Below are positions 1 through 64,000 of a DNA stretch of 64,000 bases, piece after piece. Both the position numbers and the translations under genes were made by a program. The DNA is from an uncultured Gemmatimonadota bacterium (GTDB lineage: Bacteria; SM23-81; DAOVCL01): the NCBI GenBank assembly GCA_964626665.1, contig CAZVGK010000009.1, forward strand, positions 24,321 to 88,320, read 5' to 3'. How positions within the stretch are numbered: position 1 is the stretch's first letter; the number at the start of each line of letters is the position of its first letter. The notes below the pieces were generated by a model. It was not told where the DNA came from. It searched no databases and saw nothing but the letters and a program-made list of their open reading frames with translations.

Positions 1-2
1 GA

Positions 3-1844
3 CTTTTCTGCGATTCCCTATATGTAATCGGCGCGGAGAGTCTCTCTGGGGTTAGTGTTTGGGCGGAGTGCGATTCCCTGGGACTTGTGGATAGCTTAGC
101 CCCGTTCTATGAGGGGAAAATCTTTGGAAGTTGTGACCTATATGGATTTGACCTCTTACTCAAGGGGTGTGGTTTGGATACATCCATCACAACCCAAGAC
201 ACCTTGGTTGAACTCTTAGTGACCCCTACCGAAAGCGGGTTTATTCAAGTGGTTCTGGCCGATACCGGGTATACAGTTTGGCAGGAGGATGTTCCGGTGA
301 TTGATGTCTATGGGACACTCAGTGGCTATGTTAAGGATGGAAGTAGTCAGGAAGGGTTAGAGGGTGTGGAGGTCACTGGATATGATTCTGAGGAAGATAC
401 CAGCCAGGCTGAACCGAGTTTTCAAGTCGTAAGCAATTCCAGCGGTTTCTATCAGGTCTCTGGAGAGCTTCCCGCCAGGCCCTATGATATCTATTGCTGG
501 GAATTTGGCTATCTCCCTTATGGTGAGACAAAGATGGTGAAGAAGGGGGCCAACAGTTACGATCTTCTCTTAGCTTCTTCTCCACCAGCCAAGATTTGGG
601 GATATGTGAAGGATAGGGATGGCGGTTTACCATTGGATGCTACGATAAAACTTTACCGCTATGACACCAAGGAGCTCTACCAACAGGTGGAGACGGATAC
701 GACCAATGGTGAGTATGAACTAAATGGTTTGCCTTACTTTACATACAAAATCAAGGTTTATGCCTATAATCACATTCCACATAGCGAGATCCTCCTTGTG
801 ACTTCAGAAAATCTCAGACGGGATTTTACGTTGGAAGAGACATCCGGAAATATATTGGTGGTCAACGATGATGATGGGTCAAAGAAAGGGGACTCCAGAT
901 CAAGGACAAGAGTTGATAAAAGCCCACATGGGGCGTCGGCAGATTATATGGCACAGCATTTGGAAGGATTGGGTTACTATGTCGTCTCTGAAGAAGCCGC
1001 TCAAACTGATCCCCTCAACTGGGACGAATACAGCCTGGTTATCTGGTCTGATGGTAGCGATGTAACCCCGGTTGTTGAGGAAGGATATCGGCAAGGGCTT
1101 ATTGATTGGGTTAGCTCTGGTGGGAAGCTATTGATTGAGGGGGGCGAGTTGAGCTATGATGCGGCCTCATATCCTCGTTACCCCGACTTTTGCCAAGATG
1201 TATTACATATCGATTCCTGGGTGGCGGACAGAAGCGGTGATTTAACCCTGGTTGGGGAGTATTCCTCACATCCACTGGTTACCCATCCAAATTCTTTGTC
1301 CAACACCATTCAGTTTAACTTCGGAAACTACGGTGATCAAGATGCGAGTCAGGCCAGGCCAGATGCCTATGTAGTCTATGACTGTGCAAACGAGGAAGGT
1401 AAGGCGGGAGTTCTTGTCTATGAAGATGATTCCCAACAACCACAGATCGTCTTCTATAGCTTTGACCTCCTTGCGGTTGCCGATAGCATTACCAGAAGCG
1501 AGTTGCTGGAAAATACCGTCTTTTATCTTTTGACCGGTGGTGAGGTCTCAGTTCCTCAGCAGGTTATGCGATCTACTCCCAAAAGATACGAGTTGTCTGC
1601 AAATTATCCCAATCCCTTTAACCCAACTACCAGGATAAGGTATACCCTCCCTCGGGAGACGAAAGTGAGGTTGGAGGTGTTCAACATCCTGGGCCAGAAG
1701 GTGACGACCTTAGTTGATCAGTTTCAGGAGCCGGGCTACTATAACATTCTTTGGGATGCTTCTTCATTATCAGGTGGGATATACTTCTCTCGCCTGCAGG
1801 CTGAGGAATTCAACCAGACGAGGAAGATGATTCTTTTAAAGTAA
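3..1844 (+). CDS. Secreted multidomain protein, 5'-truncated by window edge: carboxypeptidase-regulatory-like Ig domains, 'ILVVNDDD' alpha/beta module, T9SS-type CTD
   Basis: Frame is open from base 3 through the called GTG at 87; GTLSGYVKD/AKIWGYVKD Ig-like repeats; C-terminal NYPNPFN...GIYFSRL...KMILLK. Confidence 0.8.
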   Translation, partial: LFCDSLYVIGAESLSGVSVWAECDSLGLVDSLAPFYEGKIFGSCDLYGFDLLLKGCGLDTSITTQDTLVELLVTPTESGFIQVVLADTGYTVWQEDVPVIDVYGTLSGYVKDGSSQEGLEGVEVTGYDSEEDTSQAEPSFQVVSNSSGFYQVSGELPARPYDIYCWEFGYLPYGETKMVKKGANSYDLLLASSPPAKIWGYVKDRDGGLPLDATIKLYRYDTKELYQQVETDTTNGEYELNGLPYFTYKIKVYAYNHIPHSEILLVTSENLRRDFTLEETSGNILVVNDDDGSKKGDSRSRTRVDKSPHGASADYMAQHLEGLGYYVVSEEAAQTDPLNWDEYSLVIWSDGSDVTPVVEEGYRQGLIDWVSSGGKLLIEGGELSYDAASYPRYPDFCQDVLHIDSWVADRSGDLTLVGEYSSHPLVTHPNSLSNTIQFNFGNYGDQDASQARPDAYVVYDCANEEGKAGVLVYEDDSQQPQIVFYSFDLLAVADSITRSELLENTVFYLLTGGEVSVPQQVMRSTPKRYELSANYPNPFNPTTRIRYTLPRETKVRLEVFNILGQKVTTLVDQFQEPGYYNILWDASSLSGGIYFSRLQAEEFNQTRKMILLK

Positions 1845-1850
1845 GGAGAG

Positions 1851-4559
1851 GTGATGGAAAGGGGTTGGATTAAGATATTAAGCTTCTTAGGTCTATTCTT
1901 TCTTTTGGCCATTTTGGGTCGGGAGGGCTTAGCGGCTCAGGAAGTTATCGTCTCCCAAATCAAATTCTCCTCGCCAGAGGAGCTCTCCCGCTTGGTGGAG
2001 ATGGGGTTGGATATTGATGCCGTTCATAAAGGCTATCTTATAGCCTATTTGAGCTCCCAGGAGTTTGACCTGGTCAAGAGTAAAGGGTTTGAGATAGTGG
2101 AGATCCCCAACTATGCCAAGCTTATGGCAGACAGCCTCTGGGAGGCCACGAAGGATACCAAGAACCAGATGGCTGCCTACCACACCTATGAGGAGTTGAC
2201 TGCAGAGCTTGATTCGATTGCTACTGGCCACCCTGATATTTGCCATTTAGAGAGTATAGGGCACTCAGTCCAAGGGAGGGAGCTCTGGTTTATGAAGATC
2301 TCGGATAATGTTGACCAGGAGGAGGATGAGCCAGAGTTCAAGTATATCTCCACTATGCATGGGGACGAGCCAGTGGGGACGGAGTTGCTGATGTATCTGA
2401 TCAATTATCTGGTGGATAATTATGGGACGGACTCCTTAGTCACCCACCTGGTAAACAACACGGAGATATGGATAATGCCCCTGATGAACCCGGATGGGAA
2501 TGCTCTCCATCAGAGGTATAACGCAAATGGGGTGGATTTAAACAGGAACTTCCCGGATCCGATAACCGATTCAACTAACACTCCTGAGGGACGAGAGCTG
2601 GAAACTCAAGCCGTGATGAACTTTTGCTTTGGACAGAGTTCCGTCTCCTCGGTCAACTTTCACACTGGTGCTCTGGTGGTTAACTATCCCTGGGACTGTC
2701 AGTATACCTTAACTCCGGACAATGACCTGTTTATTGAGATCTCCTTAGTTTATTCCAGGCGCAATCCTCCGATGTATAACAGCTCAGAGTTTGACAGTGG
2801 CATCACCAATGGTGCCCAGTGGTATGTCATCCACGGTGGAATGCAGGACTGGAACTACAACTGGTTGGCCTGCAATGAGGTGACCATAGAGCTTTCCAAC
2901 ACAAAGTGGCCCGACGCTTCTACCTTACCCGGATTTTGGGATGACAACCGGGAGGCAATGCTGGCCTATATGGGGCAGTGTCATCGGGGGATAAGGGGAT
3001 TGGTTACAGATGCCATTACTGGCCAGCCATTGGCGGCCACGGTGAGCGTCCCCGAGATTGGTAAGGATGTTTACACCGATCCAGATGTAGGGGATTATCA
3101 TCGGATGCTTCTCCCGGGCATCTATACGGTGCAGTTTTCGGCAGATGGATATGTGCCCCAGACATTCTATAATTTGCAAGTTGTGGCAGATAGCGCAACC
3201 CGTTTAGATGTTCAGCTCTGTCAGCCTTTAGTAGGAACCATCTCCGGAACGGTCACGGATTCGGTTACTGGTCAACCCCTCTATGCCTCAGTAGAAGTTC
3301 TGGATTCCGGCGTAGATCCAGTTTATACTGATTCTTTTACTGGTTACTACTCCGTAAATGTCTATCAGGGGACCTATACGATGAGGGTATCATCCGATGG
3401 ATACAGAACGGTAACCAGGGACAGCGTCGTAGTTACTGAGAGTATAACCGAAAACTTCCAGTTAGTGCCTCTACCGGTTCATTACTACACTCAGTCAACT
3501 CCACTGCCCATACCCGATAATGATGATTGGGTGCAGAGTTACCTCGATGTGCCAGATAGCATCGAGATCGAGGATATAAATGTCTTTCTTAGCGTAACTC
3601 ACTCCTACTTCCCGGATTTAATTATAGACTTAAAATCCCCTCAGGGAACTTCGGTCAGACTTTGGAAGCAAGGTTATGCTCAGCCGGGAACCTTATCCGG
3701 TTGGTTTGATACAGAGATAGAGCCAATAGACAGTATGAGCAACTTCATAGGGGAGAATACCCAGGGCCAATGGGCCTTGTGGCTTAAGGACTGTGCAGGT
3801 GGTGATGTGGGCACACTTAATCTGTGGAAACTGGAGATCTATGGAACAGGTAGCGTTCAGGAAGACAGTGTAGCTCCAGCAGCTATCAGTGATTTATCCG
3901 TTAGTCACATTGATGATACCTCGGCGACCTTGGTGTGGACAGCCCCAGGTGATGATGGAACATCGGGAACGGCAAACATCTATGATCTCCGCTATTCCCT
4001 CACCCCAGTGGGCACTGATACGGTTGGTTGGTGGAATTCAGCTCAGACCGTTTCCGGAGAACCTTCTCCCTCACTATCTGGGATGTCCGATTCTTGCGCT
4101 ATCCATAATCTGCTCCCTGATACCACTTATTACTTCGTAATCAAAACAGCGGATGAAGTACCCAATTGGTCAGGTTTTTCCAATGTGGCCTCAGCCAGGA
4201 CAACAAATGTTGGTATTGGTGATTTAATTGGAGTTTCTGGGTTGCCTGACCACTTTGCTTTATTTCAAAACTATCCCAATCCATTTAATTCAACTACAGC
4301 AATCAGCTATCAGCTATCAGCAATCAACAATCAGTTGTCGGCGGACGGCGAACGGCGGATGGCGATTAGTCTAAAGATTTACAACATTCTGGGGGAGTTG
4401 GTAAGGACTCTGGTGGATGAAGAACAGATGCCTGGTTGCTACTCCATTGTTTGGGATGGAAGGGATAGCAGGGGTGAGGATGTCTCCAGTGGAATATTTT
4501 TCTACCAGCTTAAAACTGGGAGATTTGTAGAGACTCAAAAAATGGTTCTTCTCCGGTAA
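1851..4559 (+). CDS. Secreted M14 zinc carboxypeptidase (CPD/CPT-like) with regulatory Ig domains, proprotein-convertase P-domain, FN3 and CTD
   Basis: Signal peptide; HGDE, RYNANGVDLNRNF, NFHTG, GGMQDW, EVTIEL motifs; P-domain 'DLIIDLKSPQGT...GQWALW...GTLNLWKL'; CTD. Confidence 0.9.
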   Translation: MMERGWIKILSFLGLFFLLAILGREGLAAQEVIVSQIKFSSPEELSRLVEMGLDIDAVHKGYLIAYLSSQEFDLVKSKGFEIVEIPNYAKLMADSLWEATKDTKNQMAAYHTYEELTAELDSIATGHPDICHLESIGHSVQGRELWFMKISDNVDQEEDEPEFKYISTMHGDEPVGTELLMYLINYLVDNYGTDSLVTHLVNNTEIWIMPLMNPDGNALHQRYNANGVDLNRNFPDPITDSTNTPEGRELETQAVMNFCFGQSSVSSVNFHTGALVVNYPWDCQYTLTPDNDLFIEISLVYSRRNPPMYNSSEFDSGITNGAQWYVIHGGMQDWNYNWLACNEVTIELSNTKWPDASTLPGFWDDNREAMLAYMGQCHRGIRGLVTDAITGQPLAATVSVPEIGKDVYTDPDVGDYHRMLLPGIYTVQFSADGYVPQTFYNLQVVADSATRLDVQLCQPLVGTISGTVTDSVTGQPLYASVEVLDSGVDPVYTDSFTGYYSVNVYQGTYTMRVSSDGYRTVTRDSVVVTESITENFQLVPLPVHYYTQSTPLPIPDNDDWVQSYLDVPDSIEIEDINVFLSVTHSYFPDLIIDLKSPQGTSVRLWKQGYAQPGTLSGWFDTEIEPIDSMSNFIGENTQGQWALWLKDCAGGDVGTLNLWKLEIYGTGSVQEDSVAPAAISDLSVSHIDDTSATLVWTAPGDDGTSGTANIYDLRYSLTPVGTDTVGWWNSAQTVSGEPSPSLSGMSDSCAIHNLLPDTTYYFVIKTADEVPNWSGFSNVASARTTNVGIGDLIGVSGLPDHFALFQNYPNPFNSTTAISYQLSAINNQLSADGERRMAISLKIYNILGELVRTLVDEEQMPGCYSIVWDGRDSRGEDVSSGIFFYQLKTGRFVETQKMVLLR

Positions 4560-4608
4560 AAAAGTAGGGAGTAATTGTCCAGACAAATGGAATTGTGTTA
4601 TTTTGACA

Positions 4609-4637
4609 TTGACAAACGAGAAAAATAAGTGTATATT
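4609..4637 (+). promoter_or_regulatory. sigma70-type promoter
   Basis: TTGACA-17 nt-TATATT upstream of AAAGGAG RBS and ATG 4659. Confidence 0.7.
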
Positions 4638-4658
4638 TAAAAGAAAGGAGTGAGAAAA

Positions 4659-6884
4659 ATGCGTTGGAAAATGTCTTTGCTAATCCTATCTCTTTTAGTT
4701 GGTTCCTCGGTGATGGGAACAGAGTTAGAGGAGATAAGGAAGGCTATAAGGGAGAAGGGGGCGAAATGGGAGGCGGCAGATACTTGGATCTCCAAGTTGC
4801 CACCGCAGGAAAGGAAAAGGTTTCTTGGAGACAATTTGGCTGATGATTTCTCAAAAGCCCCAGGCAAAGAGATCAGAGGGACCAAGACCGTTCCTACTGA
4901 ATTTGACTGGAGGACCAAGGATGGCCACTTCTGGATGACTCCAGTAAAAGATCAGGAGAATTGCGGTGCCTGCGTTGCCTTTGGGACAGTAGGAGCTTTG
5001 GAGGCAAATATAAAGATCCGAGCCGACAACTTCTGGATTATGCCCGATCTCTCTGAACAGCATCTCTTCTCTTGTGCAGGAGGTGACTGCGGTTATGGGA
5101 TGTCCGTCTATGCGGGGATGAATTATCTCCTCAATCATGGAACACCAGATGAGGAGTGTCTTCCCTATACTCAGGTGGATGACAATTGCAGTGAAACCTG
5201 CTCTGATTGGGAGGAGAGAGCTCGGGGGGTAAATACCTGGGGATGGACGAGCAAGACCATCGCAAGCATAAAGCAGGCTATCTATGACTATGGACCGGTA
5301 GCCGGCCATTTTGATGTCTACGCCGATTTTTTCTCCTACAATGGTGGCGTATATGAGCATACCTCAGGTGGCTACGAAGGAGGGCACTGTATCACCATAG
5401 TTGGTTGGAGTGACAGCTCCCTATGCTGGATCTGCAAAAATAGTTGGGGACCTGGTTGGGGGGAATACGGCCCCTACCCGGACAGCACCAAAGGTTGGTT
5501 CAGGATTAAGTATGGGGAGTGCGAAATTGAATACAAGAAGGCAGCCTGGATGGTCCCCATTATCAAGGGCCCTGATGGGATGGTCCTCCATGATACCTGT
5601 TTTGGGTTTGTTTTGCTACCGGATTCATCTACCTCTGATACTTTGACTATCTCGAATGTAGGTGATAGTCTAGACTTTTATTTAATTCTTAGTCATTCTC
5701 AGAATTGGCTCACCCTGGATGTGATAGCAGACACTTTATCGCCAGCTGAGAGTGTCAAAGTTGGTTTTGACATTGCTACAACGGGATTGTCCGGAGGAAC
5801 CTATTCTGATACTATTGAGGTGGCTGCCAGTGACTCTGAAGGGGTAGTGCTCTATCGGATGTATGTTCCAGTGCACTTAGAGGTTAGTCCGTTGTTTGTA
5901 AGGGGAGATTACGATGATACCGGTGATTTAGCCATGCCAGATGCTCTTAATCTTCTGCTTTGGAAATATCATCAACCCGGTGGAGTGGCACCTCCCTGTG
6001 AGGACGCTGCCGATTACGATGATGATGGAAACATTGCTATGCCTGATGCTTTGGGATTGCTTCTTTACAAATATCATCAGCCTGGAGGGGTTCCTCCAGC
6101 TCCACCCTATCCTGATTGCGGTTTAGATTTTACTGAAGATGGGCTTGAATGTGCTACTTATACCCATTGTCTGAAAGCCGTTAAATCTATGGTTCTCACT
6201 CCAACAAGTGTGAAAAAGGCGATTAACAGAGTCAAGGTCAAGAATTGTTATGGGGCCAAGGATGGCTTGGTAGTTGTTCCTGTGGAGCTTACTAACAAGG
6301 CTGAGCTGAGAGGATTTGAGTTTACGGTCAACTACGATCCTGCTCTTGTTACTGCGATAGAGGTTAGAGGTGGAGATGGATATGATTTCTTTGCTCCCTG
6401 GATAGATAATGAGGCAGGTAAGGTTACCGTTGGCTGTGTTCCTGATATGAGTATGGAGGAGCCATTTGCGGCTGGTCAGAGGGGAGTAGCTGAGATTGCC
6501 TTTAAGGCCAAGGCTGATGCCGGGTTGAAGCTATCTGATGTGGCCTTGTATGGGTCTAAGGCGGAGGCAGTGGATGCTCGTTGGGTGAATGGGGTAGTGA
6601 AGGCAGGAGCAGGGTTACCTAAGGAGTTTGCCCTCAGCCAGAACTATCCAAATCCCTTCAATCCTGTCACTCAGATCAGGTATGCTCTACCTATGGACTG
6701 CCAGGTGAGGCTAGATATCTACAATGTGGTAGGGCAGAGGGTAGCTATTTTGGTAGATGATCATCAAAAGGCTGGATACAAGGTAGTTAGCTGGAATGCT
6801 CAGGATGTGGCCTCTGGTGTCTATTTCTACAAGCTGACTGCTGGCAATTTCACTTCCATCAGGAAGATGGTCTTACTGAAATAA
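4659..6884 (+). CDS. Secreted papain-like C1A cysteine protease with Ig/BACON-like domain, dockerin-like, cohesin-like and CTD modules
   Basis: FDWR...PVKDQENCGACVAF (Q/C), GGHCI (H), CKNSWG (N); duplicated RGDYDDTG..D / DAADYDDDG..D Ca-loops; VVPVELTN...FEFTVNYDP; start moved to ATG 4659 by RBS. Confidence 0.9.
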   Translation: MRWKMSLLILSLLVGSSVMGTELEEIRKAIREKGAKWEAADTWISKLPPQERKRFLGDNLADDFSKAPGKEIRGTKTVPTEFDWRTKDGHFWMTPVKDQENCGACVAFGTVGALEANIKIRADNFWIMPDLSEQHLFSCAGGDCGYGMSVYAGMNYLLNHGTPDEECLPYTQVDDNCSETCSDWEERARGVNTWGWTSKTIASIKQAIYDYGPVAGHFDVYADFFSYNGGVYEHTSGGYEGGHCITIVGWSDSSLCWICKNSWGPGWGEYGPYPDSTKGWFRIKYGECEIEYKKAAWMVPIIKGPDGMVLHDTCFGFVLLPDSSTSDTLTISNVGDSLDFYLILSHSQNWLTLDVIADTLSPAESVKVGFDIATTGLSGGTYSDTIEVAASDSEGVVLYRMYVPVHLEVSPLFVRGDYDDTGDLAMPDALNLLLWKYHQPGGVAPPCEDAADYDDDGNIAMPDALGLLLYKYHQPGGVPPAPPYPDCGLDFTEDGLECATYTHCLKAVKSMVLTPTSVKKAINRVKVKNCYGAKDGLVVVPVELTNKAELRGFEFTVNYDPALVTAIEVRGGDGYDFFAPWIDNEAGKVTVGCVPDMSMEEPFAAGQRGVAEIAFKAKADAGLKLSDVALYGSKAEAVDARWVNGVVKAGAGLPKEFALSQNYPNPFNPVTQIRYALPMDCQVRLDIYNVVGQRVAILVDDHQKAGYKVVSWNAQDVASGVYFYKLTAGNFTSIRKMVLLK
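6255..6631 (+). repeat. 377-bp exact direct repeat, copy 1 (cohesin-like domain coding block); copy 2 at 12071-12447
   Basis: GCCAAGGATGGCTTGG...AAGGAGTTTGC read identical at both loci. Confidence 0.9.
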
Positions 6885-7156
6885 GGGCGAGCCTACCGAG
6901 GAGAAAACACTTTGGGTTCCTCGTCCGTGAGGACGTAGTTACATTTTTGTGGCTTGTTTTCCTGCAAGACCAATTTGATAAACATCTTCTCAATGCGTGA
7001 TTTCGGCGAATATAAGATTCAAACATTTGTGAGAGAAAAGCAGGAAGTGAGTCAAAGGTGTCCTCTTTGAATCTGGGGGTGATGTTTATAGGATAAAGGT
7101 GGGGTATTGGTCGAGGAGACAAAGACATTTAGCTTTTATATAAGAGAAGGCAAACA

Positions 7157-10100
7157 ATGAAAACAAAGATTCTGTTTGTAGCTTTGATATCGGTTATGCT
7201 TGCCTTACCCTTAGGATTTGGTAAGGTAAATGCACAGCAGTGTGCCGATTCTATGATTGCTTCTAATAGAGAGGGATATACCGGTGATACTGGGATAATT
7301 GTCCCCATTTATGGCAAGGTTTGTGGCCTAGATATAGGGGGGGATTTAGAGGATTTGGATGGGGTTAGTTTCGCCATGCAATATGACACCAGCCTTGTGG
7401 TCTGCGACACTATTTTGTATGATGTAAGTGATCCTGTTTATCCAAGTTTTCACGATAGCATTCCCAATCCCTTCTTTTGGGCCCCTTACATTGACCCTTC
7501 TGGCTATGTTACCGTAGGGCTTGCCTTTGCTATGCTGGGAACACCTGACATACCACCCGGCCGTTATCGTATGTTTGATTTAGTTTTTAAGGTAAAACCG
7601 GGGGCTCCTCCGGGGGTTACACCTTTAGACATTGAAGATGGTGTTGGCGGTATGAGGAATGCTTTTACTTATGTAACCACTGATGTTTATCCCGAATTGA
7701 TAGATGGCGATTTTATTGTTCTACCAGATTCTTTAACCTTAATATTTGACCCCTTGCCTCCATATAGATTGGGTGAAGGGGAAAACCTGGGTGTCGAGGT
7801 TACAGCTATTGATCCTAATCCGACCCATTTTGTTACTCTAAGTGCCGCTGGTTTAATGGAGAACATGAGTTTTCCGGAGACCAGCGATTTCTTTTTTGCA
7901 ACTGGCACCTTCACCTTCTATCCAAACCAGTGCCAGGCGGGTGTATATAATGTTGTGTTTTTTGCCGACTGTGACTTTGGTTGCCATGTAGAAATCCCGG
8001 TAACGATGACCGTGGATAACATCAACCGGACTCCGAGACTCGATGCTGGTCCTGATCGAGCTATTATAGCAGGAGATACTTTGACCTTCACCGTTACTGC
8101 CACCGATCCCGATTACTGGGAATGTGGCGATGATACCCTCACCCTGAATGCCACCAGTCTTCCTGGGGCGGCAACTTTTGTTCAAGACAGCGATACGACA
8201 GGCATATTTAGTTGGGTCCCTGATTTAGCAGATACGGGAGAGTATACCGTTATCTTCTCCGTTGAGGATCTTGCTGGTACTACCGATAGCGAACCAGTAG
8301 AGATTACTGTCTCGCCACACACTCTGGTTATAATGACGATTCCCGATTCTCCTCCGACCACTGTGAATGAAGGATCGGCCTTGATTTTCGATGTTAGAGC
8401 CATTAATTCTTCTTCAGAGCATACGGTGGATCTGTACGCTATTTATTTGCCAGCCAACGCTAACTTTCCTTCTGAAACTGGTGCTGGCTCTGTGCAATCC
8501 ACATTCACTTTTAACCCGAATTACTGTCAGGCAGGGAGTGATAGTGTCGTCTTTGAAGCGCATTGTTCTGGAAATCTTACCACCACTCGTACGGTGTATC
8601 TTACTGTGAACGATATACCCAAGGCTCCAAATATAGAAGCAGGCGGTCCATATAGTGCCAAACCAAATCATCTTTTGACTTTTAGGGTAATGGCAGCCGA
8701 TCCAGACCTGAAATGTGGCGATGAGGCCCTCATTTTAAGCGCCCTTAATCTCCCCGGAGGCGTTACCTTTAGCCAGGATAGCGACACTACGGGAGTTTTC
8801 AATTGGATTCCCGTTGAAGCCGATACGGGATCTTACACGGTTACCTTTATCGTCGATGATCACACGGCACTGGCTGATAGTGATCAGGCTACAATTAAAG
8901 TAGTTGTCTATGACTTTGAAGATGTCACCGATGATGCTTTTGTGGGGGATGAAGGGCGAGGGCATGGAGTGGCCTGGGGTGACTGGGATGGGGATGGGGA
9001 TCTGGATATTTACATTGTGAATTATAACGAGCCCAATGTTCTTTATCGCAACAACGGCGATGGCACCTTTACGAATGTAGCTGCGGCCGCTGGTGTTGCT
9101 CATGCTGGTGCTGGACACGGTTCGGCTTGGGGAGATTTCGACAACGACGGCGATCTTGACCTTTATGTCACCAATGATGGGCCAAACATTCTTTATCGCA
9201 ACAATGGTGATGGTACCTTCACTGATGTTACCAGCACGGCGGGTGTAGGGAACATTGATTGGGGAAGGGGTACCGCCTGGGGCGATTTTGATAACGATGG
9301 TAACTTAGACCTCTACGTTGTTAATAGTTTATCGACTCAAACGAGCGTTCTTTATCGTAACAATGGTGATGGCATCTTCACCGATGTTACCAGCACGGCC
9401 GGTGTCGAGTTTATGGGAAATGGAAGAGGGGTAGCTTGGGGTGACTGCGACTCCGACGGTGATTTGGATCTATATGTAGTAAACCATTGGCCAGGGGGAA
9501 GTGCTCTTTATCGCAACAACGGTGATGGCACCTTTACAAACGTTGCTAGTTCAGCCGGGGTGGGGAACAATGGGTTGGGTACGGGCGTTGCCTGGGGCGA
9601 TTATGACTCAGACGGCCACCTGGATCTCTCTGTCGTGAATTATGGTGGCTACGGAAACTTCCTGTATCGCAACAACGGTGATGGCACTTTCAACGACGTA
9701 ACCGGGACTGCCGGAGTGGGCCTGGTGGATAATGGATATGGTACTGCCTGGGCGGACTATGATTTAGATGCTGACCTCGACCTCTATGTGGTTAACTATC
9801 AAGGAGGGCGAAAAGCTTACGGAATTAACATTCTCTATTCTAACAACGGTGACGAAACTTTCTCTGACGCTACCGAAAGGGCAGGTGTAGGAGATCCTGG
9901 CTACGGATACGGAACCGCTTGGGGTGATTACGACGACGATGGTGATTTGGACCTCTATGTGGTGAACCACGATCAAGCCAATATTCTCTATCAGAATCAG
10001 ACTGACAATGTCGACTTCATTAAGGTGGTAGTTGAGGGTGCAGCATATTTAGGTCCCGGGTTTAGCAATAGAGATGGCATGGGGGCCAAGGTTGAGGTTC

Positions 10101-12700
10101 ACCAAGCGGGGACCGAGACTCTACTTGGTTTTAGGGAGGTAAGAGGTGGATCTGGTTACTGTTCAATGAACTCTTTAGAAGCTGAGTTTGGCTTAGATCA
10201 CAACTATGCTTACGATCTGAAGGTCACATTCCCTGCAAGTGGTGTGGTCAGGGTTTATTCTAACCTAACCACAGGTCAAAAAATTCTCGTCTATGAGGAA
10301 AGAGCACCATTTGCCTTTTCGCTTATCTCGCCTGCAGATGGAGACACGGCTTGGAGTCTAACTCCGACGATGACCTGGCAAAGGGCTGTTGATCCTGATC
10401 CAGGTGATATCGTCACTTACACTGTTTACTACTCCGAGGATAATACTTTTGCCACCTATGATTCTCTTCCTGATGTCGGAGATACTACCTGCAGTTTACC
10501 GGAACTAACCGATGATACCGTTTACTACTGGAAGGCAAAAGGAAGGGACAATTGGGGCCTGGAGGCCTGGAGTGTTGAGACCTTCAGTTTCAATGTCTAC
10601 TTTCCGGAAGCGCCGAATGCTTTCGATTTACTATACCCTACTGATGGAGATACGATCTATGCTGGCATGGTGACACTGGATTGGGAGGAGGCAACCGAAC
10701 CCGATCCTGGAGATAGTGTCCTTTATACTCTCCATTATAGTATTTCTCCTGAATTTCATCCAGATTCTACAAATATTGTTGACAGTCTAAGTGAGAGCCA
10801 GTATCTCATAGTCTCGGGGTTACCTGACGATGCAAAGATCTATTGGAAGGTGAAGGCCTTTGATATCTTTGGTTTAGAGACCTGGAGCAAACAGATCGAT
10901 TGGAGTTTTTATGTATATACTCCGGAAGCTCCACATACCTTCAGTCTTATTTCACCAGCAGATAGAGATACAGTTTGGAGTTTCACTCCGACCTTAATCT
11001 GGCAGAGGGCCGTTGATCCTGATCCAGGTGATAGCGTCACTTATACTCTCTACTACTCCACAGATAGTGCTTTCGTTGTTCAGGATTCAGTATCCCCTCT
11101 TGCAGATACTACTTGCACATTGCCAATACTGACAGATGACTCTACTTACTACTGGAAGGTAAAGGGAACAGATAATTTTGGTTTAGAGGCCTGGAGTGTT
11201 GAGATTTTTAGTTTCAATGTTTATCTCGTTGAACCCCCTGACTCGTTCGATCTTTTCACTCCAATAGATGGTGATACGGTTTACGCAGGTATTCCAATTA
11301 GGTTAGACTGGGAGGATGCATCGGATCCTGATCCGGGAGATATTATTCTCTACGCCCTGTACTTAAGTTTAAATTCAGATTTTTCAGATTCGATGGCGAT
11401 CGATAGCCTATCAGAGAGTGAATGCACCCTCGATCAGACAAAGGCTTCAACCAAAACTCTCCAAGTTAGAAACCCCGGACGCCAAGCCCTCCCAGAAATG
11501 AAACTGGAAATGCAAGAGGTGGAGAGTAATAATGCAAGCGAATTTATTGAAAGTAGTTGGAGTATTCCTAAGAGCAACCTTGATAGCCTGTTAGCTGACA
11601 CCACCTATTATTGGAAGGTGAAAGCTTATGATAGATGGGGAACTGAGAAATGGAGTAACCAACTGAATTGGAATTTTTATGTGCAATTTAGCTCGCTTTT
11701 CATCAGGGGTGACTACGACGCAAATGGAGAGTTGGCTATGGCTGATGCCCTTGGGCTTCTAGTGTGGAAGTATCATCAGCCTGGTGGGGTTCCTCCTCCC
11801 TGTGAGGATGCTGCGGATTACGATGACAACGGGGATATTTCTATGGCCGATGCTGTAGGGCTTCTGCTCTTCAAATATCATCAGCCTGGTGGGGTTCCTC
11901 CTCCACCTCCCTATCCAGATTGCGGGCCCGATCCCACGAAAGATGGTTTGAGCTGTGACAGCTATCCTCCCTGTAATTGGCCCCCCAAGGCTACCGAGCT
12001 TGTAGTATCTTCTCTTCTGGTAAGTGTAGAGGTTGCCCCCAATGTGGTGAAGGTGGGAGATGGCTATCTTGCCAAGGATGGCTTGGTAGTTGTTCCTGTG
12101 GAGCTTACTAACAAGGCTGAGCTGAGAGGATTTGAGTTTACGGTCAACTACGATCCTGCTCTTGTTACTGCGATAGAGGTTAGAGGTGGAGATGGATATG
12201 ATTTCTTTGCTCCCTGGATAGATAATGAGGCAGGTAAGGTTACCGTTGGCTGTGTTCCTGATATGAGTATGGAGGAGCCATTTGCGGCTGGTCAGAGGGG
12301 AGTAGCTGAGATTGCCTTTAAGGCCAAGGCTGATGCCGGGTTGAAGCTATCTGATGTGGCCTTGTATGGGTCTAAGGCGGAGGCAGTGGATGCTCGTTGG
12401 GTGAATGGGGTAGTGAAGGCAGGAGCAGGGTTACCTAAGGAGTTTGCTCTGAAACAGAATTATCCCAACCCATTCAACGCTATCACCGAGATCAAGTATA
12501 CTTTGCCAAAGGGTTGTTATGTGGGACTGGAAGTCTATAACGTCTTAGGCCAGAAGGTGGCATGTTTGGTGGATAGGAAACAGAAAGCAGGATACAAGAC
12601 AGCCAGGTGGGATGCGGGGTCTCTCTCCAGTGGGGTCTACTTTTACAGGCTTCAGGCTGGGGATTTTGTGCAGATGAGGAAGATGGTGCTTTTGAAATAA
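7157..12700 (+). CDS. Giant secreted scaffold/adhesin (1847 aa): N-terminal cohesin-like, Ig/cadherin-like repeats, FG-GAP beta-propeller with ASPIC/UnbV, FN3-like repeats, dockerin-like, cohesin-like, CTD
   Basis: Seven 'AWGD.D.DGDLDLYV.N' repeats; GGSGYCSMN...EFGL ASPIC-like segment; four 'F.L..P.DG....W....DPDPGD...YYWKVK' repeats; dockerin and CTD motifs. Confidence 0.85.
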   Translation: MKTKILFVALISVMLALPLGFGKVNAQQCADSMIASNREGYTGDTGIIVPIYGKVCGLDIGGDLEDLDGVSFAMQYDTSLVVCDTILYDVSDPVYPSFHDSIPNPFFWAPYIDPSGYVTVGLAFAMLGTPDIPPGRYRMFDLVFKVKPGAPPGVTPLDIEDGVGGMRNAFTYVTTDVYPELIDGDFIVLPDSLTLIFDPLPPYRLGEGENLGVEVTAIDPNPTHFVTLSAAGLMENMSFPETSDFFFATGTFTFYPNQCQAGVYNVVFFADCDFGCHVEIPVTMTVDNINRTPRLDAGPDRAIIAGDTLTFTVTATDPDYWECGDDTLTLNATSLPGAATFVQDSDTTGIFSWVPDLADTGEYTVIFSVEDLAGTTDSEPVEITVSPHTLVIMTIPDSPPTTVNEGSALIFDVRAINSSSEHTVDLYAIYLPANANFPSETGAGSVQSTFTFNPNYCQAGSDSVVFEAHCSGNLTTTRTVYLTVNDIPKAPNIEAGGPYSAKPNHLLTFRVMAADPDLKCGDEALILSALNLPGGVTFSQDSDTTGVFNWIPVEADTGSYTVTFIVDDHTALADSDQATIKVVVYDFEDVTDDAFVGDEGRGHGVAWGDWDGDGDLDIYIVNYNEPNVLYRNNGDGTFTNVAAAAGVAHAGAGHGSAWGDFDNDGDLDLYVTNDGPNILYRNNGDGTFTDVTSTAGVGNIDWGRGTAWGDFDNDGNLDLYVVNSLSTQTSVLYRNNGDGIFTDVTSTAGVEFMGNGRGVAWGDCDSDGDLDLYVVNHWPGGSALYRNNGDGTFTNVASSAGVGNNGLGTGVAWGDYDSDGHLDLSVVNYGGYGNFLYRNNGDGTFNDVTGTAGVGLVDNGYGTAWADYDLDADLDLYVVNYQGGRKAYGINILYSNNGDETFSDATERAGVGDPGYGYGTAWGDYDDDGDLDLYVVNHDQANILYQNQTDNVDFIKVVVEGAAYLGPGFSNRDGMGAKVEVHQAGTETLLGFREVRGGSGYCSMNSLEAEFGLDHNYAYDLKVTFPASGVVRVYSNLTTGQKILVYEERAPFAFSLISPADGDTAWSLTPTMTWQRAVDPDPGDIVTYTVYYSEDNTFATYDSLPDVGDTTCSLPELTDDTVYYWKAKGRDNWGLEAWSVETFSFNVYFPEAPNAFDLLYPTDGDTIYAGMVTLDWEEATEPDPGDSVLYTLHYSISPEFHPDSTNIVDSLSESQYLIVSGLPDDAKIYWKVKAFDIFGLETWSKQIDWSFYVYTPEAPHTFSLISPADRDTVWSFTPTLIWQRAVDPDPGDSVTYTLYYSTDSAFVVQDSVSPLADTTCTLPILTDDSTYYWKVKGTDNFGLEAWSVEIFSFNVYLVEPPDSFDLFTPIDGDTVYAGIPIRLDWEDASDPDPGDIILYALYLSLNSDFSDSMAIDSLSESECTLDQTKASTKTLQVRNPGRQALPEMKLEMQEVESNNASEFIESSWSIPKSNLDSLLADTTYYWKVKAYDRWGTEKWSNQLNWNFYVQFSSLFIRGDYDANGELAMADALGLLVWKYHQPGGVPPPCEDAADYDDNGDISMADAVGLLLFKYHQPGGVPPPPPYPDCGPDPTKDGLSCDSYPPCNWPPKATELVVSSLLVSVEVAPNVVKVGDGYLAKDGLVVVPVELTNKAELRGFEFTVNYDPALVTAIEVRGGDGYDFFAPWIDNEAGKVTVGCVPDMSMEEPFAAGQRGVAEIAFKAKADAGLKLSDVALYGSKAEAVDARWVNGVVKAGAGLPKEFALKQNYPNPFNAITEIKYTLPKGCYVGLEVYNVLGQKVACLVDRKQKAGYKTARWDAGSLSSGVYFYRLQAGDFVQMRKMVLLK
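12071..12447 (+). repeat. 377-bp exact direct repeat, copy 2
   Basis: Identical to 6255-6631. Confidence 0.9.
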
Positions 12701-12722
12701 GGCCAAATGACCTCCTCGCCCC

Positions 12723-12751
12723 TTGACAATAAGGGGAAGGTAGTGTAAATT
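12723..12751 (+). promoter_or_regulatory. sigma70-type promoter inside the left end of the element
   Basis: TTGACA-17 nt-TAAATT; -35 lies within a CCCCTT...AAGGGG hairpin. Confidence 0.6.
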
Positions 12752-12778
12752 ATAGCCTATTTAAAACGGGGGGGTCTT

Positions 12779-13618
12779 ATGCAGCTTACAGAAGTAGGGC
12801 AGCGTCTGAAAGATAAAAGTCTGGACGGGCGGTTGTTATGGGAACTGGAGCATGGCTTTGAGCTCTCACCACGGGAAAGCGGATTAATTGTTGAAACAGT
12901 TCGTTCATACTACAGTCAAGCACCAAAGGCTAAAAGTGGTCGGGTGGGTTTATGGGTTGTTAAACTTGATGCCAGTGTTGGTAAGCCGCTTAATGAATTG
13001 CCAAAGGTTCAGGTATGGGTAACGCTGGATGGTGGTCAGGAGGATTTAGAGGCATACCGGTCATACGGTCATGCTGGATTACGCAGGCAAAAACTCCTTC
13101 GTATTACCGAGGAGATTGTTGATCAGTATGGTATTGCCACCCAGGAGGATTTGGCGCGTCTTTTAGGGACGAGTCTGCGCACGATCAGGCGGGATATTAC
13201 CTACCTACAAGGTCAAGGTTTACAGGTTTTAACCAGAGGGGTATACTCTGACATTGGTCCGTCATTAAGTCACAAAGTAGTTATTGTGGAGCTGTTTTTA
13301 TCTGGTTCTGTTTATACGGAGATTTGTCGGAGGACGCGTCATTCTGCAAAAGCTGTAAAGCGCTATGTCAATACCTTTGGGCGGGTAGTGGCTTTACATG
13401 AGCGGGGGATTAAGGCACCAGAGGAGCTGGCCAACTATGCGGGCATCAGCAAGAGGTTGGCCACTGAGTATCTGAATTTGTATTTCCAGGTTAGCAAGAG
13501 GGCAGCCTTTAAGGAACGCATCAAAGAGGTGTTGGAACAACTTTCATCGCGCCCCAGTTATCCAGGTGTAGATAAGACTGGTATGAAAAAAGGGGGTCTG
13601 GTGGAGGCTGGACGATGA
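12779..13618 (+). CDS. DUF1670-family protein A (HTH-containing; putative mobility protein)
   Basis: Recognised from pattern 'EEIVDQYGIATQEDLARLLGTSLRTIRRDI...TRG..SDIGPSLSHK..IV.L...G....EI.RRT.HS..AV.RY'. Confidence 0.75.
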   Translation: MQLTEVGQRLKDKSLDGRLLWELEHGFELSPRESGLIVETVRSYYSQAPKAKSGRVGLWVVKLDASVGKPLNELPKVQVWVTLDGGQEDLEAYRSYGHAGLRRQKLLRITEEIVDQYGIATQEDLARLLGTSLRTIRRDITYLQGQGLQVLTRGVYSDIGPSLSHKVVIVELFLSGSVYTEICRRTRHSAKAVKRYVNTFGRVVALHERGIKAPEELANYAGISKRLATEYLNLYFQVSKRAAFKERIKEVLEQLSSRPSYPGVDKTGMKKGGLVEAGR

Positions 13619-14496
13619 AGGGATATTATGGGGATCGTCGAGACCGTTTTGCCAGCCTGGAGAAACGGACTTTCAGAACAGCTTTGATCCATTTGTTGGA
13701 GACCGAATACAAGCTTATTGGCAGTCATCGGGTTCTGGAAGCCCTTTCAGATGATGTTGCACAGCTTCAGCAGGAGTATTTTCCCTTACGGGAGCGAATT
13801 GAAGCTGGGACAATCGCCTGGGTGACCACCAAGAAGACGGTCCGTAAGGCGAGTTACGGCAAACGCACCGAGGACTATGAAAGTGTGATGGTGTATTTAC
13901 CGTTGGTTACGCGGGGCGATTTGGATAAACGCGTTTTTGTAAAGGCGGGGACCAAGAACAGCAATTATGTGGTAAATCGGGAGCGTGATTTGGAGATCAT
14001 GGCCCGTTTGGTAAAGTCGGCCTGGGATCAGGGTGGTATGATTTCCCAGGCGGAGCTATGCGTACTGATGAATCGCAGCTTGACGACGATAGGTAAGTAC
14101 ATAGCGGAGTATGAGGCCAGACATCCGGATGACCCCTTACCGTTAAAGGGGTACATCCTTGATCAAGGCAGTCGCCCAACGCACAAAGGCATCATCCTGA
14201 ACCTTTATGAGCAGGGTATAGATCCGACTGAAATTGCGCAACGCACAAACCACGGACTCGATGCGGTTGATCGCTATATCAAAGCGTATGAGCGGGTAAA
14301 GGGTCTTTATAAGAAGGGACTGGATCGTGCTGAGATTAAGAAAGTGACCGGTTTGAGTTTGAAGGTGATTGACGCATATTTGAGCATAGTGAAACACTTT
14401 CATCCATCGGAGGGTAAACCTGATGTGCTTCTGGCAAAAAAAAGACCCTCAAAAGCAAAACCCTCTCAAAAAAAGCGTATAGGTCATTTGGCCTGA
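13615..14496 (+). CDS. DUF1670-family protein B, paralog of A
   Basis: 'AWDQGGMISQAEL...P.KG...DQG..PTHK.II..LY..G....EIA.RT.H...AVDRY'; ATGA overlap with A; stop codon overlaps right IR. Confidence 0.75.
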   Translation: MKGYYGDRRDRFASLEKRTFRTALIHLLETEYKLIGSHRVLEALSDDVAQLQQEYFPLRERIEAGTIAWVTTKKTVRKASYGKRTEDYESVMVYLPLVTRGDLDKRVFVKAGTKNSNYVVNRERDLEIMARLVKSAWDQGGMISQAELCVLMNRSLTTIGKYIAEYEARHPDDPLPLKGYILDQGSRPTHKGIILNLYEQGIDPTEIAQRTNHGLDAVDRYIKAYERVKGLYKKGLDRAEIKKVTGLSLKVIDAYLSIVKHFHPSEGKPDVLLAKKRPSKAKPSQKKRIGHLA

Positions 14497-14769
14497 TAGG
14501 AAGTAGGCTGGTGTTTCCAGCACGCAGAACCTGAGATTTGTATCTTTCTAAGCGGTTTGTTTTTACAGGAATACGAGGGGAATCTGCACCGCTGTACTAT
14601 TTTTGTTGAGTGAAATTGCTGAAGATTGATCGGAAAAATCTTGAAAAAAGCCTTTTTTCTAACATGTTTTGCCATGGCAATATTTAATCGACAGCCACTG
14701 GATGATTTTGAATTTTGTATCCATTCACCGCTCATCATCCCTGTGAGAAACAGGGGAAAGCCAAATAAG

Positions 14770-14995
14770 TGGACCAACATGGAAAATTCAGCCGAAAGGG
14801 AGCTACTATATGTCGAGCGAAACAATTTTGCCTGTGGTTTCTTAACCATCAAAGCTTTTGTTGAAAGGGGGTGAGAAGACAATGTGGGAGGTGCGTGATT
14901 TCCTTATGAGTCTGATTTTTAACTGGCCTATTGTCGGCAATCCGAAAGGTTAAGCCATACTGAGTGGTAGATTCAAGTCTTTCCGTGTTGGTCCA
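14770..14995 (+). other. Long-range hairpin-bounded segment containing a 23-codon sORF (14882-14953, MWEVRDFLMSLIFNWPIVGNPKG)
   Basis: TGGACCAACATGGAAA pairs with TTTCCGTGTTGGTCCA, followed by T-run; SD AAAGGGGGTGA at 14864-14874. Confidence 0.4.
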
Positions 14996-15120
14996 TTTTT
15001 TATGTAATTAAAGAACTGCTAAGATCAGCCCAAATATACATGATTCAATACCTGGTTTCCATCGATTTGGGTGGTTTTGGAATCGTGGAAGTAGTTGTAG
15101 AGGATGAGCAATTGTTACCT

Positions 15121-15384
15121 TTACCCAAAGAGTTTGTCCACTCCCAGAGCAATTCCAGCTCATTCAATGCTGTCACTCAGACCAAATATGCTTCGCCTAA
15201 AGATTACAAAGTCAAGTTGGGAGTTTACAACGTCTTAGGCTAAAAGGTGGCTACTTTGGTTAATGGTCACCAGAAAGCCGAATACAAGACCGTCAGGTGG
15301 GATGCGGGCTTCCTCTCCAGGGGCATTTACAGATTAAAGGCTGGTGATTTTGCGCAGATGAGGAAGATGGTTTCGCTGAAGTAA
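15121..15384 (+). pseudogene. Orphan decayed CTD
   Basis: LPKEFVHSQSNSSSFNA...VYNVLG*KVATLVNGHQKAEYKTVRWDAG...RKMVSLK*; internal TAA at 15241, NYPNPFN eroded, 6-nt deletion. Confidence 0.8.
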
Positions 15385-15589
15385 AGCCAAAATGTATGAG
15401 GAGGACTCCAAAGGGCCCTCTTCTCCTTTTAGTTGAAGACTACCTCGTTGGTTGTCTGTCCACTGGTGATTTATAATGCAAAGATAGCTAATAGCCAACC
15501 TTTGGCGCGAAATTTAAATAAGGAAGCGATTATTAAAACACTTTTCGCTGTCAGTTTTATGTTGCAAATTAAAAACTCGGGAGGGAAGA

Positions 15590-17584
15590 ATGCGTAACAA
15601 ATATTCCGTTATATTAAAGGTTCTCTTAGCCTTTTTCGTCCTTACTGTTTGGGTGAATAATGGGTTTCCTGCTGGTGAAGAGAAATCGGTAAGTTCGCCG
15701 GCAAGGGATACCATTGTTCCAGAGTATTCATATGGTTTGGGATATATTCCATTAGCAGGGAAAGTAGATAGTTCACCACTCATATCCAGCACATATACTG
15801 CTCCTTCTTCGTGGGACTGGCGTAGTGCGACATATGATAGCGTTACGGGGGATTGGACAACTATTGCTAAAAGCCAGGGTGGTTGCGGTAGTTGCTGGGA
15901 TTTTGCTGCACACGGGGCTTTAGAGGCAATCATAAATGTAAGAAGTAACAACCCTAATCTAGATTTAGACCTTTCAGAACAGTACATTCTGTCCTGCTAT
16001 AGCGGAGGTTGGGGGTGTAGCGGGTCGAATGCCTATTATGCCTACGAGTATATGTATGATCATGGGGGAGCAGTCCCAGAAACCTGCTTCCCATATTCTG
16101 CTGACGATGACATTCCATGCTCTGATAAGTGTGCAAACTGGCAAGATCTGTTTGTCCCAATTTCATACTATGGCTATAGCTCATCCCCAAGTATAAATGC
16201 CATAAAGGATTACATTTATGAATATGGGCCTCTATGCCTCGCTTTTTCTGTCTATGCTGATTTTTACACCGGAAGTTCAAGTTTCGATGAAAATGGAGTA
16301 TACCAATATGATGGTGTTAGTGAGTTAAGGGGTGGTCATCAAATAGTTGCTATTGGTTATGAAGATACCCCCGGCAATCCGAATTATGATGGTTACTGGA
16401 TTTGTAAGAACAGTTGGGGGGCAACTTGGGGTCCCTGGGGTGACGGATGCTTTGGAATAGCTTATGGCGAATGCGACATTGAACAGGAAGCCGTATATGT
16501 TGACTGTGACCCGCTAAATGGACCATTCTTTGTCCGGGGGGATTATGATGCCAATGGAGACCTAACTATGGCCGATGCCCTTGGACTTCTGGCTTGGATC
16601 TATCATCAACCTGGAGGGGTTGCTCCTGCTTGTGAGGATGCTGCCGATTATGATGATAATGGGGAAATTGTTATGGCAGATGCCTTGAGTCTTCTTCTGT
16701 TTAAGTATCATCAACCTGGAGGGGTTGCTCCTTCTCCCCCCTATCCGGACTGTGGAATAGATCCCCCAGGGGATGAGCTTGGCTGTAATAGCTATTCTCC
16801 TTGTGCGGGGGGGGGGGAGAGCAGTGTCCCATCTACTCCGATCAGCGTAGAGGATGCTCCCAATTTGGTCAAGGTGGGAGAGAGCCATTTGGAGGATGGT
16901 TTGGTGGTAGTTCCTGTGGGGCTGACCAACGAGGCCGAGCTGAGAGGGTTTGATTTCACTCTCAACTATGATCCTGCAGTTGTTACAGCGGTGAAGGTAG
17001 AAGACGGAGGTGATTGTGATTTCTTTGCTCCCTGGATAGACAATAATAAGGGTAAGGTTACCGTTGGATGTATTCCTGATCTAAGTTTGCGGAGACCATT
17101 TACGCCTGGTCAGAGGGTGGTGGCTAGGATTAGCTTACGAAACAAGTCTGATGCCAGCTTAGAGCTGTCTGATGTAGCTTTGTATGGGTTAAAAGCCCAG
17201 TTAGTGGACGCACTGTGGGTGGATGGAATAGCCAAGACTGGTGCAGGGTTACCTAACGAGTTTGCGCTCTCTCAGAACTATCCCAATCCATTTAATGCAA
17301 CAACCGTTATTCGTTATTCGTTACCCGTAGATCGTTCCTCTCGCACTACCCTCAAGAGTCTGGAAGAAGGCAGTTCACGAGCACGAGCTACGAGCCCGAT
17401 ACACGTTCGTTTGGAAGTGTTCAACATCTTAGGACAGAAGGTAAAAACGTTGGTGGATGGAAAACAAACTCCTGGCTACAAGTCGGTTAGCTGGAGTGCT
17501 CAGGATATGGCCTCTGGTGTCTACTTTTACAAGCTGACTGCTGGCGACTTTGCCTCCATCCGGAAGATGATCTTACTGAAGTGA
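15590..17584 (+). CDS. Secreted papain-like C1A cysteine protease with dockerin-like, cohesin-like and CTD modules
   Basis: WDWR...SQGGCGSCWDFA, GGHQI, CKNSWG; FVRGDYDANG dockerin; VVPVGLTN...FDFTLNYDP; CTD. Confidence 0.9.
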   Translation: MRNKYSVILKVLLAFFVLTVWVNNGFPAGEEKSVSSPARDTIVPEYSYGLGYIPLAGKVDSSPLISSTYTAPSSWDWRSATYDSVTGDWTTIAKSQGGCGSCWDFAAHGALEAIINVRSNNPNLDLDLSEQYILSCYSGGWGCSGSNAYYAYEYMYDHGGAVPETCFPYSADDDIPCSDKCANWQDLFVPISYYGYSSSPSINAIKDYIYEYGPLCLAFSVYADFYTGSSSFDENGVYQYDGVSELRGGHQIVAIGYEDTPGNPNYDGYWICKNSWGATWGPWGDGCFGIAYGECDIEQEAVYVDCDPLNGPFFVRGDYDANGDLTMADALGLLAWIYHQPGGVAPACEDAADYDDNGEIVMADALSLLLFKYHQPGGVAPSPPYPDCGIDPPGDELGCNSYSPCAGGGESSVPSTPISVEDAPNLVKVGESHLEDGLVVVPVGLTNEAELRGFDFTLNYDPAVVTAVKVEDGGDCDFFAPWIDNNKGKVTVGCIPDLSLRRPFTPGQRVVARISLRNKSDASLELSDVALYGLKAQLVDALWVDGIAKTGAGLPNEFALSQNYPNPFNATTVIRYSLPVDRSSRTTLKSLEEGSSRARATSPIHVRLEVFNILGQKVKTLVDGKQTPGYKSVSWSAQDMASGVYFYKLTAGDFASIRKMILLK

Positions 17585-17980
17585 CTATACTGTATTAGGA
17601 GGGGCTTTCTGAATTTCTTGGTCCTGTGAGTATGGTATCTCTATGAAAGATATGGCAGAATACCCCCGTTCGTGAGCGGGGGATGAATGCCATCCGCTTC
17701 GGGGATTGCAGGGGGCAGTTCCACCTGCCCCAGGAGTGCCAGTGTTGAGTTGTGCCGAAGTCGGTAGCTCGATGGGGCTTCATTTTCTTGTCAGGTGAAT
17801 TCAGTAGGTATCTTTTCAATGGTAAGGTGCATCTAACTCAGAGTCAGGATATTTGTGAAGGTGGGATGGCAAATAAAAAAACCAAGTTATTCCCAGCAAA
17901 CCAGGAGGTGATGCCTGTGGGAAGACAGAAGGGGTTTGGTTTAGCGGGCAAAAACTTTTAACTTTTTATGGGGGTAGGCA

Positions 17981-20287
17981 ATGAGAACCAAAATTCTATT
18001 TGCGATTTTGATATCGGCTATGTTGGTTTTGTCCCTGGGACTTGGCAAAACAAGTGCACAGTGTGCCGATTCTATGATTGCCTCTAATGGGGAGGGATAC
18101 CCCGGTGATGCAGGGATAATTGTTCCCATCTATGGCCAAGTTTGTGGTCTAGATATAGGGGGAACCTTAGAGGATTTGGATGCGGTCAGCTTTGCCATGC
18201 AATATGACACCAGCCTTGTGGTCTGCGACACTATTTTGTATGATGTGAGTGATCCTGTTTATCCAAGCTTCTACGATAGTATTCCCCATCCCTTCTTCTG
18301 GGCTCCTTACATTGACCCCTCTGGTTATGTCACCGTAGGGTTTGCCTTCCATATGCTTGGAGATCCTGACATACCTCCTGGTTATTATCGGATGTTTGAC
18401 TTAGTTTTTAAGGTAAAGTCTGGGGCTACTCCGGGGGATACGCCATTAGACATTGAAGATGGAATAGGCGATATAACAAATGCTTTCACTTATGTAACCA
18501 CTGATGTTTATCCCGAGAAAGTTGACGGCAGCTTTACAATTTTGGGTGAGAGCTATGGTGTTATTGCAGGAACAGTTACTAATGAAGAGACAACGGGGCC
18601 TATAATTGGGGCATATGTTACTGCCAATGGATTTTCTGATCAGACAGATACCGAGGGATATTATCTTGTTCCTAACCTCTCGGTTGGAAGCTATAACGTA
18701 GTTGCTTCTGCTATTGGCTTTGAATCAGATACTGTCTCAGAAGTTCAAGTTACAGTCGGTGAAACTACTACAGTCGATTTTGCTTTAACTCCTTCGGAGT
18801 GTGTGAACACTCTTTTCGCTGGCAATGGTTCTGGAATAGGAGGAGATACAGTTGTTATTCCTATTACTGCTATGAACTGTGGAGAATTAGACGGCTACAC
18901 AATCAGTTTGTCCTACAACTACAATGAATTGGAGGCAGAAAGAGTAGACACGGCTGGTACAGCAACAGGAGCGGTATCACCAGTAGCTCTATTCGAGACC
19001 TATTCTTGCCATTTCGGCGATGAGGGATGGGTAGCCATCAAATGTGTGATCAGCGAAGATCATTCAAAGTTCATTCCACCTGGCCCTAATAATGTTTTGG
19101 CCAAGGTCGTGTTTTCAGCCAGGCCTGCTCCTCCCGATACAAGTGATCTGAAATTTAGAATCTATCCTGAAGCTACATGCCCGGGAACACGCATAGAGAA
19201 CGAATTCATTTATGGAACCCTTGAATGCAAGCCCAATTTAATCCCTGGTTCCTTCATCACGCTTCCTGCTTTTGTACGAGGCGATTACGATGGCAATGGT
19301 CACTTTTCTATGGTTGATGCGCTCGCTTTATTGGCGTGGGTATATCACCAGCCAGGTAGATTTCCAACCACTTGCATGGATGGTGCTGACTACAACGATG
19401 ATGGGGCTCTATCTATGGCTGACGCTGTTAGCGAGCTTACATGGTTATATCATCAGCCTGGTGGAATGCCACCAGCTCCCCCTTACCCGACGTGTGGAAT
19501 AGATCCTACACCTGACGACCCCTTTGAGTGTAGGTGGTATGAACTCTGTATGAGTAATGATAAGGTAATCTATGCTAAACCCTCTCCGGTTAACTTTAAG
19601 GGCGCTGCGAACAGGGTTGTAGTGGGCCAACAGGCTTCAGTATCTGAGGGGCACAATGTAACTGTTCCGGTGGTTGTGAAAAATGCGGAGGCACTGGGTG
19701 GTTTGGAACTTTCAATTAACTTTGATCCTCAAGTTTTAATCGCTAAATCGGTGGATAATTCTGAGGATTTTGATCTGTTTTTCCCCGACATAAATAATCG
19801 GGCCGGTAGGGTTACGATAGGATGTGTTCCTAGCCTAAGGATGGAGAAAGGATTGCAACCCGGTAACCATCAGATAGCGAACGTTACTTTTGAAATTGAT
19901 GTGAATAAGTTTGAGCAGAGAGTAATTTTAAAGTTATCTGATGTTGCTCTTTATGATTTGGGAGTGAATAGGTTACCTGCCGAATGGCAAAACGGGTGGG
20001 TGAAATCTACTTTATCACTACCTAAGGAATATGTCTTGGAGCAAAACTTCCCTAATCCTTTTAATCCGGTGACTCGGATTCGGTATGCTTTGCCTCATAA
20101 CAGTAAGGTGAGATTGGAGATCTACAACATTGTTGGGGAGAGGGTAGCGGTTTTGGTGGATGGACATCAGAAGGCAGGATACAAGGTAGCTAGCTGGAAT
20201 GCTAAGGATATGGCCTCTGGTGTCTACTTCTATCGGCTGAGGGCGGGTGACTTTACTTCCATCAAGAAGATGGTCGTCTTGCGGTAA
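17981..20287 (+). CDS. Non-catalytic scaffoldin-like protein: cohesin-like, Ig, cohesin-like, dockerin-like, cohesin-like, CTD
   Basis: Signal peptide; GDAGIIVPIY...VSFAMQYD; GDTVVIPI...YTISLSYN; FVRGDYDGNG dockerin; VTVPVVVKN...LSINFDP; CTD. Confidence 0.75.
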   Translation: MRTKILFAILISAMLVLSLGLGKTSAQCADSMIASNGEGYPGDAGIIVPIYGQVCGLDIGGTLEDLDAVSFAMQYDTSLVVCDTILYDVSDPVYPSFYDSIPHPFFWAPYIDPSGYVTVGFAFHMLGDPDIPPGYYRMFDLVFKVKSGATPGDTPLDIEDGIGDITNAFTYVTTDVYPEKVDGSFTILGESYGVIAGTVTNEETTGPIIGAYVTANGFSDQTDTEGYYLVPNLSVGSYNVVASAIGFESDTVSEVQVTVGETTTVDFALTPSECVNTLFAGNGSGIGGDTVVIPITAMNCGELDGYTISLSYNYNELEAERVDTAGTATGAVSPVALFETYSCHFGDEGWVAIKCVISEDHSKFIPPGPNNVLAKVVFSARPAPPDTSDLKFRIYPEATCPGTRIENEFIYGTLECKPNLIPGSFITLPAFVRGDYDGNGHFSMVDALALLAWVYHQPGRFPTTCMDGADYNDDGALSMADAVSELTWLYHQPGGMPPAPPYPTCGIDPTPDDPFECRWYELCMSNDKVIYAKPSPVNFKGAANRVVVGQQASVSEGHNVTVPVVVKNAEALGGLELSINFDPQVLIAKSVDNSEDFDLFFPDINNRAGRVTIGCVPSLRMEKGLQPGNHQIANVTFEIDVNKFEQRVILKLSDVALYDLGVNRLPAEWQNGWVKSTLSLPKEYVLEQNFPNPFNPVTRIRYALPHNSKVRLEIYNIVGERVAVLVDGHQKAGYKVASWNAKDMASGVYFYRLRAGDFTSIKKMVVLR

Positions 20288-20324
20288 TATAATTCCCAAA
20301 GATAGGGAAACAAAAATTATAAAG

Positions 20325-20362
20325 AGGGTAGGGAGAAGTGAATTAACTCCCTACCCTATTTT
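20325..20362 (+). terminator. Intrinsic terminator
   Basis: AGGGTAGGGAG...CTCCCTACCCT + ATTTT after stop. Confidence 0.65.
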
Positions 20363-20497
20363 ATAACAAGGAAGTAGCCTGATTTCTAACCTCTCAGGTT
20401 TGACCCAGAAAGAAGTTGATCTATGGTGACTTCCTGCAAGAGATTCCCGATGGCAGTAATCTTGAGGGGTCTCGATCAATTTTTTTTAAAAAAATTC

Positions 20498-20526
20498 TTG
20501 ACATGTGATTAAAGGTTTGCTATTAT
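20498..20526 (+). promoter_or_regulatory. sigma70-type promoter
   Basis: TTGACA-17 nt-TATTAT with upstream A/T tract. Confidence 0.7.
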
Positions 20527-20708
20527 AGCCAAAAGTAAGGGGAAATTGAAGTACAATCAAAAAAGTAAGGAGGTGATGCAGGGGTTATATGTGGTTCAAG
20601 ATGGTTTATTATCGACAGGAGGCAAGGGGATGTATTATAGGGCGCTTTGGAAGGGATGAAAGTGAAACAGCGGTTTAACAGGCGGTCCTAAAATAAAGGA
20701 GTGGTAAA

Positions 20709-22319
20709 ATGAAGGGCAAAAATGTTTTTACAACTGTAGTTTTAGTTGCTTTTGTTTTTCTTTCGGTATTTGTTTCCAACGCAAAAGCACAATGTGTAGA
20801 TTCGATTATTGTATCTGATGCGGTTGGTGCACCGGGTGATACCGGTGTAGTTGTTCCCGTGTATGGCAGAGTCTGTGGCCTGGATATAGGGGGGAATTTG
20901 GAGGATTTGGATGGCGTTAGCTTTGCCATGCAATATGATACCAGCCTTGTGGTCTGCGAGGAGGTTTTGTATGATGTGAGTGACCCTGTCTATCCGAGTT
21001 TTCACGATAGCATTCCCAATCCCTTCTTTTGGGCCCCTTACATTGACCCTTCTGGCTATGTCACCGTAGGGCTTGCCTTCGCTATGTTGGGAACACCTGA
21101 CATACCGCCTGGGTATTATCGGATGTTTGATTTAGTTTTCAGGGTAAAGCCTGGGGCTGCTTCGGGGGATACGCCATTGGATATTGAAGATGGAGTAGGC
21201 GATATAACGAATGCTTTCACCTATGTAACTACTGATATCTATCCGGAGAAGGTTGATGGTGTCTTTACGATAGGGGAATTTTATGGTTCTATTGTGGGAG
21301 TTGTAATGAATGCGGCAACAACTGCTCCTATAAAGAATGTGGCAACTGTTACTGCTGACGGGATTGAATTATCTACCGATGCCCAAGGGGAATACTTTAT
21401 ACAGGACCTGCCAACGGGTTCCTATGATGTCGTGGCAACTGCACCCGTCTGTTTGCCAGATACAGCTGAAGGGGTAGTAGTTAATACAGGTGAGACCACA
21501 GTTCTCGATTTCGGCCTAGTTTGCTTAGACTCCCTATGGATGCCGGACAAAATCTGGGGTGGGCGCTGGTTGACTCGTATAGTCCCCGTGTATGGTAAGT
21601 TTACTGGCTGGCTTGATACTAACGATGTGCTTCAGGACTTAGATGGAATCAGTATTGCTTTCCGATACGATCCTGACTTTTTGATGGGAGATTCAGTGGT
21701 TTATGACATTTCAGATCCTGATGTGCCCTGTTTACACGACAGTATTCCCGAGCCCTGGTTTTGGGGCCCATATATTGACCCTTCTGGCTGGATCACCGTA
21801 GGGGTTGCCTTCGCAATGCTGGGGGAGCCTGATATCCCGCCTGGAAGGTATCATCTATTTGACATCTATTTTCACAAGTTAGTTGAGGATGAATGGACTG
21901 AAGTGGAATTTGCTGATGGAGCTGGAGGTTTGGGAATTGAATTGACTTATGTGACGACTCGGGTTTTCCCTTGGTTTAGTAATGTTCCCTGTTCGGTTTA
22001 CACACTCGTAGAGGAAGTTGAAGATGGAGGACTCTTACCCAGTGCCTACTTGTTAGCTCAGAACTATCCAAATCCATTCAACCCGAAGACCGGGTTTCTC
22101 TATTCCATTCCTCGTCGCTCTATGGTACGATTGGAGATATTCAACCTCTTGGGGGAGAGAATCAAAATTCTGGTTAATGAGGAAGAGGAGGGCGGGAATT
22201 ATAAAGTTACTTGGGATGGGAAAGATGAAACAGGTTCCTCTGTAGCCAGTGGGGTTTACCTCTATCGTCTAAGGGCTGATGGGTTCTCCTCCACCAGAAA
22301 GATGGTACTTTTGAGATAG
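20709..22319 (+). CDS. Scaffoldin-like protein: two related cohesin-like domains separated by an Ig domain, plus CTD
   Basis: Internal duplication 'VPVYG...DLDG.S.A..YD...YD.SDP..P..HDSIP.P.FW.PYIDPSG..TVG.AFAMLG.PDIPPG.Y..FD'; CTD. Confidence 0.75.
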   Translation: MKGKNVFTTVVLVAFVFLSVFVSNAKAQCVDSIIVSDAVGAPGDTGVVVPVYGRVCGLDIGGNLEDLDGVSFAMQYDTSLVVCEEVLYDVSDPVYPSFHDSIPNPFFWAPYIDPSGYVTVGLAFAMLGTPDIPPGYYRMFDLVFRVKPGAASGDTPLDIEDGVGDITNAFTYVTTDIYPEKVDGVFTIGEFYGSIVGVVMNAATTAPIKNVATVTADGIELSTDAQGEYFIQDLPTGSYDVVATAPVCLPDTAEGVVVNTGETTVLDFGLVCLDSLWMPDKIWGGRWLTRIVPVYGKFTGWLDTNDVLQDLDGISIAFRYDPDFLMGDSVVYDISDPDVPCLHDSIPEPWFWGPYIDPSGWITVGVAFAMLGEPDIPPGRYHLFDIYFHKLVEDEWTEVEFADGAGGLGIELTYVTTRVFPWFSNVPCSVYTLVEEVEDGGLLPSAYLLAQNYPNPFNPKTGFLYSIPRRSMVRLEIFNLLGERIKILVNEEEEGGNYKVTWDGKDETGSSVASGVYLYRLRADGFSSTRKMVLLR

Positions 22320-22345
22320 AGCCGAGTGGGAGGTTTGCGGAATCC

Positions 22346-22380
22346 AAAGGGGGAGCAGATTCTTGATTTGCTCCCCCTTT
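22346..22380 (+). terminator. Intrinsic terminator
   Basis: AAAGGGGGAGCA...TGCTCCCCCTTT. Confidence 0.7.
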
Positions 22381-22424
22381 ATGTTGGGTAGTGGAATATT
22401 AGCAGAAATATGGCAAAAATAAAC

Positions 22425-22453
22425 TTGACAAAATTTAATGAGTTTAGTATATT
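22425..22453 (+). promoter_or_regulatory. sigma70-type promoter, ~600 nt upstream of next CDS
   Basis: TTGACA-17 nt-TATATT. Confidence 0.65.
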
Positions 22454-23053
22454 TAGTGTTGAATTTGGTTGTATAAACTAAGAAAGAAGAAGTCATAAGG
22501 AACTTGGCTGCTTTCTTAAGGGTGTGGTTCCAATGCCATAATGCGGAGTTGGCGCATTCTCGGTTTCGTAGCTATAAAGGTAAGAGCCCAAAGGCTAGAC
22601 AGCGGAAGTGAGGGGATCAATTGGTGGTTCTACCTTGTGATGTTTATACGGTTTAGGCGATAATAAAACTCCCCAGCATAAGCCCCAAGGGGAAGATCAC
22701 ACAACTCTCCCAGTTGGGAGTGCTCGCCTTTAGGTCTTCCTCGAAGATCTTTGTCTGAGCAAACTCCTTTACGGTTTGAGCTAATACCTGCGACACCTCT
22801 TCTGTTGCTCTATATACCCAGGCCTCACCTTCTGGTCTCCCCTTGAAAAGGACATCCTCAATAGGACCGCTTCAGAGCTGATTACTCAAGAAAAACACAT
22901 AGACTCTCCTCTTAGGGACGCTTCATCCAGGCTATTGGCAAACCTCCTAACCTAAACGTTGTTGCATCATAAGATGGACTGTTCAAAAATCATGAAGTAT
23001 GCCGTATTCATATTTAAAGTCTTTATAGGACACGACGAACAAGGAGGAACAAG

Positions 23054-24598
23054 ATGAAAAGGAAGTCTCTCCTGTTGTTATTGGTGTCTGCCCTTATCGG
23101 CTGGGTAGGATCCTCTGATGCCACAGCCCAGGATATATGCTTTGGTCCCAGCATCAGGGTGAGCGACTCCACCGAAATGCCTCGGGTTGGTCCTTCCATC
23201 GCCGTGGATACTTGCAGCAATATAAATGTGGTCTGGTGGGATTGCCGTGATGGCTTTGAGTCTAAAGACATTTACTTCTCCAGATCCACTGACGAGGGAT
23301 TAACCTGGAGCACAAGTGTCAAGGTAAACGATGAATTCCCCGGAAACTGCATAAATCCTTCTTTAGATGTTGATGATTCTGGCAATCTCTATGTGGCCTG
23401 GGAAGACCACCGAAATGGCTCTGACATCTACTTTACCACATCCTCAGATAGCGGAGGGACCTGGACCCATCCCAATGTCAGGGTAAACGAGCATAGCACA
23501 AGAGGGAGCTATAATCCATCTTTAGCCGTAGATGATAACGGAAATATTTATGTAACCTGGACAGACGATAGGAATGGTCCTTCTGACATCTATTTTGCCA
23601 AATCTACAGATGGGGGGAGCACCTGGACCACACCCAATATGAAGGTGAACAGCCCCTCAACTGGCTACCAGCTTCTCTCCCATGTAGCCGTAGGTGATGG
23701 CGGGTGGGTCTATGCTGTCTGGTGTGACAATAGAACCGGGGTTTGGGATGGCTTTTTCTCCATGTCCAAGGACAGCGGAAGGACATGGTCACCTGATGTG
23801 AGGGTCAATGATGATGACCACAGACATGTAGATGACCCCCGTGTGGCAGTGGGCAAGGATGGGGCCATCTATGTTGTCTGGAAAGTTGGTGGCATCTACT
23901 TGGCCAAGTCCACAGACGATGGGGAGACCTGGACTTCTCCCAATATCAAGGTAAACAGTGATTCCTTGGATATGATAGGGTACTCCCAGCCTTGTATATC
24001 GGTAGGTGATAGTGAGAAAGTGTATGTTGTCTGGAGGGCCCGTAATGGACAAGATTACACCACACATATCTATTTTGCCATGTCCAGTGATAGCGGCACT
24101 ACCTGGACAGACCCCGAGATGCGGGTGGACGATAGCCTCTGCATTGCTGGAGAATATCCCTCCCTGGATGTGGACCCCTTGGGGAATATCTATGTGGCTT
24201 GGGATGGGTCGCGCATAACAGTGCACCCAGTGGAGATCTACTTCGCTCTGGGGAAGCCAACAAACACGATCGTTACCGAAGCACTACCAAATGTCATACC
24301 TAAAACATTTAAACTATCTCAGAACTACCCCAATCCCTTTAACCCCACTACAATTATACGCTACACCATTCCAGATAGAGATAGAGAGGGGAGACCGCAT
24401 CGCACCACCCTAAAAGTCTACAACATCTTGGGGCAGGAGATAAGGAAACTGGTCGAGGAAGAGCAGAGACCTGGTTTTTATACCATCTGTTGGGATGGAA
24501 AGGACTATAATGAAAAAAAAATGGGAAGTGGCATCTATTTTTGCAGGCTTCAGTGCGGTGATTTTGTAGCCACTAAAAAGGTTGTTCTGCTTAAGTAG
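23054..24598 (+). CDS. Secreted BNR/Asp-box repeat (sialidase-like beta-propeller) protein with CTD
   Basis: Six S.D.G.TW Asp boxes; signal peptide; CTD. Confidence 0.85.
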   Translation: MKRKSLLLLLVSALIGWVGSSDATAQDICFGPSIRVSDSTEMPRVGPSIAVDTCSNINVVWWDCRDGFESKDIYFSRSTDEGLTWSTSVKVNDEFPGNCINPSLDVDDSGNLYVAWEDHRNGSDIYFTTSSDSGGTWTHPNVRVNEHSTRGSYNPSLAVDDNGNIYVTWTDDRNGPSDIYFAKSTDGGSTWTTPNMKVNSPSTGYQLLSHVAVGDGGWVYAVWCDNRTGVWDGFFSMSKDSGRTWSPDVRVNDDDHRHVDDPRVAVGKDGAIYVVWKVGGIYLAKSTDDGETWTSPNIKVNSDSLDMIGYSQPCISVGDSEKVYVVWRARNGQDYTTHIYFAMSSDSGTTWTDPEMRVDDSLCIAGEYPSLDVDPLGNIYVAWDGSRITVHPVEIYFALGKPTNTIVTEALPNVIPKTFKLSQNYPNPFNPTTIIRYTIPDRDREGRPHRTTLKVYNILGQEIRKLVEEEQRPGFYTICWDGKDYNEKKMGSGIYFCRLQCGDFVATKKVVLLK

Positions 24599-24925
24599 TT
24601 GTGAGGAACCAAGATAATAATTCAGGCCCGATAGCCTTTAAGGGTGATCCTGGAGGTGATCAAAATGTGCACCTGAGGGTCTTCTCTTTCAATCTTTAGC
24701 TTTTAACCTCAAGAAGGAGGCACAAGATGACCAGCATAAAGATCTGATAGCATTTTCTCCAATTTTGCGGCAATTGTCTGTTTTTTAATATAAAGTTAAA
24801 ACATTTGCAAAGCAGAAAAATGGGCCAAGAGCTCTCAGTGAATCTGGGAGGTGGTGTCTGTGGGAAAACAGTGGAGTATTGGACAAGTGCGCAAAGGATT
24901 TTTAGCTTTTTTAGGAGGAGGAATA

Positions 24926-27900
24926 ATGAAAACAAAGATTCTACTTGCAGTTTTGCTATTGGCTATGCTGGCCTTGCCCTTAGATACTGGCAGGGTGAAC
25001 GCGCAGCAGTGTGCCGATTCTATGATTGTCTCTAATGGAGAGGGATATCCCGGTGATACAGGGATAGTTGTTCCTATATATGGCAGAGTTTGCGGCCTGG
25101 ATATAGGGGGGAATTTAGAGGATTTGGATGGGGTAAGCTTTGCCATTCAATATGATACCAGCCTCGTCGTCTGCGAGGAGGTCTTATATGATGTAAGTGA
25201 TCCTGTTTATCCGAGTTTTCATGATAGTATTCCCAATCCTTTCTTTTGGGCTCCTTACATTGACCTTTCTGGCTATGTCACTGTAGGTCTTGCCTTTGCT
25301 ATGCTGGGAACACCTGACATACCGCCAGGATATTATCGGATGTTTGATTTAGTTTTTTCCGTTAAACCTGGGGCTACTCCAGGGAATACGTCTTTAGACA
25401 TTGAGGATGGCGTTGGCGGTATAACGAATGCCTTCACCTATGTAACCACGGATGTTTATCCGGAGAAGGTTGATGGTGTTTTTACGATTTTGGCTCATTA
25501 TGGTGGAGTTTCGGGGATAGTTGAGAATAAGGATACTTCCCAACCTATCTCAGAGGGAGTGGTTAAGATTAGCGGTGGTGATTCAACTTTTACTAACTCC
25601 AGTGGGTATTATTACCTTGACGCCACTACTGGTCCACACACCGTCATCGCCAGGGCAATGGGCTTTGATCCCGATACGGCAGAGGTCACAGTTGTAGAGG
25701 GAGATACACTCACGGTCAATTTCTCCTTGACCCCTCATTATGGGAGCATTGGTGGAACGGTTGCTGATTCGGAATTTGTGCATATTTCCGGAGCTGTAGT
25801 GACTGCAGGGGGTAAAAGTGATCTCACCAGCGGTGATGGAACATACCAGATCGATAACCTTTTGGTCGGAACCTATACGGTTACCGCTTCGGCCAGCGGG
25901 TATTATCAGAATGTCAAGTCAGGGATTGAGGTTCAGGAGGGGGAGGTAACCACTGTTGATTTCGTTTTGGCTCGCCAGGGGCTTGCTTCGCCAGTGAATC
26001 TGGAGGCTATATCTGAGTTGGATAGCCATGTCCCCCTCAACTGGCAATCGCCCTATTCGGGCATTTCTATTCTCTTGGTGGATGATGACGGGAGTTCCGG
26101 AACCGGATATGCTGATGTCTCAAACTATTTTACCGACGTCTTGGACTCTGCTGGATATTCTTATACACATCTGGAGGTCGAATATCCTAACAATGGCCCC
26201 GATTCAACGGTTTTAAGGGATTATGATGTGGTTATCTGGTTCACCGGGGAGACGGCGGGGAATCATCCAGAAGATACAATCACCCCTGATGATGAGGTCA
26301 ACCTGGCCGCTTATCTCAGATCTGGGGGAACCCTTTTTCTCTCCTCTCAGGATTACTTCAAGGACAGGTATCCCGGTTCAGGGGCCTTCACTCCCGGGGA
26401 TTTTCCTTATGATTATCTGCAGGTTGACTCCACCTACCAGGATTACTGGGTCGGACAGACCACGGGCCAGATCTATGGGGAGGATAACTCAATAGCTCAG
26501 GGACTCTGTTTTACTACCCAGGATCCGTTTAGCAGGAAGGATGGGCTGTATGTAGATAGGATTTTTACTCAGGCAGTTGAACTCTTAAAGGATAATCCGA
26601 GTGAAATTCCAGGTCCTGATCGAGGGATCTGTGCCCTTCAGCATGACAGTGGTGTTTACAGGTTTGTGTTTACCACCTTTTCTTTCCCTGGCTTGGTCGA
26701 TTCGTATACACCTTTATGTTCAGGGAGAAGAGTTAGGCTGATGTACAATATCATCCAGTTTCTGGCCCATGGAGAGGTAGGTGAAGGAGGGCTTCTGTTG
26801 AATTATAGCCTCTATCGGGGCGATTCTCCTGGATTTGAGCCTTCACCCTCTAACCTTATAGCTATCTTATCCCCTTGGGTGACCATTTATGATGATACCT
26901 CAGTTACCAATGGACGGACTTATTACTATAAGGTTACTGCAATCTATGAAGGAGGGGAGAGTGATCCTTCCAATGAGGTCTCGGCAATGCCCTGGGTGGC
27001 CCATAACCCCGAGCCATTTAGCCTTCTTAGCCCAGCAGATGGCGATACCGTCTGGCAGCTATCGGCAACCCCGACCTGGCATCAGACGACGGATCCCGAC
27101 CCTGGAGATACCTTAACCTACAGTCTCTTCTGGGATACGGACTCTGCTTTCAGCCATCCGGATAGCTTACCAGGCCTCACAGATACCACCGTTGTTATCT
27201 CTGACCTTTCCGATGAGACCACTTACTGGTGGAAGGTGAAGGCGGTGGATACCAACACATCCGGCCGATGGAGCGAGGAGACATTTAGCTTTACGACTTA
27301 TTACCCGGAGCCACCGGAGGAGTTCAGTCTCATTTATCCCCAGGATGGGGACACGGCTATATCTTTACTGCCGACTTTAGCCTGGCATCCAGCCCCTGAT
27401 CCCGATACTGGTGATAGGATAACCTATTCGCTGATTTATTCAACCCACAATGATTTCTCAGATTCGGTGATGATCCCCGGGCTGGAGGATACAAGCTATG
27501 CCTTTGCGGACAGCCTGCAGCCGGAGACAGACTACTACTGGAAGGCGTTGGCCAAAGACAGGTTTGATCTAATCACCCAGTGTGCGGCCTCCTATCACTT
27601 TACTACTCGTAAGTCCGGTGTGATGGCTATTACTACCCCCGAGTTGCCCAAAACCTATTCCCTTTCTCAGAACTTCCCCAACCCCTTCAATCCAGTTACC
27701 CAAATTAGCTATGCCCTTCCTAAGCCAGGCGGGGTTAACCTCTCGGTTTACAATATATTGGGGGAGGAGATAACTGCTTTGATCGATATTCAGCAGGAGC
27801 CGGGATATTATCGGGTCGTTTGGGATGGAAGGGACGAATTAGGAAGGGAAGTCAGTTCTGGCATCTATTTCTACAGGCTGAGGGCGGGGGATTTTATCTC

Positions 27901-27928
27901 GGTGAGGAGAATGGTGCTTTTAAGGTAG
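24926..27928 (+). CDS. Secreted protein: cohesin-like, two Ig domains, FN3 interrupted by 'LLVDDD' module, two FN3-like repeats, CTD
   Basis: N-terminus nearly identical to that of 7157; GGAGGAGG RBS before ATG 24926; CTD. Confidence 0.8.
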   Translation: MKTKILLAVLLLAMLALPLDTGRVNAQQCADSMIVSNGEGYPGDTGIVVPIYGRVCGLDIGGNLEDLDGVSFAIQYDTSLVVCEEVLYDVSDPVYPSFHDSIPNPFFWAPYIDLSGYVTVGLAFAMLGTPDIPPGYYRMFDLVFSVKPGATPGNTSLDIEDGVGGITNAFTYVTTDVYPEKVDGVFTILAHYGGVSGIVENKDTSQPISEGVVKISGGDSTFTNSSGYYYLDATTGPHTVIARAMGFDPDTAEVTVVEGDTLTVNFSLTPHYGSIGGTVADSEFVHISGAVVTAGGKSDLTSGDGTYQIDNLLVGTYTVTASASGYYQNVKSGIEVQEGEVTTVDFVLARQGLASPVNLEAISELDSHVPLNWQSPYSGISILLVDDDGSSGTGYADVSNYFTDVLDSAGYSYTHLEVEYPNNGPDSTVLRDYDVVIWFTGETAGNHPEDTITPDDEVNLAAYLRSGGTLFLSSQDYFKDRYPGSGAFTPGDFPYDYLQVDSTYQDYWVGQTTGQIYGEDNSIAQGLCFTTQDPFSRKDGLYVDRIFTQAVELLKDNPSEIPGPDRGICALQHDSGVYRFVFTTFSFPGLVDSYTPLCSGRRVRLMYNIIQFLAHGEVGEGGLLLNYSLYRGDSPGFEPSPSNLIAILSPWVTIYDDTSVTNGRTYYYKVTAIYEGGESDPSNEVSAMPWVAHNPEPFSLLSPADGDTVWQLSATPTWHQTTDPDPGDTLTYSLFWDTDSAFSHPDSLPGLTDTTVVISDLSDETTYWWKVKAVDTNTSGRWSEETFSFTTYYPEPPEEFSLIYPQDGDTAISLLPTLAWHPAPDPDTGDRITYSLIYSTHNDFSDSVMIPGLEDTSYAFADSLQPETDYYWKALAKDRFDLITQCAASYHFTTRKSGVMAITTPELPKTYSLSQNFPNPFNPVTQISYALPKPGGVNLSVYNILGEEITALIDIQQEPGYYRVVWDGRDELGREVSSGIYFYRLRAGDFISVRRMVLLR

Positions 27929-27947
27929 GAGAAATAAGCTCTTTGTG

Positions 27948-28129
27948 AACACGAATAGCACGAATATACAAATTTCACGAATGGAAAGGTGATTCATTCA
28001 TAAAGATCCATTGTTTGAGATAATAAAGGCAGTGTTTGAGGTTCATAACGAATTAGGGTTGGGCTACTCGGAAGGGATGTATGAATCCGCTAAAATTCGT
28101 GGTATTCGTCCATTGGTGTAATTCGTGTT
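27948..28129 (+). mobile_element. MITE-like remnant carrying a GxxExxY gene 5' fragment between CACGAAT/ATTCGTG inverted repeat arms
   Basis: From 27981: MER*FIHKDPLFEIIKAVFEVHNELGLGYSEGMYES; arms AACACGAATAGCACGAAT... / ...ATTCGTGGTATTCGTC...ATTCGTGTT. Confidence 0.7.
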
Positions 28130-28170
28130 ATAGAACATACTTCTATAAATGTAGATAGGAGTGGTTCTTT

Positions 28171-28208
28171 AAAAGGCCTTCTACGCTTGGTTGCAGAGGG
28201 CCTTTTTT
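28171..28208 (+). terminator. Intrinsic terminator
   Basis: AAAAGGCCTTCT...AGAGGGCCTTTTTT. Confidence 0.7.
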
Positions 28209-28222
28209 ATTGAAAAACCTGC

Positions 28223-28251
28223 TTGACAGAGGAGGATTTTCTACTTAAATT
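28223..28251 (+). promoter_or_regulatory. sigma70-type promoter
   Basis: TTGACA-17 nt-TAAATT. Confidence 0.6.
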
Positions 28252-28262
28252 AAAAGTTCAGG

Positions 28263-28482
28263 AATTTCCATTTTTAGACAGGATTGACAGGGTGATCAGG
28301 ATTAATAAAACTCGTCCACCAAGGTTACATCTAAGTTAATTAGGACGAGGGAGACATTTCCTGATGTCGCTCAAAAGTGTGCTGTCAGGAGTTACCTCTT
28401 GACATTTCTTACAATAATGGAAGGGACGAATAAAAATCCGGTAAATCCTGTTATCCTGTCAAAAAAGTCTCGCCGCAGGCGA
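28263..28482. repeat. MITE-like leader element, copy 1 (GACAGGAT-type arms); copy 2 at 29821-30106
   Basis: TTTTTAGACAGGATTGACAGG... / ...ATCCTGTTATCCTGTCAAAAAA; shared internal blocks AATAAAACTCGTC, GTTACATCTAAG, GGGAGACAT.TCCTGATG. Confidence 0.75.
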
Positions 28483-28561
28483 TTAAATTTAGCTGTCAGA
28501 TGAGGGTATCTGACAGCGTGGGAATCTAATAATGCAGGATAGCAGATTAGGGAGGTTACCT

Positions 28562-29602
28562 ATGCGAAAATCGAAGTGGGGGATTTTTGCCCTGGTAATT
28601 TTAGCCCTTTTCTTGTTTTTGGGCGGGGCTGCCTGGGGGGCAGAGGATAGCCTGCGGATTATCTATACAGGCAATACGCTCTCCAATTTAGTCCCCTCTG
28701 GGTGAGGTTCCCACCGCTCAGGTGGTCTGGCCCGGCGGGCCAGCTTCATTAAAGAGAAGAGCCCGGAAGGCTACACCCCTTTGCTCCTCGATGCGGGGGG
28801 CAACTTCTCCGGCAGGGGGAAGGGTGCCAAGTTGAAGTCGGAATATCTGGCCAAGATGCTGGCTGTTTTGGACTATGGCGCCCTCAACTTAAGGAGTGCA
28901 GACTTCAGCTTTGGAGAGAAGTTTTTGGCTCGGATAAGGGATAAGTATAGACTTCCCTTTGTCTCAGCCAATATCTACTATGGGGATACAAATCGCCCCT
29001 TTGCCCATAGGTATCTAATCAAGAGGGTTGGGGGTAATGGTCTCTTGGGATTTAGGTATGGGGGGATAAGGGTGGGGATATTTGGCCTCTCCCAGGCTTT
29101 CTCCCATAAACCTACCGATTGGCGGGAAAGGGTGGTAGTAGTTAAGGATCCGTTTCGGGAGGCCAAGAGGGTAGTGGCCAAATTGCGGGGGAGGTGTGAT
29201 CTGGTAGTCGCCCTGGCCCAGATGGATATGGCCGGATTGAAGGAACTGGCCCAGAAGGTGGAGGGAATTGACCTAATCATTGGCGGGGAGAAGGGTAGAC
29301 AGGGGAAGCCCTTAGAGGTCAATCACACCCTTATCGTGCAACCTGGATCCCGAGGAAAGTATGTTGGTCTCCTCGATCTTCACCTTAATCTCCAGGGAAG
29401 GATAAGCAAATCTCGCGGATCCTTAGCCCTTTTGGACAACAAGATTCCCGACGATAAAAAGATGGCCCAGCTTATTAAGGAGTATAAGGAGGAGATGAAC
29501 AAGAAGGCCAAAAGGGAACTGGGTCGGAGAAAGAAGGTTCCTCCCCGGCCCGGAAGAAGAGCCCCTACCCAGCACAGGGGAGGGATAATCAGAGGGCGAT
29601 AA
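28562..29602 (+). CDS. UshA/5'-nucleotidase-like exported selenoprotein (in-frame UGA at 28703-28705, codon 48)
   Basis: GGAGG RBS, ATG 28562, signal peptide, LRIIYTGNTLSNLVPSG-UGA-GSHRSGGLARRA continuing in frame into the 28781 ORF (LLLDAG); hairpin right after UGA. Confidence 0.8.
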
Positions 29603-29612
29603 CTTCCAATAG

Positions 29613-29642
29613 AAAAGGCCCCCGCTGGCGGGGGCCTTTTTT
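29613..29642 (+). terminator. Intrinsic terminator
   Basis: AAAAGGCCCCCGC-TG-GCGGGGGCCTTTTTT. Confidence 0.8.
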
Positions 29643-29780
29643 CTAAGGGTCTTAGTTGGTGGCAGAACAGGGGTTCTGCCACCTCGGGTAGATTCCGTGG
29701 TAAATTATCCATTCGTGTAGATTCGTCTATTCGTGTCATTTGTGTTCTGTAATCTGTGGTGAATTGTTACGGAAAAACTG

Positions 29781-29809
29781 TTGACATTTTCCGATTTTGC
29801 TATTAAATT
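29781..29809 (+). promoter_or_regulatory. sigma70-type promoter
   Basis: TTGACA-17 nt-TAAATT. Confidence 0.6.
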
Positions 29810-29820
29810 TATAGCATAAA

Positions 29821-30106
29821 AATTTCCATTTTTTGGACAGGATTGACAGGATGATCAGGATAAATAAAACTCGTCTACCAATGCTCTCCTTGTGAATGTT
29901 ACATCTAAGCGAGTTAGGATGTGGGAGACATCTCCTGATGGCGATAATCGAGATCTGGAAACCTCTCCCACAATTCAAATGTGCCGCTGGCAGCTGGTTT
30001 GAATGTTACAATCCCAATGAGGGTTACAATAATAGACGGGATGGACAGGATGAATAAAAATCCTGTAAATCCTGTTATCCTGTCAAAAAAGTTCCGCCGT
30101 AGGCGG
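29821..30106. repeat. MITE-like leader element, copy 2, with nested GTGGGAG...CTCCCAC REP-like palindrome
   Basis: Homologous to 28263-28482. Confidence 0.75.
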
Positions 30107-30121
30107 CTAAGTTTTAATGGG

Positions 30122-31210
30122 ATGCGCACCGGTATCGCCAATCTCCCCCTCCATTATGGGAGGGCCCCGCGCTGGCTCTTTGGCAGGATGGAGGTTCTCT
30201 CTCGCCAGATAGCCATCTATGTGATAGGGGAATATGGCCCCCAGGCCTTTCTCAAGAGGCTCTCTGATCCCTTCTGGTTTCAGGCCTTGGGGGCGGTGTT
30301 GGGCTTTGACTGGCATTCCAGTGGCCTGACCACCACCGTCTGTGGGGCGCTGAAGGCCGGGCTTAAGGGGATGGAGGAGGAGTTGGGGATCTTTGTGGCC
30401 GGAGGGAAGGGGGCTGTCTCGCGGCGCACTCCATCAGAGATCATCGGATGGGGGGAGAGGCTTTCCTTTGATCCAGGGAGGCTGGTCTATGCCAGCAGGA
30501 TGGCCGCCAAGGTGGACAGCGCTGGGCTGCAGGACGGCTTTCAGATTTATCACCATTCCTTTTTCTTTACCCGGCGGGGTGATTGGGCGGTGGTGCAGCA
30601 GGGGATGAATCCCACCGTCAGGATGGCCCGCAGGTATCACTGGCTGAGCGAGGGGGTGAGGGACTTCTGCTGTGAGCCCCATCAGGCCATCTGCTCCGAA
30701 AGGGTTGGTTGGGCTTTGAATATGGTCTCCCGCCAGAGCGGCGAGGCCAGAAGGGTGGTGGCCTCCCTGGCTGGGGAGAGGCCGGAAAAGCTTATACATA
30801 ATTTGCATTTTTTGCAGAGGCTCGATCTTCCCATCCGCCACCAGATCCTCTTGAAGGACATAAACCCGGAAAGGTTAAAGAGCATCTTTTTAAGCACTTA
30901 CGAACAGAAGCCGCAGGGGTTTGAGGATCTTTTGGGAAGGAAGGGGGTGGGGGCCAAGACCATCAGGGCTTTGTCTCTTATCTCGGAGCTTATCTATGGG
31001 GTGAGCCCTAGCTTCTCTGATCCAGCCAGGTTTAGCTTCACCCACGGGGGGAAGGATGGTCATCCCTTCCCTGTGGACAGAGAGGTTTATGATGAGAGCA
31101 TATCCATCCTCCAGAAGGCTCTGGAAAAGGCCATGGTGGATTTTACCCCCAAGAGGGAAGCCCTGAGGAGATTAAATGGTTTTTGGCAGGGTGTAAGTGG
31201 AAAAATTTAA
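30122..31210 (+). CDS. DUF763 family protein
   Basis: MRTGIANLPLHYG.AP.WLF...LSDPFWFQA.G.VLGFDWHSSG.TT...AAKVD..LQDG...GGKDG.PFPV; start moved to 30122 because the upstream in-frame part is repeat DNA. Confidence 0.85.
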   Translation: MRTGIANLPLHYGRAPRWLFGRMEVLSRQIAIYVIGEYGPQAFLKRLSDPFWFQALGAVLGFDWHSSGLTTTVCGALKAGLKGMEEELGIFVAGGKGAVSRRTPSEIIGWGERLSFDPGRLVYASRMAAKVDSAGLQDGFQIYHHSFFFTRRGDWAVVQQGMNPTVRMARRYHWLSEGVRDFCCEPHQAICSERVGWALNMVSRQSGEARRVVASLAGERPEKLIHNLHFLQRLDLPIRHQILLKDINPERLKSIFLSTYEQKPQGFEDLLGRKGVGAKTIRALSLISELIYGVSPSFSDPARFSFTHGGKDGHPFPVDREVYDESISILQKALEKAMVDFTPKREALRRLNGFWQGVSGKI

Positions 31211-31964
31211 GGAGATAGCCATCGATCTGGCTCAGGCCTCTGGTCAGATGCTTATGGGAAGTTTGGGGAAGGTAAAGGACATAGGCCACAAAGGGGAGAT
31301 TGATCTGGTTACGGAGGCAGACAGGAGATCGGAGGAGCTTATAGTGGGCAGGCTCAGGGAGGCCTTTCCTCACCACGCCATCATAGCTGAGGAGAGCGGT
31401 GGGGAGAGGGATGCGGAATACCTCTGGCTGATAGATCCCCTTGATGGCACGACTAACTATGCCCATGGCTTGCCCTGGTTTACCGTCTCCATCGGGCTGC
31501 TCAAAGGGGAGGAGCCCATATTGGGGGTGATCTACAACCCCCCTTTGGATGAGCTTTTCTGGGTGGAGAGGGGGGAAGGGGCCTGGTTGAATGGGGAAAA
31601 GATTGAGGTTTCCTCCACCCCACAGCTCTCCCAAAGCCTTCTGGCCACCGGTTTTCCCTATGACATAAGGGAAAGTAAAGTAAACAACCTGGACCACTTC
31701 TCCCATTTTTCCCTGAGGGCCTTAGCCATCAGGAGAGCGGGCTCTGCTGCCCTTGATCTGGCCTATCTGGCCTGTGGCCGGTTTGATGGTTTTTGGGAGC
31801 TGAAGCTTCACCCCTGGGATATGGCAGCCGGCGCCCTTCTGGTTACAGAGGCGGGAGGAATCATAACCGACTTTAAGGGGAGCAGATTTGATCCCTTTGG
31901 AAAGGAGATTTTGGCCTCCAATGGGAGGATACACAACCAGATGTGGGCTGTGCTAAACAGGTGA
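31197..31964 (+). CDS. suhB: Inositol monophosphatase
   Basis: DLVTEAD, WLIDPLDGTTNYAHG, GSAALDL, WDMAAG. Confidence 0.9.
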   Translation: MEKFKEIAIDLAQASGQMLMGSLGKVKDIGHKGEIDLVTEADRRSEELIVGRLREAFPHHAIIAEESGGERDAEYLWLIDPLDGTTNYAHGLPWFTVSIGLLKGEEPILGVIYNPPLDELFWVERGEGAWLNGEKIEVSSTPQLSQSLLATGFPYDIRESKVNNLDHFSHFSLRALAIRRAGSAALDLAYLACGRFDGFWELKLHPWDMAAGALLVTEAGGIITDFKGSRFDPFGKEILASNGRIHNQMWAVLNR

Positions 31965-32246
31965 CAGTTGACGGGGAACAGGGCTCAGGATTAAGGATTA
32001 AGATAAAACAGCGAAGTGAAAATATGTGGGAGGCATCTCCTGATGCCGATAAAAAGTGTGCTGTCAGGAGTTGCCTCTTCTGCCAAGAACCCCGTCGGAA
32101 CGGGGCTGACAGCTCTTGAAAGGTCAGGAGACCTCTCCCACAACTTTGCATTTTCCGAGGATCAGTTTCCAGGGATCAGAAAAAGTCCGTGGCAACTGAT
32201 AATTAGCTGACTGCTGACTGCTTACCCCTGATCCCTGTGAACTGTC
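31963..32246. repeat. Nested MITE/REP composite
   Basis: Outer arms GACAGTTGACGGGGAACAGGG / CCCTGATCCCTGTGAACTGTC; inner GTGGGAGG...CCTCTCCCAC; AAAAGTGTGCTGTCAGGAGTT shared with 28374. Confidence 0.65.
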
Positions 32247-32267
32247 TTTAAACTAAGGAGGATTCAA

Positions 32268-32876
32268 ATGGAGGATATTAAATGGCTGGGTCATGCCAGC
32301 TTCAAGATCAGTGGGGAGAAAATCGTCTATATCGATCCCTGGAAGTTGCAGGGGAAAAATGAGGAGGCAAATATTATCCTCATCACCCATGACCATTACG
32401 ATCATTGCTCTTTATCTGATATCGAAAAGCTAAAGGGGAAGGGGACAACTGTTGTCGCTCCCCCTGATGCGGCCAAGAAGATAACCGGGGATGTGCGGGT
32501 GGTAAAACCAGGCGATGAGCTCATGGTCCAGGGGATAAAAATAGAGGCCTATCCTGCCTACAACCTGGAGAAGGAGTTCCATCCGCGAGCCAATGGTTGG
32601 GTGGGGTATGTCATTGAGATCAATGGGAGGAGGGTCTACCATGCGGGGGATACGGACCTCATCCCAGAGATGGAAGGGATTAAAGCGGATATTGCCCTCC
32701 TGCCAGTAGGGGGGACCTATACGATGAATGCCAGGGAGGCGGCCGAGGCGGCCAACAGGATAAAGCCCAAGCTCGCTGTCCCTATGCACTTTGGCGCTAT
32801 TGTTGGCTCCTCCAAGGATGCGGAGGAGTTCAAAGCCCTCTGCCAGGTACCGGTGGAGATCTGGAAAAGGAGTTGA
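32268..32876 (+). CDS. MBL-fold metallo-hydrolase (UlaG/UPF0173-like)
   Basis: WLGHASF, ITHDHYDH, YHAGDT, PMHFG. Confidence 0.9.
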   Translation: MEDIKWLGHASFKISGEKIVYIDPWKLQGKNEEANIILITHDHYDHCSLSDIEKLKGKGTTVVAPPDAAKKITGDVRVVKPGDELMVQGIKIEAYPAYNLEKEFHPRANGWVGYVIEINGRRVYHAGDTDLIPEMEGIKADIALLPVGGTYTMNAREAAEAANRIKPKLAVPMHFGAIVGSSKDAEEFKALCQVPVEIWKRS

Positions 32877-32877
32877 T

Positions 32878-33132
32878 ATGGAGGAGAAAATAGGGGTTGT
32901 AGAGGATTACTTCGCCCACGTGGGGGTGGCTGGGGTGAGGATCACCCAGGGGAAATTGCGGGTGGGGGGGATGGTTCATATCAAAGGTCACACCACAGAC
33001 CTTACCCTCAAGATCGATTCTATGGAGATCGAGCACAGGAAGGTGGAGGAGGCCGAACCCAATGATGAGGTGGGGATAAAGGTAGCCGAGAGGGTGAGAT
33101 CAGGGGATGAGGTCTATTTGGTCACCGACTAG
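32878..33132 (+). CDS. Small translation-factor-like beta-barrel protein (EF-Tu domain II / U32 C-terminal-like)
   Basis: MEEKIGVVEDYFAHVGVA...IKGHTTD...SMEI...VGIKV..RVR.GD.VY; AGGAG RBS. Confidence 0.75.
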   Translation: MEEKIGVVEDYFAHVGVAGVRITQGKLRVGGMVHIKGHTTDLTLKIDSMEIEHRKVEEAEPNDEVGIKVAERVRSGDEVYLVTD

Positions 33133-33474
33133 ATGAGGATAGATTCCTACGGATTTGGCCGGATAGTTGTGGGAGGAACGGCCTATACTTCGGATCTAAT
33201 TATCTATCCGGAGAGGATAGAGGCTAACTGGTGGAGAAAGGAGGGCCACCTCCTGCAGCCAGAGGACATAGAGGAAGTTGTGGAGTATAAGCCTCAGACC
33301 GTGGTGGTGGGAACCGGGGCCTACGGGCTGATGAAAGTGGCCCCGCAAACAAAGGCCAACCTTAAGCTACGAGGAATTGGGCTGGTCTGCGAGCCCACTA
33401 AGGAGGCCTGTCGGATTTACAACGAGATCTCTGACTCAGAGAAGGTGGTGGCCTGCCTCCACCTCACCTGTTGA
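33133..33474 (+). CDS. Mth938-like (DUF498) protein
   Basis: IDSYGFG.I...WWRKEGH...VGTG.YG...LHLTC. Confidence 0.85.
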   Translation: MRIDSYGFGRIVVGGTAYTSDLIIYPERIEANWWRKEGHLLQPEDIEEVVEYKPQTVVVGTGAYGLMKVAPQTKANLKLRGIGLVCEPTKEACRIYNEISDSEKVVACLHLTC

Positions 33475-33477
33475 GCT

Positions 33478-34362
33478 ATGGGGGATAGAGGATGGGTAAA
33501 TGAAGGGAATGGTTTCTCCGGGGGGTATTGGTCTGCCCCTCCGGAACCACCTCTGCCTACCTGGAGGTCGGCTTGGAAGAATATCCTCCTCTTCTTTCTC
33601 ACCTTTCTTTCCACCTTTTGGGTGGGATCTGCCTTTTTGGGAGGAGGGCTCTGGTATTGCTTCTCCCTGATGGCCATCCTTTTGGCCCATGAGTCGGGCC
33701 ATTGGCTGATGTCCCGCCGCCATGGGGTAAAGGCCTCCCTCCCCTATTTTATCCCCTTTCCCCTTCCCCCCTTTGGCACCTTAGGGGCAGTGATCAGGAT
33801 GAAGTCCCCGATGACTACCAGGAAGGCCCTCTTGGATATAGGAGCTGCTGGTCCCTTTGCTGGGCTGGTGGTTGCCATACCGGTGACCATCGTGGGCCTT
33901 TTACATTCGGAGGTGGTAGAGGGGTCAATTGGGGAGGGGGTCCCCTTGGGGAGCTCCCTCCTCTTTCATCTCCTTATTTGGCTAGTAAAGGGGCCAATTC
34001 CCTCTGGCCAGGAGGTTGTGCTTCATCCTTTGGCCTATGCCGGCTGGGTGGGCCTGTTTGTCACCGCCCTCAACCTCCTCCCCATTGGTCAGTTGGATGG
34101 AGGTCACATTCTCTACTCTTTGATCGGTCAGAAGAGCCTTAAGGTCTTCAAATTAACCTTAGGTGCCTTTGGCCTGATTTGCATTATCTTTTACCGAGGT
34201 TGGTTCCTTTTGATCTTGCTCCTTCTCCTTTTTGGCCTGCGTCACCCGCCGCCTCTGGATTCGGTAACCCCCTTGGGAAGGAAGAGGGTGGCGGTTGGCC
34301 TTCTGGCCTTTGTCATCTTTTTTCTCTGTTTTACCCCCAAACCCTTTCATATGTGGGGATGA
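33478..34362 (+). CDS. Site-2 protease (M50) membrane metalloprotease
   Basis: HESGH, PYFIP..GT.GA.I, AGP.AG, NLLPIGQLDGGH. Confidence 0.9.
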   Translation: MGDRGWVNEGNGFSGGYWSAPPEPPLPTWRSAWKNILLFFLTFLSTFWVGSAFLGGGLWYCFSLMAILLAHESGHWLMSRRHGVKASLPYFIPFPLPPFGTLGAVIRMKSPMTTRKALLDIGAAGPFAGLVVAIPVTIVGLLHSEVVEGSIGEGVPLGSSLLFHLLIWLVKGPIPSGQEVVLHPLAYAGWVGLFVTALNLLPIGQLDGGHILYSLIGQKSLKVFKLTLGAFGLICIIFYRGWFLLILLLLLFGLRHPPPLDSVTPLGRKRVAVGLLAFVIFFLCFTPKPFHMWG

Positions 34363-34564
34363 GAAGATTGCCCTTTTGATTCACCGCTGACTGGCGCAGC
34401 GCGCGGAGGCTGTAACCAAATAATCAACCGCAAAGTTGCAAATTTACTAGTGCCGTCAGATGAGGAAATCTACCTACTGGGCGGTACATAATCCCCTAAG
34501 TATCAGAGAGTTAAAATTGTAATCGGCCAATCAAAAATCCAGGTTAGAAAGGAGTGATTGAAAA

Positions 34565-34903
34565 ATGACTGAACCCCTTGAGGTTGATGATAGCAACTTT
34601 GATCAGGAGGTCCTGGGGGCTTCGCTCCCCGTCTTGGTCGATTTTTGGGCTGAATGGTGTGCCCCCTGTAAGATGATCTCCCCCATTGTGGCGGAGATAG
34701 GTGATGAGTATGCGGAAAGGCTGAAGGTGGCCAGCCTCAATGTGGATAATAGCCCTATTACTGCTTCCCAATACGGGGTAATGAGCATCCCCAGCCTCCT
34801 TGTCTTCCAGGGTAGGAAGGAGATAGAGAGGATAGTAGGGGCCCTCTCCAAGGGACATCTTATCTCTAAGCTGGAGAGGATATTGGGGAAACATGATCAG
34901 TAG
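34565..34903 (+). CDS. trxA: Thioredoxin
   Basis: VLVDFWAEWCAPCK...SIP. Confidence 0.92.
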   Translation: MTEPLEVDDSNFDQEVLGASLPVLVDFWAEWCAPCKMISPIVAEIGDEYAERLKVASLNVDNSPITASQYGVMSIPSLLVFQGRKEIERIVGALSKGHLISKLERILGKHDQ

Positions 34904-34976
34904 GGAATCTTTTCCTTGACTGCAGGATTCTTTTTTTATATATTAGATGGAACTGATCCCCCCTACAGGAGATGTT

Positions 34977-35462
34977 ATGATGCACTTAGTCTCAGTGAGC
35001 GGTTTGGCCATAGATATGGGCTCAAATTCCCCAGTTGTGCTTCTTAAGGAGGCCCGGGGGAAGAGGGTTTTACCCATTTGGATAGGGCCCTATGAGGCAA
35101 TGGCTATTGCTATGGAGTTGGCTGGGATTGGCTCCAAGCGTCCCCTTACCCACGATCTGATGAAGATGATCATCTCTGGCCTGGGTGGCAAGATTACCAA
35201 AGTGGAGATAACAGAGCTTAAGGAGCAAACCTTCTACGCCCGCATCTGGATCCAACAGAATGATGCCATATTGAATATCGATGCCCGTCCCAGTGACTCC
35301 ATTGCCCTGGCCCTGCGAGAAAAGGCCCCTATCTATGTTGCCTCGGGCGTCTTCGACCTCCACTTGGGTGCAGAGGAAACTGAGGAGGAGAGAGCCCGCA
35401 ACCTAAGGGAGAGGCTGAAGAGGATAAACCCTGAGGAATTTGGGAACTTTTCCTTCTCCTAA
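34977..35462 (+). CDS. Bifunctional nuclease family (DUF151) protein
   Basis: LPIWIG..EA, RPLTHDL, DARPSDSIALA; AGGAG RBS; TTGACT-17-TATATT promoter at 34916-34944. Confidence 0.88.
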   Translation: MMHLVSVSGLAIDMGSNSPVVLLKEARGKRVLPIWIGPYEAMAIAMELAGIGSKRPLTHDLMKMIISGLGGKITKVEITELKEQTFYARIWIQQNDAILNIDARPSDSIALALREKAPIYVASGVFDLHLGAEETEEERARNLRERLKRINPEEFGNFSFS

Positions 35463-35539
35463 GGAACAACATCTCATCCTGGTTTAAGGGGGGCGATCAC
35501 TCCGTTTTTGGGGTGGAAAATGCCTCCTTTTCTCTTCTG

Positions 35540-36195
35540 ATGATCAGATCTTTTGTTGATAGATCCCCTCACATTCATCCCACTGTTTTTGTGGCCTCCG
35601 ATGCTCAGGTAATTGGCGATGTCTACTTGGGGGAAGGGGTAAGCATCTGGTTTGGAGCTATCCTCCGGGGGGATATAAACTACATCCGTATTGGGGAGAG
35701 GGGCAACATTCAAGATGGTTGCCTCCTCCATGTAACGGAGGGGGACCCGCTGGTGGTAGGGGATGAGGTGACAGTGGGCCACGGAGCCATCCTCCATGGG
35801 TGTCGAATAGATGGTGAATTTATAGCGAAGCTTCGAATTTCAGAATATAAAGTACAAAAGTCAAAGTTGCTTTCCCTTGTAGGGTTAATAGGCAACTCCA
35901 AGTCTTTCCATTTTTCAATTTTCAATCTGCAATTTTCAATGGCTGGCTTCAGAAAACTTGACATAAATTTTTAGAAGATGCTTTATGAAGCCAGCTAGAT
36001 GGAGCCCAGGTAGGTGAAGACTCTATTGTGGCCGCTGGTGCTCTGATCAGGGAAGGTCAAAGGTTTCCCCCGCACAGTTTGCTAGCTGGTCTGCCGGCTG
36101 TAGTGAAAAGGGAAGTAACAGAAGAGGAATTGCGGGAGATAATTTTCTCTGCCCATCGCTATGAAAATCTGGCCCGGAAATACAAAGCTATTTAG
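35540..36195 (+). pseudogene. Gamma-carbonic anhydrase family (YrdA/PaaY-like) gene split by a ~176-bp insertion
   Basis: 5' half ...LRGD...NIQDG.LLH...VGHGAILHGCRIDGE (to 35818); 3' half in another frame LDGAQVGEDSIVAAGALI...G.PA.VKR...Y..LA..Y* (35995-36195). Confidence 0.8.
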
Positions 36196-37957
36196 GGGTT
36201 TACTTCTCCTTGGCCTCTGGGGCTTCTTCGTGACCTCCTCCTGGAGTGGGGAGTCCTCCCAGGAGAGGTTTAACCAGGCAGTGACCTTGTTTCGGGAGGG
36301 GAGGTATCAGGATGCCCTGGATAACTCCCTCCTTTTCTCCCAGGATTACCCTCAGTCTGAGTTCTCTTCGGCCGCCAATCTGCTGGTGGCCAAATGCTAC
36401 TATCATCTGGAGCGCTTGCCGCAGGCCATTGCCGCCGGTCAGAGGTTTCTCCAGGAGTATCCCTCCAGTTCTTATTTGAGCAATGTCCATTTTCTCTTGG
36501 GAAACTGTAACTATCTCTTGGGCGATGAAAGGGAGGCGGCCCGCCAATATTTGGCGAGCTTGGAGTTGACCAAGGACAAGAGGTTACAAGCACTTGCCCA
36601 AAAATCCCTCTCCCTACTTCTCTCGGAGGGACTCTCCTTGGAAGATCTTAATTGGTTGAAGGGTAAGGTTAAGCCAGGGAGAGGGACGGTTATCTTTTTT
36701 CTGGGCAAGAGGAGGTTCCAGGTAGGAAACTTTTATGGGGCTGCTCAGATTTTAGAGGAGTATATAAAGGAATTCCCTCAGGGCCCTTATGTTAAACAGG
36801 CGCGTCGTTTACGGGATGAGGCCAAGGAGAAGTTAAAGAGAGTTGTCTATTTGGGGGTGCTCACCCCACTTAGCGGGGAGTATAAACGCTGGGGGGAGAG
36901 CCTGTTACAGGGAATAGAGTTGGCTCAGGAGGAGGCCCATCAGGATGGGGGTTGGATGGTCCAATTAAAGGTAGAGGATACAGCGGGTGATCCGGTTAAG
37001 GCGGTGCAGGGAGCCCAAACCCTGGCCCAGGGGGGGTGTGTGGCCATCCTGGGACCACTTCTCTCCGGAACGGCAGTGGGGGCGGCCGCCGTCTCTCAGC
37101 TTTTAGGGGTTCCCCTGCTTACCCCTACCGCCTCTCAGAGGGGGTTAGCCTCCTTGGGGAAGTGGATATTTCAGGGGAGTGTGGGGGCAGAGTGGCAGGG
37201 GAGGATGCTGGCTGACTATGCAACCAGGGAACTGGGCCTGAGCAAATTTGCCCTTATTGCCCCCTTGACCTCTTGGGGAAAAGGAATAAGCGAAAGCTTT
37301 ATCCAAGGGGTAAGGGAAAATGGGGGGAGTATTTTGGCCCAAAGCTGGTATGAGGAAGGAAGCACCGATTTCAGAGATCAGTTTAGGTTTATCAGAAAGC
37401 TCCTTTTGGCGGAGGTCGACTCGGGGCAAATAGCAGAGGATACCACTAACCTAAGTTTCTACACTCCCCAGGGGAAGCTGAAACCGCCGGAGGAATGGAT
37501 ACTTAACTTGGATGGCCTATTCATTTCTGCGGATCCTCAGGAAGCGGCTATGATTGCCCCTCAGGTGGCCTTTTATGGCCTGCGCACCCAGATCTTAGGG
37601 GATGGAGGTTGGGGGTCAGAGGAGGTGCGAAGGATTGGGGGGAATTATGCAGAGGGGGCCATTTTGGTCAGCGACTTCTATCCTTGGGGGAGGAGTTGGG
37701 AGGATTTCCGCTCTCGTTTTGCGGAGAGATTTGGGGTGAAGCCAGACCGGGTGGCAACCCTCTCCTATGATATGGCCTCTTTGGTCTTGAAAGGTTTGCA
37801 GGATGGGGTCAGGGATAGGGACAAATTAAGGAAAAGGCTTTTGGCGGTGAATGATTATCAGGGGGTGGGGGGAAAGATAACCCTGTGGGCCGATGGGGAG
37901 AATAGCGAGTTGATTATCCTTAGGATAAAGGATGGTAAGATGGTGAGGTTGAAGTGA
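36161..37957 (+). CDS. TPR (BamD-like) plus periplasmic-binding-protein type 1 protein (LpoA/LppC-like)
   Basis: N-terminal TPRs (YPQSEF, YPSSSY); GVLTPLSG...ILGPLLS...YD..; signal peptide. Confidence 0.8.
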   Translation: MKIWPGNTKLFRGLLLLGLWGFFVTSSWSGESSQERFNQAVTLFREGRYQDALDNSLLFSQDYPQSEFSSAANLLVAKCYYHLERLPQAIAAGQRFLQEYPSSSYLSNVHFLLGNCNYLLGDEREAARQYLASLELTKDKRLQALAQKSLSLLLSEGLSLEDLNWLKGKVKPGRGTVIFFLGKRRFQVGNFYGAAQILEEYIKEFPQGPYVKQARRLRDEAKEKLKRVVYLGVLTPLSGEYKRWGESLLQGIELAQEEAHQDGGWMVQLKVEDTAGDPVKAVQGAQTLAQGGCVAILGPLLSGTAVGAAAVSQLLGVPLLTPTASQRGLASLGKWIFQGSVGAEWQGRMLADYATRELGLSKFALIAPLTSWGKGISESFIQGVRENGGSILAQSWYEEGSTDFRDQFRFIRKLLLAEVDSGQIAEDTTNLSFYTPQGKLKPPEEWILNLDGLFISADPQEAAMIAPQVAFYGLRTQILGDGGWGSEEVRRIGGNYAEGAILVSDFYPWGRSWEDFRSRFAERFGVKPDRVATLSYDMASLVLKGLQDGVRDRDKLRKRLLAVNDYQGVGGKITLWADGENSELIILRIKDGKMVRLK

Positions 37958-38169
37958 TGGGAGGTATCGACGACGATGTAGCCCTGAAGATAGTGATGGG
38001 GGAGAAGGAGAAGGAGGTGAGCTATCGGGAGCTCTGTCTCTCCAACAACCTCTCTCAGGAGGCATTGGTTAGCCTTCTGGTCAAGAAGAAGTTGATTGAG
38101 CCCAAGGAGCTCCTGGAGGAGATAAAAAGGGTGAAGGAGGAGAGGTACAGACCCCGTTCAGATGGGTAA
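37954..38169 (+). CDS. Small hypothetical protein
   Basis: Overlaps neighbours at both ends (operon coupling); protein-like composition. Confidence 0.6.
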   Translation: MMGGIDDDVALKIVMGEKEKEVSYRELCLSNNLSQEALVSLLVKKKLIEPKELLEEIKRVKEERYRPRSDG

Positions 38170-38596
38170 TGGTTCTTCCTTTGATGGCTCTCTTAGCTGG
38201 AGGGTGCATCCCCTGCGCCGGGATTGGCGGGTATCTCTTGGGGTGGCCGCTTTTCTTTTCCTCATCTGGTGGGGTGTCTGGCTGTGGACCGGGAGCAAAC
38301 CCCTTACCTTTCTCTCGGTGATCATTATGCTGGTCTCCCTCTCCTCCTTCTTCTTCCCGGTAACTTTCAGCCTGGATGAGGAATTCATCACGGTGAAATC
38401 ACCATTTACCACCAAGAGGAAGAAGTGGGGGGAATTTAGGAGCTTTTGGGTGGACAAAAACGGTGTTCTTTTAAGCCCCTTTGCCCAGAGGTCAAGGTTA
38501 GAGTCATTTCGGGGGCTATATATCAGATTTTCCGCGAACAGCGATGAGGTGGTGGAATTTATCCGCCGGAGGTGGCAGGAGAATGAGCTGGTTTAG
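38162..38596 (+). CDS. Hypothetical membrane protein (two TM helices plus PH-like domain)
   Basis: Two hydrophobic segments; GVLLSPF...RLESFRG motif; operon position. Confidence 0.65.
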   Translation: MGNGSSFDGSLSWRVHPLRRDWRVSLGVAAFLFLIWWGVWLWTGSKPLTFLSVIIMLVSLSSFFFPVTFSLDEEFITVKSPFTTKRKKWGEFRSFWVDKNGVLLSPFAQRSRLESFRGLYIRFSANSDEVVEFIRRRWQENELV

Positions 38597-38906
38597 GAAA
38601 GCCTTTGCAGTAGAGAAGGGAAACTCTACCTTGACCCCTAAGCAGGAGGAGATCTTAGAGAAACTGGCCAAGAAGGTGGCCAGATGGCAGATGGGTGTTC
38701 CGGCCATAATGTTCTTGGAGACGATAAAGCCCCTGAGCTTTATTGGCAGTCAGGTTCTGGTCTTCCTGGATCCAATAGTTAAGTCCGTCTTTAACTCCTC
38801 CGATTATGACGAGTATACCAAACTAATGGAGGATAGGAAAAATGTGGAGCTTCTCATTCGCAAGATAGAGGATGTAAGTTCCCCATCCACAGAGAAGGGA
38901 GAGTAG
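38583..38906 (+). CDS. Hypothetical protein
   Basis: AGGAG RBS before ATG 38583; PAIMFLE..KPLSF.GSQ; abuts next gene. Confidence 0.65.
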   Translation: MSWFRKAFAVEKGNSTLTPKQEEILEKLAKKVARWQMGVPAIMFLETIKPLSFIGSQVLVFLDPIVKSVFNSSDYDEYTKLMEDRKNVELLIRKIEDVSSPSTEKGE

Positions 38907-40730
38907 ATGAAGAAGAAGCCAGAGGGGATAAAGGTCATTTTGGCCACGGACTGTGGTAGCACAACGACCAAGGCTATACTCATAGAGAAGAAGGGAGAAG
39001 AATATAGGCTAATTGTCAGGGGGGAGGCTCCCACAACCGTAGAGGCTCCCTTTGAGGACGTGACTATGGGGGTCCTCAATGCGGTAGCTGAGGTGGAGGA
39101 GCTATCCGGGAGGAGGCTGCTTACCCCCGAGGGAAAGATAATCTCCCCAGCCAAAGCCAAGGAGGGAGCCGATATCTATATCTCCACCTCCAGCGCCGGA
39201 GGGGGGCTGCAGATGATGGTGGCTGGGGTGGTGAGGAGTATGACCGCGGAGAGCGCCGAAAGAGCCGCCCTGGGAGCAGGGGCCATTGTTATGGATGTGA
39301 TCGCCACCAATGATAAGAGGCTTCCCCATCAACAGATAGAGAGGATAAGACAGCTTAGGCCCGATATGATTCTCCTCTCCGGAGGTATAGATGGAGGGAC
39401 AACCACCCATGTGGCCCAGTTAGCTGAGCTTATCTCCGCGGCAGATCCCAAACCCAGGTTGGGAATAGGCTATAAGCTTCCGGTGATCTATGCCGGCAAT
39501 GTGGATGCGCGGGATGCGGTGCAGGGTCCCTTGGGGGATAAGACAGATCTGGTGATTGTGGATAACATCAGGCCCGTTTTGGAGCGGGAGAACCTAAAGC
39601 CGGCCAGGGACAAGATCCATGACCTTTTTATGGAACATGTTATGGCCCAGGCCCCGGGTTACAAGACCCTAATGGTCTGGACAGATGTTCCCATTATGCC
39701 CACTCCCGGGGCTGTGGGGGAAATTATCAAGACCATCGCCGAGAAGGAAGGAATAGAGGCGGTAGGAGTGGATATCGGCGGAGCGACCACCGATGTCTTC
39801 TCCATTTTCCAGGGCGTCTTTAATCGCACAGTGAGCGCCAACTTAGGGATGAGCTACTCCATCTCCAATGTCTTTGCCGAGTCAGGGGTGGAGAATATTA
39901 TGCGCTGGGTCCCCTTCTCTTTGGACGAAAGGGAACTGCGTAACTGGGTACGCAACAAGATGATCCGCCCCACAACCATCCCCCAGATGATGGAGGAGCT
40001 TATTGTGGAACAGGCCATAGCCAAGGAGGCCCTCAGGCTGGCCTTTGAACAGCACAAGTCATTTGCCACAAGCTTGAAGGGGGTGCAGAAGCAGCGCACC
40101 ATAGCCGATGCCTTTGAGCAAAGCGCTAGTGGGGCCACCCTGGTGAATATGATGAACCTGGACATTCTGGTGGGAAGTGGGGGGGTTCTCTCCCATGCCC
40201 CTCGCCGCAATCAGGCTGCGATGATGTTGGTGGATGCCTTCCTGCCCCAGGGGATTACTAAGTTGGCCGTGGACAGCATATTTATGATGCCTCAGTTGGG
40301 TGTCCTCTCCACCATTCATCCGCAGGCCGCTACCGAGGTCTTTGAGAAGGACTGTCTTATCCACCTGGGAACTTGTATAGCCCCAGTGGGTGCGGGGAAG
40401 GAAGGTAGGGAATGCCTGCGGTATCAGGCCCAACTGCCTGAAGGGAAGGAAGTTGCCGGGGGGTTAAAATACGGGGAGCTGAAGCTCATTCCCTTGAGAG
40501 TGGGCGAGGAAGTCCAGATGATCTTAGAGCCAGCCCGCGGGTTTGATGTGGGTGGGGGGAAGGGGGACAGAGTGGAGGCCACGGTATCCGGTGGGGTGGT
40601 CGGGGTGATCATTGACTGTCGGGGCCGTCCCTTTACCCTGCCGACAGATGTGGGGGAAAGGGTGGCCAAACTCAAAGGGTGGATGAAGGAGCTGGATGCC
40701 TATCCCTTAGATGCCTTGAAGAGGGTTTAA
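38907..40730 (+). CDS. Glutamate mutase L (GlmL)-like ASKHA ATPase
   Basis: TDCGSTTTK, STSSAGGGL, LSGGIDGG, MPTP, VDIGGATTDV, RTVSANLG, GSGG. Confidence 0.8.
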   Translation: MKKKPEGIKVILATDCGSTTTKAILIEKKGEEYRLIVRGEAPTTVEAPFEDVTMGVLNAVAEVEELSGRRLLTPEGKIISPAKAKEGADIYISTSSAGGGLQMMVAGVVRSMTAESAERAALGAGAIVMDVIATNDKRLPHQQIERIRQLRPDMILLSGGIDGGTTTHVAQLAELISAADPKPRLGIGYKLPVIYAGNVDARDAVQGPLGDKTDLVIVDNIRPVLERENLKPARDKIHDLFMEHVMAQAPGYKTLMVWTDVPIMPTPGAVGEIIKTIAEKEGIEAVGVDIGGATTDVFSIFQGVFNRTVSANLGMSYSISNVFAESGVENIMRWVPFSLDERELRNWVRNKMIRPTTIPQMMEELIVEQAIAKEALRLAFEQHKSFATSLKGVQKQRTIADAFEQSASGATLVNMMNLDILVGSGGVLSHAPRRNQAAMMLVDAFLPQGITKLAVDSIFMMPQLGVLSTIHPQAATEVFEKDCLIHLGTCIAPVGAGKEGRECLRYQAQLPEGKEVAGGLKYGELKLIPLRVGEEVQMILEPARGFDVGGGKGDRVEATVSGGVVGVIIDCRGRPFTLPTDVGERVAKLKGWMKELDAYPLDALKRV

Positions 40731-41042
40731 CTTGATAAATTAGTATGCCACAAAGCCACCAAGCCTCAATGGATTGATCCCAAAATATGCACAGGCCACA
40801 GATAAGCGCAGGTAGAGATAGTGCGGCAAAGCCACGATCAAACAATAGCCCCCGATTACACGGATTTCAATGAACCTCTAAAACACAAATGACACAAATG
40901 GACGAATCTACACGAATAGGCAGTTGTATAAATACGGCCCTTACACTTATACCCGGCTTTAGCCTAGGAACCTCACGCTGAGGTGGCGGAACCCTTGTTA
41001 GGCTCAACCAACATAGACAGAGGGTTCATCTAAAATTAAAAG

Positions 41043-41285
41043 GTGTTTGTAATGCCAACAGCTGTAATTGGTGGTTACAAATTCCGGTTCTATTCTTCTG
41101 ATATAAACGAACCACCACATATTCATGTTCTGCATGGTGAAAATGAAGCTAAAATTTGGCTTCAGCCTGTGGTGATAGAATACAATCATGGCTATAACCA
41201 AGCCGAGCTGAACCGTATTTTGAAGTTGACACGCCAGAATCAGGACAAATTGTTGGAGGTATGGAATGGCTACTTTAGCAAGTAA
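41043..41285 (+). CDS. DUF4160 family putative toxin
   Basis: MPT...GYKFRFYS.D.NEPPHIHV...EAKIWL...W..YF; real start may be ATG 41052. Confidence 0.85.
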   Translation: MFVMPTAVIGGYKFRFYSSDINEPPHIHVLHGENEAKIWLQPVVIEYNHGYNQAELNRILKLTRQNQDKLLEVWNGYFSK

Positions 41286-41532
41286 AACCATAAAAGAGGT
41301 TGGAGCAACCAATATCCATTTTGTTGGTAACACACTTTGTGTTTCCCTCAGTGATGGCAGAGAGATCAGTGTAGCGATAGACCAAGTTGAGTGGTTAGAT
41401 TGGTTAGCAAAAGCCACTCCAGAGCAACGAGCTAAATGGTCTCTTGAGCCAGGGGGCTTTGCTATCTACTGGGAGGAGTTAGACGACGGCATTGAAGTAC
41501 GTCACTTATTGGGAATGCAGCCAATAGCCTAA
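41266..41532 (+). CDS. DUF2442 family putative antitoxin
   Basis: L.V.LSDGR.I...L..ATPEQR..W.L..GG.AIYW.ELDD.I.V..LL. Confidence 0.85.
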   Translation: MATLASKTIKEVGATNIHFVGNTLCVSLSDGREISVAIDQVEWLDWLAKATPEQRAKWSLEPGGFAIYWEELDDGIEVRHLLGMQPIA

Positions 41533-42045
41533 CAAATCGTTGCAGCGGACGGTGGACAAGTCGCCGCCGCTGAACTCAGTCGTTCGGCCACCCCTTTCTT
41601 GCCGTCAGATCAGGGGGCCTGACGGCGCAGGCTAAACCCGCACTAAATTGCGGTAGAATAACTTACCACGGATCCACACGGAACAACACAGAATCTTCTA
41701 CCCGGCTTTAGCCGGCGTATAACCTTCTTCTGGGCTTTAGCCCGCTTCCTTTGAGCCTGAAGGCCCGCAACCCGCACTAAAGTGCGGTAGAAAACCAGAC
41801 CCTCACCACGGATTAGCACAGACCAACACGGAAAAAGATTTAACGCAGTTATGTTCCGTGAAATTCCGTGTAGTTCCGTGGTAAGACTACTCCTTCTACC
41901 CGGCTTTAGCCCAGTCCCCCCTCGGGTGAAAGAGAGTTTAAACCCGATTTTTGTGAGTTCTTTATTTCGAATACCTTGTGGCTTCCTATTGCCCAATCTA
42001 AATTAATGGCTTTGGGACAAAATTTATGAATAATTTGGTTTAGCT

Positions 42046-44718
42046 ATGGGTTTTTTTCTTCTCTTCCTTTTTCTTCCCCTTTTGGGGGGGAGTTATCCCC
42101 CTCCTTTAGGGGAAGGCCCAGATCCCATTCCTGGGGCTTACTCGAAGGGGAGAGCTCCTCTTAGTTTTTCGGCTTATATGCAAGAGGGAAGGGAGTTTCA
42201 GGTCAATGAAGAGGACTATCCTGGTGGTTTTCCCCAGTGGTTTCCGGATATAGTCCCTCTTTCCGATACCGGATTCGTTGCCGTCTGGATGGATGAAAGA
42301 AATGCGGATTATGATATCTATGCTCAGAGGTTTGGGGGAGTTGGAAAACCCCAGGGGGAGACCATTAGGGTCAACGACGATTTGGGGGCTGCAAATCAGT
42401 GGAATCCAGGAATAGCCTCTGATGGACAGGGGAGGTGGGCTGTGGTATGGAGCGACTACAGGGATGGGGGACCGGAGATATATGCCCAGATTTTCGATGG
42501 TGGAGAAAGATTAGGGGACAATTTCCAGCTCAGCCAAGGGAAGGAGGCCGAGAGGTACTATCCGGATGTCGCCGGATGGAAGGGAAGGTTTCTGGCCGTC
42601 TGGGAGGATCGGCGGGATGGTGACCCGGACATCTATGGGCAGTTCTTTGATGTGGACTTTCTTGTGGGAGAAAACTTCAGGCTCAATTCTGCCCCAAGGT
42701 TATCTCAGCGCTATCCCCAGGTGGCCTCCTCTTCAGATGGGGCCTTTTTTGTTGTCTGGAGGGATTACCGCAAGGGTCCACCCCACATCTTCGGCCAACT
42801 GGTAGAGGAAGATGGTGAGTTCTTAGGGGGTAACTTCTGGGTGGATGATGATAGCTTAGGATATGCTGCCTGGTATCCCGCGGTGGCCGGGGACAGTGGG
42901 TTTGTGGTAGGTTGGGAGGAATGGGGGGGCCACGATTATGATGTCTTTGCCCGCCGGTATGATCCCCAAGGGGGTTCAATTGGCGATATAATTGAGGTAA
43001 GTCAAGATCCGGACCAGAGTGAACAATCCCTTCCCTCGGTGGGTGCAGGCCCAGATGGTTTTCTTATCTCCTGGGCAGACAGAAGGGAGGGGAATTATGA
43101 CATCTATGCCCAGAGGTTTGGCCAGGGGGGTAATCCTCTGGGAGAAAACTTCCGCATCAACGATGACCAGGGGGAGGCCAGCCAACTTTGGCCGGCCGCA
43201 GCTTACGGGGAAAGCGGGTTTTGTATCTGTTGGCGGGACCAAAGGGATGGTTTGGCCCAGGTATATGCACAAGGTTTTCATTCCACTGGGTTGCCAGAGG
43301 ATGCAAACCTCAAGCCCGGGGGGGATGTCTGGGGCGCCCATCAGCTCTCCCCTGCCTTGGCCTCTGATCCGCAAGGGCTCAGCCTCGCTGTTTGGGAGGA
43401 CTACAGGTGGGGCAAGCCTAAGATTTATGGCCAATGGTTTACTGAGGATGGTTTGCTGTTAGATGGGAATCTCCCCATTCAGGATCGATCCTGGCCTTGC
43501 ACCCAGCTTTCTCCTCAGGTTGCCGCGGGCGGAAAAGGAAGATTCTCTATAAGCTGGATGGAGGGAAGTGAGGGAGATTGGGATGTCTGGCTTAAGCTCT
43601 GGGGGGGAGCGAGCATCAAGGTTAATGATCAAAGCGTTGGTTTTCATGGATACCCTTCGCTGAGCTATGGAAATAATGGGGCCTTGTTGGTCTGCTGGGA
43701 GGACTGGAGAGGAAGATATGATATCTACTGCCAACTATATGACTCCGACCTCTCTCCCGTGGGCTCAAATTTCCGCATAAACGATGAGGTCAGGGAGACC
43801 TACCGAGATCACCCGTGGGTGGCCGGAGGCGAAGGGTTTGTTACCGTCTGGAGGGAGTATGACTCTGGCAGTTCCTATATCTATGGCCAGGTCTTCGTCC
43901 GCTCAGCCCATCCCTTAGGAGCCAACTTCAGGGTTGACCTGGGACAGTCCTATCAAGTTGACCCTCAAGTGGCCTTCGGTGGAGATGATGAGTTCGGGGT
44001 GGTCTGGGTTTCCAAGGAAGCCGAGGATGAGGATATATATGCTCAGTGGTTCAATGGCCAAGGCCTGGCCCTGACAGCTCCAGTCCTGGTCAACGATGAT
44101 GGGTCAGGGGCCTCTCAAGTTGACCCCACCATAGTCGGCCATCAGGGGGAGTATATCATGGCCTGGACCGACTACAGAGAGGGCAATGGGGATATCTACG
44201 GTCAGAAGTTTAAGGGGCCTGCGAATCGCTCAAGGAAAAATTTTAGGTTGCACTCAGATCCTGGTGGGAAAAGCCAGCTCGGACCATCCCTCTCCTCAGC
44301 GGATACCCTGCTTTTGGTAAGCTGGCAGGATACCAGGATCTTAGGGGATGGATGGGACATCTGGGCGAAGCTGAGCAGTTGGCAAAGGACTGGGTTGAGG
44401 GATGGGCCTGCTTTAGGTCCTGTAGTTAGTCCATTTTCTCTCCTGCAAAACTACCCCAATCCGTTTAATTCGGCCACCCACATCCGCTACCACCTCCCAG
44501 CGGTCAGCGGTCAGCAGTCAGCAGTCAGCTTAAAAATCTACAACATCCTTGGTCAGGAGGTAAGAACTCTGGTGGATAAACGACAGAGACCAGGTAGTTA
44601 TGCCGTAGTCTGGGATGGGATGGGCAACTTGGGAAACTTCCTCCCCAGCGGCATCTACTTTTACTGGATTAAAGCGGGGGATTTTACTGAGACGAAGAGG
44701 ATGATCTTGCTTAAATAG
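42046..44718 (+). CDS. Secreted repeat (beta-propeller-like) protein with CTD
   Basis: About 14 repeats 'F.VVW.D.R.G..DIYAQ.F...G..LG.NF.VN'; CTD. Confidence 0.8.
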   Translation: MGFFLLFLFLPLLGGSYPPPLGEGPDPIPGAYSKGRAPLSFSAYMQEGREFQVNEEDYPGGFPQWFPDIVPLSDTGFVAVWMDERNADYDIYAQRFGGVGKPQGETIRVNDDLGAANQWNPGIASDGQGRWAVVWSDYRDGGPEIYAQIFDGGERLGDNFQLSQGKEAERYYPDVAGWKGRFLAVWEDRRDGDPDIYGQFFDVDFLVGENFRLNSAPRLSQRYPQVASSSDGAFFVVWRDYRKGPPHIFGQLVEEDGEFLGGNFWVDDDSLGYAAWYPAVAGDSGFVVGWEEWGGHDYDVFARRYDPQGGSIGDIIEVSQDPDQSEQSLPSVGAGPDGFLISWADRREGNYDIYAQRFGQGGNPLGENFRINDDQGEASQLWPAAAYGESGFCICWRDQRDGLAQVYAQGFHSTGLPEDANLKPGGDVWGAHQLSPALASDPQGLSLAVWEDYRWGKPKIYGQWFTEDGLLLDGNLPIQDRSWPCTQLSPQVAAGGKGRFSISWMEGSEGDWDVWLKLWGGASIKVNDQSVGFHGYPSLSYGNNGALLVCWEDWRGRYDIYCQLYDSDLSPVGSNFRINDEVRETYRDHPWVAGGEGFVTVWREYDSGSSYIYGQVFVRSAHPLGANFRVDLGQSYQVDPQVAFGGDDEFGVVWVSKEAEDEDIYAQWFNGQGLALTAPVLVNDDGSGASQVDPTIVGHQGEYIMAWTDYREGNGDIYGQKFKGPANRSRKNFRLHSDPGGKSQLGPSLSSADTLLLVSWQDTRILGDGWDIWAKLSSWQRTGLRDGPALGPVVSPFSLLQNYPNPFNSATHIRYHLPAVSGQQSAVSLKIYNILGQEVRTLVDKRQRPGSYAVVWDGMGNLGNFLPSGIYFYWIKAGDFTETKRMILLK

Positions 44719-44825
44719 CTGGGGCGAGAAGAAAGGGATAGTCAGAAATTGGTCTGCCATTTTCACTTAGACCGAAGGATATTTAGGTTTAAGCGGGCGA
44801 GAACCTTAAAAAGGAAGTGACCTTT

Positions 44826-46405
44826 ATGAAAAAGATCCTTATAATGCTTATGCTGACATTGCTGGTTTCGTTTTTAGTCAGAGTTGCCAATACAAGGATT
44901 ATTAGAGTTCCCTCAGATTTTCCGTGTATTCAGGGAGGCATAGACAATGCCAATGACGGTGATACTGTTTTGGTTGATAGTGGGACTTATGTAGAGGGGA
45001 TTAACTTTAAGGGTAAAGGGATTCTGCTGACAAGTGTGGCAGGGGCGGAGTCGACAGTCATCGATGGAGATAGTGCTGGAACCGTCGTTTCCTTTGTGTC
45101 CGGAGAAGATACTACCTCTGTATCGAAGGGTTTACTATCACCAACGGTTTGGCAGTTTGCGAGGATGGTGGTGGTATTCTTTGCCGAGCATCTTTACCAG
45201 AAATCGTTGGCAATAGAATTGTCCTTAACAGAACTTGCCGATGTTACGCCGGTGCTGGGATAGCTTGTATAGTAGGATCTAACCCTCTAATTTTGAACAA
45301 TCTAATTGCTAATAACTCTGCCCAGTATGATTTCTTCCCTGGTGTAGCCCGAGGGGGCGGCATATTCTGTAGCAGTTCCTCTCCCCTCATCAAGGATAAT
45401 ATAATTGCCCGTAATCTTGTGATTTCCTGGGACGGGGAAGTCTGGGCCGAAGGAGGGGGTATATATGTTATAAGTAGTTCCTCACCAGAGATTAAAAACT
45501 ACCTCATTGCCCTAAACGAAGTTATCTATCCTTGGGACAGTGGTACAGGTGGTGGAATTTACTTTTCTTCTTCAGCAACTCCAAGAATAACCAATAATAC
45601 CATAGTTGGCAATGTGGCTGGGGGGCAGGGTGGTGGGATATACTGCTGGATTCCCTCGGAAACTTGTGCTGCCTGTTCCGCACAGATAACAAATAACATC
45701 TTGGTTGGAAATTCCCAGGGTATCTTCTGCTATGGGTTCGCTCCTTCTATCCTCTACAACGATTTTTGGAACAATGGTGAAGGAAATTTTGATGGGTGCC
45801 CTACTGGCATAGGAGACACTACGTGGGGGTTAAATATCAATGGTGTTCCCTGTGACAGCTTCTTCAATATTTTTAGGGATCCAGTTTTTGCTATAGGTTC
45901 AGGAGGAGAATACTATCTCAGTCAAACAGCAGCCGGTCAAGCTGAACAAAGCCCGTGTGTGGATGCTGGGAGTACGCTTGTAGAAAGCTCAGGATTTGGA
46001 TATTATACCACAAGAACAGATTCCGTTCCAGATAGTGGAATGGTAGATATGGGATTTCATTACGGGGCCAAAACTTGTGAATTTGTTAAAGGCATTCCCG
46101 AATCCCGGGTCCCAAGGGGGTTCCTTCTTTCCCAAAACTACCCCAATCCATTCAACTCCACCACCCTCATCCGCTATCACCTGCCAGCTATCAGCGGTCA
46201 GCAGTCAGCAATCAGCTTGAAGATCTACAACATCCAGGGGCGGTTGGTGCGGACTCTGGTTGATGGGTACCAAGCTCCTGGCTACTACTCAGTAAGCTGG
46301 GATGCAAGGGATGATTTGGGCAAGGAAATCTCCAGTGGTATCTACTTCTATCGGCTAAAGGCTGGGGATTTTGTGGAGACAAAGAGGATGGTCTTGCTGA
46401 AATAG
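44826..46405 (+). pseudogene. Right-handed beta-helix (pectin-lyase-like) secreted protein with CTD, split by a 1-nt frameshift near 45122
   Basis: IIRVP.DF..IQ.GID...GDTVLV..GTY.E.INF.GK...FVSGEDTTSV then frame change to EGFTITNG...GGGI.C; GTATCGAA vs expected GTAATCGAA. Confidence 0.8.
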
Positions 46406-46568
46406 ACCTGGCGGAAACAAGAGTAGTAGCCAGAGATTGCTCTGTCTTTTTGATTTCATAATCTGTTTGATGTCTGATTCCGAATTGGATATCTTTTTCC
46501 GTTGTTGGCACTTAGGTAGGAGATGCTTAGGTTTAAAGTAAATCGAGAATCCAAAAAAGGAGGAAGAG

Positions 46569-49271
46569 ATGGGCCCATTAAAACCTCTCTTCGGGGTAGC
46601 GGGAAGCAGGGCAAGGGTTGTAATTGCTTTCCTGTTACTGGAGCTTGTGGCTTCATTTTGGGTTTCAACAGCCAAGTCAAGGCCCAAAGTGGCTAATCCC
46701 TGGCTGGAAAACTTTGCTTTCCCACAGGAGAAGGAGACTTCCAGAGATAAAGGTGACAAGCCCACCCCCTGGATAATCTCCTGGATTGGGGCTGGTGATT
46801 TGACTCAGTACACCATTAGCAATGCCGGGCAGAGTGGTTATTTTGAACCTCCACCTAATTGGAGTGGGTATGATGGGACATTTCCGGACAGTTTTGCATA
46901 CGGAAATGGACTTTTGGCTGAGTTTCCAGCCGGTTCCAAGCAGTATTACAACTTTGCCGCCGGAATCTGGGTTGGTGCCCCCTATCCGGAGGTTCTTGGA
47001 AATGATACCACGTGGACGCCTCGCGTAAGCACGGGAGCTTATTATTCAGATATGGGGGCTATGAGCAGACTTCATCAAAGTAATGAAGTTTTCCCAGAGG
47101 GTGATCCCCATTCGGGTGAGTTCAAATATGTTCAACCAGGATGTGAGCCTCAACCCTGGCAGGAGCTGTGGCCTTATGCAGACACCAGCCTGAATTCAAG
47201 GAGACCACTGGATCACCAGATAGACCCGGACAGCGGCCACATCGTCTCAGATGAGGACACCTGGGCTGTGATGGGGGATTGGATACCTGAAGATTCAGCC
47301 AGTACCATCTTTATTATGGGATATGACACTGATGGTTTGGGAGTTAGACTGGAGCAGAGGACTTACTCCTGGCATAGCATAGGACATGATCAATATATTT
47401 ACTTCAACTACAAGATCAAGAATATGAACAATTTCGCCTTGGATAGCGTCTATGTGGGTTACTTTATGGACAACGATATAGGTCAGGCGGGGTTTGAGGA
47501 CCCTGAAGGCGGAAATGATGATCTGATCGGCTATAACAGGGCATTGAATTTGGGCTATACTTACGATTCCAACGGTAGTGAGCCAGGGTGGAAATACCCT
47601 GCAGGTTACATAGGTTCGATGTTCTGTAAGACCCCCCGGGATATTGGTATGACCGGCTTTCAGACCTGGACCAGGGAAGGGCAGGAGAATTTGGTGGATA
47701 ATACTGGTCGAGATGACCTTAAATATGCGCAGTTGGCGTGTAGTCCAGGTAACCCTCCACCTTTCGATACCGATCCAGAACATCAGTTTGAGACCTTTAC
47801 CGTTCCCAGAGATGTGAGGCATTTGATGGCATCGGGGCCTTTTAGGTTAGAGTCAGGGGAGGAGACGAAGGTGACCGTTGCCGTGGTGGCGGGGTTTACC
47901 TTTGAAGATCTTGTTGCCAATGCAGACTCGGCTTTGGCGCAATACGAAAGAGGGTATGTTTTTACCCCCTACATAGATAATGACGCCCCCATTGTTTACA
48001 GTGCTTCTGCAGATCCTGTTTGCACAATACTGGGAGACACAGTGAATATCAGTGTCTATGTTAAAGATGCCTCTCCCATCCAGTCAGTAATGGCTACTAT
48101 CGAGAGCCCTTATGGTGTCTTTGTTGATTCGGTTGCCTTATCTCCCAGGAAAGGGGAAACATACAGTGGTAGCTGGACAACTACACCGGGTATTGAGCGC
48201 CATTATAACATCAACGTAACTACTGCGGATAGCTTGAACAACTCCGAGGTTTATAAGAATTTAATGGGATTCACCACTAAAGGGTTTACCAAGACTGCCG
48301 ATATATTAGTGGTTGATGATGATGGCTACAACCATCCCAATTGGAGCCCAAGTCACAAGCCATACGAGTCATACTATACAGATGCCTTAGATGCCAATGG
48401 CTTCTCCTATGATGTCTGGCACAACTATTTTTACGGCATTCCCAGTGATAGTATCCTGAAATTATATAGCCAAGGTGCAGTCATTTGGCTAACCGGAGAT
48501 AAGAAAGGGCTTACTGAAGAGGAAGGAAACATAATCGCAACCTATTTAAGGGAAGCTGGTGGGAACATTTTCTTATCTGGACAGGAAGTTGGCAGCTACT
48601 ATTATAACTCATTTTTCCGTTCGATTCTTTCGGTGGAGAACAAAGGAGATGTGACTTTCAGTGACTTAAGAGTCTCTGGTGTTGAATCTGATACCATAAC
48701 CAATGGAATGAAATTCGATCTAAACGGGGGAACGGGAGCGGACAACCAATTGTATCCTGATGTTTTGGAGCCCCGTAATAGATGGACGGAACCTATCTTG
48801 ACCTATGATAGTTACTTCGGCTCCGAGACTGGCTCAGCAGCTATCAAGCACCATCATCCATATTTCGAATATAAAGCCGTCTATTTAGGCTTTGGGTTTG
48901 AGGCTATAGATTCTGACAGTATGAGGAATGTGTTTATGGAAAAGGCTCTAAACTGGTTCGGGATACCAAGCGGTATCGACAACGAAGATGAGGCTCAGAG
49001 CATCCCTAAAACATATTCTCTGGGCCAAAATTATCCAAACCCGTTTAACGCAGTTACAAAGATAAGTTACACACTGCCTAGAGATTCTCAGGTCAAACTG
49101 GAGATCTATAATATCTTAGGCCAGAGAGTGACCACATTGGTGAAGGGGAAGCAAAAATCTGGATACAAGACAACCGTGTGGGATGCGAACTTATTTGCTT
49201 CTGGTATCTACTTCTATCGGCTCCAGGCTGGGGATTTTGTGGAGACGAAGAAGATGGTTTTGCTGAAATAA
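46569..49271 (+). CDS. Secreted protein of unknown function with 'ILVVDDD' module and CTD
   Basis: EFPAGS...AGIWVGA, EQRTYSW..YIYFNYKIKN...DNDIG, SGPF.L..GE; CTD. Confidence 0.75.
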   Translation: MGPLKPLFGVAGSRARVVIAFLLLELVASFWVSTAKSRPKVANPWLENFAFPQEKETSRDKGDKPTPWIISWIGAGDLTQYTISNAGQSGYFEPPPNWSGYDGTFPDSFAYGNGLLAEFPAGSKQYYNFAAGIWVGAPYPEVLGNDTTWTPRVSTGAYYSDMGAMSRLHQSNEVFPEGDPHSGEFKYVQPGCEPQPWQELWPYADTSLNSRRPLDHQIDPDSGHIVSDEDTWAVMGDWIPEDSASTIFIMGYDTDGLGVRLEQRTYSWHSIGHDQYIYFNYKIKNMNNFALDSVYVGYFMDNDIGQAGFEDPEGGNDDLIGYNRALNLGYTYDSNGSEPGWKYPAGYIGSMFCKTPRDIGMTGFQTWTREGQENLVDNTGRDDLKYAQLACSPGNPPPFDTDPEHQFETFTVPRDVRHLMASGPFRLESGEETKVTVAVVAGFTFEDLVANADSALAQYERGYVFTPYIDNDAPIVYSASADPVCTILGDTVNISVYVKDASPIQSVMATIESPYGVFVDSVALSPRKGETYSGSWTTTPGIERHYNINVTTADSLNNSEVYKNLMGFTTKGFTKTADILVVDDDGYNHPNWSPSHKPYESYYTDALDANGFSYDVWHNYFYGIPSDSILKLYSQGAVIWLTGDKKGLTEEEGNIIATYLREAGGNIFLSGQEVGSYYYNSFFRSILSVENKGDVTFSDLRVSGVESDTITNGMKFDLNGGTGADNQLYPDVLEPRNRWTEPILTYDSYFGSETGSAAIKHHHPYFEYKAVYLGFGFEAIDSDSMRNVFMEKALNWFGIPSGIDNEDEAQSIPKTYSLGQNYPNPFNAVTKISYTLPRDSQVKLEIYNILGQRVTTLVKGKQKSGYKTTVWDANLFASGIYFYRLQAGDFVETKKMVLLK

Positions 49272-49362
49272 GGCCAGGTACCTCCAACAGGGTAGAGAGT
49301 TGAGAGGGATCCGTTTTTTGACTCGGTGGTTGCGACCCTCATTTTTCAGAAAGGAGAAGGCA

Positions 49363-52300
49363 ATGAAGAAGGCATACTTAGCTTTTCTGCTCACAGTTCT
49401 GTTTGCCAGCTCGGCCGCCGCCCAATGGCCGACCTTCAGCCCGGGTGTGCTGGACACTATCCAGGAACGCAAGGCGGAGATGTTTCGGTATCGTAAGCTA
49501 CGACTGGCTGAGGCTATGCAGACACCAAATCAGGAGCGATATGATGTGATCTACTATGGAATCGATCTGGCTATAGATCCAACTCAGGAAACAGTAACTG
49601 GGACGGTCCAGATTAAGGCTGCGGTCATTGATGATCCTGTCGACCATATGGAGGTGGACCTCTTGAACAATATGACTGTGACTCAGGTTATCGTCTCTGG
49701 AGCCACTGCCACCTTCAGCCATCAGCATTACCTCATTGACATTGAACTTGATAGGTCTTACACCTCAGGAGAAATCGTCGATGTTACGATCGATTACTAC
49801 GGCAATCCCTCAACGGGTGGTTTAGGTTCTTTTGGCTTCGACTCCCATGCGGGCAAACCTATGATCTGGAGTCTGAGCGAGCCCTATGGGGCCCGTAACT
49901 GGTGGCCATGCAAGGACCAGCCCTCGGATAAGGCTGACTCCGTTGATATAAAAGTGACTGTTCCTAAAGGTATGATCGTCGCTTCCAATGGCACCCTTCG
50001 CCAGGTGACAGACAACGGTGATACGGAAACCTACTGGTGGCATGAGGGTTATCCTATCGTCACTTACCTGGTATCGGTGGCCATCTATGAATATGCCGTC
50101 TACTCCGATTATTTCAAGTATTCGCCAACAGATTCTATGGAGATTAAGTTTTTCGTCTTCCCCGATCATCTGAACAATGTCCAGACCAACTATGCCAAGA
50201 CGAAGGATATGCTCAGGATATTCTCCAACCTCTTCGGTCTTTACCCCTTTATCGAGGAGAAGTACGGGCACGCTGAATTTGGCTGGGGTGGTGGGATGGA
50301 GCATCAGACCTGTACCAGCCTTGGAGGTTGGGGTGAGATTCTCATTGCCCACGAGTTATCCCACCAGTGGTGGGGAGATATGATTACCTGCCGTGATTTC
50401 CACCACATCTGGCTCAATGAAGGGTTTGCCACTTACTCCGAGGCCCTATACTTGGAGCAAACCAGGGGTAAACAGGCATACTTCAACGATATGAAAGGGA
50501 AGCAATACTTCGGGAATGGAACAATCTATGTCCCCGATCCCTCCGATGTAGGGCGTATCTTCGATTGGGGACTCAGTTATGCAAAGGCATCTTGGGTGCT
50601 GCATATGCTCCGTAATGTGGTAGGAGACTCGACCTTTTTCGACATTCTACGCGCCTATTACGACAGTGAATACCAACATGGCACGGCAGTTACTGAAGAC
50701 TTTCAGAATGTTTGCGAGTCGGTGAGTGGAGATTCCTTGGGCTGGTTCTTCCAGGAGTGGATCTACCAGGCTGGTTATCCCCAATATGAATTCCTTTGGA
50801 CATCCCAGGAATCTGACTCTGGATATTTGGTGGATGCCTATATCAGACAGGTGCAGACCCGATTTTCCCTCTTCAAGATGCCTGTGGATATATGGATTAC
50901 TATCTCCCCAGATTCAGTGATCACTGAGAGGGTGATGGTGGAGGGAGAAGAGGAGCATTTTCAAATCCATGTTCCTTTTCAGCCCGCAGATTTGCAGCTT
51001 GACAAGGACAACTGGGTTCTGAAGAAGGTAACCAATATAACCATTCCCATCGTCTCTTCTCTTGGCTACACCATAGACGATAGCGGAGGCAATGACAATG
51101 GCCGTCCTGATCCAGGGGAGGGGGTAGAACTAAGAGTAAAGCTCTTTAATCGCGGAGTACCGGCTAATAATCTTATCGGCACCATCTGGACGAAGAGCCC
51201 CTATATCAACATCACTGATTCCCAAGCAAGTTTTGGTTCGATAGGGGTGGAGGACTCGGTGGAGAACCTAACGGACCCCTTTAGTTTTGAAGTCACCCCC
51301 AGTTCTCCCAGTCATACTGCACTTTTCTTTTTGCAGCTTACTGCCAATGGAGGTTATCAGGTGCTCGACAGTCTCTGGGTTGGGATTGGCCCCTCGACTG
51401 TGCTTCTGGTTGATGATGATGGGGGAGCCAATTATCAAGGCTACTATGAGGCCAGCCTCTCCAGGTTGGTTCCCTATGATTTGTGGGAGACGGCCCAGCA
51501 CGGTTCTCCAGGGGATACATTGAAGCACTACCAGGCGGTGGTCTGGCTCACCGGCAACGATTCGCTGAGCAGCTTGACTTCAGATGAGAAAATGGCAATA
51601 GGCTCTTATCTGGATGGTGGAGGAAATCTCTTCTTGAGTGGTGAGAATATAGGTTATGATCTGGTGGAGGATGGTGATGCTTCAGATTCGACCTTCTATC
51701 AGCAGGTTCTCCATTCTGAATATGGTGGGCAGGTTCAGGAGAGAGATATGCTCTTTGGGACGGCAGGTGATCCCATCACAGATGGGCTAATGCTATCCTT
51801 GAATGGCTATGGGGGAGCGGATAATCAAAGGCATCCAGATGTAGTTTCTCCCAGCTCTGGAGCTTTTACCATCTTCAAATATTATCCTTCCGGGTCTCCT
51901 GAATCAGCAGCCATTAGGTATGAGGGTTCCTGCCATCTGGTCCACTTTGGCTTTGGCTTCGAGGCCCTCACCGGGGAAACACCTGAGCAAAGCCTGGTGG
52001 CGAGGACAGGGTTGTTAAACAACATCATGGGATGGTTTGGGGTGGCCACAGAGGTTAAAGATAGCGAGAGCATTAAGCCCATCCCCTCTGGATATACCCT
52101 CTTCCAGAACTATCCCAATCCATTTAACTTGACTACAGCTATCAGTTATCAGCTATCAGGGGTCAGGCCGCGCCACATCACCCTGAAGGTTTACAACATC
52201 CTTGGCCAGGAGGTGAGGACTCTGGTGGATGAGGAGCAGAAGGCTGGGAATTACCGGGTTCTGTGGGATGGGAAAGATGGTTTGGGCAGAGATGTATCCA

Positions 52301-52371
52301 GCGGGGTCTATTTCTACAGGTTGCAAGCGGGAAAGTTTTCGCATACCAGGAAGATGATCCTGCTGCGGTAA
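49363..52371 (+). CDS. Secreted M1 aminopeptidase with 'LLVDDD' module and CTD
   Basis: GGMEH, HELSHQWWG-x-WLNEGFA, Y.K.SWVLHML; AGGAG RBS before ATG 49363. Confidence 0.9.
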   Translation: MKKAYLAFLLTVLFASSAAAQWPTFSPGVLDTIQERKAEMFRYRKLRLAEAMQTPNQERYDVIYYGIDLAIDPTQETVTGTVQIKAAVIDDPVDHMEVDLLNNMTVTQVIVSGATATFSHQHYLIDIELDRSYTSGEIVDVTIDYYGNPSTGGLGSFGFDSHAGKPMIWSLSEPYGARNWWPCKDQPSDKADSVDIKVTVPKGMIVASNGTLRQVTDNGDTETYWWHEGYPIVTYLVSVAIYEYAVYSDYFKYSPTDSMEIKFFVFPDHLNNVQTNYAKTKDMLRIFSNLFGLYPFIEEKYGHAEFGWGGGMEHQTCTSLGGWGEILIAHELSHQWWGDMITCRDFHHIWLNEGFATYSEALYLEQTRGKQAYFNDMKGKQYFGNGTIYVPDPSDVGRIFDWGLSYAKASWVLHMLRNVVGDSTFFDILRAYYDSEYQHGTAVTEDFQNVCESVSGDSLGWFFQEWIYQAGYPQYEFLWTSQESDSGYLVDAYIRQVQTRFSLFKMPVDIWITISPDSVITERVMVEGEEEHFQIHVPFQPADLQLDKDNWVLKKVTNITIPIVSSLGYTIDDSGGNDNGRPDPGEGVELRVKLFNRGVPANNLIGTIWTKSPYINITDSQASFGSIGVEDSVENLTDPFSFEVTPSSPSHTALFFLQLTANGGYQVLDSLWVGIGPSTVLLVDDDGGANYQGYYEASLSRLVPYDLWETAQHGSPGDTLKHYQAVVWLTGNDSLSSLTSDEKMAIGSYLDGGGNLFLSGENIGYDLVEDGDASDSTFYQQVLHSEYGGQVQERDMLFGTAGDPITDGLMLSLNGYGGADNQRHPDVVSPSSGAFTIFKYYPSGSPESAAIRYEGSCHLVHFGFGFEALTGETPEQSLVARTGLLNNIMGWFGVATEVKDSESIKPIPSGYTLFQNYPNPFNLTTAISYQLSGVRPRHITLKVYNILGQEVRTLVDEEQKAGNYRVLWDGKDGLGRDVSSGVYFYRLQAGKFSHTRKMILLR

Positions 52372-52423
52372 ATGTCGATGTTTCCTAAGTTGGGTATCTC
52401 AGAATTAGCGGGAATTTAGATCT

Positions 52424-53518
52424 TTGAAGTTCCAACCCACCAAGGTTTACATAGATGAGGAGGCGCTCGATTACCCCCTTACCTCCCGGATCTTAGGAAA
52501 GCTTAAGGGAGTTCCTCAGGAGGTAATCTCCAGTTCCCAGAAGTTGGTGAAGGGGTTTTATCAGCGCAAAGATCCTATTGGAGAGGGGAAGAGGATATTG
52601 CATCTTCAGGTGCAAAAAGGGAGATTTCTCCAGCCCTGTCCAGGGACGAAGAACTACATCTGCTGTCTGTATCAGATCCTGGACCTGGCCACAAATTGTA
52701 ATATGGACTGTAGCTACTGCATCCTTCAGGCTTACTTAAATAATCCCTTCCTTGTCCAATATGTGAACATAAATGATCTCTTCTGCGAGCTGAACAGGGA
52801 GGTAAAGGGAAATGGGGGTGTGGTCTATCGTATAGGGACGGGCGAGCTTACCGACAGTTTGAGCTTGGATCACATAACGGGTTTGAGCCAAGATCTGGTC
52901 TCTTATTTCTCTGGGCTTACCAACGCCTGCCTGGAGCTAAAGACTAAATCGGTTGAGATTCAGAACCTCTTTGGTCTAGCTCACAAGGGAAGAACGATCG
53001 TTGCCTGGTCCTTAAATCCAGACCCAATTATTTCTTCTGAGGAATTGGGTGCTCCTTCCCTCCGGCAAAGGTTGGAGGCAGCCAGGCTTTGCCAGGAGGC
53101 TGGCTACAGATTAGGGTTCCACTTCGATCCTCTCATTGCCTACCCAGGATGGGAAGGAAGTTACAGGGATGTGGTAGAGGCCCTCTTCCAAGCTATAGAT
53201 CCGCAGAGTATTGCCTGGATCAGCCTGGGGGCTTTGAGGTTCCCCCCTCAGATGGAGGGGATACTCAGGGAGAGATTCCCTCAATCCGACCTAATAAGGG
53301 GGGAGCTCTTCCGCGGATTGGATGGGAAGCTGCGGTATTTCAGACCGATAAGAACTGAGCTCTTCAAGAAGGTCTCCGGTTGGATCAAGGAGTTTGCTCC
53401 AGATGTATTTGTCTATCTCTGTATGGAAAGCCCCCGGGTGTGGAGGGATTCCTTAGGTTGGGTTCCTCAGAACGATAACGAGCTCAGGCGTCTTTTAGCT
53501 CAAAGATGTGTGGAGTGA
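52424..53518 (+). CDS. Spore photoproduct lyase-like radical SAM protein
   Basis: CNMDCSYC, GTGELTDSL, LELKTKS, GFHFDP, YLCME. Confidence 0.85.
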   Translation: MKFQPTKVYIDEEALDYPLTSRILGKLKGVPQEVISSSQKLVKGFYQRKDPIGEGKRILHLQVQKGRFLQPCPGTKNYICCLYQILDLATNCNMDCSYCILQAYLNNPFLVQYVNINDLFCELNREVKGNGGVVYRIGTGELTDSLSLDHITGLSQDLVSYFSGLTNACLELKTKSVEIQNLFGLAHKGRTIVAWSLNPDPIISSEELGAPSLRQRLEAARLCQEAGYRLGFHFDPLIAYPGWEGSYRDVVEALFQAIDPQSIAWISLGALRFPPQMEGILRERFPQSDLIRGELFRGLDGKLRYFRPIRTELFKKVSGWIKEFAPDVFVYLCMESPRVWRDSLGWVPQNDNELRRLLAQRCVE

Positions 53519-53542
53519 TGACCGCAAAATATGCATAAACCA

Positions 53543-53757
53543 CAGCGCGGCAAAGCCGCGACCAAACAATAGCCACAGATTACACGGATGAAACACGAAT
53601 GACACAAATGGACGAATCTACACGAATAGACAGTTGTATAAATACGGTCTTTACACTTCTACCGGACTTTAGTCGGGGTAACCTCTCCTGGGCTTTAGCC
53701 CAGGAGCCCCCTCGGGTGAAAGAGGGGGTTAAACTCAAATTTTGTTAGTTCTTTACT
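53543..53757. repeat. Composite intergenic repeat (cassette-free relative of 40817-41965)
   Basis: Same blocks as 40817-41965; an inverted partial copy lies at 29711-29760. Confidence 0.7.
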
Positions 53758-53809
53758 CTGAATATCTGGTGATAATCTCGTGGTTTCCTAACACATAATC
53801 CCGGGTAAA

Positions 53810-54745
53810 ATGCCTGCTAATCTCCCCCCGCAATATATTGAATTAGAGAAGAGGTATAGGGAAGCCAAGGACCCTGAAGAGAGGCTTCTCCTCCTCAAGG
53901 AACTTCTGGCCATTATCCCCAAGCACAAGGGGACAGAGAAACTTCAGGCTGAGCTAAAGAGGAAGATCTCCAAATTAGGGGATCAGCTTCAATCCAGAAG
54001 GGTATCTGGCAAGAGGATGGCCCCCTATCGGGTGGAGCCAGAGGGGGCGGCAAGGGTAGCCTTAGTGGGAGAGCCAAACAGCGGTAAGTCATCGATTCTG
54101 GCTAGCCTTACCAATGCTTCTCCCCAGGTTGCCTCCTACCCATTTACTACCCAACTTCCTCAGCCGGGGATGATGCCCTACCAGGATATTCAGATCCAGC
54201 TTGTTGACCTCCCCCCCATCTGTCCTGACTATCGGGAGCCCTGGATTTTCGACCTAATCAGGGGAGCGGACCTCCTCCTGTTGATAGCCGATCTGGGGGC
54301 CCCCGCGGTGGAACAGGTGAGATACCTCCTGCAGGAGTTGGAAGGGATGAGGATAGCAAAGCCTTCCCTTTTAGTGGGGAACAAGATTGATTTGGATAAG
54401 GGAGAGGGCAAACTCCTCGCAGAAACCTATGGTCACTCTATTCCCGTCCTCCTTGTCTCCGCTCAACAAGGGAAGGGGATGGATGAGCTGCGGGGGAAGA
54501 TCTTCCTCAGCCTGAATCTGGTCAGGGTCTATAGCAAGGTGCCGGGGAAGAAGCCGGATATGGACCAACCATTTGTCTTCCCCCAGGGGACAACGGTGCT
54601 CGAGGTGGCTACGGCCATCCACAAGGAGGTAGCCGCCCAGTTCAGGTATGCCCGCATCTGGGGTGAGGGGAAACCGGAAGGGATTATGGTTCCCACCGAC
54701 TACCAGGTTAGGGATGGGGATGTCCTGGAAATCCATCACTCTTAA
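53810..54745 (+). CDS. DRG/OBG-like GTPase with TGS domain
   Basis: MPANLPPQY, PKHKGT, GEPNSGKS, YPFTT, DLP, NKID, C-terminal TGS. Confidence 0.88.
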   Translation: MPANLPPQYIELEKRYREAKDPEERLLLLKELLAIIPKHKGTEKLQAELKRKISKLGDQLQSRRVSGKRMAPYRVEPEGAARVALVGEPNSGKSSILASLTNASPQVASYPFTTQLPQPGMMPYQDIQIQLVDLPPICPDYREPWIFDLIRGADLLLLIADLGAPAVEQVRYLLQELEGMRIAKPSLLVGNKIDLDKGEGKLLAETYGHSIPVLLVSAQQGKGMDELRGKIFLSLNLVRVYSKVPGKKPDMDQPFVFPQGTTVLEVATAIHKEVAAQFRYARIWGEGKPEGIMVPTDYQVRDGDVLEIHHS

Positions 54746-55031
54746 GTTTCAAGGGCAAAATCCAAAATCAGAATGATGGGTGTTCTCCGCCGACCCATCT
54801 TTTCAAATTGAAATAGGGATTGAATGAAGGCAAAGGAGGTTAACCTTCTAACGAAAACAAATTGCTTTTCACTTTGGATCAGAAGTTGCAAGATTTCTCA
54901 AATATAATTATAGTTTTGCCTCTTCCCCATCAGTGCAGGTGCCCAACCAGCACTATTACCTCTCCTCGGTCCTTTAGTCTTTTAAGAGCTTAACTTAGCT
55001 CTTGACAAACCGAATGGTTTACCTTATCCTT

Positions 55032-55069
55032 AAAAAAGCAGAGGCCACCATTGCTGGTGACCTCTGCTT
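55032..55069. terminator. Terminator between convergent genes
   Basis: AAAAAAGCAGAGG...CCTCTGCTT. Confidence 0.7.
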
Positions 55070-55090
55070 ATTGCCGGATTCGGGTGGAGG

Positions 55091-57745
55091 TTATTTCAGG
55101 AGGATCATCTTCCTGGATTGCGCAAAATCTCCCGCCTGAATCCGGTAAATGTATACCCCACTGGCTAACCGACTTGCATCCCACCTGCTAACCTTGTAAC
55201 CAGCTTTTTGCTCCCCATCCACCAGTGTAGTCACCTTTTGCCCCAGTATGTTGTAAACATCCAGCCTCACCCAGCAATCCCTGGGCAAAGCGTATTTGAT
55301 CTGCGTGCTGGGATTAAATGGGTTAGGGTAGTTCTGGGAGAGGGTAAACTCCTGAGGCAAGGACTTCTCAGGGGAAGGTTCACTTACCCCTACTACTGGC
55401 CCCTCTAACCAGGGGCGGTAGGCCACCCAGTCGGTGACCTTGTCCCCTGCCCCTTCAGGGTTGTAGTCCGGAGGCCCAGAACTGGGATCATTGGGCCCAC
55501 TGGCATCCCCCCACCAATTACTGTCTGCATCCACCACAACCGATGCACAGGTGTTCTGCACACCATACTCGGAATTTTCGTAGATGTCACACCCCTGAAT
55601 GATGGGTGCAGACACATTTTGGCACAAAATCCCAGTATTGGCATTGTAGCTGACCCTACAACTGTCAATAAGAGGTGAGGCCCCATCTGAACAGGTAATT
55701 CCGTATTGATTAGCCCAGACGGTGTTATGGCTCAGCGTAGGTGAAGAGCTATGGCAACTGATGCCTGTATTTGCATACTGCACATAGCAATAGTCGAGAA
55801 TGCCGGCTGTGTCGTGGCTTTGGGAACTAAACTCTATCCCTCCCCATCTGCCACTTCCTGGGGTTTTGGTAAAGGTTATCATTGAGGTAGGAGTTCCCAG
55901 AGCCCTTAGGGCACCGTCCACAATCAGGGATGCATCGGGGGAGAACTCTATCTGGGAGCCAGGATTGATCACCAAAGCACAGGAGTCCACAGCACAGGTA
56001 TCACATCCCATCGTGCCAGAAGGACCGATAGACTCACAAACAACGAGAGGAGAGTCGCAAACAACATAAGGAAAGACCTTTACCACTACATCACCCACTA
56101 CCAGATTATCACCCTCCCAAACAGAAGGCCTCTCTATTGCTCCCGCCCACCTATTGTTGTAAAAGCTGGCATCAATGGTCAAAGGTGATTGGTCTCTGAT
56201 TATCCCCTCGGTGGAGAATCCAGTGGCTATAGGCTGACTTCCCCAGAGGCTGTCTACTGGGGTATCGGCAGGGTATCCCCCTGTGCTGGGCGTGGACAGC
56301 GGTGTGAAGGCATCCTTGCCCGTGTTGCCCGGCCACAGATCTCCTACAGGATCATCATAGTCATTGTCCGCTCTCTCCACCGTCTCGTAGAGATGACCAG
56401 CCCCATAAGGCCAAATTGCATGCCAGATCAGAACGCCATCGGTGGAGGGATCAGAAGCATAGTAGGTGTATTTGTCAAATTTGTAGCCCTGACCTTCTGT
56501 TGTCCTGTATTCCACCACAAAGAACTCCTTTGTATACCGGCCATTATCCACCGGATAGATATAAGCCTGGTTGCTCGTCTCCACCGGGAAGAGCACCTGG
56601 TCCGGAAGCTCAGAATCCACATAGCTGGGCTCGAGCCAGCCGAGGTGTAGCTTGCTGATGGCGTTTATATGAGCCGGGCAGGCACCGTGAATGCGGTTAT
56701 ATGGTTCCTGCGAGGGTTTAGGCAATCTCCACCCATACCCCATCAGGTCCCAGTAAACGGGTTCACCAGGGTAGTCGTATTTATCGTGCAAGCCCAGGAG
56801 GTGCCCAATCTCATGACAGTGAACCCCGATATGGCAGAAATACTCACCAGCATCATAGCTCTGGGTCTCGGACATAAAGTAGTGATTGCCCACCGCATGA
56901 GGCCACAGACCATTTCCATAACCCTGCACATTCCAGTCTCCCGCATAGAGGATACAGAGATTATCATAGCTGTCTGGATCGAATCCGGCGGCCTCTGCGG
57001 CCGTTATCGCCTCCAGATAGAGGTTCCCTGAGCCTGTGTTGTAGTAGTCCATACAACTGTCCGCCTCATACCAGACCGGATGGCCATCATCTGGATTGAG
57101 TATATCCCCAATAATGGACATCTGCCCATAAGCGACCTCCTGCCAGAAGTCATTTACGCTGCCAAAGACCTGGTCTTGGTCTTGGGGGTTCTCTTCATCA
57201 CAGTGGGGTGAACGCGCAGGGGGGACATAAGTTTCATTTGAGAAGAAGAGGTTCTCAAAAGCGGACATTCTGTAGCCTGGCTTATTATGCTTACAAGACT
57301 TGTGCCTCTTATCCGGAAATTCGATGAGGATGACCCCCAGACTTACATTCTCATAGAGTGGTTCCGGGGTCCTCTGGGCATTCACACTGTCCCTCACCGC
57401 AAGCAACTCCGCTTTCTTGGGATCGGCGAAATCAAGATATGGAGAGATACCCTTGCTTTCCGGATCAACTGTCCCTACCTTCCACTCAGTAGGCACCAGA
57501 TCTCCCTCAGCATTCTGCTGAGCATAGTAATACCAGTGGTCAGTGTAGCCTTTGACAAAGGTGTATCCATCCTCGGTCTCATAGCGATGGATGAACTCAT
57601 CGCCGAAACCTTGGCCCATAAATACAGAACTGTCTGGTTGAATAAATGGCCTCAGATGACCATCATCCGGCACAGGATAAACCTGGCTAAAGAGACCCAG
57701 AGCCAGAATAGCTGCACTTGTCAAAAGAAGGATTTGCCTTTTCAT
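55091..57745 (-). CDS. Secreted M6 (immune inhibitor A-like) metalloprotease with beta-helix domain and CTD
   Basis: GDEF.H..ET.DGY; ILIEFPD; GSVNDFWQE; HEIGHLLGL; WDLMG; GVLIWH; NWWG..SGP; CTD. Confidence 0.88.
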   Translation of the reverse strand: MKRQILLLTSAAILALGLFSQVYPVPDDGHLRPFIQPDSSVFMGQGFGDEFIHRYETEDGYTFVKGYTDHWYYYAQQNAEGDLVPTEWKVGTVDPESKGISPYLDFADPKKAELLAVRDSVNAQRTPEPLYENVSLGVILIEFPDKRHKSCKHNKPGYRMSAFENLFFSNETYVPPARSPHCDEENPQDQDQVFGSVNDFWQEVAYGQMSIIGDILNPDDGHPVWYEADSCMDYYNTGSGNLYLEAITAAEAAGFDPDSYDNLCILYAGDWNVQGYGNGLWPHAVGNHYFMSETQSYDAGEYFCHIGVHCHEIGHLLGLHDKYDYPGEPVYWDLMGYGWRLPKPSQEPYNRIHGACPAHINAISKLHLGWLEPSYVDSELPDQVLFPVETSNQAYIYPVDNGRYTKEFFVVEYRTTEGQGYKFDKYTYYASDPSTDGVLIWHAIWPYGAGHLYETVERADNDYDDPVGDLWPGNTGKDAFTPLSTPSTGGYPADTPVDSLWGSQPIATGFSTEGIIRDQSPLTIDASFYNNRWAGAIERPSVWEGDNLVVGDVVVKVFPYVVCDSPLVVCESIGPSGTMGCDTCAVDSCALVINPGSQIEFSPDASLIVDGALRALGTPTSMITFTKTPGSGRWGGIEFSSQSHDTAGILDYCYVQYANTGISCHSSSPTLSHNTVWANQYGITCSDGASPLIDSCRVSYNANTGILCQNVSAPIIQGCDIYENSEYGVQNTCASVVVDADSNWWGDASGPNDPSSGPPDYNPEGAGDKVTDWVAYRPWLEGPVVGVSEPSPEKSLPQEFTLSQNYPNPFNPSTQIKYALPRDCWVRLDVYNILGQKVTTLVDGEQKAGYKVSRWDASRLASGVYIYRIQAGDFAQSRKMILLK

Positions 57746-57767
57746 TTCAATCCCCTTGGTTTGAAGG

Positions 57768-59576
57768 TTAACGGATTAAGGCGAGTTTCCTCACCTGACT
57801 GAAACCGCCTGTCTTCAGGCGGCAAAAATAGATCCCACTTACCACCTCCTTTCCTTGGTTATCCCTCCCATCCCACACTACCCGGTAACTCCCCGCTTTT
57901 TGTTTCTTATCTACTAAGGTTATCACCTCCTCTCCTAAGATATTGTAGATCTTCAGGGTGGTGCGGACGGGGGAATTCTTAATTCTTAATTCATAATTAA
58001 TAATTGTGGTTGCGTTAAACGGATTCGGATAGTTCTGCAACAGAGCAAAATGAGAGGGCAAAACTTCCCTGTGCTCCGGCTCAACCCAGTCCACCATCCC
58101 AAGAGACCCAGCAGCATTCACCTGCTGCCCATAGACATCCCAAACAGTTTGGTAGTTCAACTCTGTCCAGACAATTATGGCTCCACCGGAACCATCGGAT
58201 ACTATCCTCTGACAATATTGAGTCCGAATCTTCCTCGATATGGGAATACCGTTCTCTTCCCATCTCACCACTCCCGCAGAATCTATCCTCTGGCCATAGA
58301 TGTCAAGGTCATATACCTCATTCCGTCCATCCTCCCAGGCTATGATCACCCCACCGGTGCCATCGGTGCACATCACCATTCTACCCGGATATCCCACGGC
58401 TCCATCGCAGATCAGCACTCCCTCCTCATCCCATAACAGATTTCCCAGGCTGTCAATCCACTGAGCATATTCGCTCCGATGCACTCCCCAAAGGGTATCT
58501 GCAACAGACCAGTTTATGATGGCTCCTCCCCTTTCGTCGGGAAAACCTCCTCCACCAAGTTCTAATCCCACAGGAGAGACCTGAACCCCACCTTCCCCCC
58601 ATAGAAGATTGCCATCTCCATCCAACCTCTGTGCCTTCACGCTCCTATAAATATTATACTCGTCATCCATTCCCTCATACTTGAGACCAACCAAAATGGC
58701 ACCTCCATCCCTCATAGGATGCAAACTGCCAACCACAGTGCTCTCTGGTGCCTCAGGCCAGGGGTGAATCAGATTCTCTCCCCAGAGCTTGTGGCCATCC
58801 CCACCCACCCGCTGAAAATAGCCATCCTCATAGCAGAATATGGCTCCACCTTGTCCATCGGAGACTAGATCGGTATTCCCCCAGTAGAAACTGTCCGGGT
58901 CGTGATAACAGAGCATCTTCACCCCAAGCGAATCCCACAGGAACTTCCCCTCCGGGCTCATCCTCTGCAGCCACACCTTCATCTCCTCATCCTTGATATA
59001 CCTGCTCTTCACAAAGATGATCCCTCCCTCCCCATCATTAACCATATTATACGCCCTATAAAAGGTGTCACCCATCAAATAATTCATCGGGGTCATCTGG
59101 ATGCCCTCCTCCCCCCAAAGGGGGTTGGCCAGAGAGTCATACCTCTGAAAATAGACCATAGAACTGTCCTCCAGAAGAGTTTGGTGATTAAAATAGGCAT
59201 CACGAATTATCAGATACCAACCACCATCGTTGTTTCTCAGGAGCCCATCGCGAGCGATGAGTCTCCCATAATAGTCGCCCACTGAATCCTGTATCAGCCT
59301 GGCAGAGCTACCCCAGAGCAAATAGCCCTCTCTGTCTATATGCTGGGCATAGTACTGCATGTTCCCCGGGTATGGGCCTGTTGTGTGATCGAAAATAACT
59401 ATCGCTCCTCCAGCGCTGTCTGATAGCAAACAACCTGGAGGAACCCCCTGCTCACCATACCAGTTGCAGATAGGGGTGTTCTCGGTGCAATCCTGGGACC
59501 ACTGAGCCTTCACCGAAGTGGCCATCATAATGAAGCCAACAACCAACAAAATGCCCTTAACTATTCTTTTCATCAT
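57768..59576 (-). CDS. Secreted repeat (beta-propeller-like) protein with CTD
   Basis: Repeats 'DG.GGAII.W...QR.D..G..LWG..G'; signal peptide; CTD. Confidence 0.8.
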   Translation of the reverse strand: MMKRIVKGILLVVGFIMMATSVKAQWSQDCTENTPICNWYGEQGVPPGCLLSDSAGGAIVIFDHTTGPYPGNMQYYAQHIDREGYLLWGSSARLIQDSVGDYYGRLIARDGLLRNNDGGWYLIIRDAYFNHQTLLEDSSMVYFQRYDSLANPLWGEEGIQMTPMNYLMGDTFYRAYNMVNDGEGGIIFVKSRYIKDEEMKVWLQRMSPEGKFLWDSLGVKMLCYHDPDSFYWGNTDLVSDGQGGAIFCYEDGYFQRVGGDGHKLWGENLIHPWPEAPESTVVGSLHPMRDGGAILVGLKYEGMDDEYNIYRSVKAQRLDGDGNLLWGEGGVQVSPVGLELGGGGFPDERGGAIINWSVADTLWGVHRSEYAQWIDSLGNLLWDEEGVLICDGAVGYPGRMVMCTDGTGGVIIAWEDGRNEVYDLDIYGQRIDSAGVVRWEENGIPISRKIRTQYCQRIVSDGSGGAIIVWTELNYQTVWDVYGQQVNAAGSLGMVDWVEPEHREVLPSHFALLQNYPNPFNATTIINYELRIKNSPVRTTLKIYNILGEEVITLVDKKQKAGSYRVVWDGRDNQGKEVVSGIYFCRLKTGGFSQVRKLALIR

Positions 59577-59607
59577 CTCCCTCCCTTGCTTAGCTTCTTG
59601 AGACCTT

Positions 59608-59775
59608 GTGCTGTCAAGACCCTTCCCTTTTGTGCTGTCAGGGTTCCTGCCCTGACAGATCCAACAAAGTGAATTTTTGCAGGGGTCGGATTCATCCGAC
59701 CCGCCTCCACGTGAGGCGTCAGAACCCCGATTCTGACGCTCCCCCCGTGCTGTCAGGACTTCCGTCCTGACAGTT
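59608..59775. repeat. Cluster of REP-like palindromes
   Basis: CTGTCAGGG..CCCTGACAG, GGGTCGGA..TCCGACCC, GCGTCAGAA..TTCTGACGC, CTGTCAGGAC..GTCCTGACAG. Confidence 0.7.
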
Positions 59776-59795
59776 CCAACCTATAGTAGAAAAAC

Positions 59796-61955
59796 TCACC
59801 GCAAAAGCAACATCTTCCTTGTTTGACTAAACTTGCCAGCCTTAAGCTGATAGAAGTAGATCCCTGATGCAACATCCATCCCATTGTTATTCCTTCCATT
59901 CCACACTGCCTCATATCTCCCAGGTTTCAACTTCTCATCAACTAATGTTTTTACTTCCTGTCCTAATAAGTTGTAGATTTTTAAGCTGACTGCTGACTGC
60001 TGACCGCTGATTGCTGGGAAGTGGTAGTGGATGGCGGTGGAGCCATTAAACGGATTGGGGTAGTTCTGGGAGAGAGAAAAAGAGCGAGGCACAAACCCAG
60101 GCCTAATTGTCTGCACACCTTCCAACTCAAACCAATCATTCAGAATATTCAACATTAGCGTATCCGCCTGGGGAGTAAGGGTGCTGGTATCCCCACAGTC
60201 GACAATTGCTTCAAAACACCAGGGTAGAAAGACCGTCTTAAACCCTTTGGGACCACCTAACCTGGTGCCACTGTATTCCCCGCTTTTCCCTCCCTTGAAG
60301 ATGTTTACTCCCTCTTTTGTAGCCTGGGTATAATCAGCCCAGTTGGCCACCCCTATACAACTTGGATGTAGCTCCACAGGCTCATTATAGAAACTCCCAG
60401 ATACAGGATCTGTCTCATCTAAAGCATAAAATGTTGTATCTCCCAGACTGATGGTATCCTGCATATTGGGATCGCTAACACAGGATTGAACCCCCAGATA
60501 GTCATAGGCAAACCCCCCAGGCTCAAAACTGACCTCTACCCCAGTCTCTATACCTTTCCTCCAGAAATAGTCCTGATCAGCCAGAAAAAGCTTCCCTCCA
60601 CCATCCAGATACCTGATGAGCGGATGATCAACCTCCAAACCATCCGGCTGAGGCAGGTATCCACATCCCCAGCCAAACCAGATTACCGCATCCCATCCCT
60701 TTCCCTCATAGCTATGGAGGACAACCGAGCTATCTATCCCCCTGTTCTCCTCAGCAAACCAGGTAGGCTCATAGGAATATCCAAGCCTGTCCAACAAATC
60801 CTCATAGTATCCAGCCCTCTGCTTGCTAACACTCCCGTCCCCTACGAGGAGTATCCCCGCCCCGGGGTTCTGAGGCTCCTTGATAACAAAGGACTTAACC
60901 CCCTCTGTTGGATAACCCATCCAATCGCTGGGATTGCCATCGTTGTCCACACAGGTGCACCAGTAGATTATCGTATCACCGATGGAGAATGGACCAGGAA
61001 GATAACCGGTGGCTGTGGTGTAGCTACCTTTCTTTGCCTTGGTTAACCCCATAGAAACCTCAGATGTGTCCTCTGAACCACTTATGGTATAATGCAAGGT
61101 AGCCTCAGTGATCCAGCCATCAGGATCGGACATCTGGGCAGTTATCTTGATGTTCTCCCTCAACCAGGTATTGCTCCTCTGCTCGGATTTTGCTGTAGGA
61201 CGAAAATACGGATTCCCGTAATAACGGACAACGGCCTTCATCATAATCTCAGGGCACCAACGCGGCTCTGGCTCCTGACCAGGCGAATAATAATAGATGA
61301 AATACCAGTGGCCATCATGTTGGTAAGTAAACCGCCAATGCTGGGTATAATTATAGGGAGGATAGTAAGGTTCATAGAAGCTATAATCGTCCATATAAAT
61401 GTAAGGCTTCCCCTCACTGTCAGACTTATAGCCAATCCCAAAGAGGCTATCCCTTGGAAGCTCCAATACATAGCCGCTGGGAAATTCCCTGAAATCACAC
61501 CACTCCCAACCACCAGTTCCGGAGATGTTCCACTCGACTGGGCCAGGCAACTCATTATCAGTCACTGGCCAAGGGTGTGAAGAATCACTGGAGGTGTATC
61601 CATATCTGCTAACAAAGAGCTTTGCCGTCCCTGAGCTGGCAAATACACCACCGACTGCATATAGGGAACAAGGGGCAAGAGGTTTAAACCAGTTTACTGT
61701 GCTATCATAAGAGGTCAAGTATTCGCCAAAATCAGCAAAGGGACCATCAATACACCAGGTCATAGTATCAATACATACACCATCAACTGATACTATGTGA
61801 TGGCTTAGACCTGAATCTTCAACAAATTCGGCCTCTCCATGATTTACCGAGGTCAACCCAAGCCTGTAGTCCCCCACACCTGAGGCATATAGGGGAATAG
61901 CGGCCAGGGCCAGGATAATTGCCAAGAATACAAATCCTATACTGATCTTACGCAT
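59796..61955 (-). CDS. Secreted protein with 'ILLVGD' alpha/beta module and CTD
   Basis: Signal peptide; AVIWFGW...YLDGGGKLFLADQDY; CTD; GGAGG RBS. Confidence 0.8.
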   Translation of the reverse strand: MRKISIGFVFLAIILALAAIPLYASGVGDYRLGLTSVNHGEAEFVEDSGLSHHIVSVDGVCIDTMTWCIDGPFADFGEYLTSYDSTVNWFKPLAPCSLYAVGGVFASSGTAKLFVSRYGYTSSDSSHPWPVTDNELPGPVEWNISGTGGWEWCDFREFPSGYVLELPRDSLFGIGYKSDSEGKPYIYMDDYSFYEPYYPPYNYTQHWRFTYQHDGHWYFIYYYSPGQEPEPRWCPEIMMKAVVRYYGNPYFRPTAKSEQRSNTWLRENIKITAQMSDPDGWITEATLHYTISGSEDTSEVSMGLTKAKKGSYTTATGYLPGPFSIGDTIIYWCTCVDNDGNPSDWMGYPTEGVKSFVIKEPQNPGAGILLVGDGSVSKQRAGYYEDLLDRLGYSYEPTWFAEENRGIDSSVVLHSYEGKGWDAVIWFGWGCGYLPQPDGLEVDHPLIRYLDGGGKLFLADQDYFWRKGIETGVEVSFEPGGFAYDYLGVQSCVSDPNMQDTISLGDTTFYALDETDPVSGSFYNEPVELHPSCIGVANWADYTQATKEGVNIFKGGKSGEYSGTRLGGPKGFKTVFLPWCFEAIVDCGDTSTLTPQADTLMLNILNDWFELEGVQTIRPGFVPRSFSLSQNYPNPFNGSTAIHYHFPAISGQQSAVSLKIYNLLGQEVKTLVDEKLKPGRYEAVWNGRNNNGMDVASGIYFYQLKAGKFSQTRKMLLLR

Positions 61956-62150
61956 TTCTTCCTCCTTGTTTCAACTAAATTTCTCCCGGGGCAAAGCTGG
62001 TGTATGTGGCTTTGTTCACCTATGCCCCATAGGAGCAATAACGCTAAAATCTTATCTGTTCCTTAATTGCACCCCCTTGGTAAAATGTGCCTCACCAAAA
62101 TTTATACTCCTCTCAATCTTTCAGGTCAAGGGATTTATAGCAGATTCCCT

Positions 62151-62309
62151 CTACCAGTCACTTGGATCTCTGTCTTCCCAGTACTGGGAATCAGACCCCT
62201 GGGTGAAAAAATCCTTGATCTTTTGCCACAGCCCTTTTTTCTTAGGCGGTTTCTCCTGGTCAAGCTTTGAGCTTATTTTGGGTTGCAGATTTTTGTGGCC
62301 AGATTCCAT
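62151..62309 (-). CDS. 52-aa small protein MESGHKNLQPKISSKLDQEKPPKKKGLWQKIKDFFTQGSDSQYWEDRDPSDW
   Basis: GGAGGAGGAG RBS before the ATG; amphipathic GLWQKIKDFF helix. Confidence 0.55.
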   Translation of the reverse strand: MESGHKNLQPKISSKLDQEKPPKKKGLWQKIKDFFTQGSDSQYWEDRDPSDW

Positions 62310-62686
62310 AAGGTACACTCCTCCTCCAATAGCAGGTTTTAGGTGATAGAGACCCTTTCTCCACCCCCCAAAAGAGAGAAAATAAAAATGGAAATTCCTC
62401 GCCCCCTTGCCCCCCATCTCTGGGGGGTAAGGTTCTACCGCATTTTAGTGCAGGGTTGGAATCCTTCAGAGCCATTATGGAGTGCGTCACCCCCTGTTGA
62501 TGTATGCCGTGACAGGGGTCACAGCACCCTAAAGGGGCTGAAACCATAATGACCCCGGCTAAAGCAGGTAGAAGAAAGTTCTCTTGGGTGGGACAGGGCA
62601 GAAGCCCTGCCCCACCACCTTTTGGAGGAAAGCAAAATGGCAAGGAAGGGAGAAAGCATAGCCCTTCACCTGCACAATCTTTAACT

Positions 62687-62702
62687 TGCGAATTCTGTGC
62701 CG
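62687..62702 (-). promoter_or_regulatory. sigma54 (-24/-12) promoter candidate
   Basis: Minus strand CGGCACAGAATTCGCA = GG-N10-GC, next to a sigma54 activator gene. Confidence 0.55.
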
Positions 62703-62810
62703 AGTTAGAAATAAAAAACCGCTTAAGTTGCTAAGCGGCAATTAAATAAAGAGTTGATGGGAAAATTTTTATTTTCTGAAAAGTTTCCTCCCTCGAAAGT
62801 TATGTAAAAT

Positions 62811-62916
62811 GGTAACTATGTTACCTCTTTGAAAAGGCCATTTTCTTTTATCTCATTGTGAAATAAGCCATTAAACTTTAGGTAACTAAATTAGTAGACT
62901 TGGAAACTATATTACC
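62811..62916. promoter_or_regulatory. Three copies of palindromic GGTAACTATNTTACC-like site (putative enhancer/UAS)
   Basis: 62811 GGTAACTATGTTACC; 62881 GGTAACTAAATTAGT; 62902 GGAAACTATATTACC. Confidence 0.5.
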
Positions 62917-62918
62917 AT

Positions 62919-64000
62919 TTATGTCCTCTCACAAATATTGTATCTTGCTATCTTCTTTCTTAATCCTAACCGACTTAGTCCCAATGCCTCCGCAGCCTTA
63001 CTCTTATTCCACCTCTGCTTAGCAAGCTCGGCTATGATCATCGCCCTCTCCAGTTGCCCCACTCTTTCCTTCAAAATCTTAGACTCAGCATCAATCCCTT
63101 CCGAAGCATCCTGTTTTACATCTAGCCCTATCAAGTCCGGTGTCAACATAGCTCCCTCATCGGCCAGGGTTACGGCTCTTTCTATTCGGTGTTCGAGTTC
63201 CCTTACATTCCCTGGCCAATCATAGGCAGTGAGAAGATCCATCGCCTCCTGGGTTACTCCCTTTACCTCATCTTTCCTTCTCTGAGCGGAAAGTCCCAGG
63301 AAATGATAGACGAGCGGCGGGATATCCTCCTTCCTCTCCCTTAGGGGGGGAAGCTTTATCTCTACCCCTGTTAGCCTGTAGTAGAGATCCTTGCGGAACT
63401 TACCAGCTTTTACCATCCTCTCCAAGTTCTTGTTGGTGGCCGAGATTATGCTCACCTCCACCTTCCGGGCCTTTGTCTCCCCTATCTTCCTTACCTCCAT
63501 CTCCTCTAATACCCGCAGCAGCTTGGCCTGCAACTCTCCACTGGCATTGGCCACCTCATCCAGGAAGAGTGTCCCTCCCTGAGCCTCCTCAAAGAGACCC
63601 TTCTCATCCTGGATGGCATTGGTGAAGGAACCCTTCTTGTGGCCAAAGAGCTCGCTCTCCAGGAGGGTATCGGTGAAGGCGGCACAGTTTACCGGCAGAA
63701 ACCTCTTGTCCCTCCTCTGACTGCTATAATGAATAGCTTCGGCCATAAGCTCCTTGCCGGTTCCCGTCTCCCCCTGGATGAGGATGGGAAGTCGGGAGTC
63801 CCTGAAGCTCTGGGCAGTTCTTAGAGCCTCCTCCATCTTGGGGTTGAGGGTGACTATGTTCCCAAAGCCATACTTCTCCTCCAACCTCTTCCTGAGACCC
63901 TTTACCTCCTTCTTCAGTTCCTCCTTTTGTAGCTCTGCTACCTTGAGCTGGATAAGTCCCGCTGAGAGAACGAAGAAATTCAAGTCCTTCTGCTGAAAAG
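62919..64000 (-). CDS. sigma54-dependent Fis-family transcriptional activator (bEBP), 5' part outside window
   Basis: GETGTGKE, ESELFGH, GSFTNA, GGTLFLDE, FR.DLYYRL, WPGNVREL, C-terminal HTH; frame open to window edge. Confidence 0.92.
   Translation of the reverse strand, partial: FQQKDLNFFVLSAGLIQLKVAELQKEELKKEVKGLRKRLEEKYGFGNIVTLNPKMEEALRTAQSFRDSRLPILIQGETGTGKELMAEAIHYSSQRRDKRFLPVNCAAFTDTLLESELFGHKKGSFTNAIQDEKGLFEEAQGGTLFLDEVANASGELQAKLLRVLEEMEVRKIGETKARKVEVSIISATNKNLERMVKAGKFRKDLYYRLTGVEIKLPPLRERKEDIPPLVYHFLGLSAQRRKDEVKGVTQEAMDLLTAYDWPGNVRELEHRIERAVTLADEGAMLTPDLIGLDVKQDASEGIDAESKILKERVGQLERAMIIAELAKQRWNKSKAAEALGLSRLGLRKKIARYNICERT

Follow-up and report, generated by a model that had tools for sequence, protein, structure and literature searches.

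Insertion sequences are classed by their transposase, and all established classes use a handful of known catalytic folds. Several described elements insert at defined sites or leave a two-base flanking repeat. Tn7, when directed to attTn7 by the TnsD pathway, reads a conserved protein-coding 3' end as DNA and lands at a fixed base, in one orientation, where it does no harm to the gene, leaving a 5-bp duplication. Members of the IS630/Tc1-mariner group carry a DDE enzyme, terminal inverted repeats and paired helix-turn-helix (HTH) DNA-binding modules, and are flanked by a repeated TA. In IS607-type serine transposases and serine integrases, the exchange is confined to two bases shared by element and target, and specificity comes from protein-DNA contacts on either side. 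IS1202-family elements, which target dif/pdif sites, and IS110/IS1111 are site- and orientation-specific insertion sequences that encode DDE or DEDD transposases, IS110/IS1111 using in addition a guide RNA. Finally, IS200/IS605 elements, which rely on an HUH/Y1 enzyme, carry palindromes just inside their ends and insert directly 3' of a short fixed sequence in one orientation.

In this work, we analysed an element of 1,804 bp located in a 64,000-nucleotide stretch (hereafter the window) of contig CAZVGK010000009.1 from an uncultured Gemmatimonadota bacterium. It shares with Tn7 the logic of its targeting, but it has no TnsA/B/C/D homologues, encodes two HTH proteins in 1.8 kb, inserts inside the last codon rather than downstream of the gene, leaves a two-base flanking repeat and has dozens of target genes per genome instead of one (94 CTD-tail-like ORF ends in the window's genome). 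With IS630/Tc1-mariner it has in common terminal inverted repeats, a two-base flanking repeat and paired HTH modules (weak hits to HTH_29 and HTH_23), while it lacks a DDE domain, its dinucleotide is AA or CG and not TA, its orientation and position are strict, and it has two genes. The likeness to IS607-type and serine integrase systems, i.e. an exchange confined to two shared bases with specificity from protein-DNA contacts on either side, is inferred; no resolvase catalytic domain was matched, and the two ends are unequal by three bases. Like IS1202 and IS110/IS1111 elements it is site- and orientation-specific, but the window copy has only about 86 non-coding bases, which leaves no room for a guide RNA. 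As in IS200/IS605, palindromes lie just inside the ends, insertion is directly 3' of a short fixed sequence and in one orientation, and a reading without duplication is possible, but no HUH/Y1 or Y2 domain was hit, and the two terminal palindromes are true inverted repeats of each other, which points to double-stranded recognition.

All features of the window described below are on the forward strand. AGGCCAAATGACCT lies at 12700-12713 and its exact reverse complement at 14481-14494, and a repeat search extended the pair to 17 nt with one mismatch (12697-12713 / 14481-14497). Between the repeats, ORF A (12779-13618, 279 aa) and ORF B (13615-14496, 293 aa) overlap by ATGA. Both belong to Pfam DUF1670 (PF07900), with 167.9 bits (E 2.7e-49) for A and 159.7 bits (E 8.8e-47) for B against a cut-off of 25 bits, and they are paralogues over their whole length (hhalign probability 99.3 %, E 2e-20, 235 columns). 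A promoter-like site reading into A and B, TTGACA-17-TAAATT, lies at 12723-12751 (10 of 12 positions in a consensus scan), and its TTGACA is kept in most of the related metagenome elements compared. The observation made in the sequence-only reading, i.e. perfect 14-nt inverted repeats bracketing two overlapping DUF1670 paralogues and a promoter, was therefore confirmed. Within the window alone the repeat is not statistically decisive, as 17 of 100 shuffles gave 2 or more matches at up to 2 mismatches; the weight comes from relatives. This, together with the regulator-like appearance of the proteins, would suit a pair of ordinary transcription regulators whose operators happen to form an inverted repeat, but such an immobile pair is very unlikely, being contradicted by the near-identical copies with sharp ends, the empty sites and the assemblies that break at the ends, all described below.

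The boundaries of the element, 12697 and 14500, were taken from the sharp ends of identity between copies in other genomes, the common architecture and the empty sites. The left end (12697-12713) consists of ATA plus the 14-nt dyad-symmetric repeat AGGCCA-AA-TGACCT, and the right end (14481-14500) of the repeat AGGTCA-TT-TGGCCT followed by six bases, GATAGG (14495-14500), the last three of which have no partner at the left end. The sequence-only reading had placed the element at 12700-14496 and considered the ATA found on both sides as a possible, though uncertain, target duplication. Both points had to be corrected: the ATA at 12697-12699 belongs to the element, that at 14496-14498 lies inside the right-end linker, and neither is a target duplication. 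The repeated target dinucleotide is AA (12695-12696 and 14501-14502).

The upstream gene (7157-12700) encodes a 1,847-aa secreted protein ending in RKMVLLK, whose last 120 residues hit the type IX secretion C-terminal sorting domain Por_Secre_tail (PF18962, E 2.8e-10). The left AA forms the first two bases of its last codon, whereas the third base of this codon and the stop codon (12697-12700) are supplied by the element. The displaced original end of the gene (AAG TAG, Lys-stop) still sits at 14501-14506. The window copy is thus inserted after base 2 of the last sense codon of a type IX secretion C-terminal-domain (CTD) gene and is co-oriented with it.

In order to assess mobility, related copies were examined. 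A genome of the same genus (G002) has two left and two right ends of a close relative at contig ends, beside four different flanks. Two long-read genomes hold multiple copies, i.e. 9 full copies at 99 % identity or more in G064 and 6 full copies at 100 % as listed in G065, and identity between copies stops sharply at the ends. Additionally, 13 of 15 metagenome contigs other than the window's own are 1,865-2,479 bp, about the length of the element. The window's genome itself holds one copy only, so that activity in this host is at most inferred, and no circular or excised form was seen among the contigs searched.

Of 96 sources scanned, 49, including the window copy, were scored as complete elements. 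All 49 have ATA/ATG plus a 14-nt repeat at the left, the inverted copy plus six bases at the right (tail consensus N-A-T-a-G-T), A followed by B, and an identical dinucleotide on both sides (AA in 46, CG in 3); the 'AT' plus stop codon was required by the anchor of the scan and is a criterion rather than a result. The left-end logo over these elements reads ATA..G.CA..TG.C at 1.8-2.0 bits. The insertion point lies inside the last sense codon (Lys AAR or Arg CGN), always in one orientation. Nine of 10 upstream C-termini tested are Por_Secre_tail, and the target logo reads A-a-g-A-A-g-A-T-G-n-T-t-c-T-g-n-T-g, then the dinucleotide, then A-T-A-A. In 42 of 45 elements with enough flank, a stop codon follows directly after the completed last codon at the right junction.

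Seven empty sites at two loci show the insertion point, the dinucleotide being present once. Contig C80 of genome G061 has GATGAA|GTGAC, against the occupied GATGAA[ATAG...TTGT]AAGTGAT, and six relatives of G065 have CTGATGAAGTAG/TAA (AAATAG in one), against the occupied CTGATGAA[ATAG...TAGT]AAGTAG. The flanking dinucleotide can also be read as carried by the element, without duplication, or as a crossover dinucleotide, as the sequence cannot tell these apart.

We then considered whether the element could be a non-autonomous cassette moved in trans by a transposase encoded elsewhere, for instance an IS630-type DDE enzyme, which also makes 2-bp duplications, A and B being passengers or regulators. 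In favour of this view, there is a two-base flanking repeat, the HTH of B shows a faint likeness to the IS630 N-terminal DNA-binding region (NF033545, E 0.0073, 15.8 bits against a cut-off of 100; HTH_29, E 1.3e-06), and an element that we read from its ORFs as IS630-like is present in G064. However, no DDE family was found in Pfam at E up to 1, and the IS630 and IS21 NCBIfam models score 12-16 bits against cut-offs of 100-160, on the HTH part only. In G064, all 21 exact repeat matches belong to the 9 copies (18), two partial copies (2) or one solo site (1), and in G065 all 12 exact matches belong to the 6 copies; in these two genomes, the only ones examined in this way, the repeats bracket only DUF1670 pairs, their fragments and single solo sites. 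Moreover, both genes are kept as a pair in every complete element and are under purifying selection (dN/dS 0.11-0.25 in 7 valid comparisons; 0.12-0.17 for A against three close relatives, 0.11-0.25 for B), the dinucleotide is AA or CG, and insertion is orientation-specific. This possibility was thus considered unlikely.

The structure of the two proteins was predicted with AlphaFold2 (pLDDT 80.5 for A and 72.5 for B). Both model as strings of HTH modules plus a beta-hairpin, A with a DeoR-like winged helix and two further HTH units, and no recognised catalytic fold. Foldseek found 0 PDB matches at E 0.001 or better for either model. A full-model scan gave no chain of 48,161 with Z of 8 or more, the best rows (Z 6.1-6.4) being winged-helix or HTH domains, although the N-terminal 90-110 residues were barely tested by those scans. 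The hairpin-plus-winged-helix part of A resembles the DnaD N-terminal oligomerisation domain only weakly (Z 5.1). A profile search of PDB sequences gave nothing for B and only winged-helix regulators for A. Regarding serine recombinases, Pfam gave only HTH_7 at E 0.05, and the only such row in the fold lists is a C-terminal HTH (2r0q_C, Z 5.6). Modelling as pure multi-HTH proteins without a catalytic pocket had been set beforehand as a refutation of a catalytic role, and the models do take this form, with no catalytic fold recognised.

On the other hand, the segment 'HK...H...RY' pointed out in the sequence-only reading is the most conserved feature of the family. It runs P176...H190 K191...H213...R220 Y221 in B, and across 93 family members held to at most 50 % identity the counts are H190 93/93, Y221 91/93, G185 91, D183 89, K191 89, H213 89, R131 89 and R220 72. 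Such conservation fits catalysis, or contacts to the invariant bases of the repeats. A likeness to tyrosine-recombinase box II had been proposed, which would imply a tyrosine-recombinase-like active site, [ST]-H-K...H...R-Y standing for the His/Arg, His/Trp and Tyr of box II, and integration from a circle by site-specific recombination. The spacing (HK, 21 residues, H, 7 residues, Y) is close to that of tyrosine recombinases, and insertion is orientation-specific at a fixed base. Nevertheless, the likeness remains unconfirmed: the segment lies in a three-helix HTH unit, no Phage_integrase hit was obtained at E up to 1 in Pfam, no integrase appeared in the PDB profile searches, and no chain with the R-K-H-R-H/W-Y catalytic fold is among the listed fold matches, although absence from a list does not exclude it. 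Where the target reads AAGTGA or AAGTAG, the left junction always carries the element's version and the right junction the target's, which fits an exchange confined to the two shared bases and not the 6-8-bp overlap region of tyrosine recombinases. We therefore regard this reading as unlikely.

Taken together, the sequence-only interpretation was partly supported: this is an IS-like mobile element made only of a DUF1670 pair, its promoter and terminal repeats, and it belongs to a large family, but its proposed ends, ATA duplication and recombinase likeness were not supported as written. The comparative data make it a firm mobile element, and the family is clearly mobile. We consider the window copy an intact copy of a site- and orientation-specific insertion sequence (probability about 0.6 for this explanation as a whole, with the inferred roles of A and B given below), and found the family described in no paper, none in the literature searched containing 'DUF1670' or 'PF07900'. 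The comparisons establish its composition (promoter, two overlapping paralogues and a 14-bp dyad-symmetric site at each end, inverted relative to each other), its position after the first two bases of the last sense codon of a type IX secretion CTD gene, the dinucleotide on both sides, and the fact that its first four bases (A+TAA; A+TAA/TAG/TGA in the family) complete the codon and give a new stop, leaving the host protein unchanged and rebuilding the target at the left junction. By contrast, it is inferred that A and B, probably as a hetero-oligomer, bind the two half-sites of each terminal repeat through their HTH modules and bring the ends together, that they recognise the conserved DNA encoding the KM(V/I/L)LLK tail, and that they direct a strand exchange staggered by two base pairs. 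DNA cleavage and joining by A/B is likewise only inferred; we lean, at about 45 %, towards the pair performing the chemistry itself, the candidate site being the family-invariant motif P-x-[RK]-G-x3-D-x-G-x3-[ST]-H-K...H-x5-[DE]-R-Y plus an invariant Arg (R131 in B).

If so, and this is tentative and less likely than not, the DUF1670 pair would be a new class of DNA transposase or site-specific recombinase, with an active site built on HTH modules (the invariant Arg, the P-x-[RK]-G-x3-D-x-G-x3-[ST]-H-K linker and the H...R-Y helix), making a two-base staggered exchange and reading the coding DNA of a secretion signal as its address. It would then be a sixth enzyme type for prokaryotic transposition, beside DDE, DEDD, HUH, serine and tyrosine, and a compact natural system for scarless insertion at gene ends. 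Either a new DNA-breaking and -joining chemistry is hidden in two small DNA-binding proteins, or a very small element has learned to borrow a host enzyme with base-pair precision. The targeting is unusual in itself, since reading the DNA for the last residues of a secretion signal, and repairing the codon and stop, results in many safe landing sites per genome, with traces of repeated use.

The alternative, i.e. that A and B only choose the target and pair the ends while a recruited host enzyme (such as a resident recombinase, topoisomerase or repair nuclease) breaks and joins the DNA, would resemble elements that exploit Xer recombinases. It is possible but rather unlikely in our view. The absence of a recognised catalytic fold speaks for it. 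However, no candidate partner is known, and the strict invariance of H, K, H, Y, D and R residues is more than most pure targeting proteins show. The family is widespread, as 1,140 cluster representatives match at E 0.001 or better, and it is reported from many phyla (according to record titles and cluster taxa), so that the partner would have to be near-universal. Among nine long family members scanned, the additional regions were only more DUF1670 modules or, in one case, a CHC2 zinc finger, and never a nuclease or recombinase domain, which also fits this alternative.

In order to characterize the content of the element, we first examined the window copy itself. The sequence AGGCCAAATGACCT was found at 12700-12713 and its exact reverse complement at 14481-14494, and a repeat finder extended this pair to 17 nt with one mismatch. 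Between the repeats lie a promoter-like site, TTGACA-17-TAAATT (12723-12751), and two ORFs that overlap by ATGA, i.e. A at 12779-13618 and B at 13615-14496. Both encode DUF1670 proteins (PF07900, E-values of 2.7e-49 and 8.8e-47) and are paralogues over 235 aligned columns (hhalign probability 99.3%). No transposase or recombinase family of Pfam or NCBIfam matched either protein. The upstream ORF (7157-12700) ends in a type IX secretion sorting domain (Por_Secre_tail, E-value 2.8e-10). The inverted repeats and the coupled DUF1670 pair pointed out by the sequence-only reading are thus present as described. On the window alone, however, the repeat is suggestive and not decisive, and the genome of the window holds this one copy only. 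About 600 bases downstream of the element, at 15040-15400, lies a decayed fragment of another C-terminal-domain (CTD) tail, in which ORF 15040-15243 reads ...NSSSFNAVTQTKYASPKDYKVKLGVYNVLG.

Comparison with other genomes established that this unit is a mobile element. In a genome of the same genus (G002), four contigs end inside the termini of a close relative, two at left ends and two at right ends, each beside a different flank, which is the usual mark of a repeat that breaks an assembly. A second congener (G001) has an A/B pair 91% and 97% identical in protein, and its DNA similarity to the window starts only 76 bases before the element. In a metagenome scan, 16 of 131 candidate stretches encode relatives; of the 15 contigs other than that of the window, 13 are 1,865-2,479 bp, about one element long. 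A genome scan found 209 relatives, of which 80 were kept. Several long-read assemblies hold many copies: G064 has 9 full-length copies at 99% or more, plus two halves and fragments, G065 has 6 full-length copies, and five further genomes have 2-3 copies each. Identity between copies stops within a few bases of the terminal repeats, and the flanks are unrelated. In G064, the two halves of one element (bases 1-899 and 928-1828) lie 46 kb apart in opposite orientation (C5:127016-127914, minus strand, and C5:173479-174379, plus strand), each with a normal outer junction, the break being at the A/B gene boundary; this may reflect an inversion or another insertion. No match was found in the plasmid and phage collections. 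Four public runs that were not marked as a possible source were also examined as assembled contigs, in which no contig joined 12696 to 14501 (empty site) and none joined the right end to the left end (circle). As contigs cannot show rare forms, this result says nothing about activity. The one long joint, from 12615 to 15338, links two CTD tails through the homology of the decayed downstream fragment.

To define the ends and the target, 96 sources (the window and 95 related loci, L040-L134) were scanned with a script searching for the best inverted repeat around the A/B pair and then for an anchor, 'AT' followed by a stop codon, in a fixed geometry taken from one example. Fifty-five sources were anchored, of which 49 had the full architecture with the same dinucleotide on both sides (AA in 46, CG in 3), whereas in the other 6 the repeat finder had locked onto unrelated repeats. 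The remaining 41 sources were left out of the scoring because contigs were cut, no repeat pair was found or no anchor was found, although some of them (L047, L072, L076 and L129) fit by eye. The anchor makes 'AT plus stop' a criterion and not a finding, but the matching dinucleotide, with a chance of 1 in 16 per candidate, is a finding. The common plan consists of a target ...A-A-G-A-T-G-n-T-n-C-T-G-n-T-G followed by the dinucleotide, then ATA (once ATG) plus a 14-nt dyad repeat with invariant G.CA..TG.C, then the promoter, A and B, then the inverted copy of the repeat plus six bases (consensus N-A-T-a-G-T), and finally the same dinucleotide again. Element lengths are 1,719-1,949 bp. The upstream peptide ends in ...KM(V/I/L)LLK or a close variant, and three elements follow an Arg codon instead. 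Nine of ten upstream C-termini tested are Por_Secre_tail, the tenth being a Prismane-family protein. After the right-hand dinucleotide plus one base, a stop codon follows in 42 of 45 cases. This explains why otherwise identical copies differ there (AAATAG, AAATAA, AAGTGA, AAGTAG), as it is the original end of each target gene. The three CG cases show that the position is set by the reading frame of the tail-coding DNA and not by 'AA' as such.

Empty sites were then sought in related genomes. In the genome G061, the counterpart of the occupied L107 locus (84-87% identical flanks) reads ...GATGAA|GTGAC, whereas the occupied site reads GATGAA[ATAG...TTGT]AAGTGAT. For a second occupied locus (L084), we examined six of the 16 relatives that had a match, chosen because their left-flank match ends at the junction. 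All six read ...ATGAAGTAA, ...ATGAAGTAG or ...ATGAAATAG and then run straight on into non-element sequence, whereas the occupied site reads CTGATGAA[ATAG...TAGT]AAGTAG. A seventh relative (G106) appears to carry a diverged element at the same site. At a second Melioribacteraceae locus (L113, compared with the genome G066) the right flank is conserved at 96% but the upstream gene is different, so there is no clean empty site, and relatives of G064 gave only distant flank matches (70-82%). The element therefore enters after base 2 of the last sense codon, and its own A+TAG/TAA/TGA restores the amino acid (AAA = Lys, CGA = Arg) and the stop. In the window, this gives a TSD-like AA at 12695-12696 and 14501-14502, the element at 12697-14500 (and not at 12700-14496, as the sequence-only reading had placed it) and the displaced AAG TAG at 14501-14506. 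The two bases may be a true duplication, a crossover dinucleotide or a part of the element, alternatives that the sequence does not distinguish. Where element and target differ just after the two bases, the left junction always has the element's version and the right junction the target's, which argues for an exchange confined to those two bases.

A consequence of this design is that the left junction is again a perfect target. In line with that, 4 of 43 right flanks carry a 14-mer with 5-6 of 6 palindromic pairs in exactly the register of an older left end, against 0.9% of control positions. One of them (L083, after position 5358) is a complete 'ATA-palindrome-AATAGT-AA' unit followed by a further repeat-like sequence. 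Solo terminal-repeat units, i.e. ATA plus a palindrome, in some cases followed by the six-base tail and AA, follow CTD stop codons or sit behind resident elements in the right flanks of L083 and L112, in G002 (L036, contig C94) and in G064 (L153, C13:35487), those of G002 and G064 following CTD stops. They look like footprints of earlier insertions at a target that the element recreates. The genome of the window has 94 ORF ends with a CTD-tail-like heptapeptide plus stop, 44 of them ending in Lys, and one of these ends is occupied; the same heptapeptide occurs 24 times away from a stop.

AlphaFold2 models of the two proteins (pLDDT 80.5 for A and 72.5 for B) show the same predicted plan, with N-terminal helices, a two-stranded hairpin, a long helix, a winged helix (DeoR-like in A), a conserved linker of low confidence and two further HTH units. 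Foldseek found nothing in the PDB at an E-value of 0.001 or better, and an exhaustive structural alignment found no chain of 48,161 with Z of 8 or more, both scans having barely tested the first 90-110 residues. The top rows (Z 6.1-6.4) are winged-helix or HTH domains of regulators, the topoisomerase VI-A winged helix and sigma region 4. The topoisomerase VI-A/Spo11 winged helix ranked first for B (Z 6.1) and third for A (Z 6.2), but it was tied with ordinary regulators and, by rough counting from the aligned ranges, we saw no conserved tyrosine at the corresponding place, so this candidate was rejected. Profile searches of PDB sequences gave nothing relevant. A complex prediction of A with B (score 0.17, mark 0.32) counts neither for nor against their binding.

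The family is large, with 1,140 representatives at an E-value of 0.001 or better. A word search for longer homologues found none, which is weak evidence; the exhaustive search did find long forms. Of nine long members scanned, seven add only further DUF1670 or DUF1670-like modules (four of 930-952 aa carry three matched stretches, two of 532-546 aa carry two, two of 414-428 aa carry an N-terminal extension) and one adds a CHC2 zinc finger. Among P0266, P0269, P0276 and P0279 (930-952 aa) and P0350 (400 aa), some are single long proteins with three DUF1670 stretches, and one carries the CHC2 (DnaG-type) zinc finger at its C-terminus. Both genes evolve under purifying selection, with dN/dS of 0.11-0.25 in 7 comparisons; an eighth comparison (A of L041) was excluded because an indel broke the ungapped alignment. 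We further aligned 93 sequences, i.e. 91 representatives of 235-300 aa out of the 150 listed, plus A and B. In B numbering, the residues kept almost everywhere are R131 (kept in 89), Q139 (80), P176 (87), G179 (87), D183 (89), G185 (91), T/S189 (91), H190 (93), K191 (89), H213 (89), R220 (72), Y221 (91), R227 (72) and Y255 (85). The residues of A matching R131, D183, H190, K191, H213, R220 and Y221 are R108, D158, H165, K166, H188, R195 and Y196. This is an enlarged version of the motif which the sequence-only reading had compared with tyrosine recombinases. It may be an active site, but it may equally be the set of contacts to the invariant bases of the repeats.

We next asked which machinery moves the element. 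In G064, all 21 exact matches to the repeat core belong to the nine copies (18), two partial copies (2) or one solo site (1), and in G065 all 12 exact matches belong to the six copies, so no other kind of unit shares these ends in these two genomes. The flanks of the copies have nothing in common, and the window copy has only about 86 non-coding bases, which leaves no room for a guide RNA. We therefore favour the view that A and B are the element's own recombination machinery, with catalysis by the pair itself at a probability of about 45%. That A and B only target the site and pair the ends while recruiting a host enzyme is possible but less likely, and mobilization in trans by a resident transposase is very unlikely. 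A strictly tyrosine-recombinase-like mechanism is a minority version of the first view. The interpretation of the sequence-only reading, i.e. that DUF1670 pairs may be the catalytic machinery of a mobile element family, is partly supported, the mobile element family being confirmed and the catalytic role being a possibility only. The mobility, the ends and the insertion point are shown by the sequence comparisons, whereas DNA binding and pairing of the ends by A and B are inferred, and catalysis by them is a hypothesis. An IS630-type link was also considered, because one G064 copy is cut down to its first 236 bases by an IS630-like element (L159, G064:C14:261900-264600, about 380-1435), composed of two ORFs, HTH then DDE-like, named from our reading of the translations. 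A short stretch upstream of its start codon resembles the DUF1670 right end, but in a second copy of that IS the resemblance is largely lost, and we take it as chance.

No paper mentioning DUF1670 or PF07900 was found in the literature searched, and broader searches of it gave nothing on such an element; NCBIfam transposase models do not claim these proteins. The present analysis provides the corrected ends of this copy, seven empty sites, the rule of insertion after base 2 of the last codon (shown by both the AA and the CG lineages), the regenerated target with traces of repeated use, the finding that the ends bracket only DUF1670 pairs in two genomes, and the family-wide list of invariant residues.

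Regarding distribution, the closest named relative of the window copy lies on a record titled Candidatus Zixiibacteriota (L057, B 97% identical). Long contigs with elements are titled Ignavibacteria, Bacteroidota, Cloacimonadota, Melioribacteraceae and Marinimicrobia. Very short contigs filed under other groups may be binning errors. Element-length contigs (1.7-3.5 kb) are filed in bins named Gammaproteobacteria, Arcobacter, Smithella, Thermoplasmatota and Trueperaceae, and at least two of them (L056 and L114) carry a type IX CTD tail upstream. High-copy elements are probably often mis-binned, so host range read from such bins is unsafe.

Variation was also seen around the element. In G001 (L031, contig C163; 1218-1270 and 1462-1874), a CTD gene is followed by only the first 50 bases or so of the element's left end, and then by two small ORFs that look like a putative HicB/HicA-type pair. 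An Rfam search of eight related loci returned only two tRNAs beside one element. Three related elements (L044:1857-1915, L046:2009-2067 and L050:1656-1714) carry an extra conserved module of about 60 nt between the stop of B and the right repeat, which the window copy lacks; this module has no Rfam match and has a predicted two-helix consensus fold of 18 pairs, 4 of them with compensatory changes among the three sequences.
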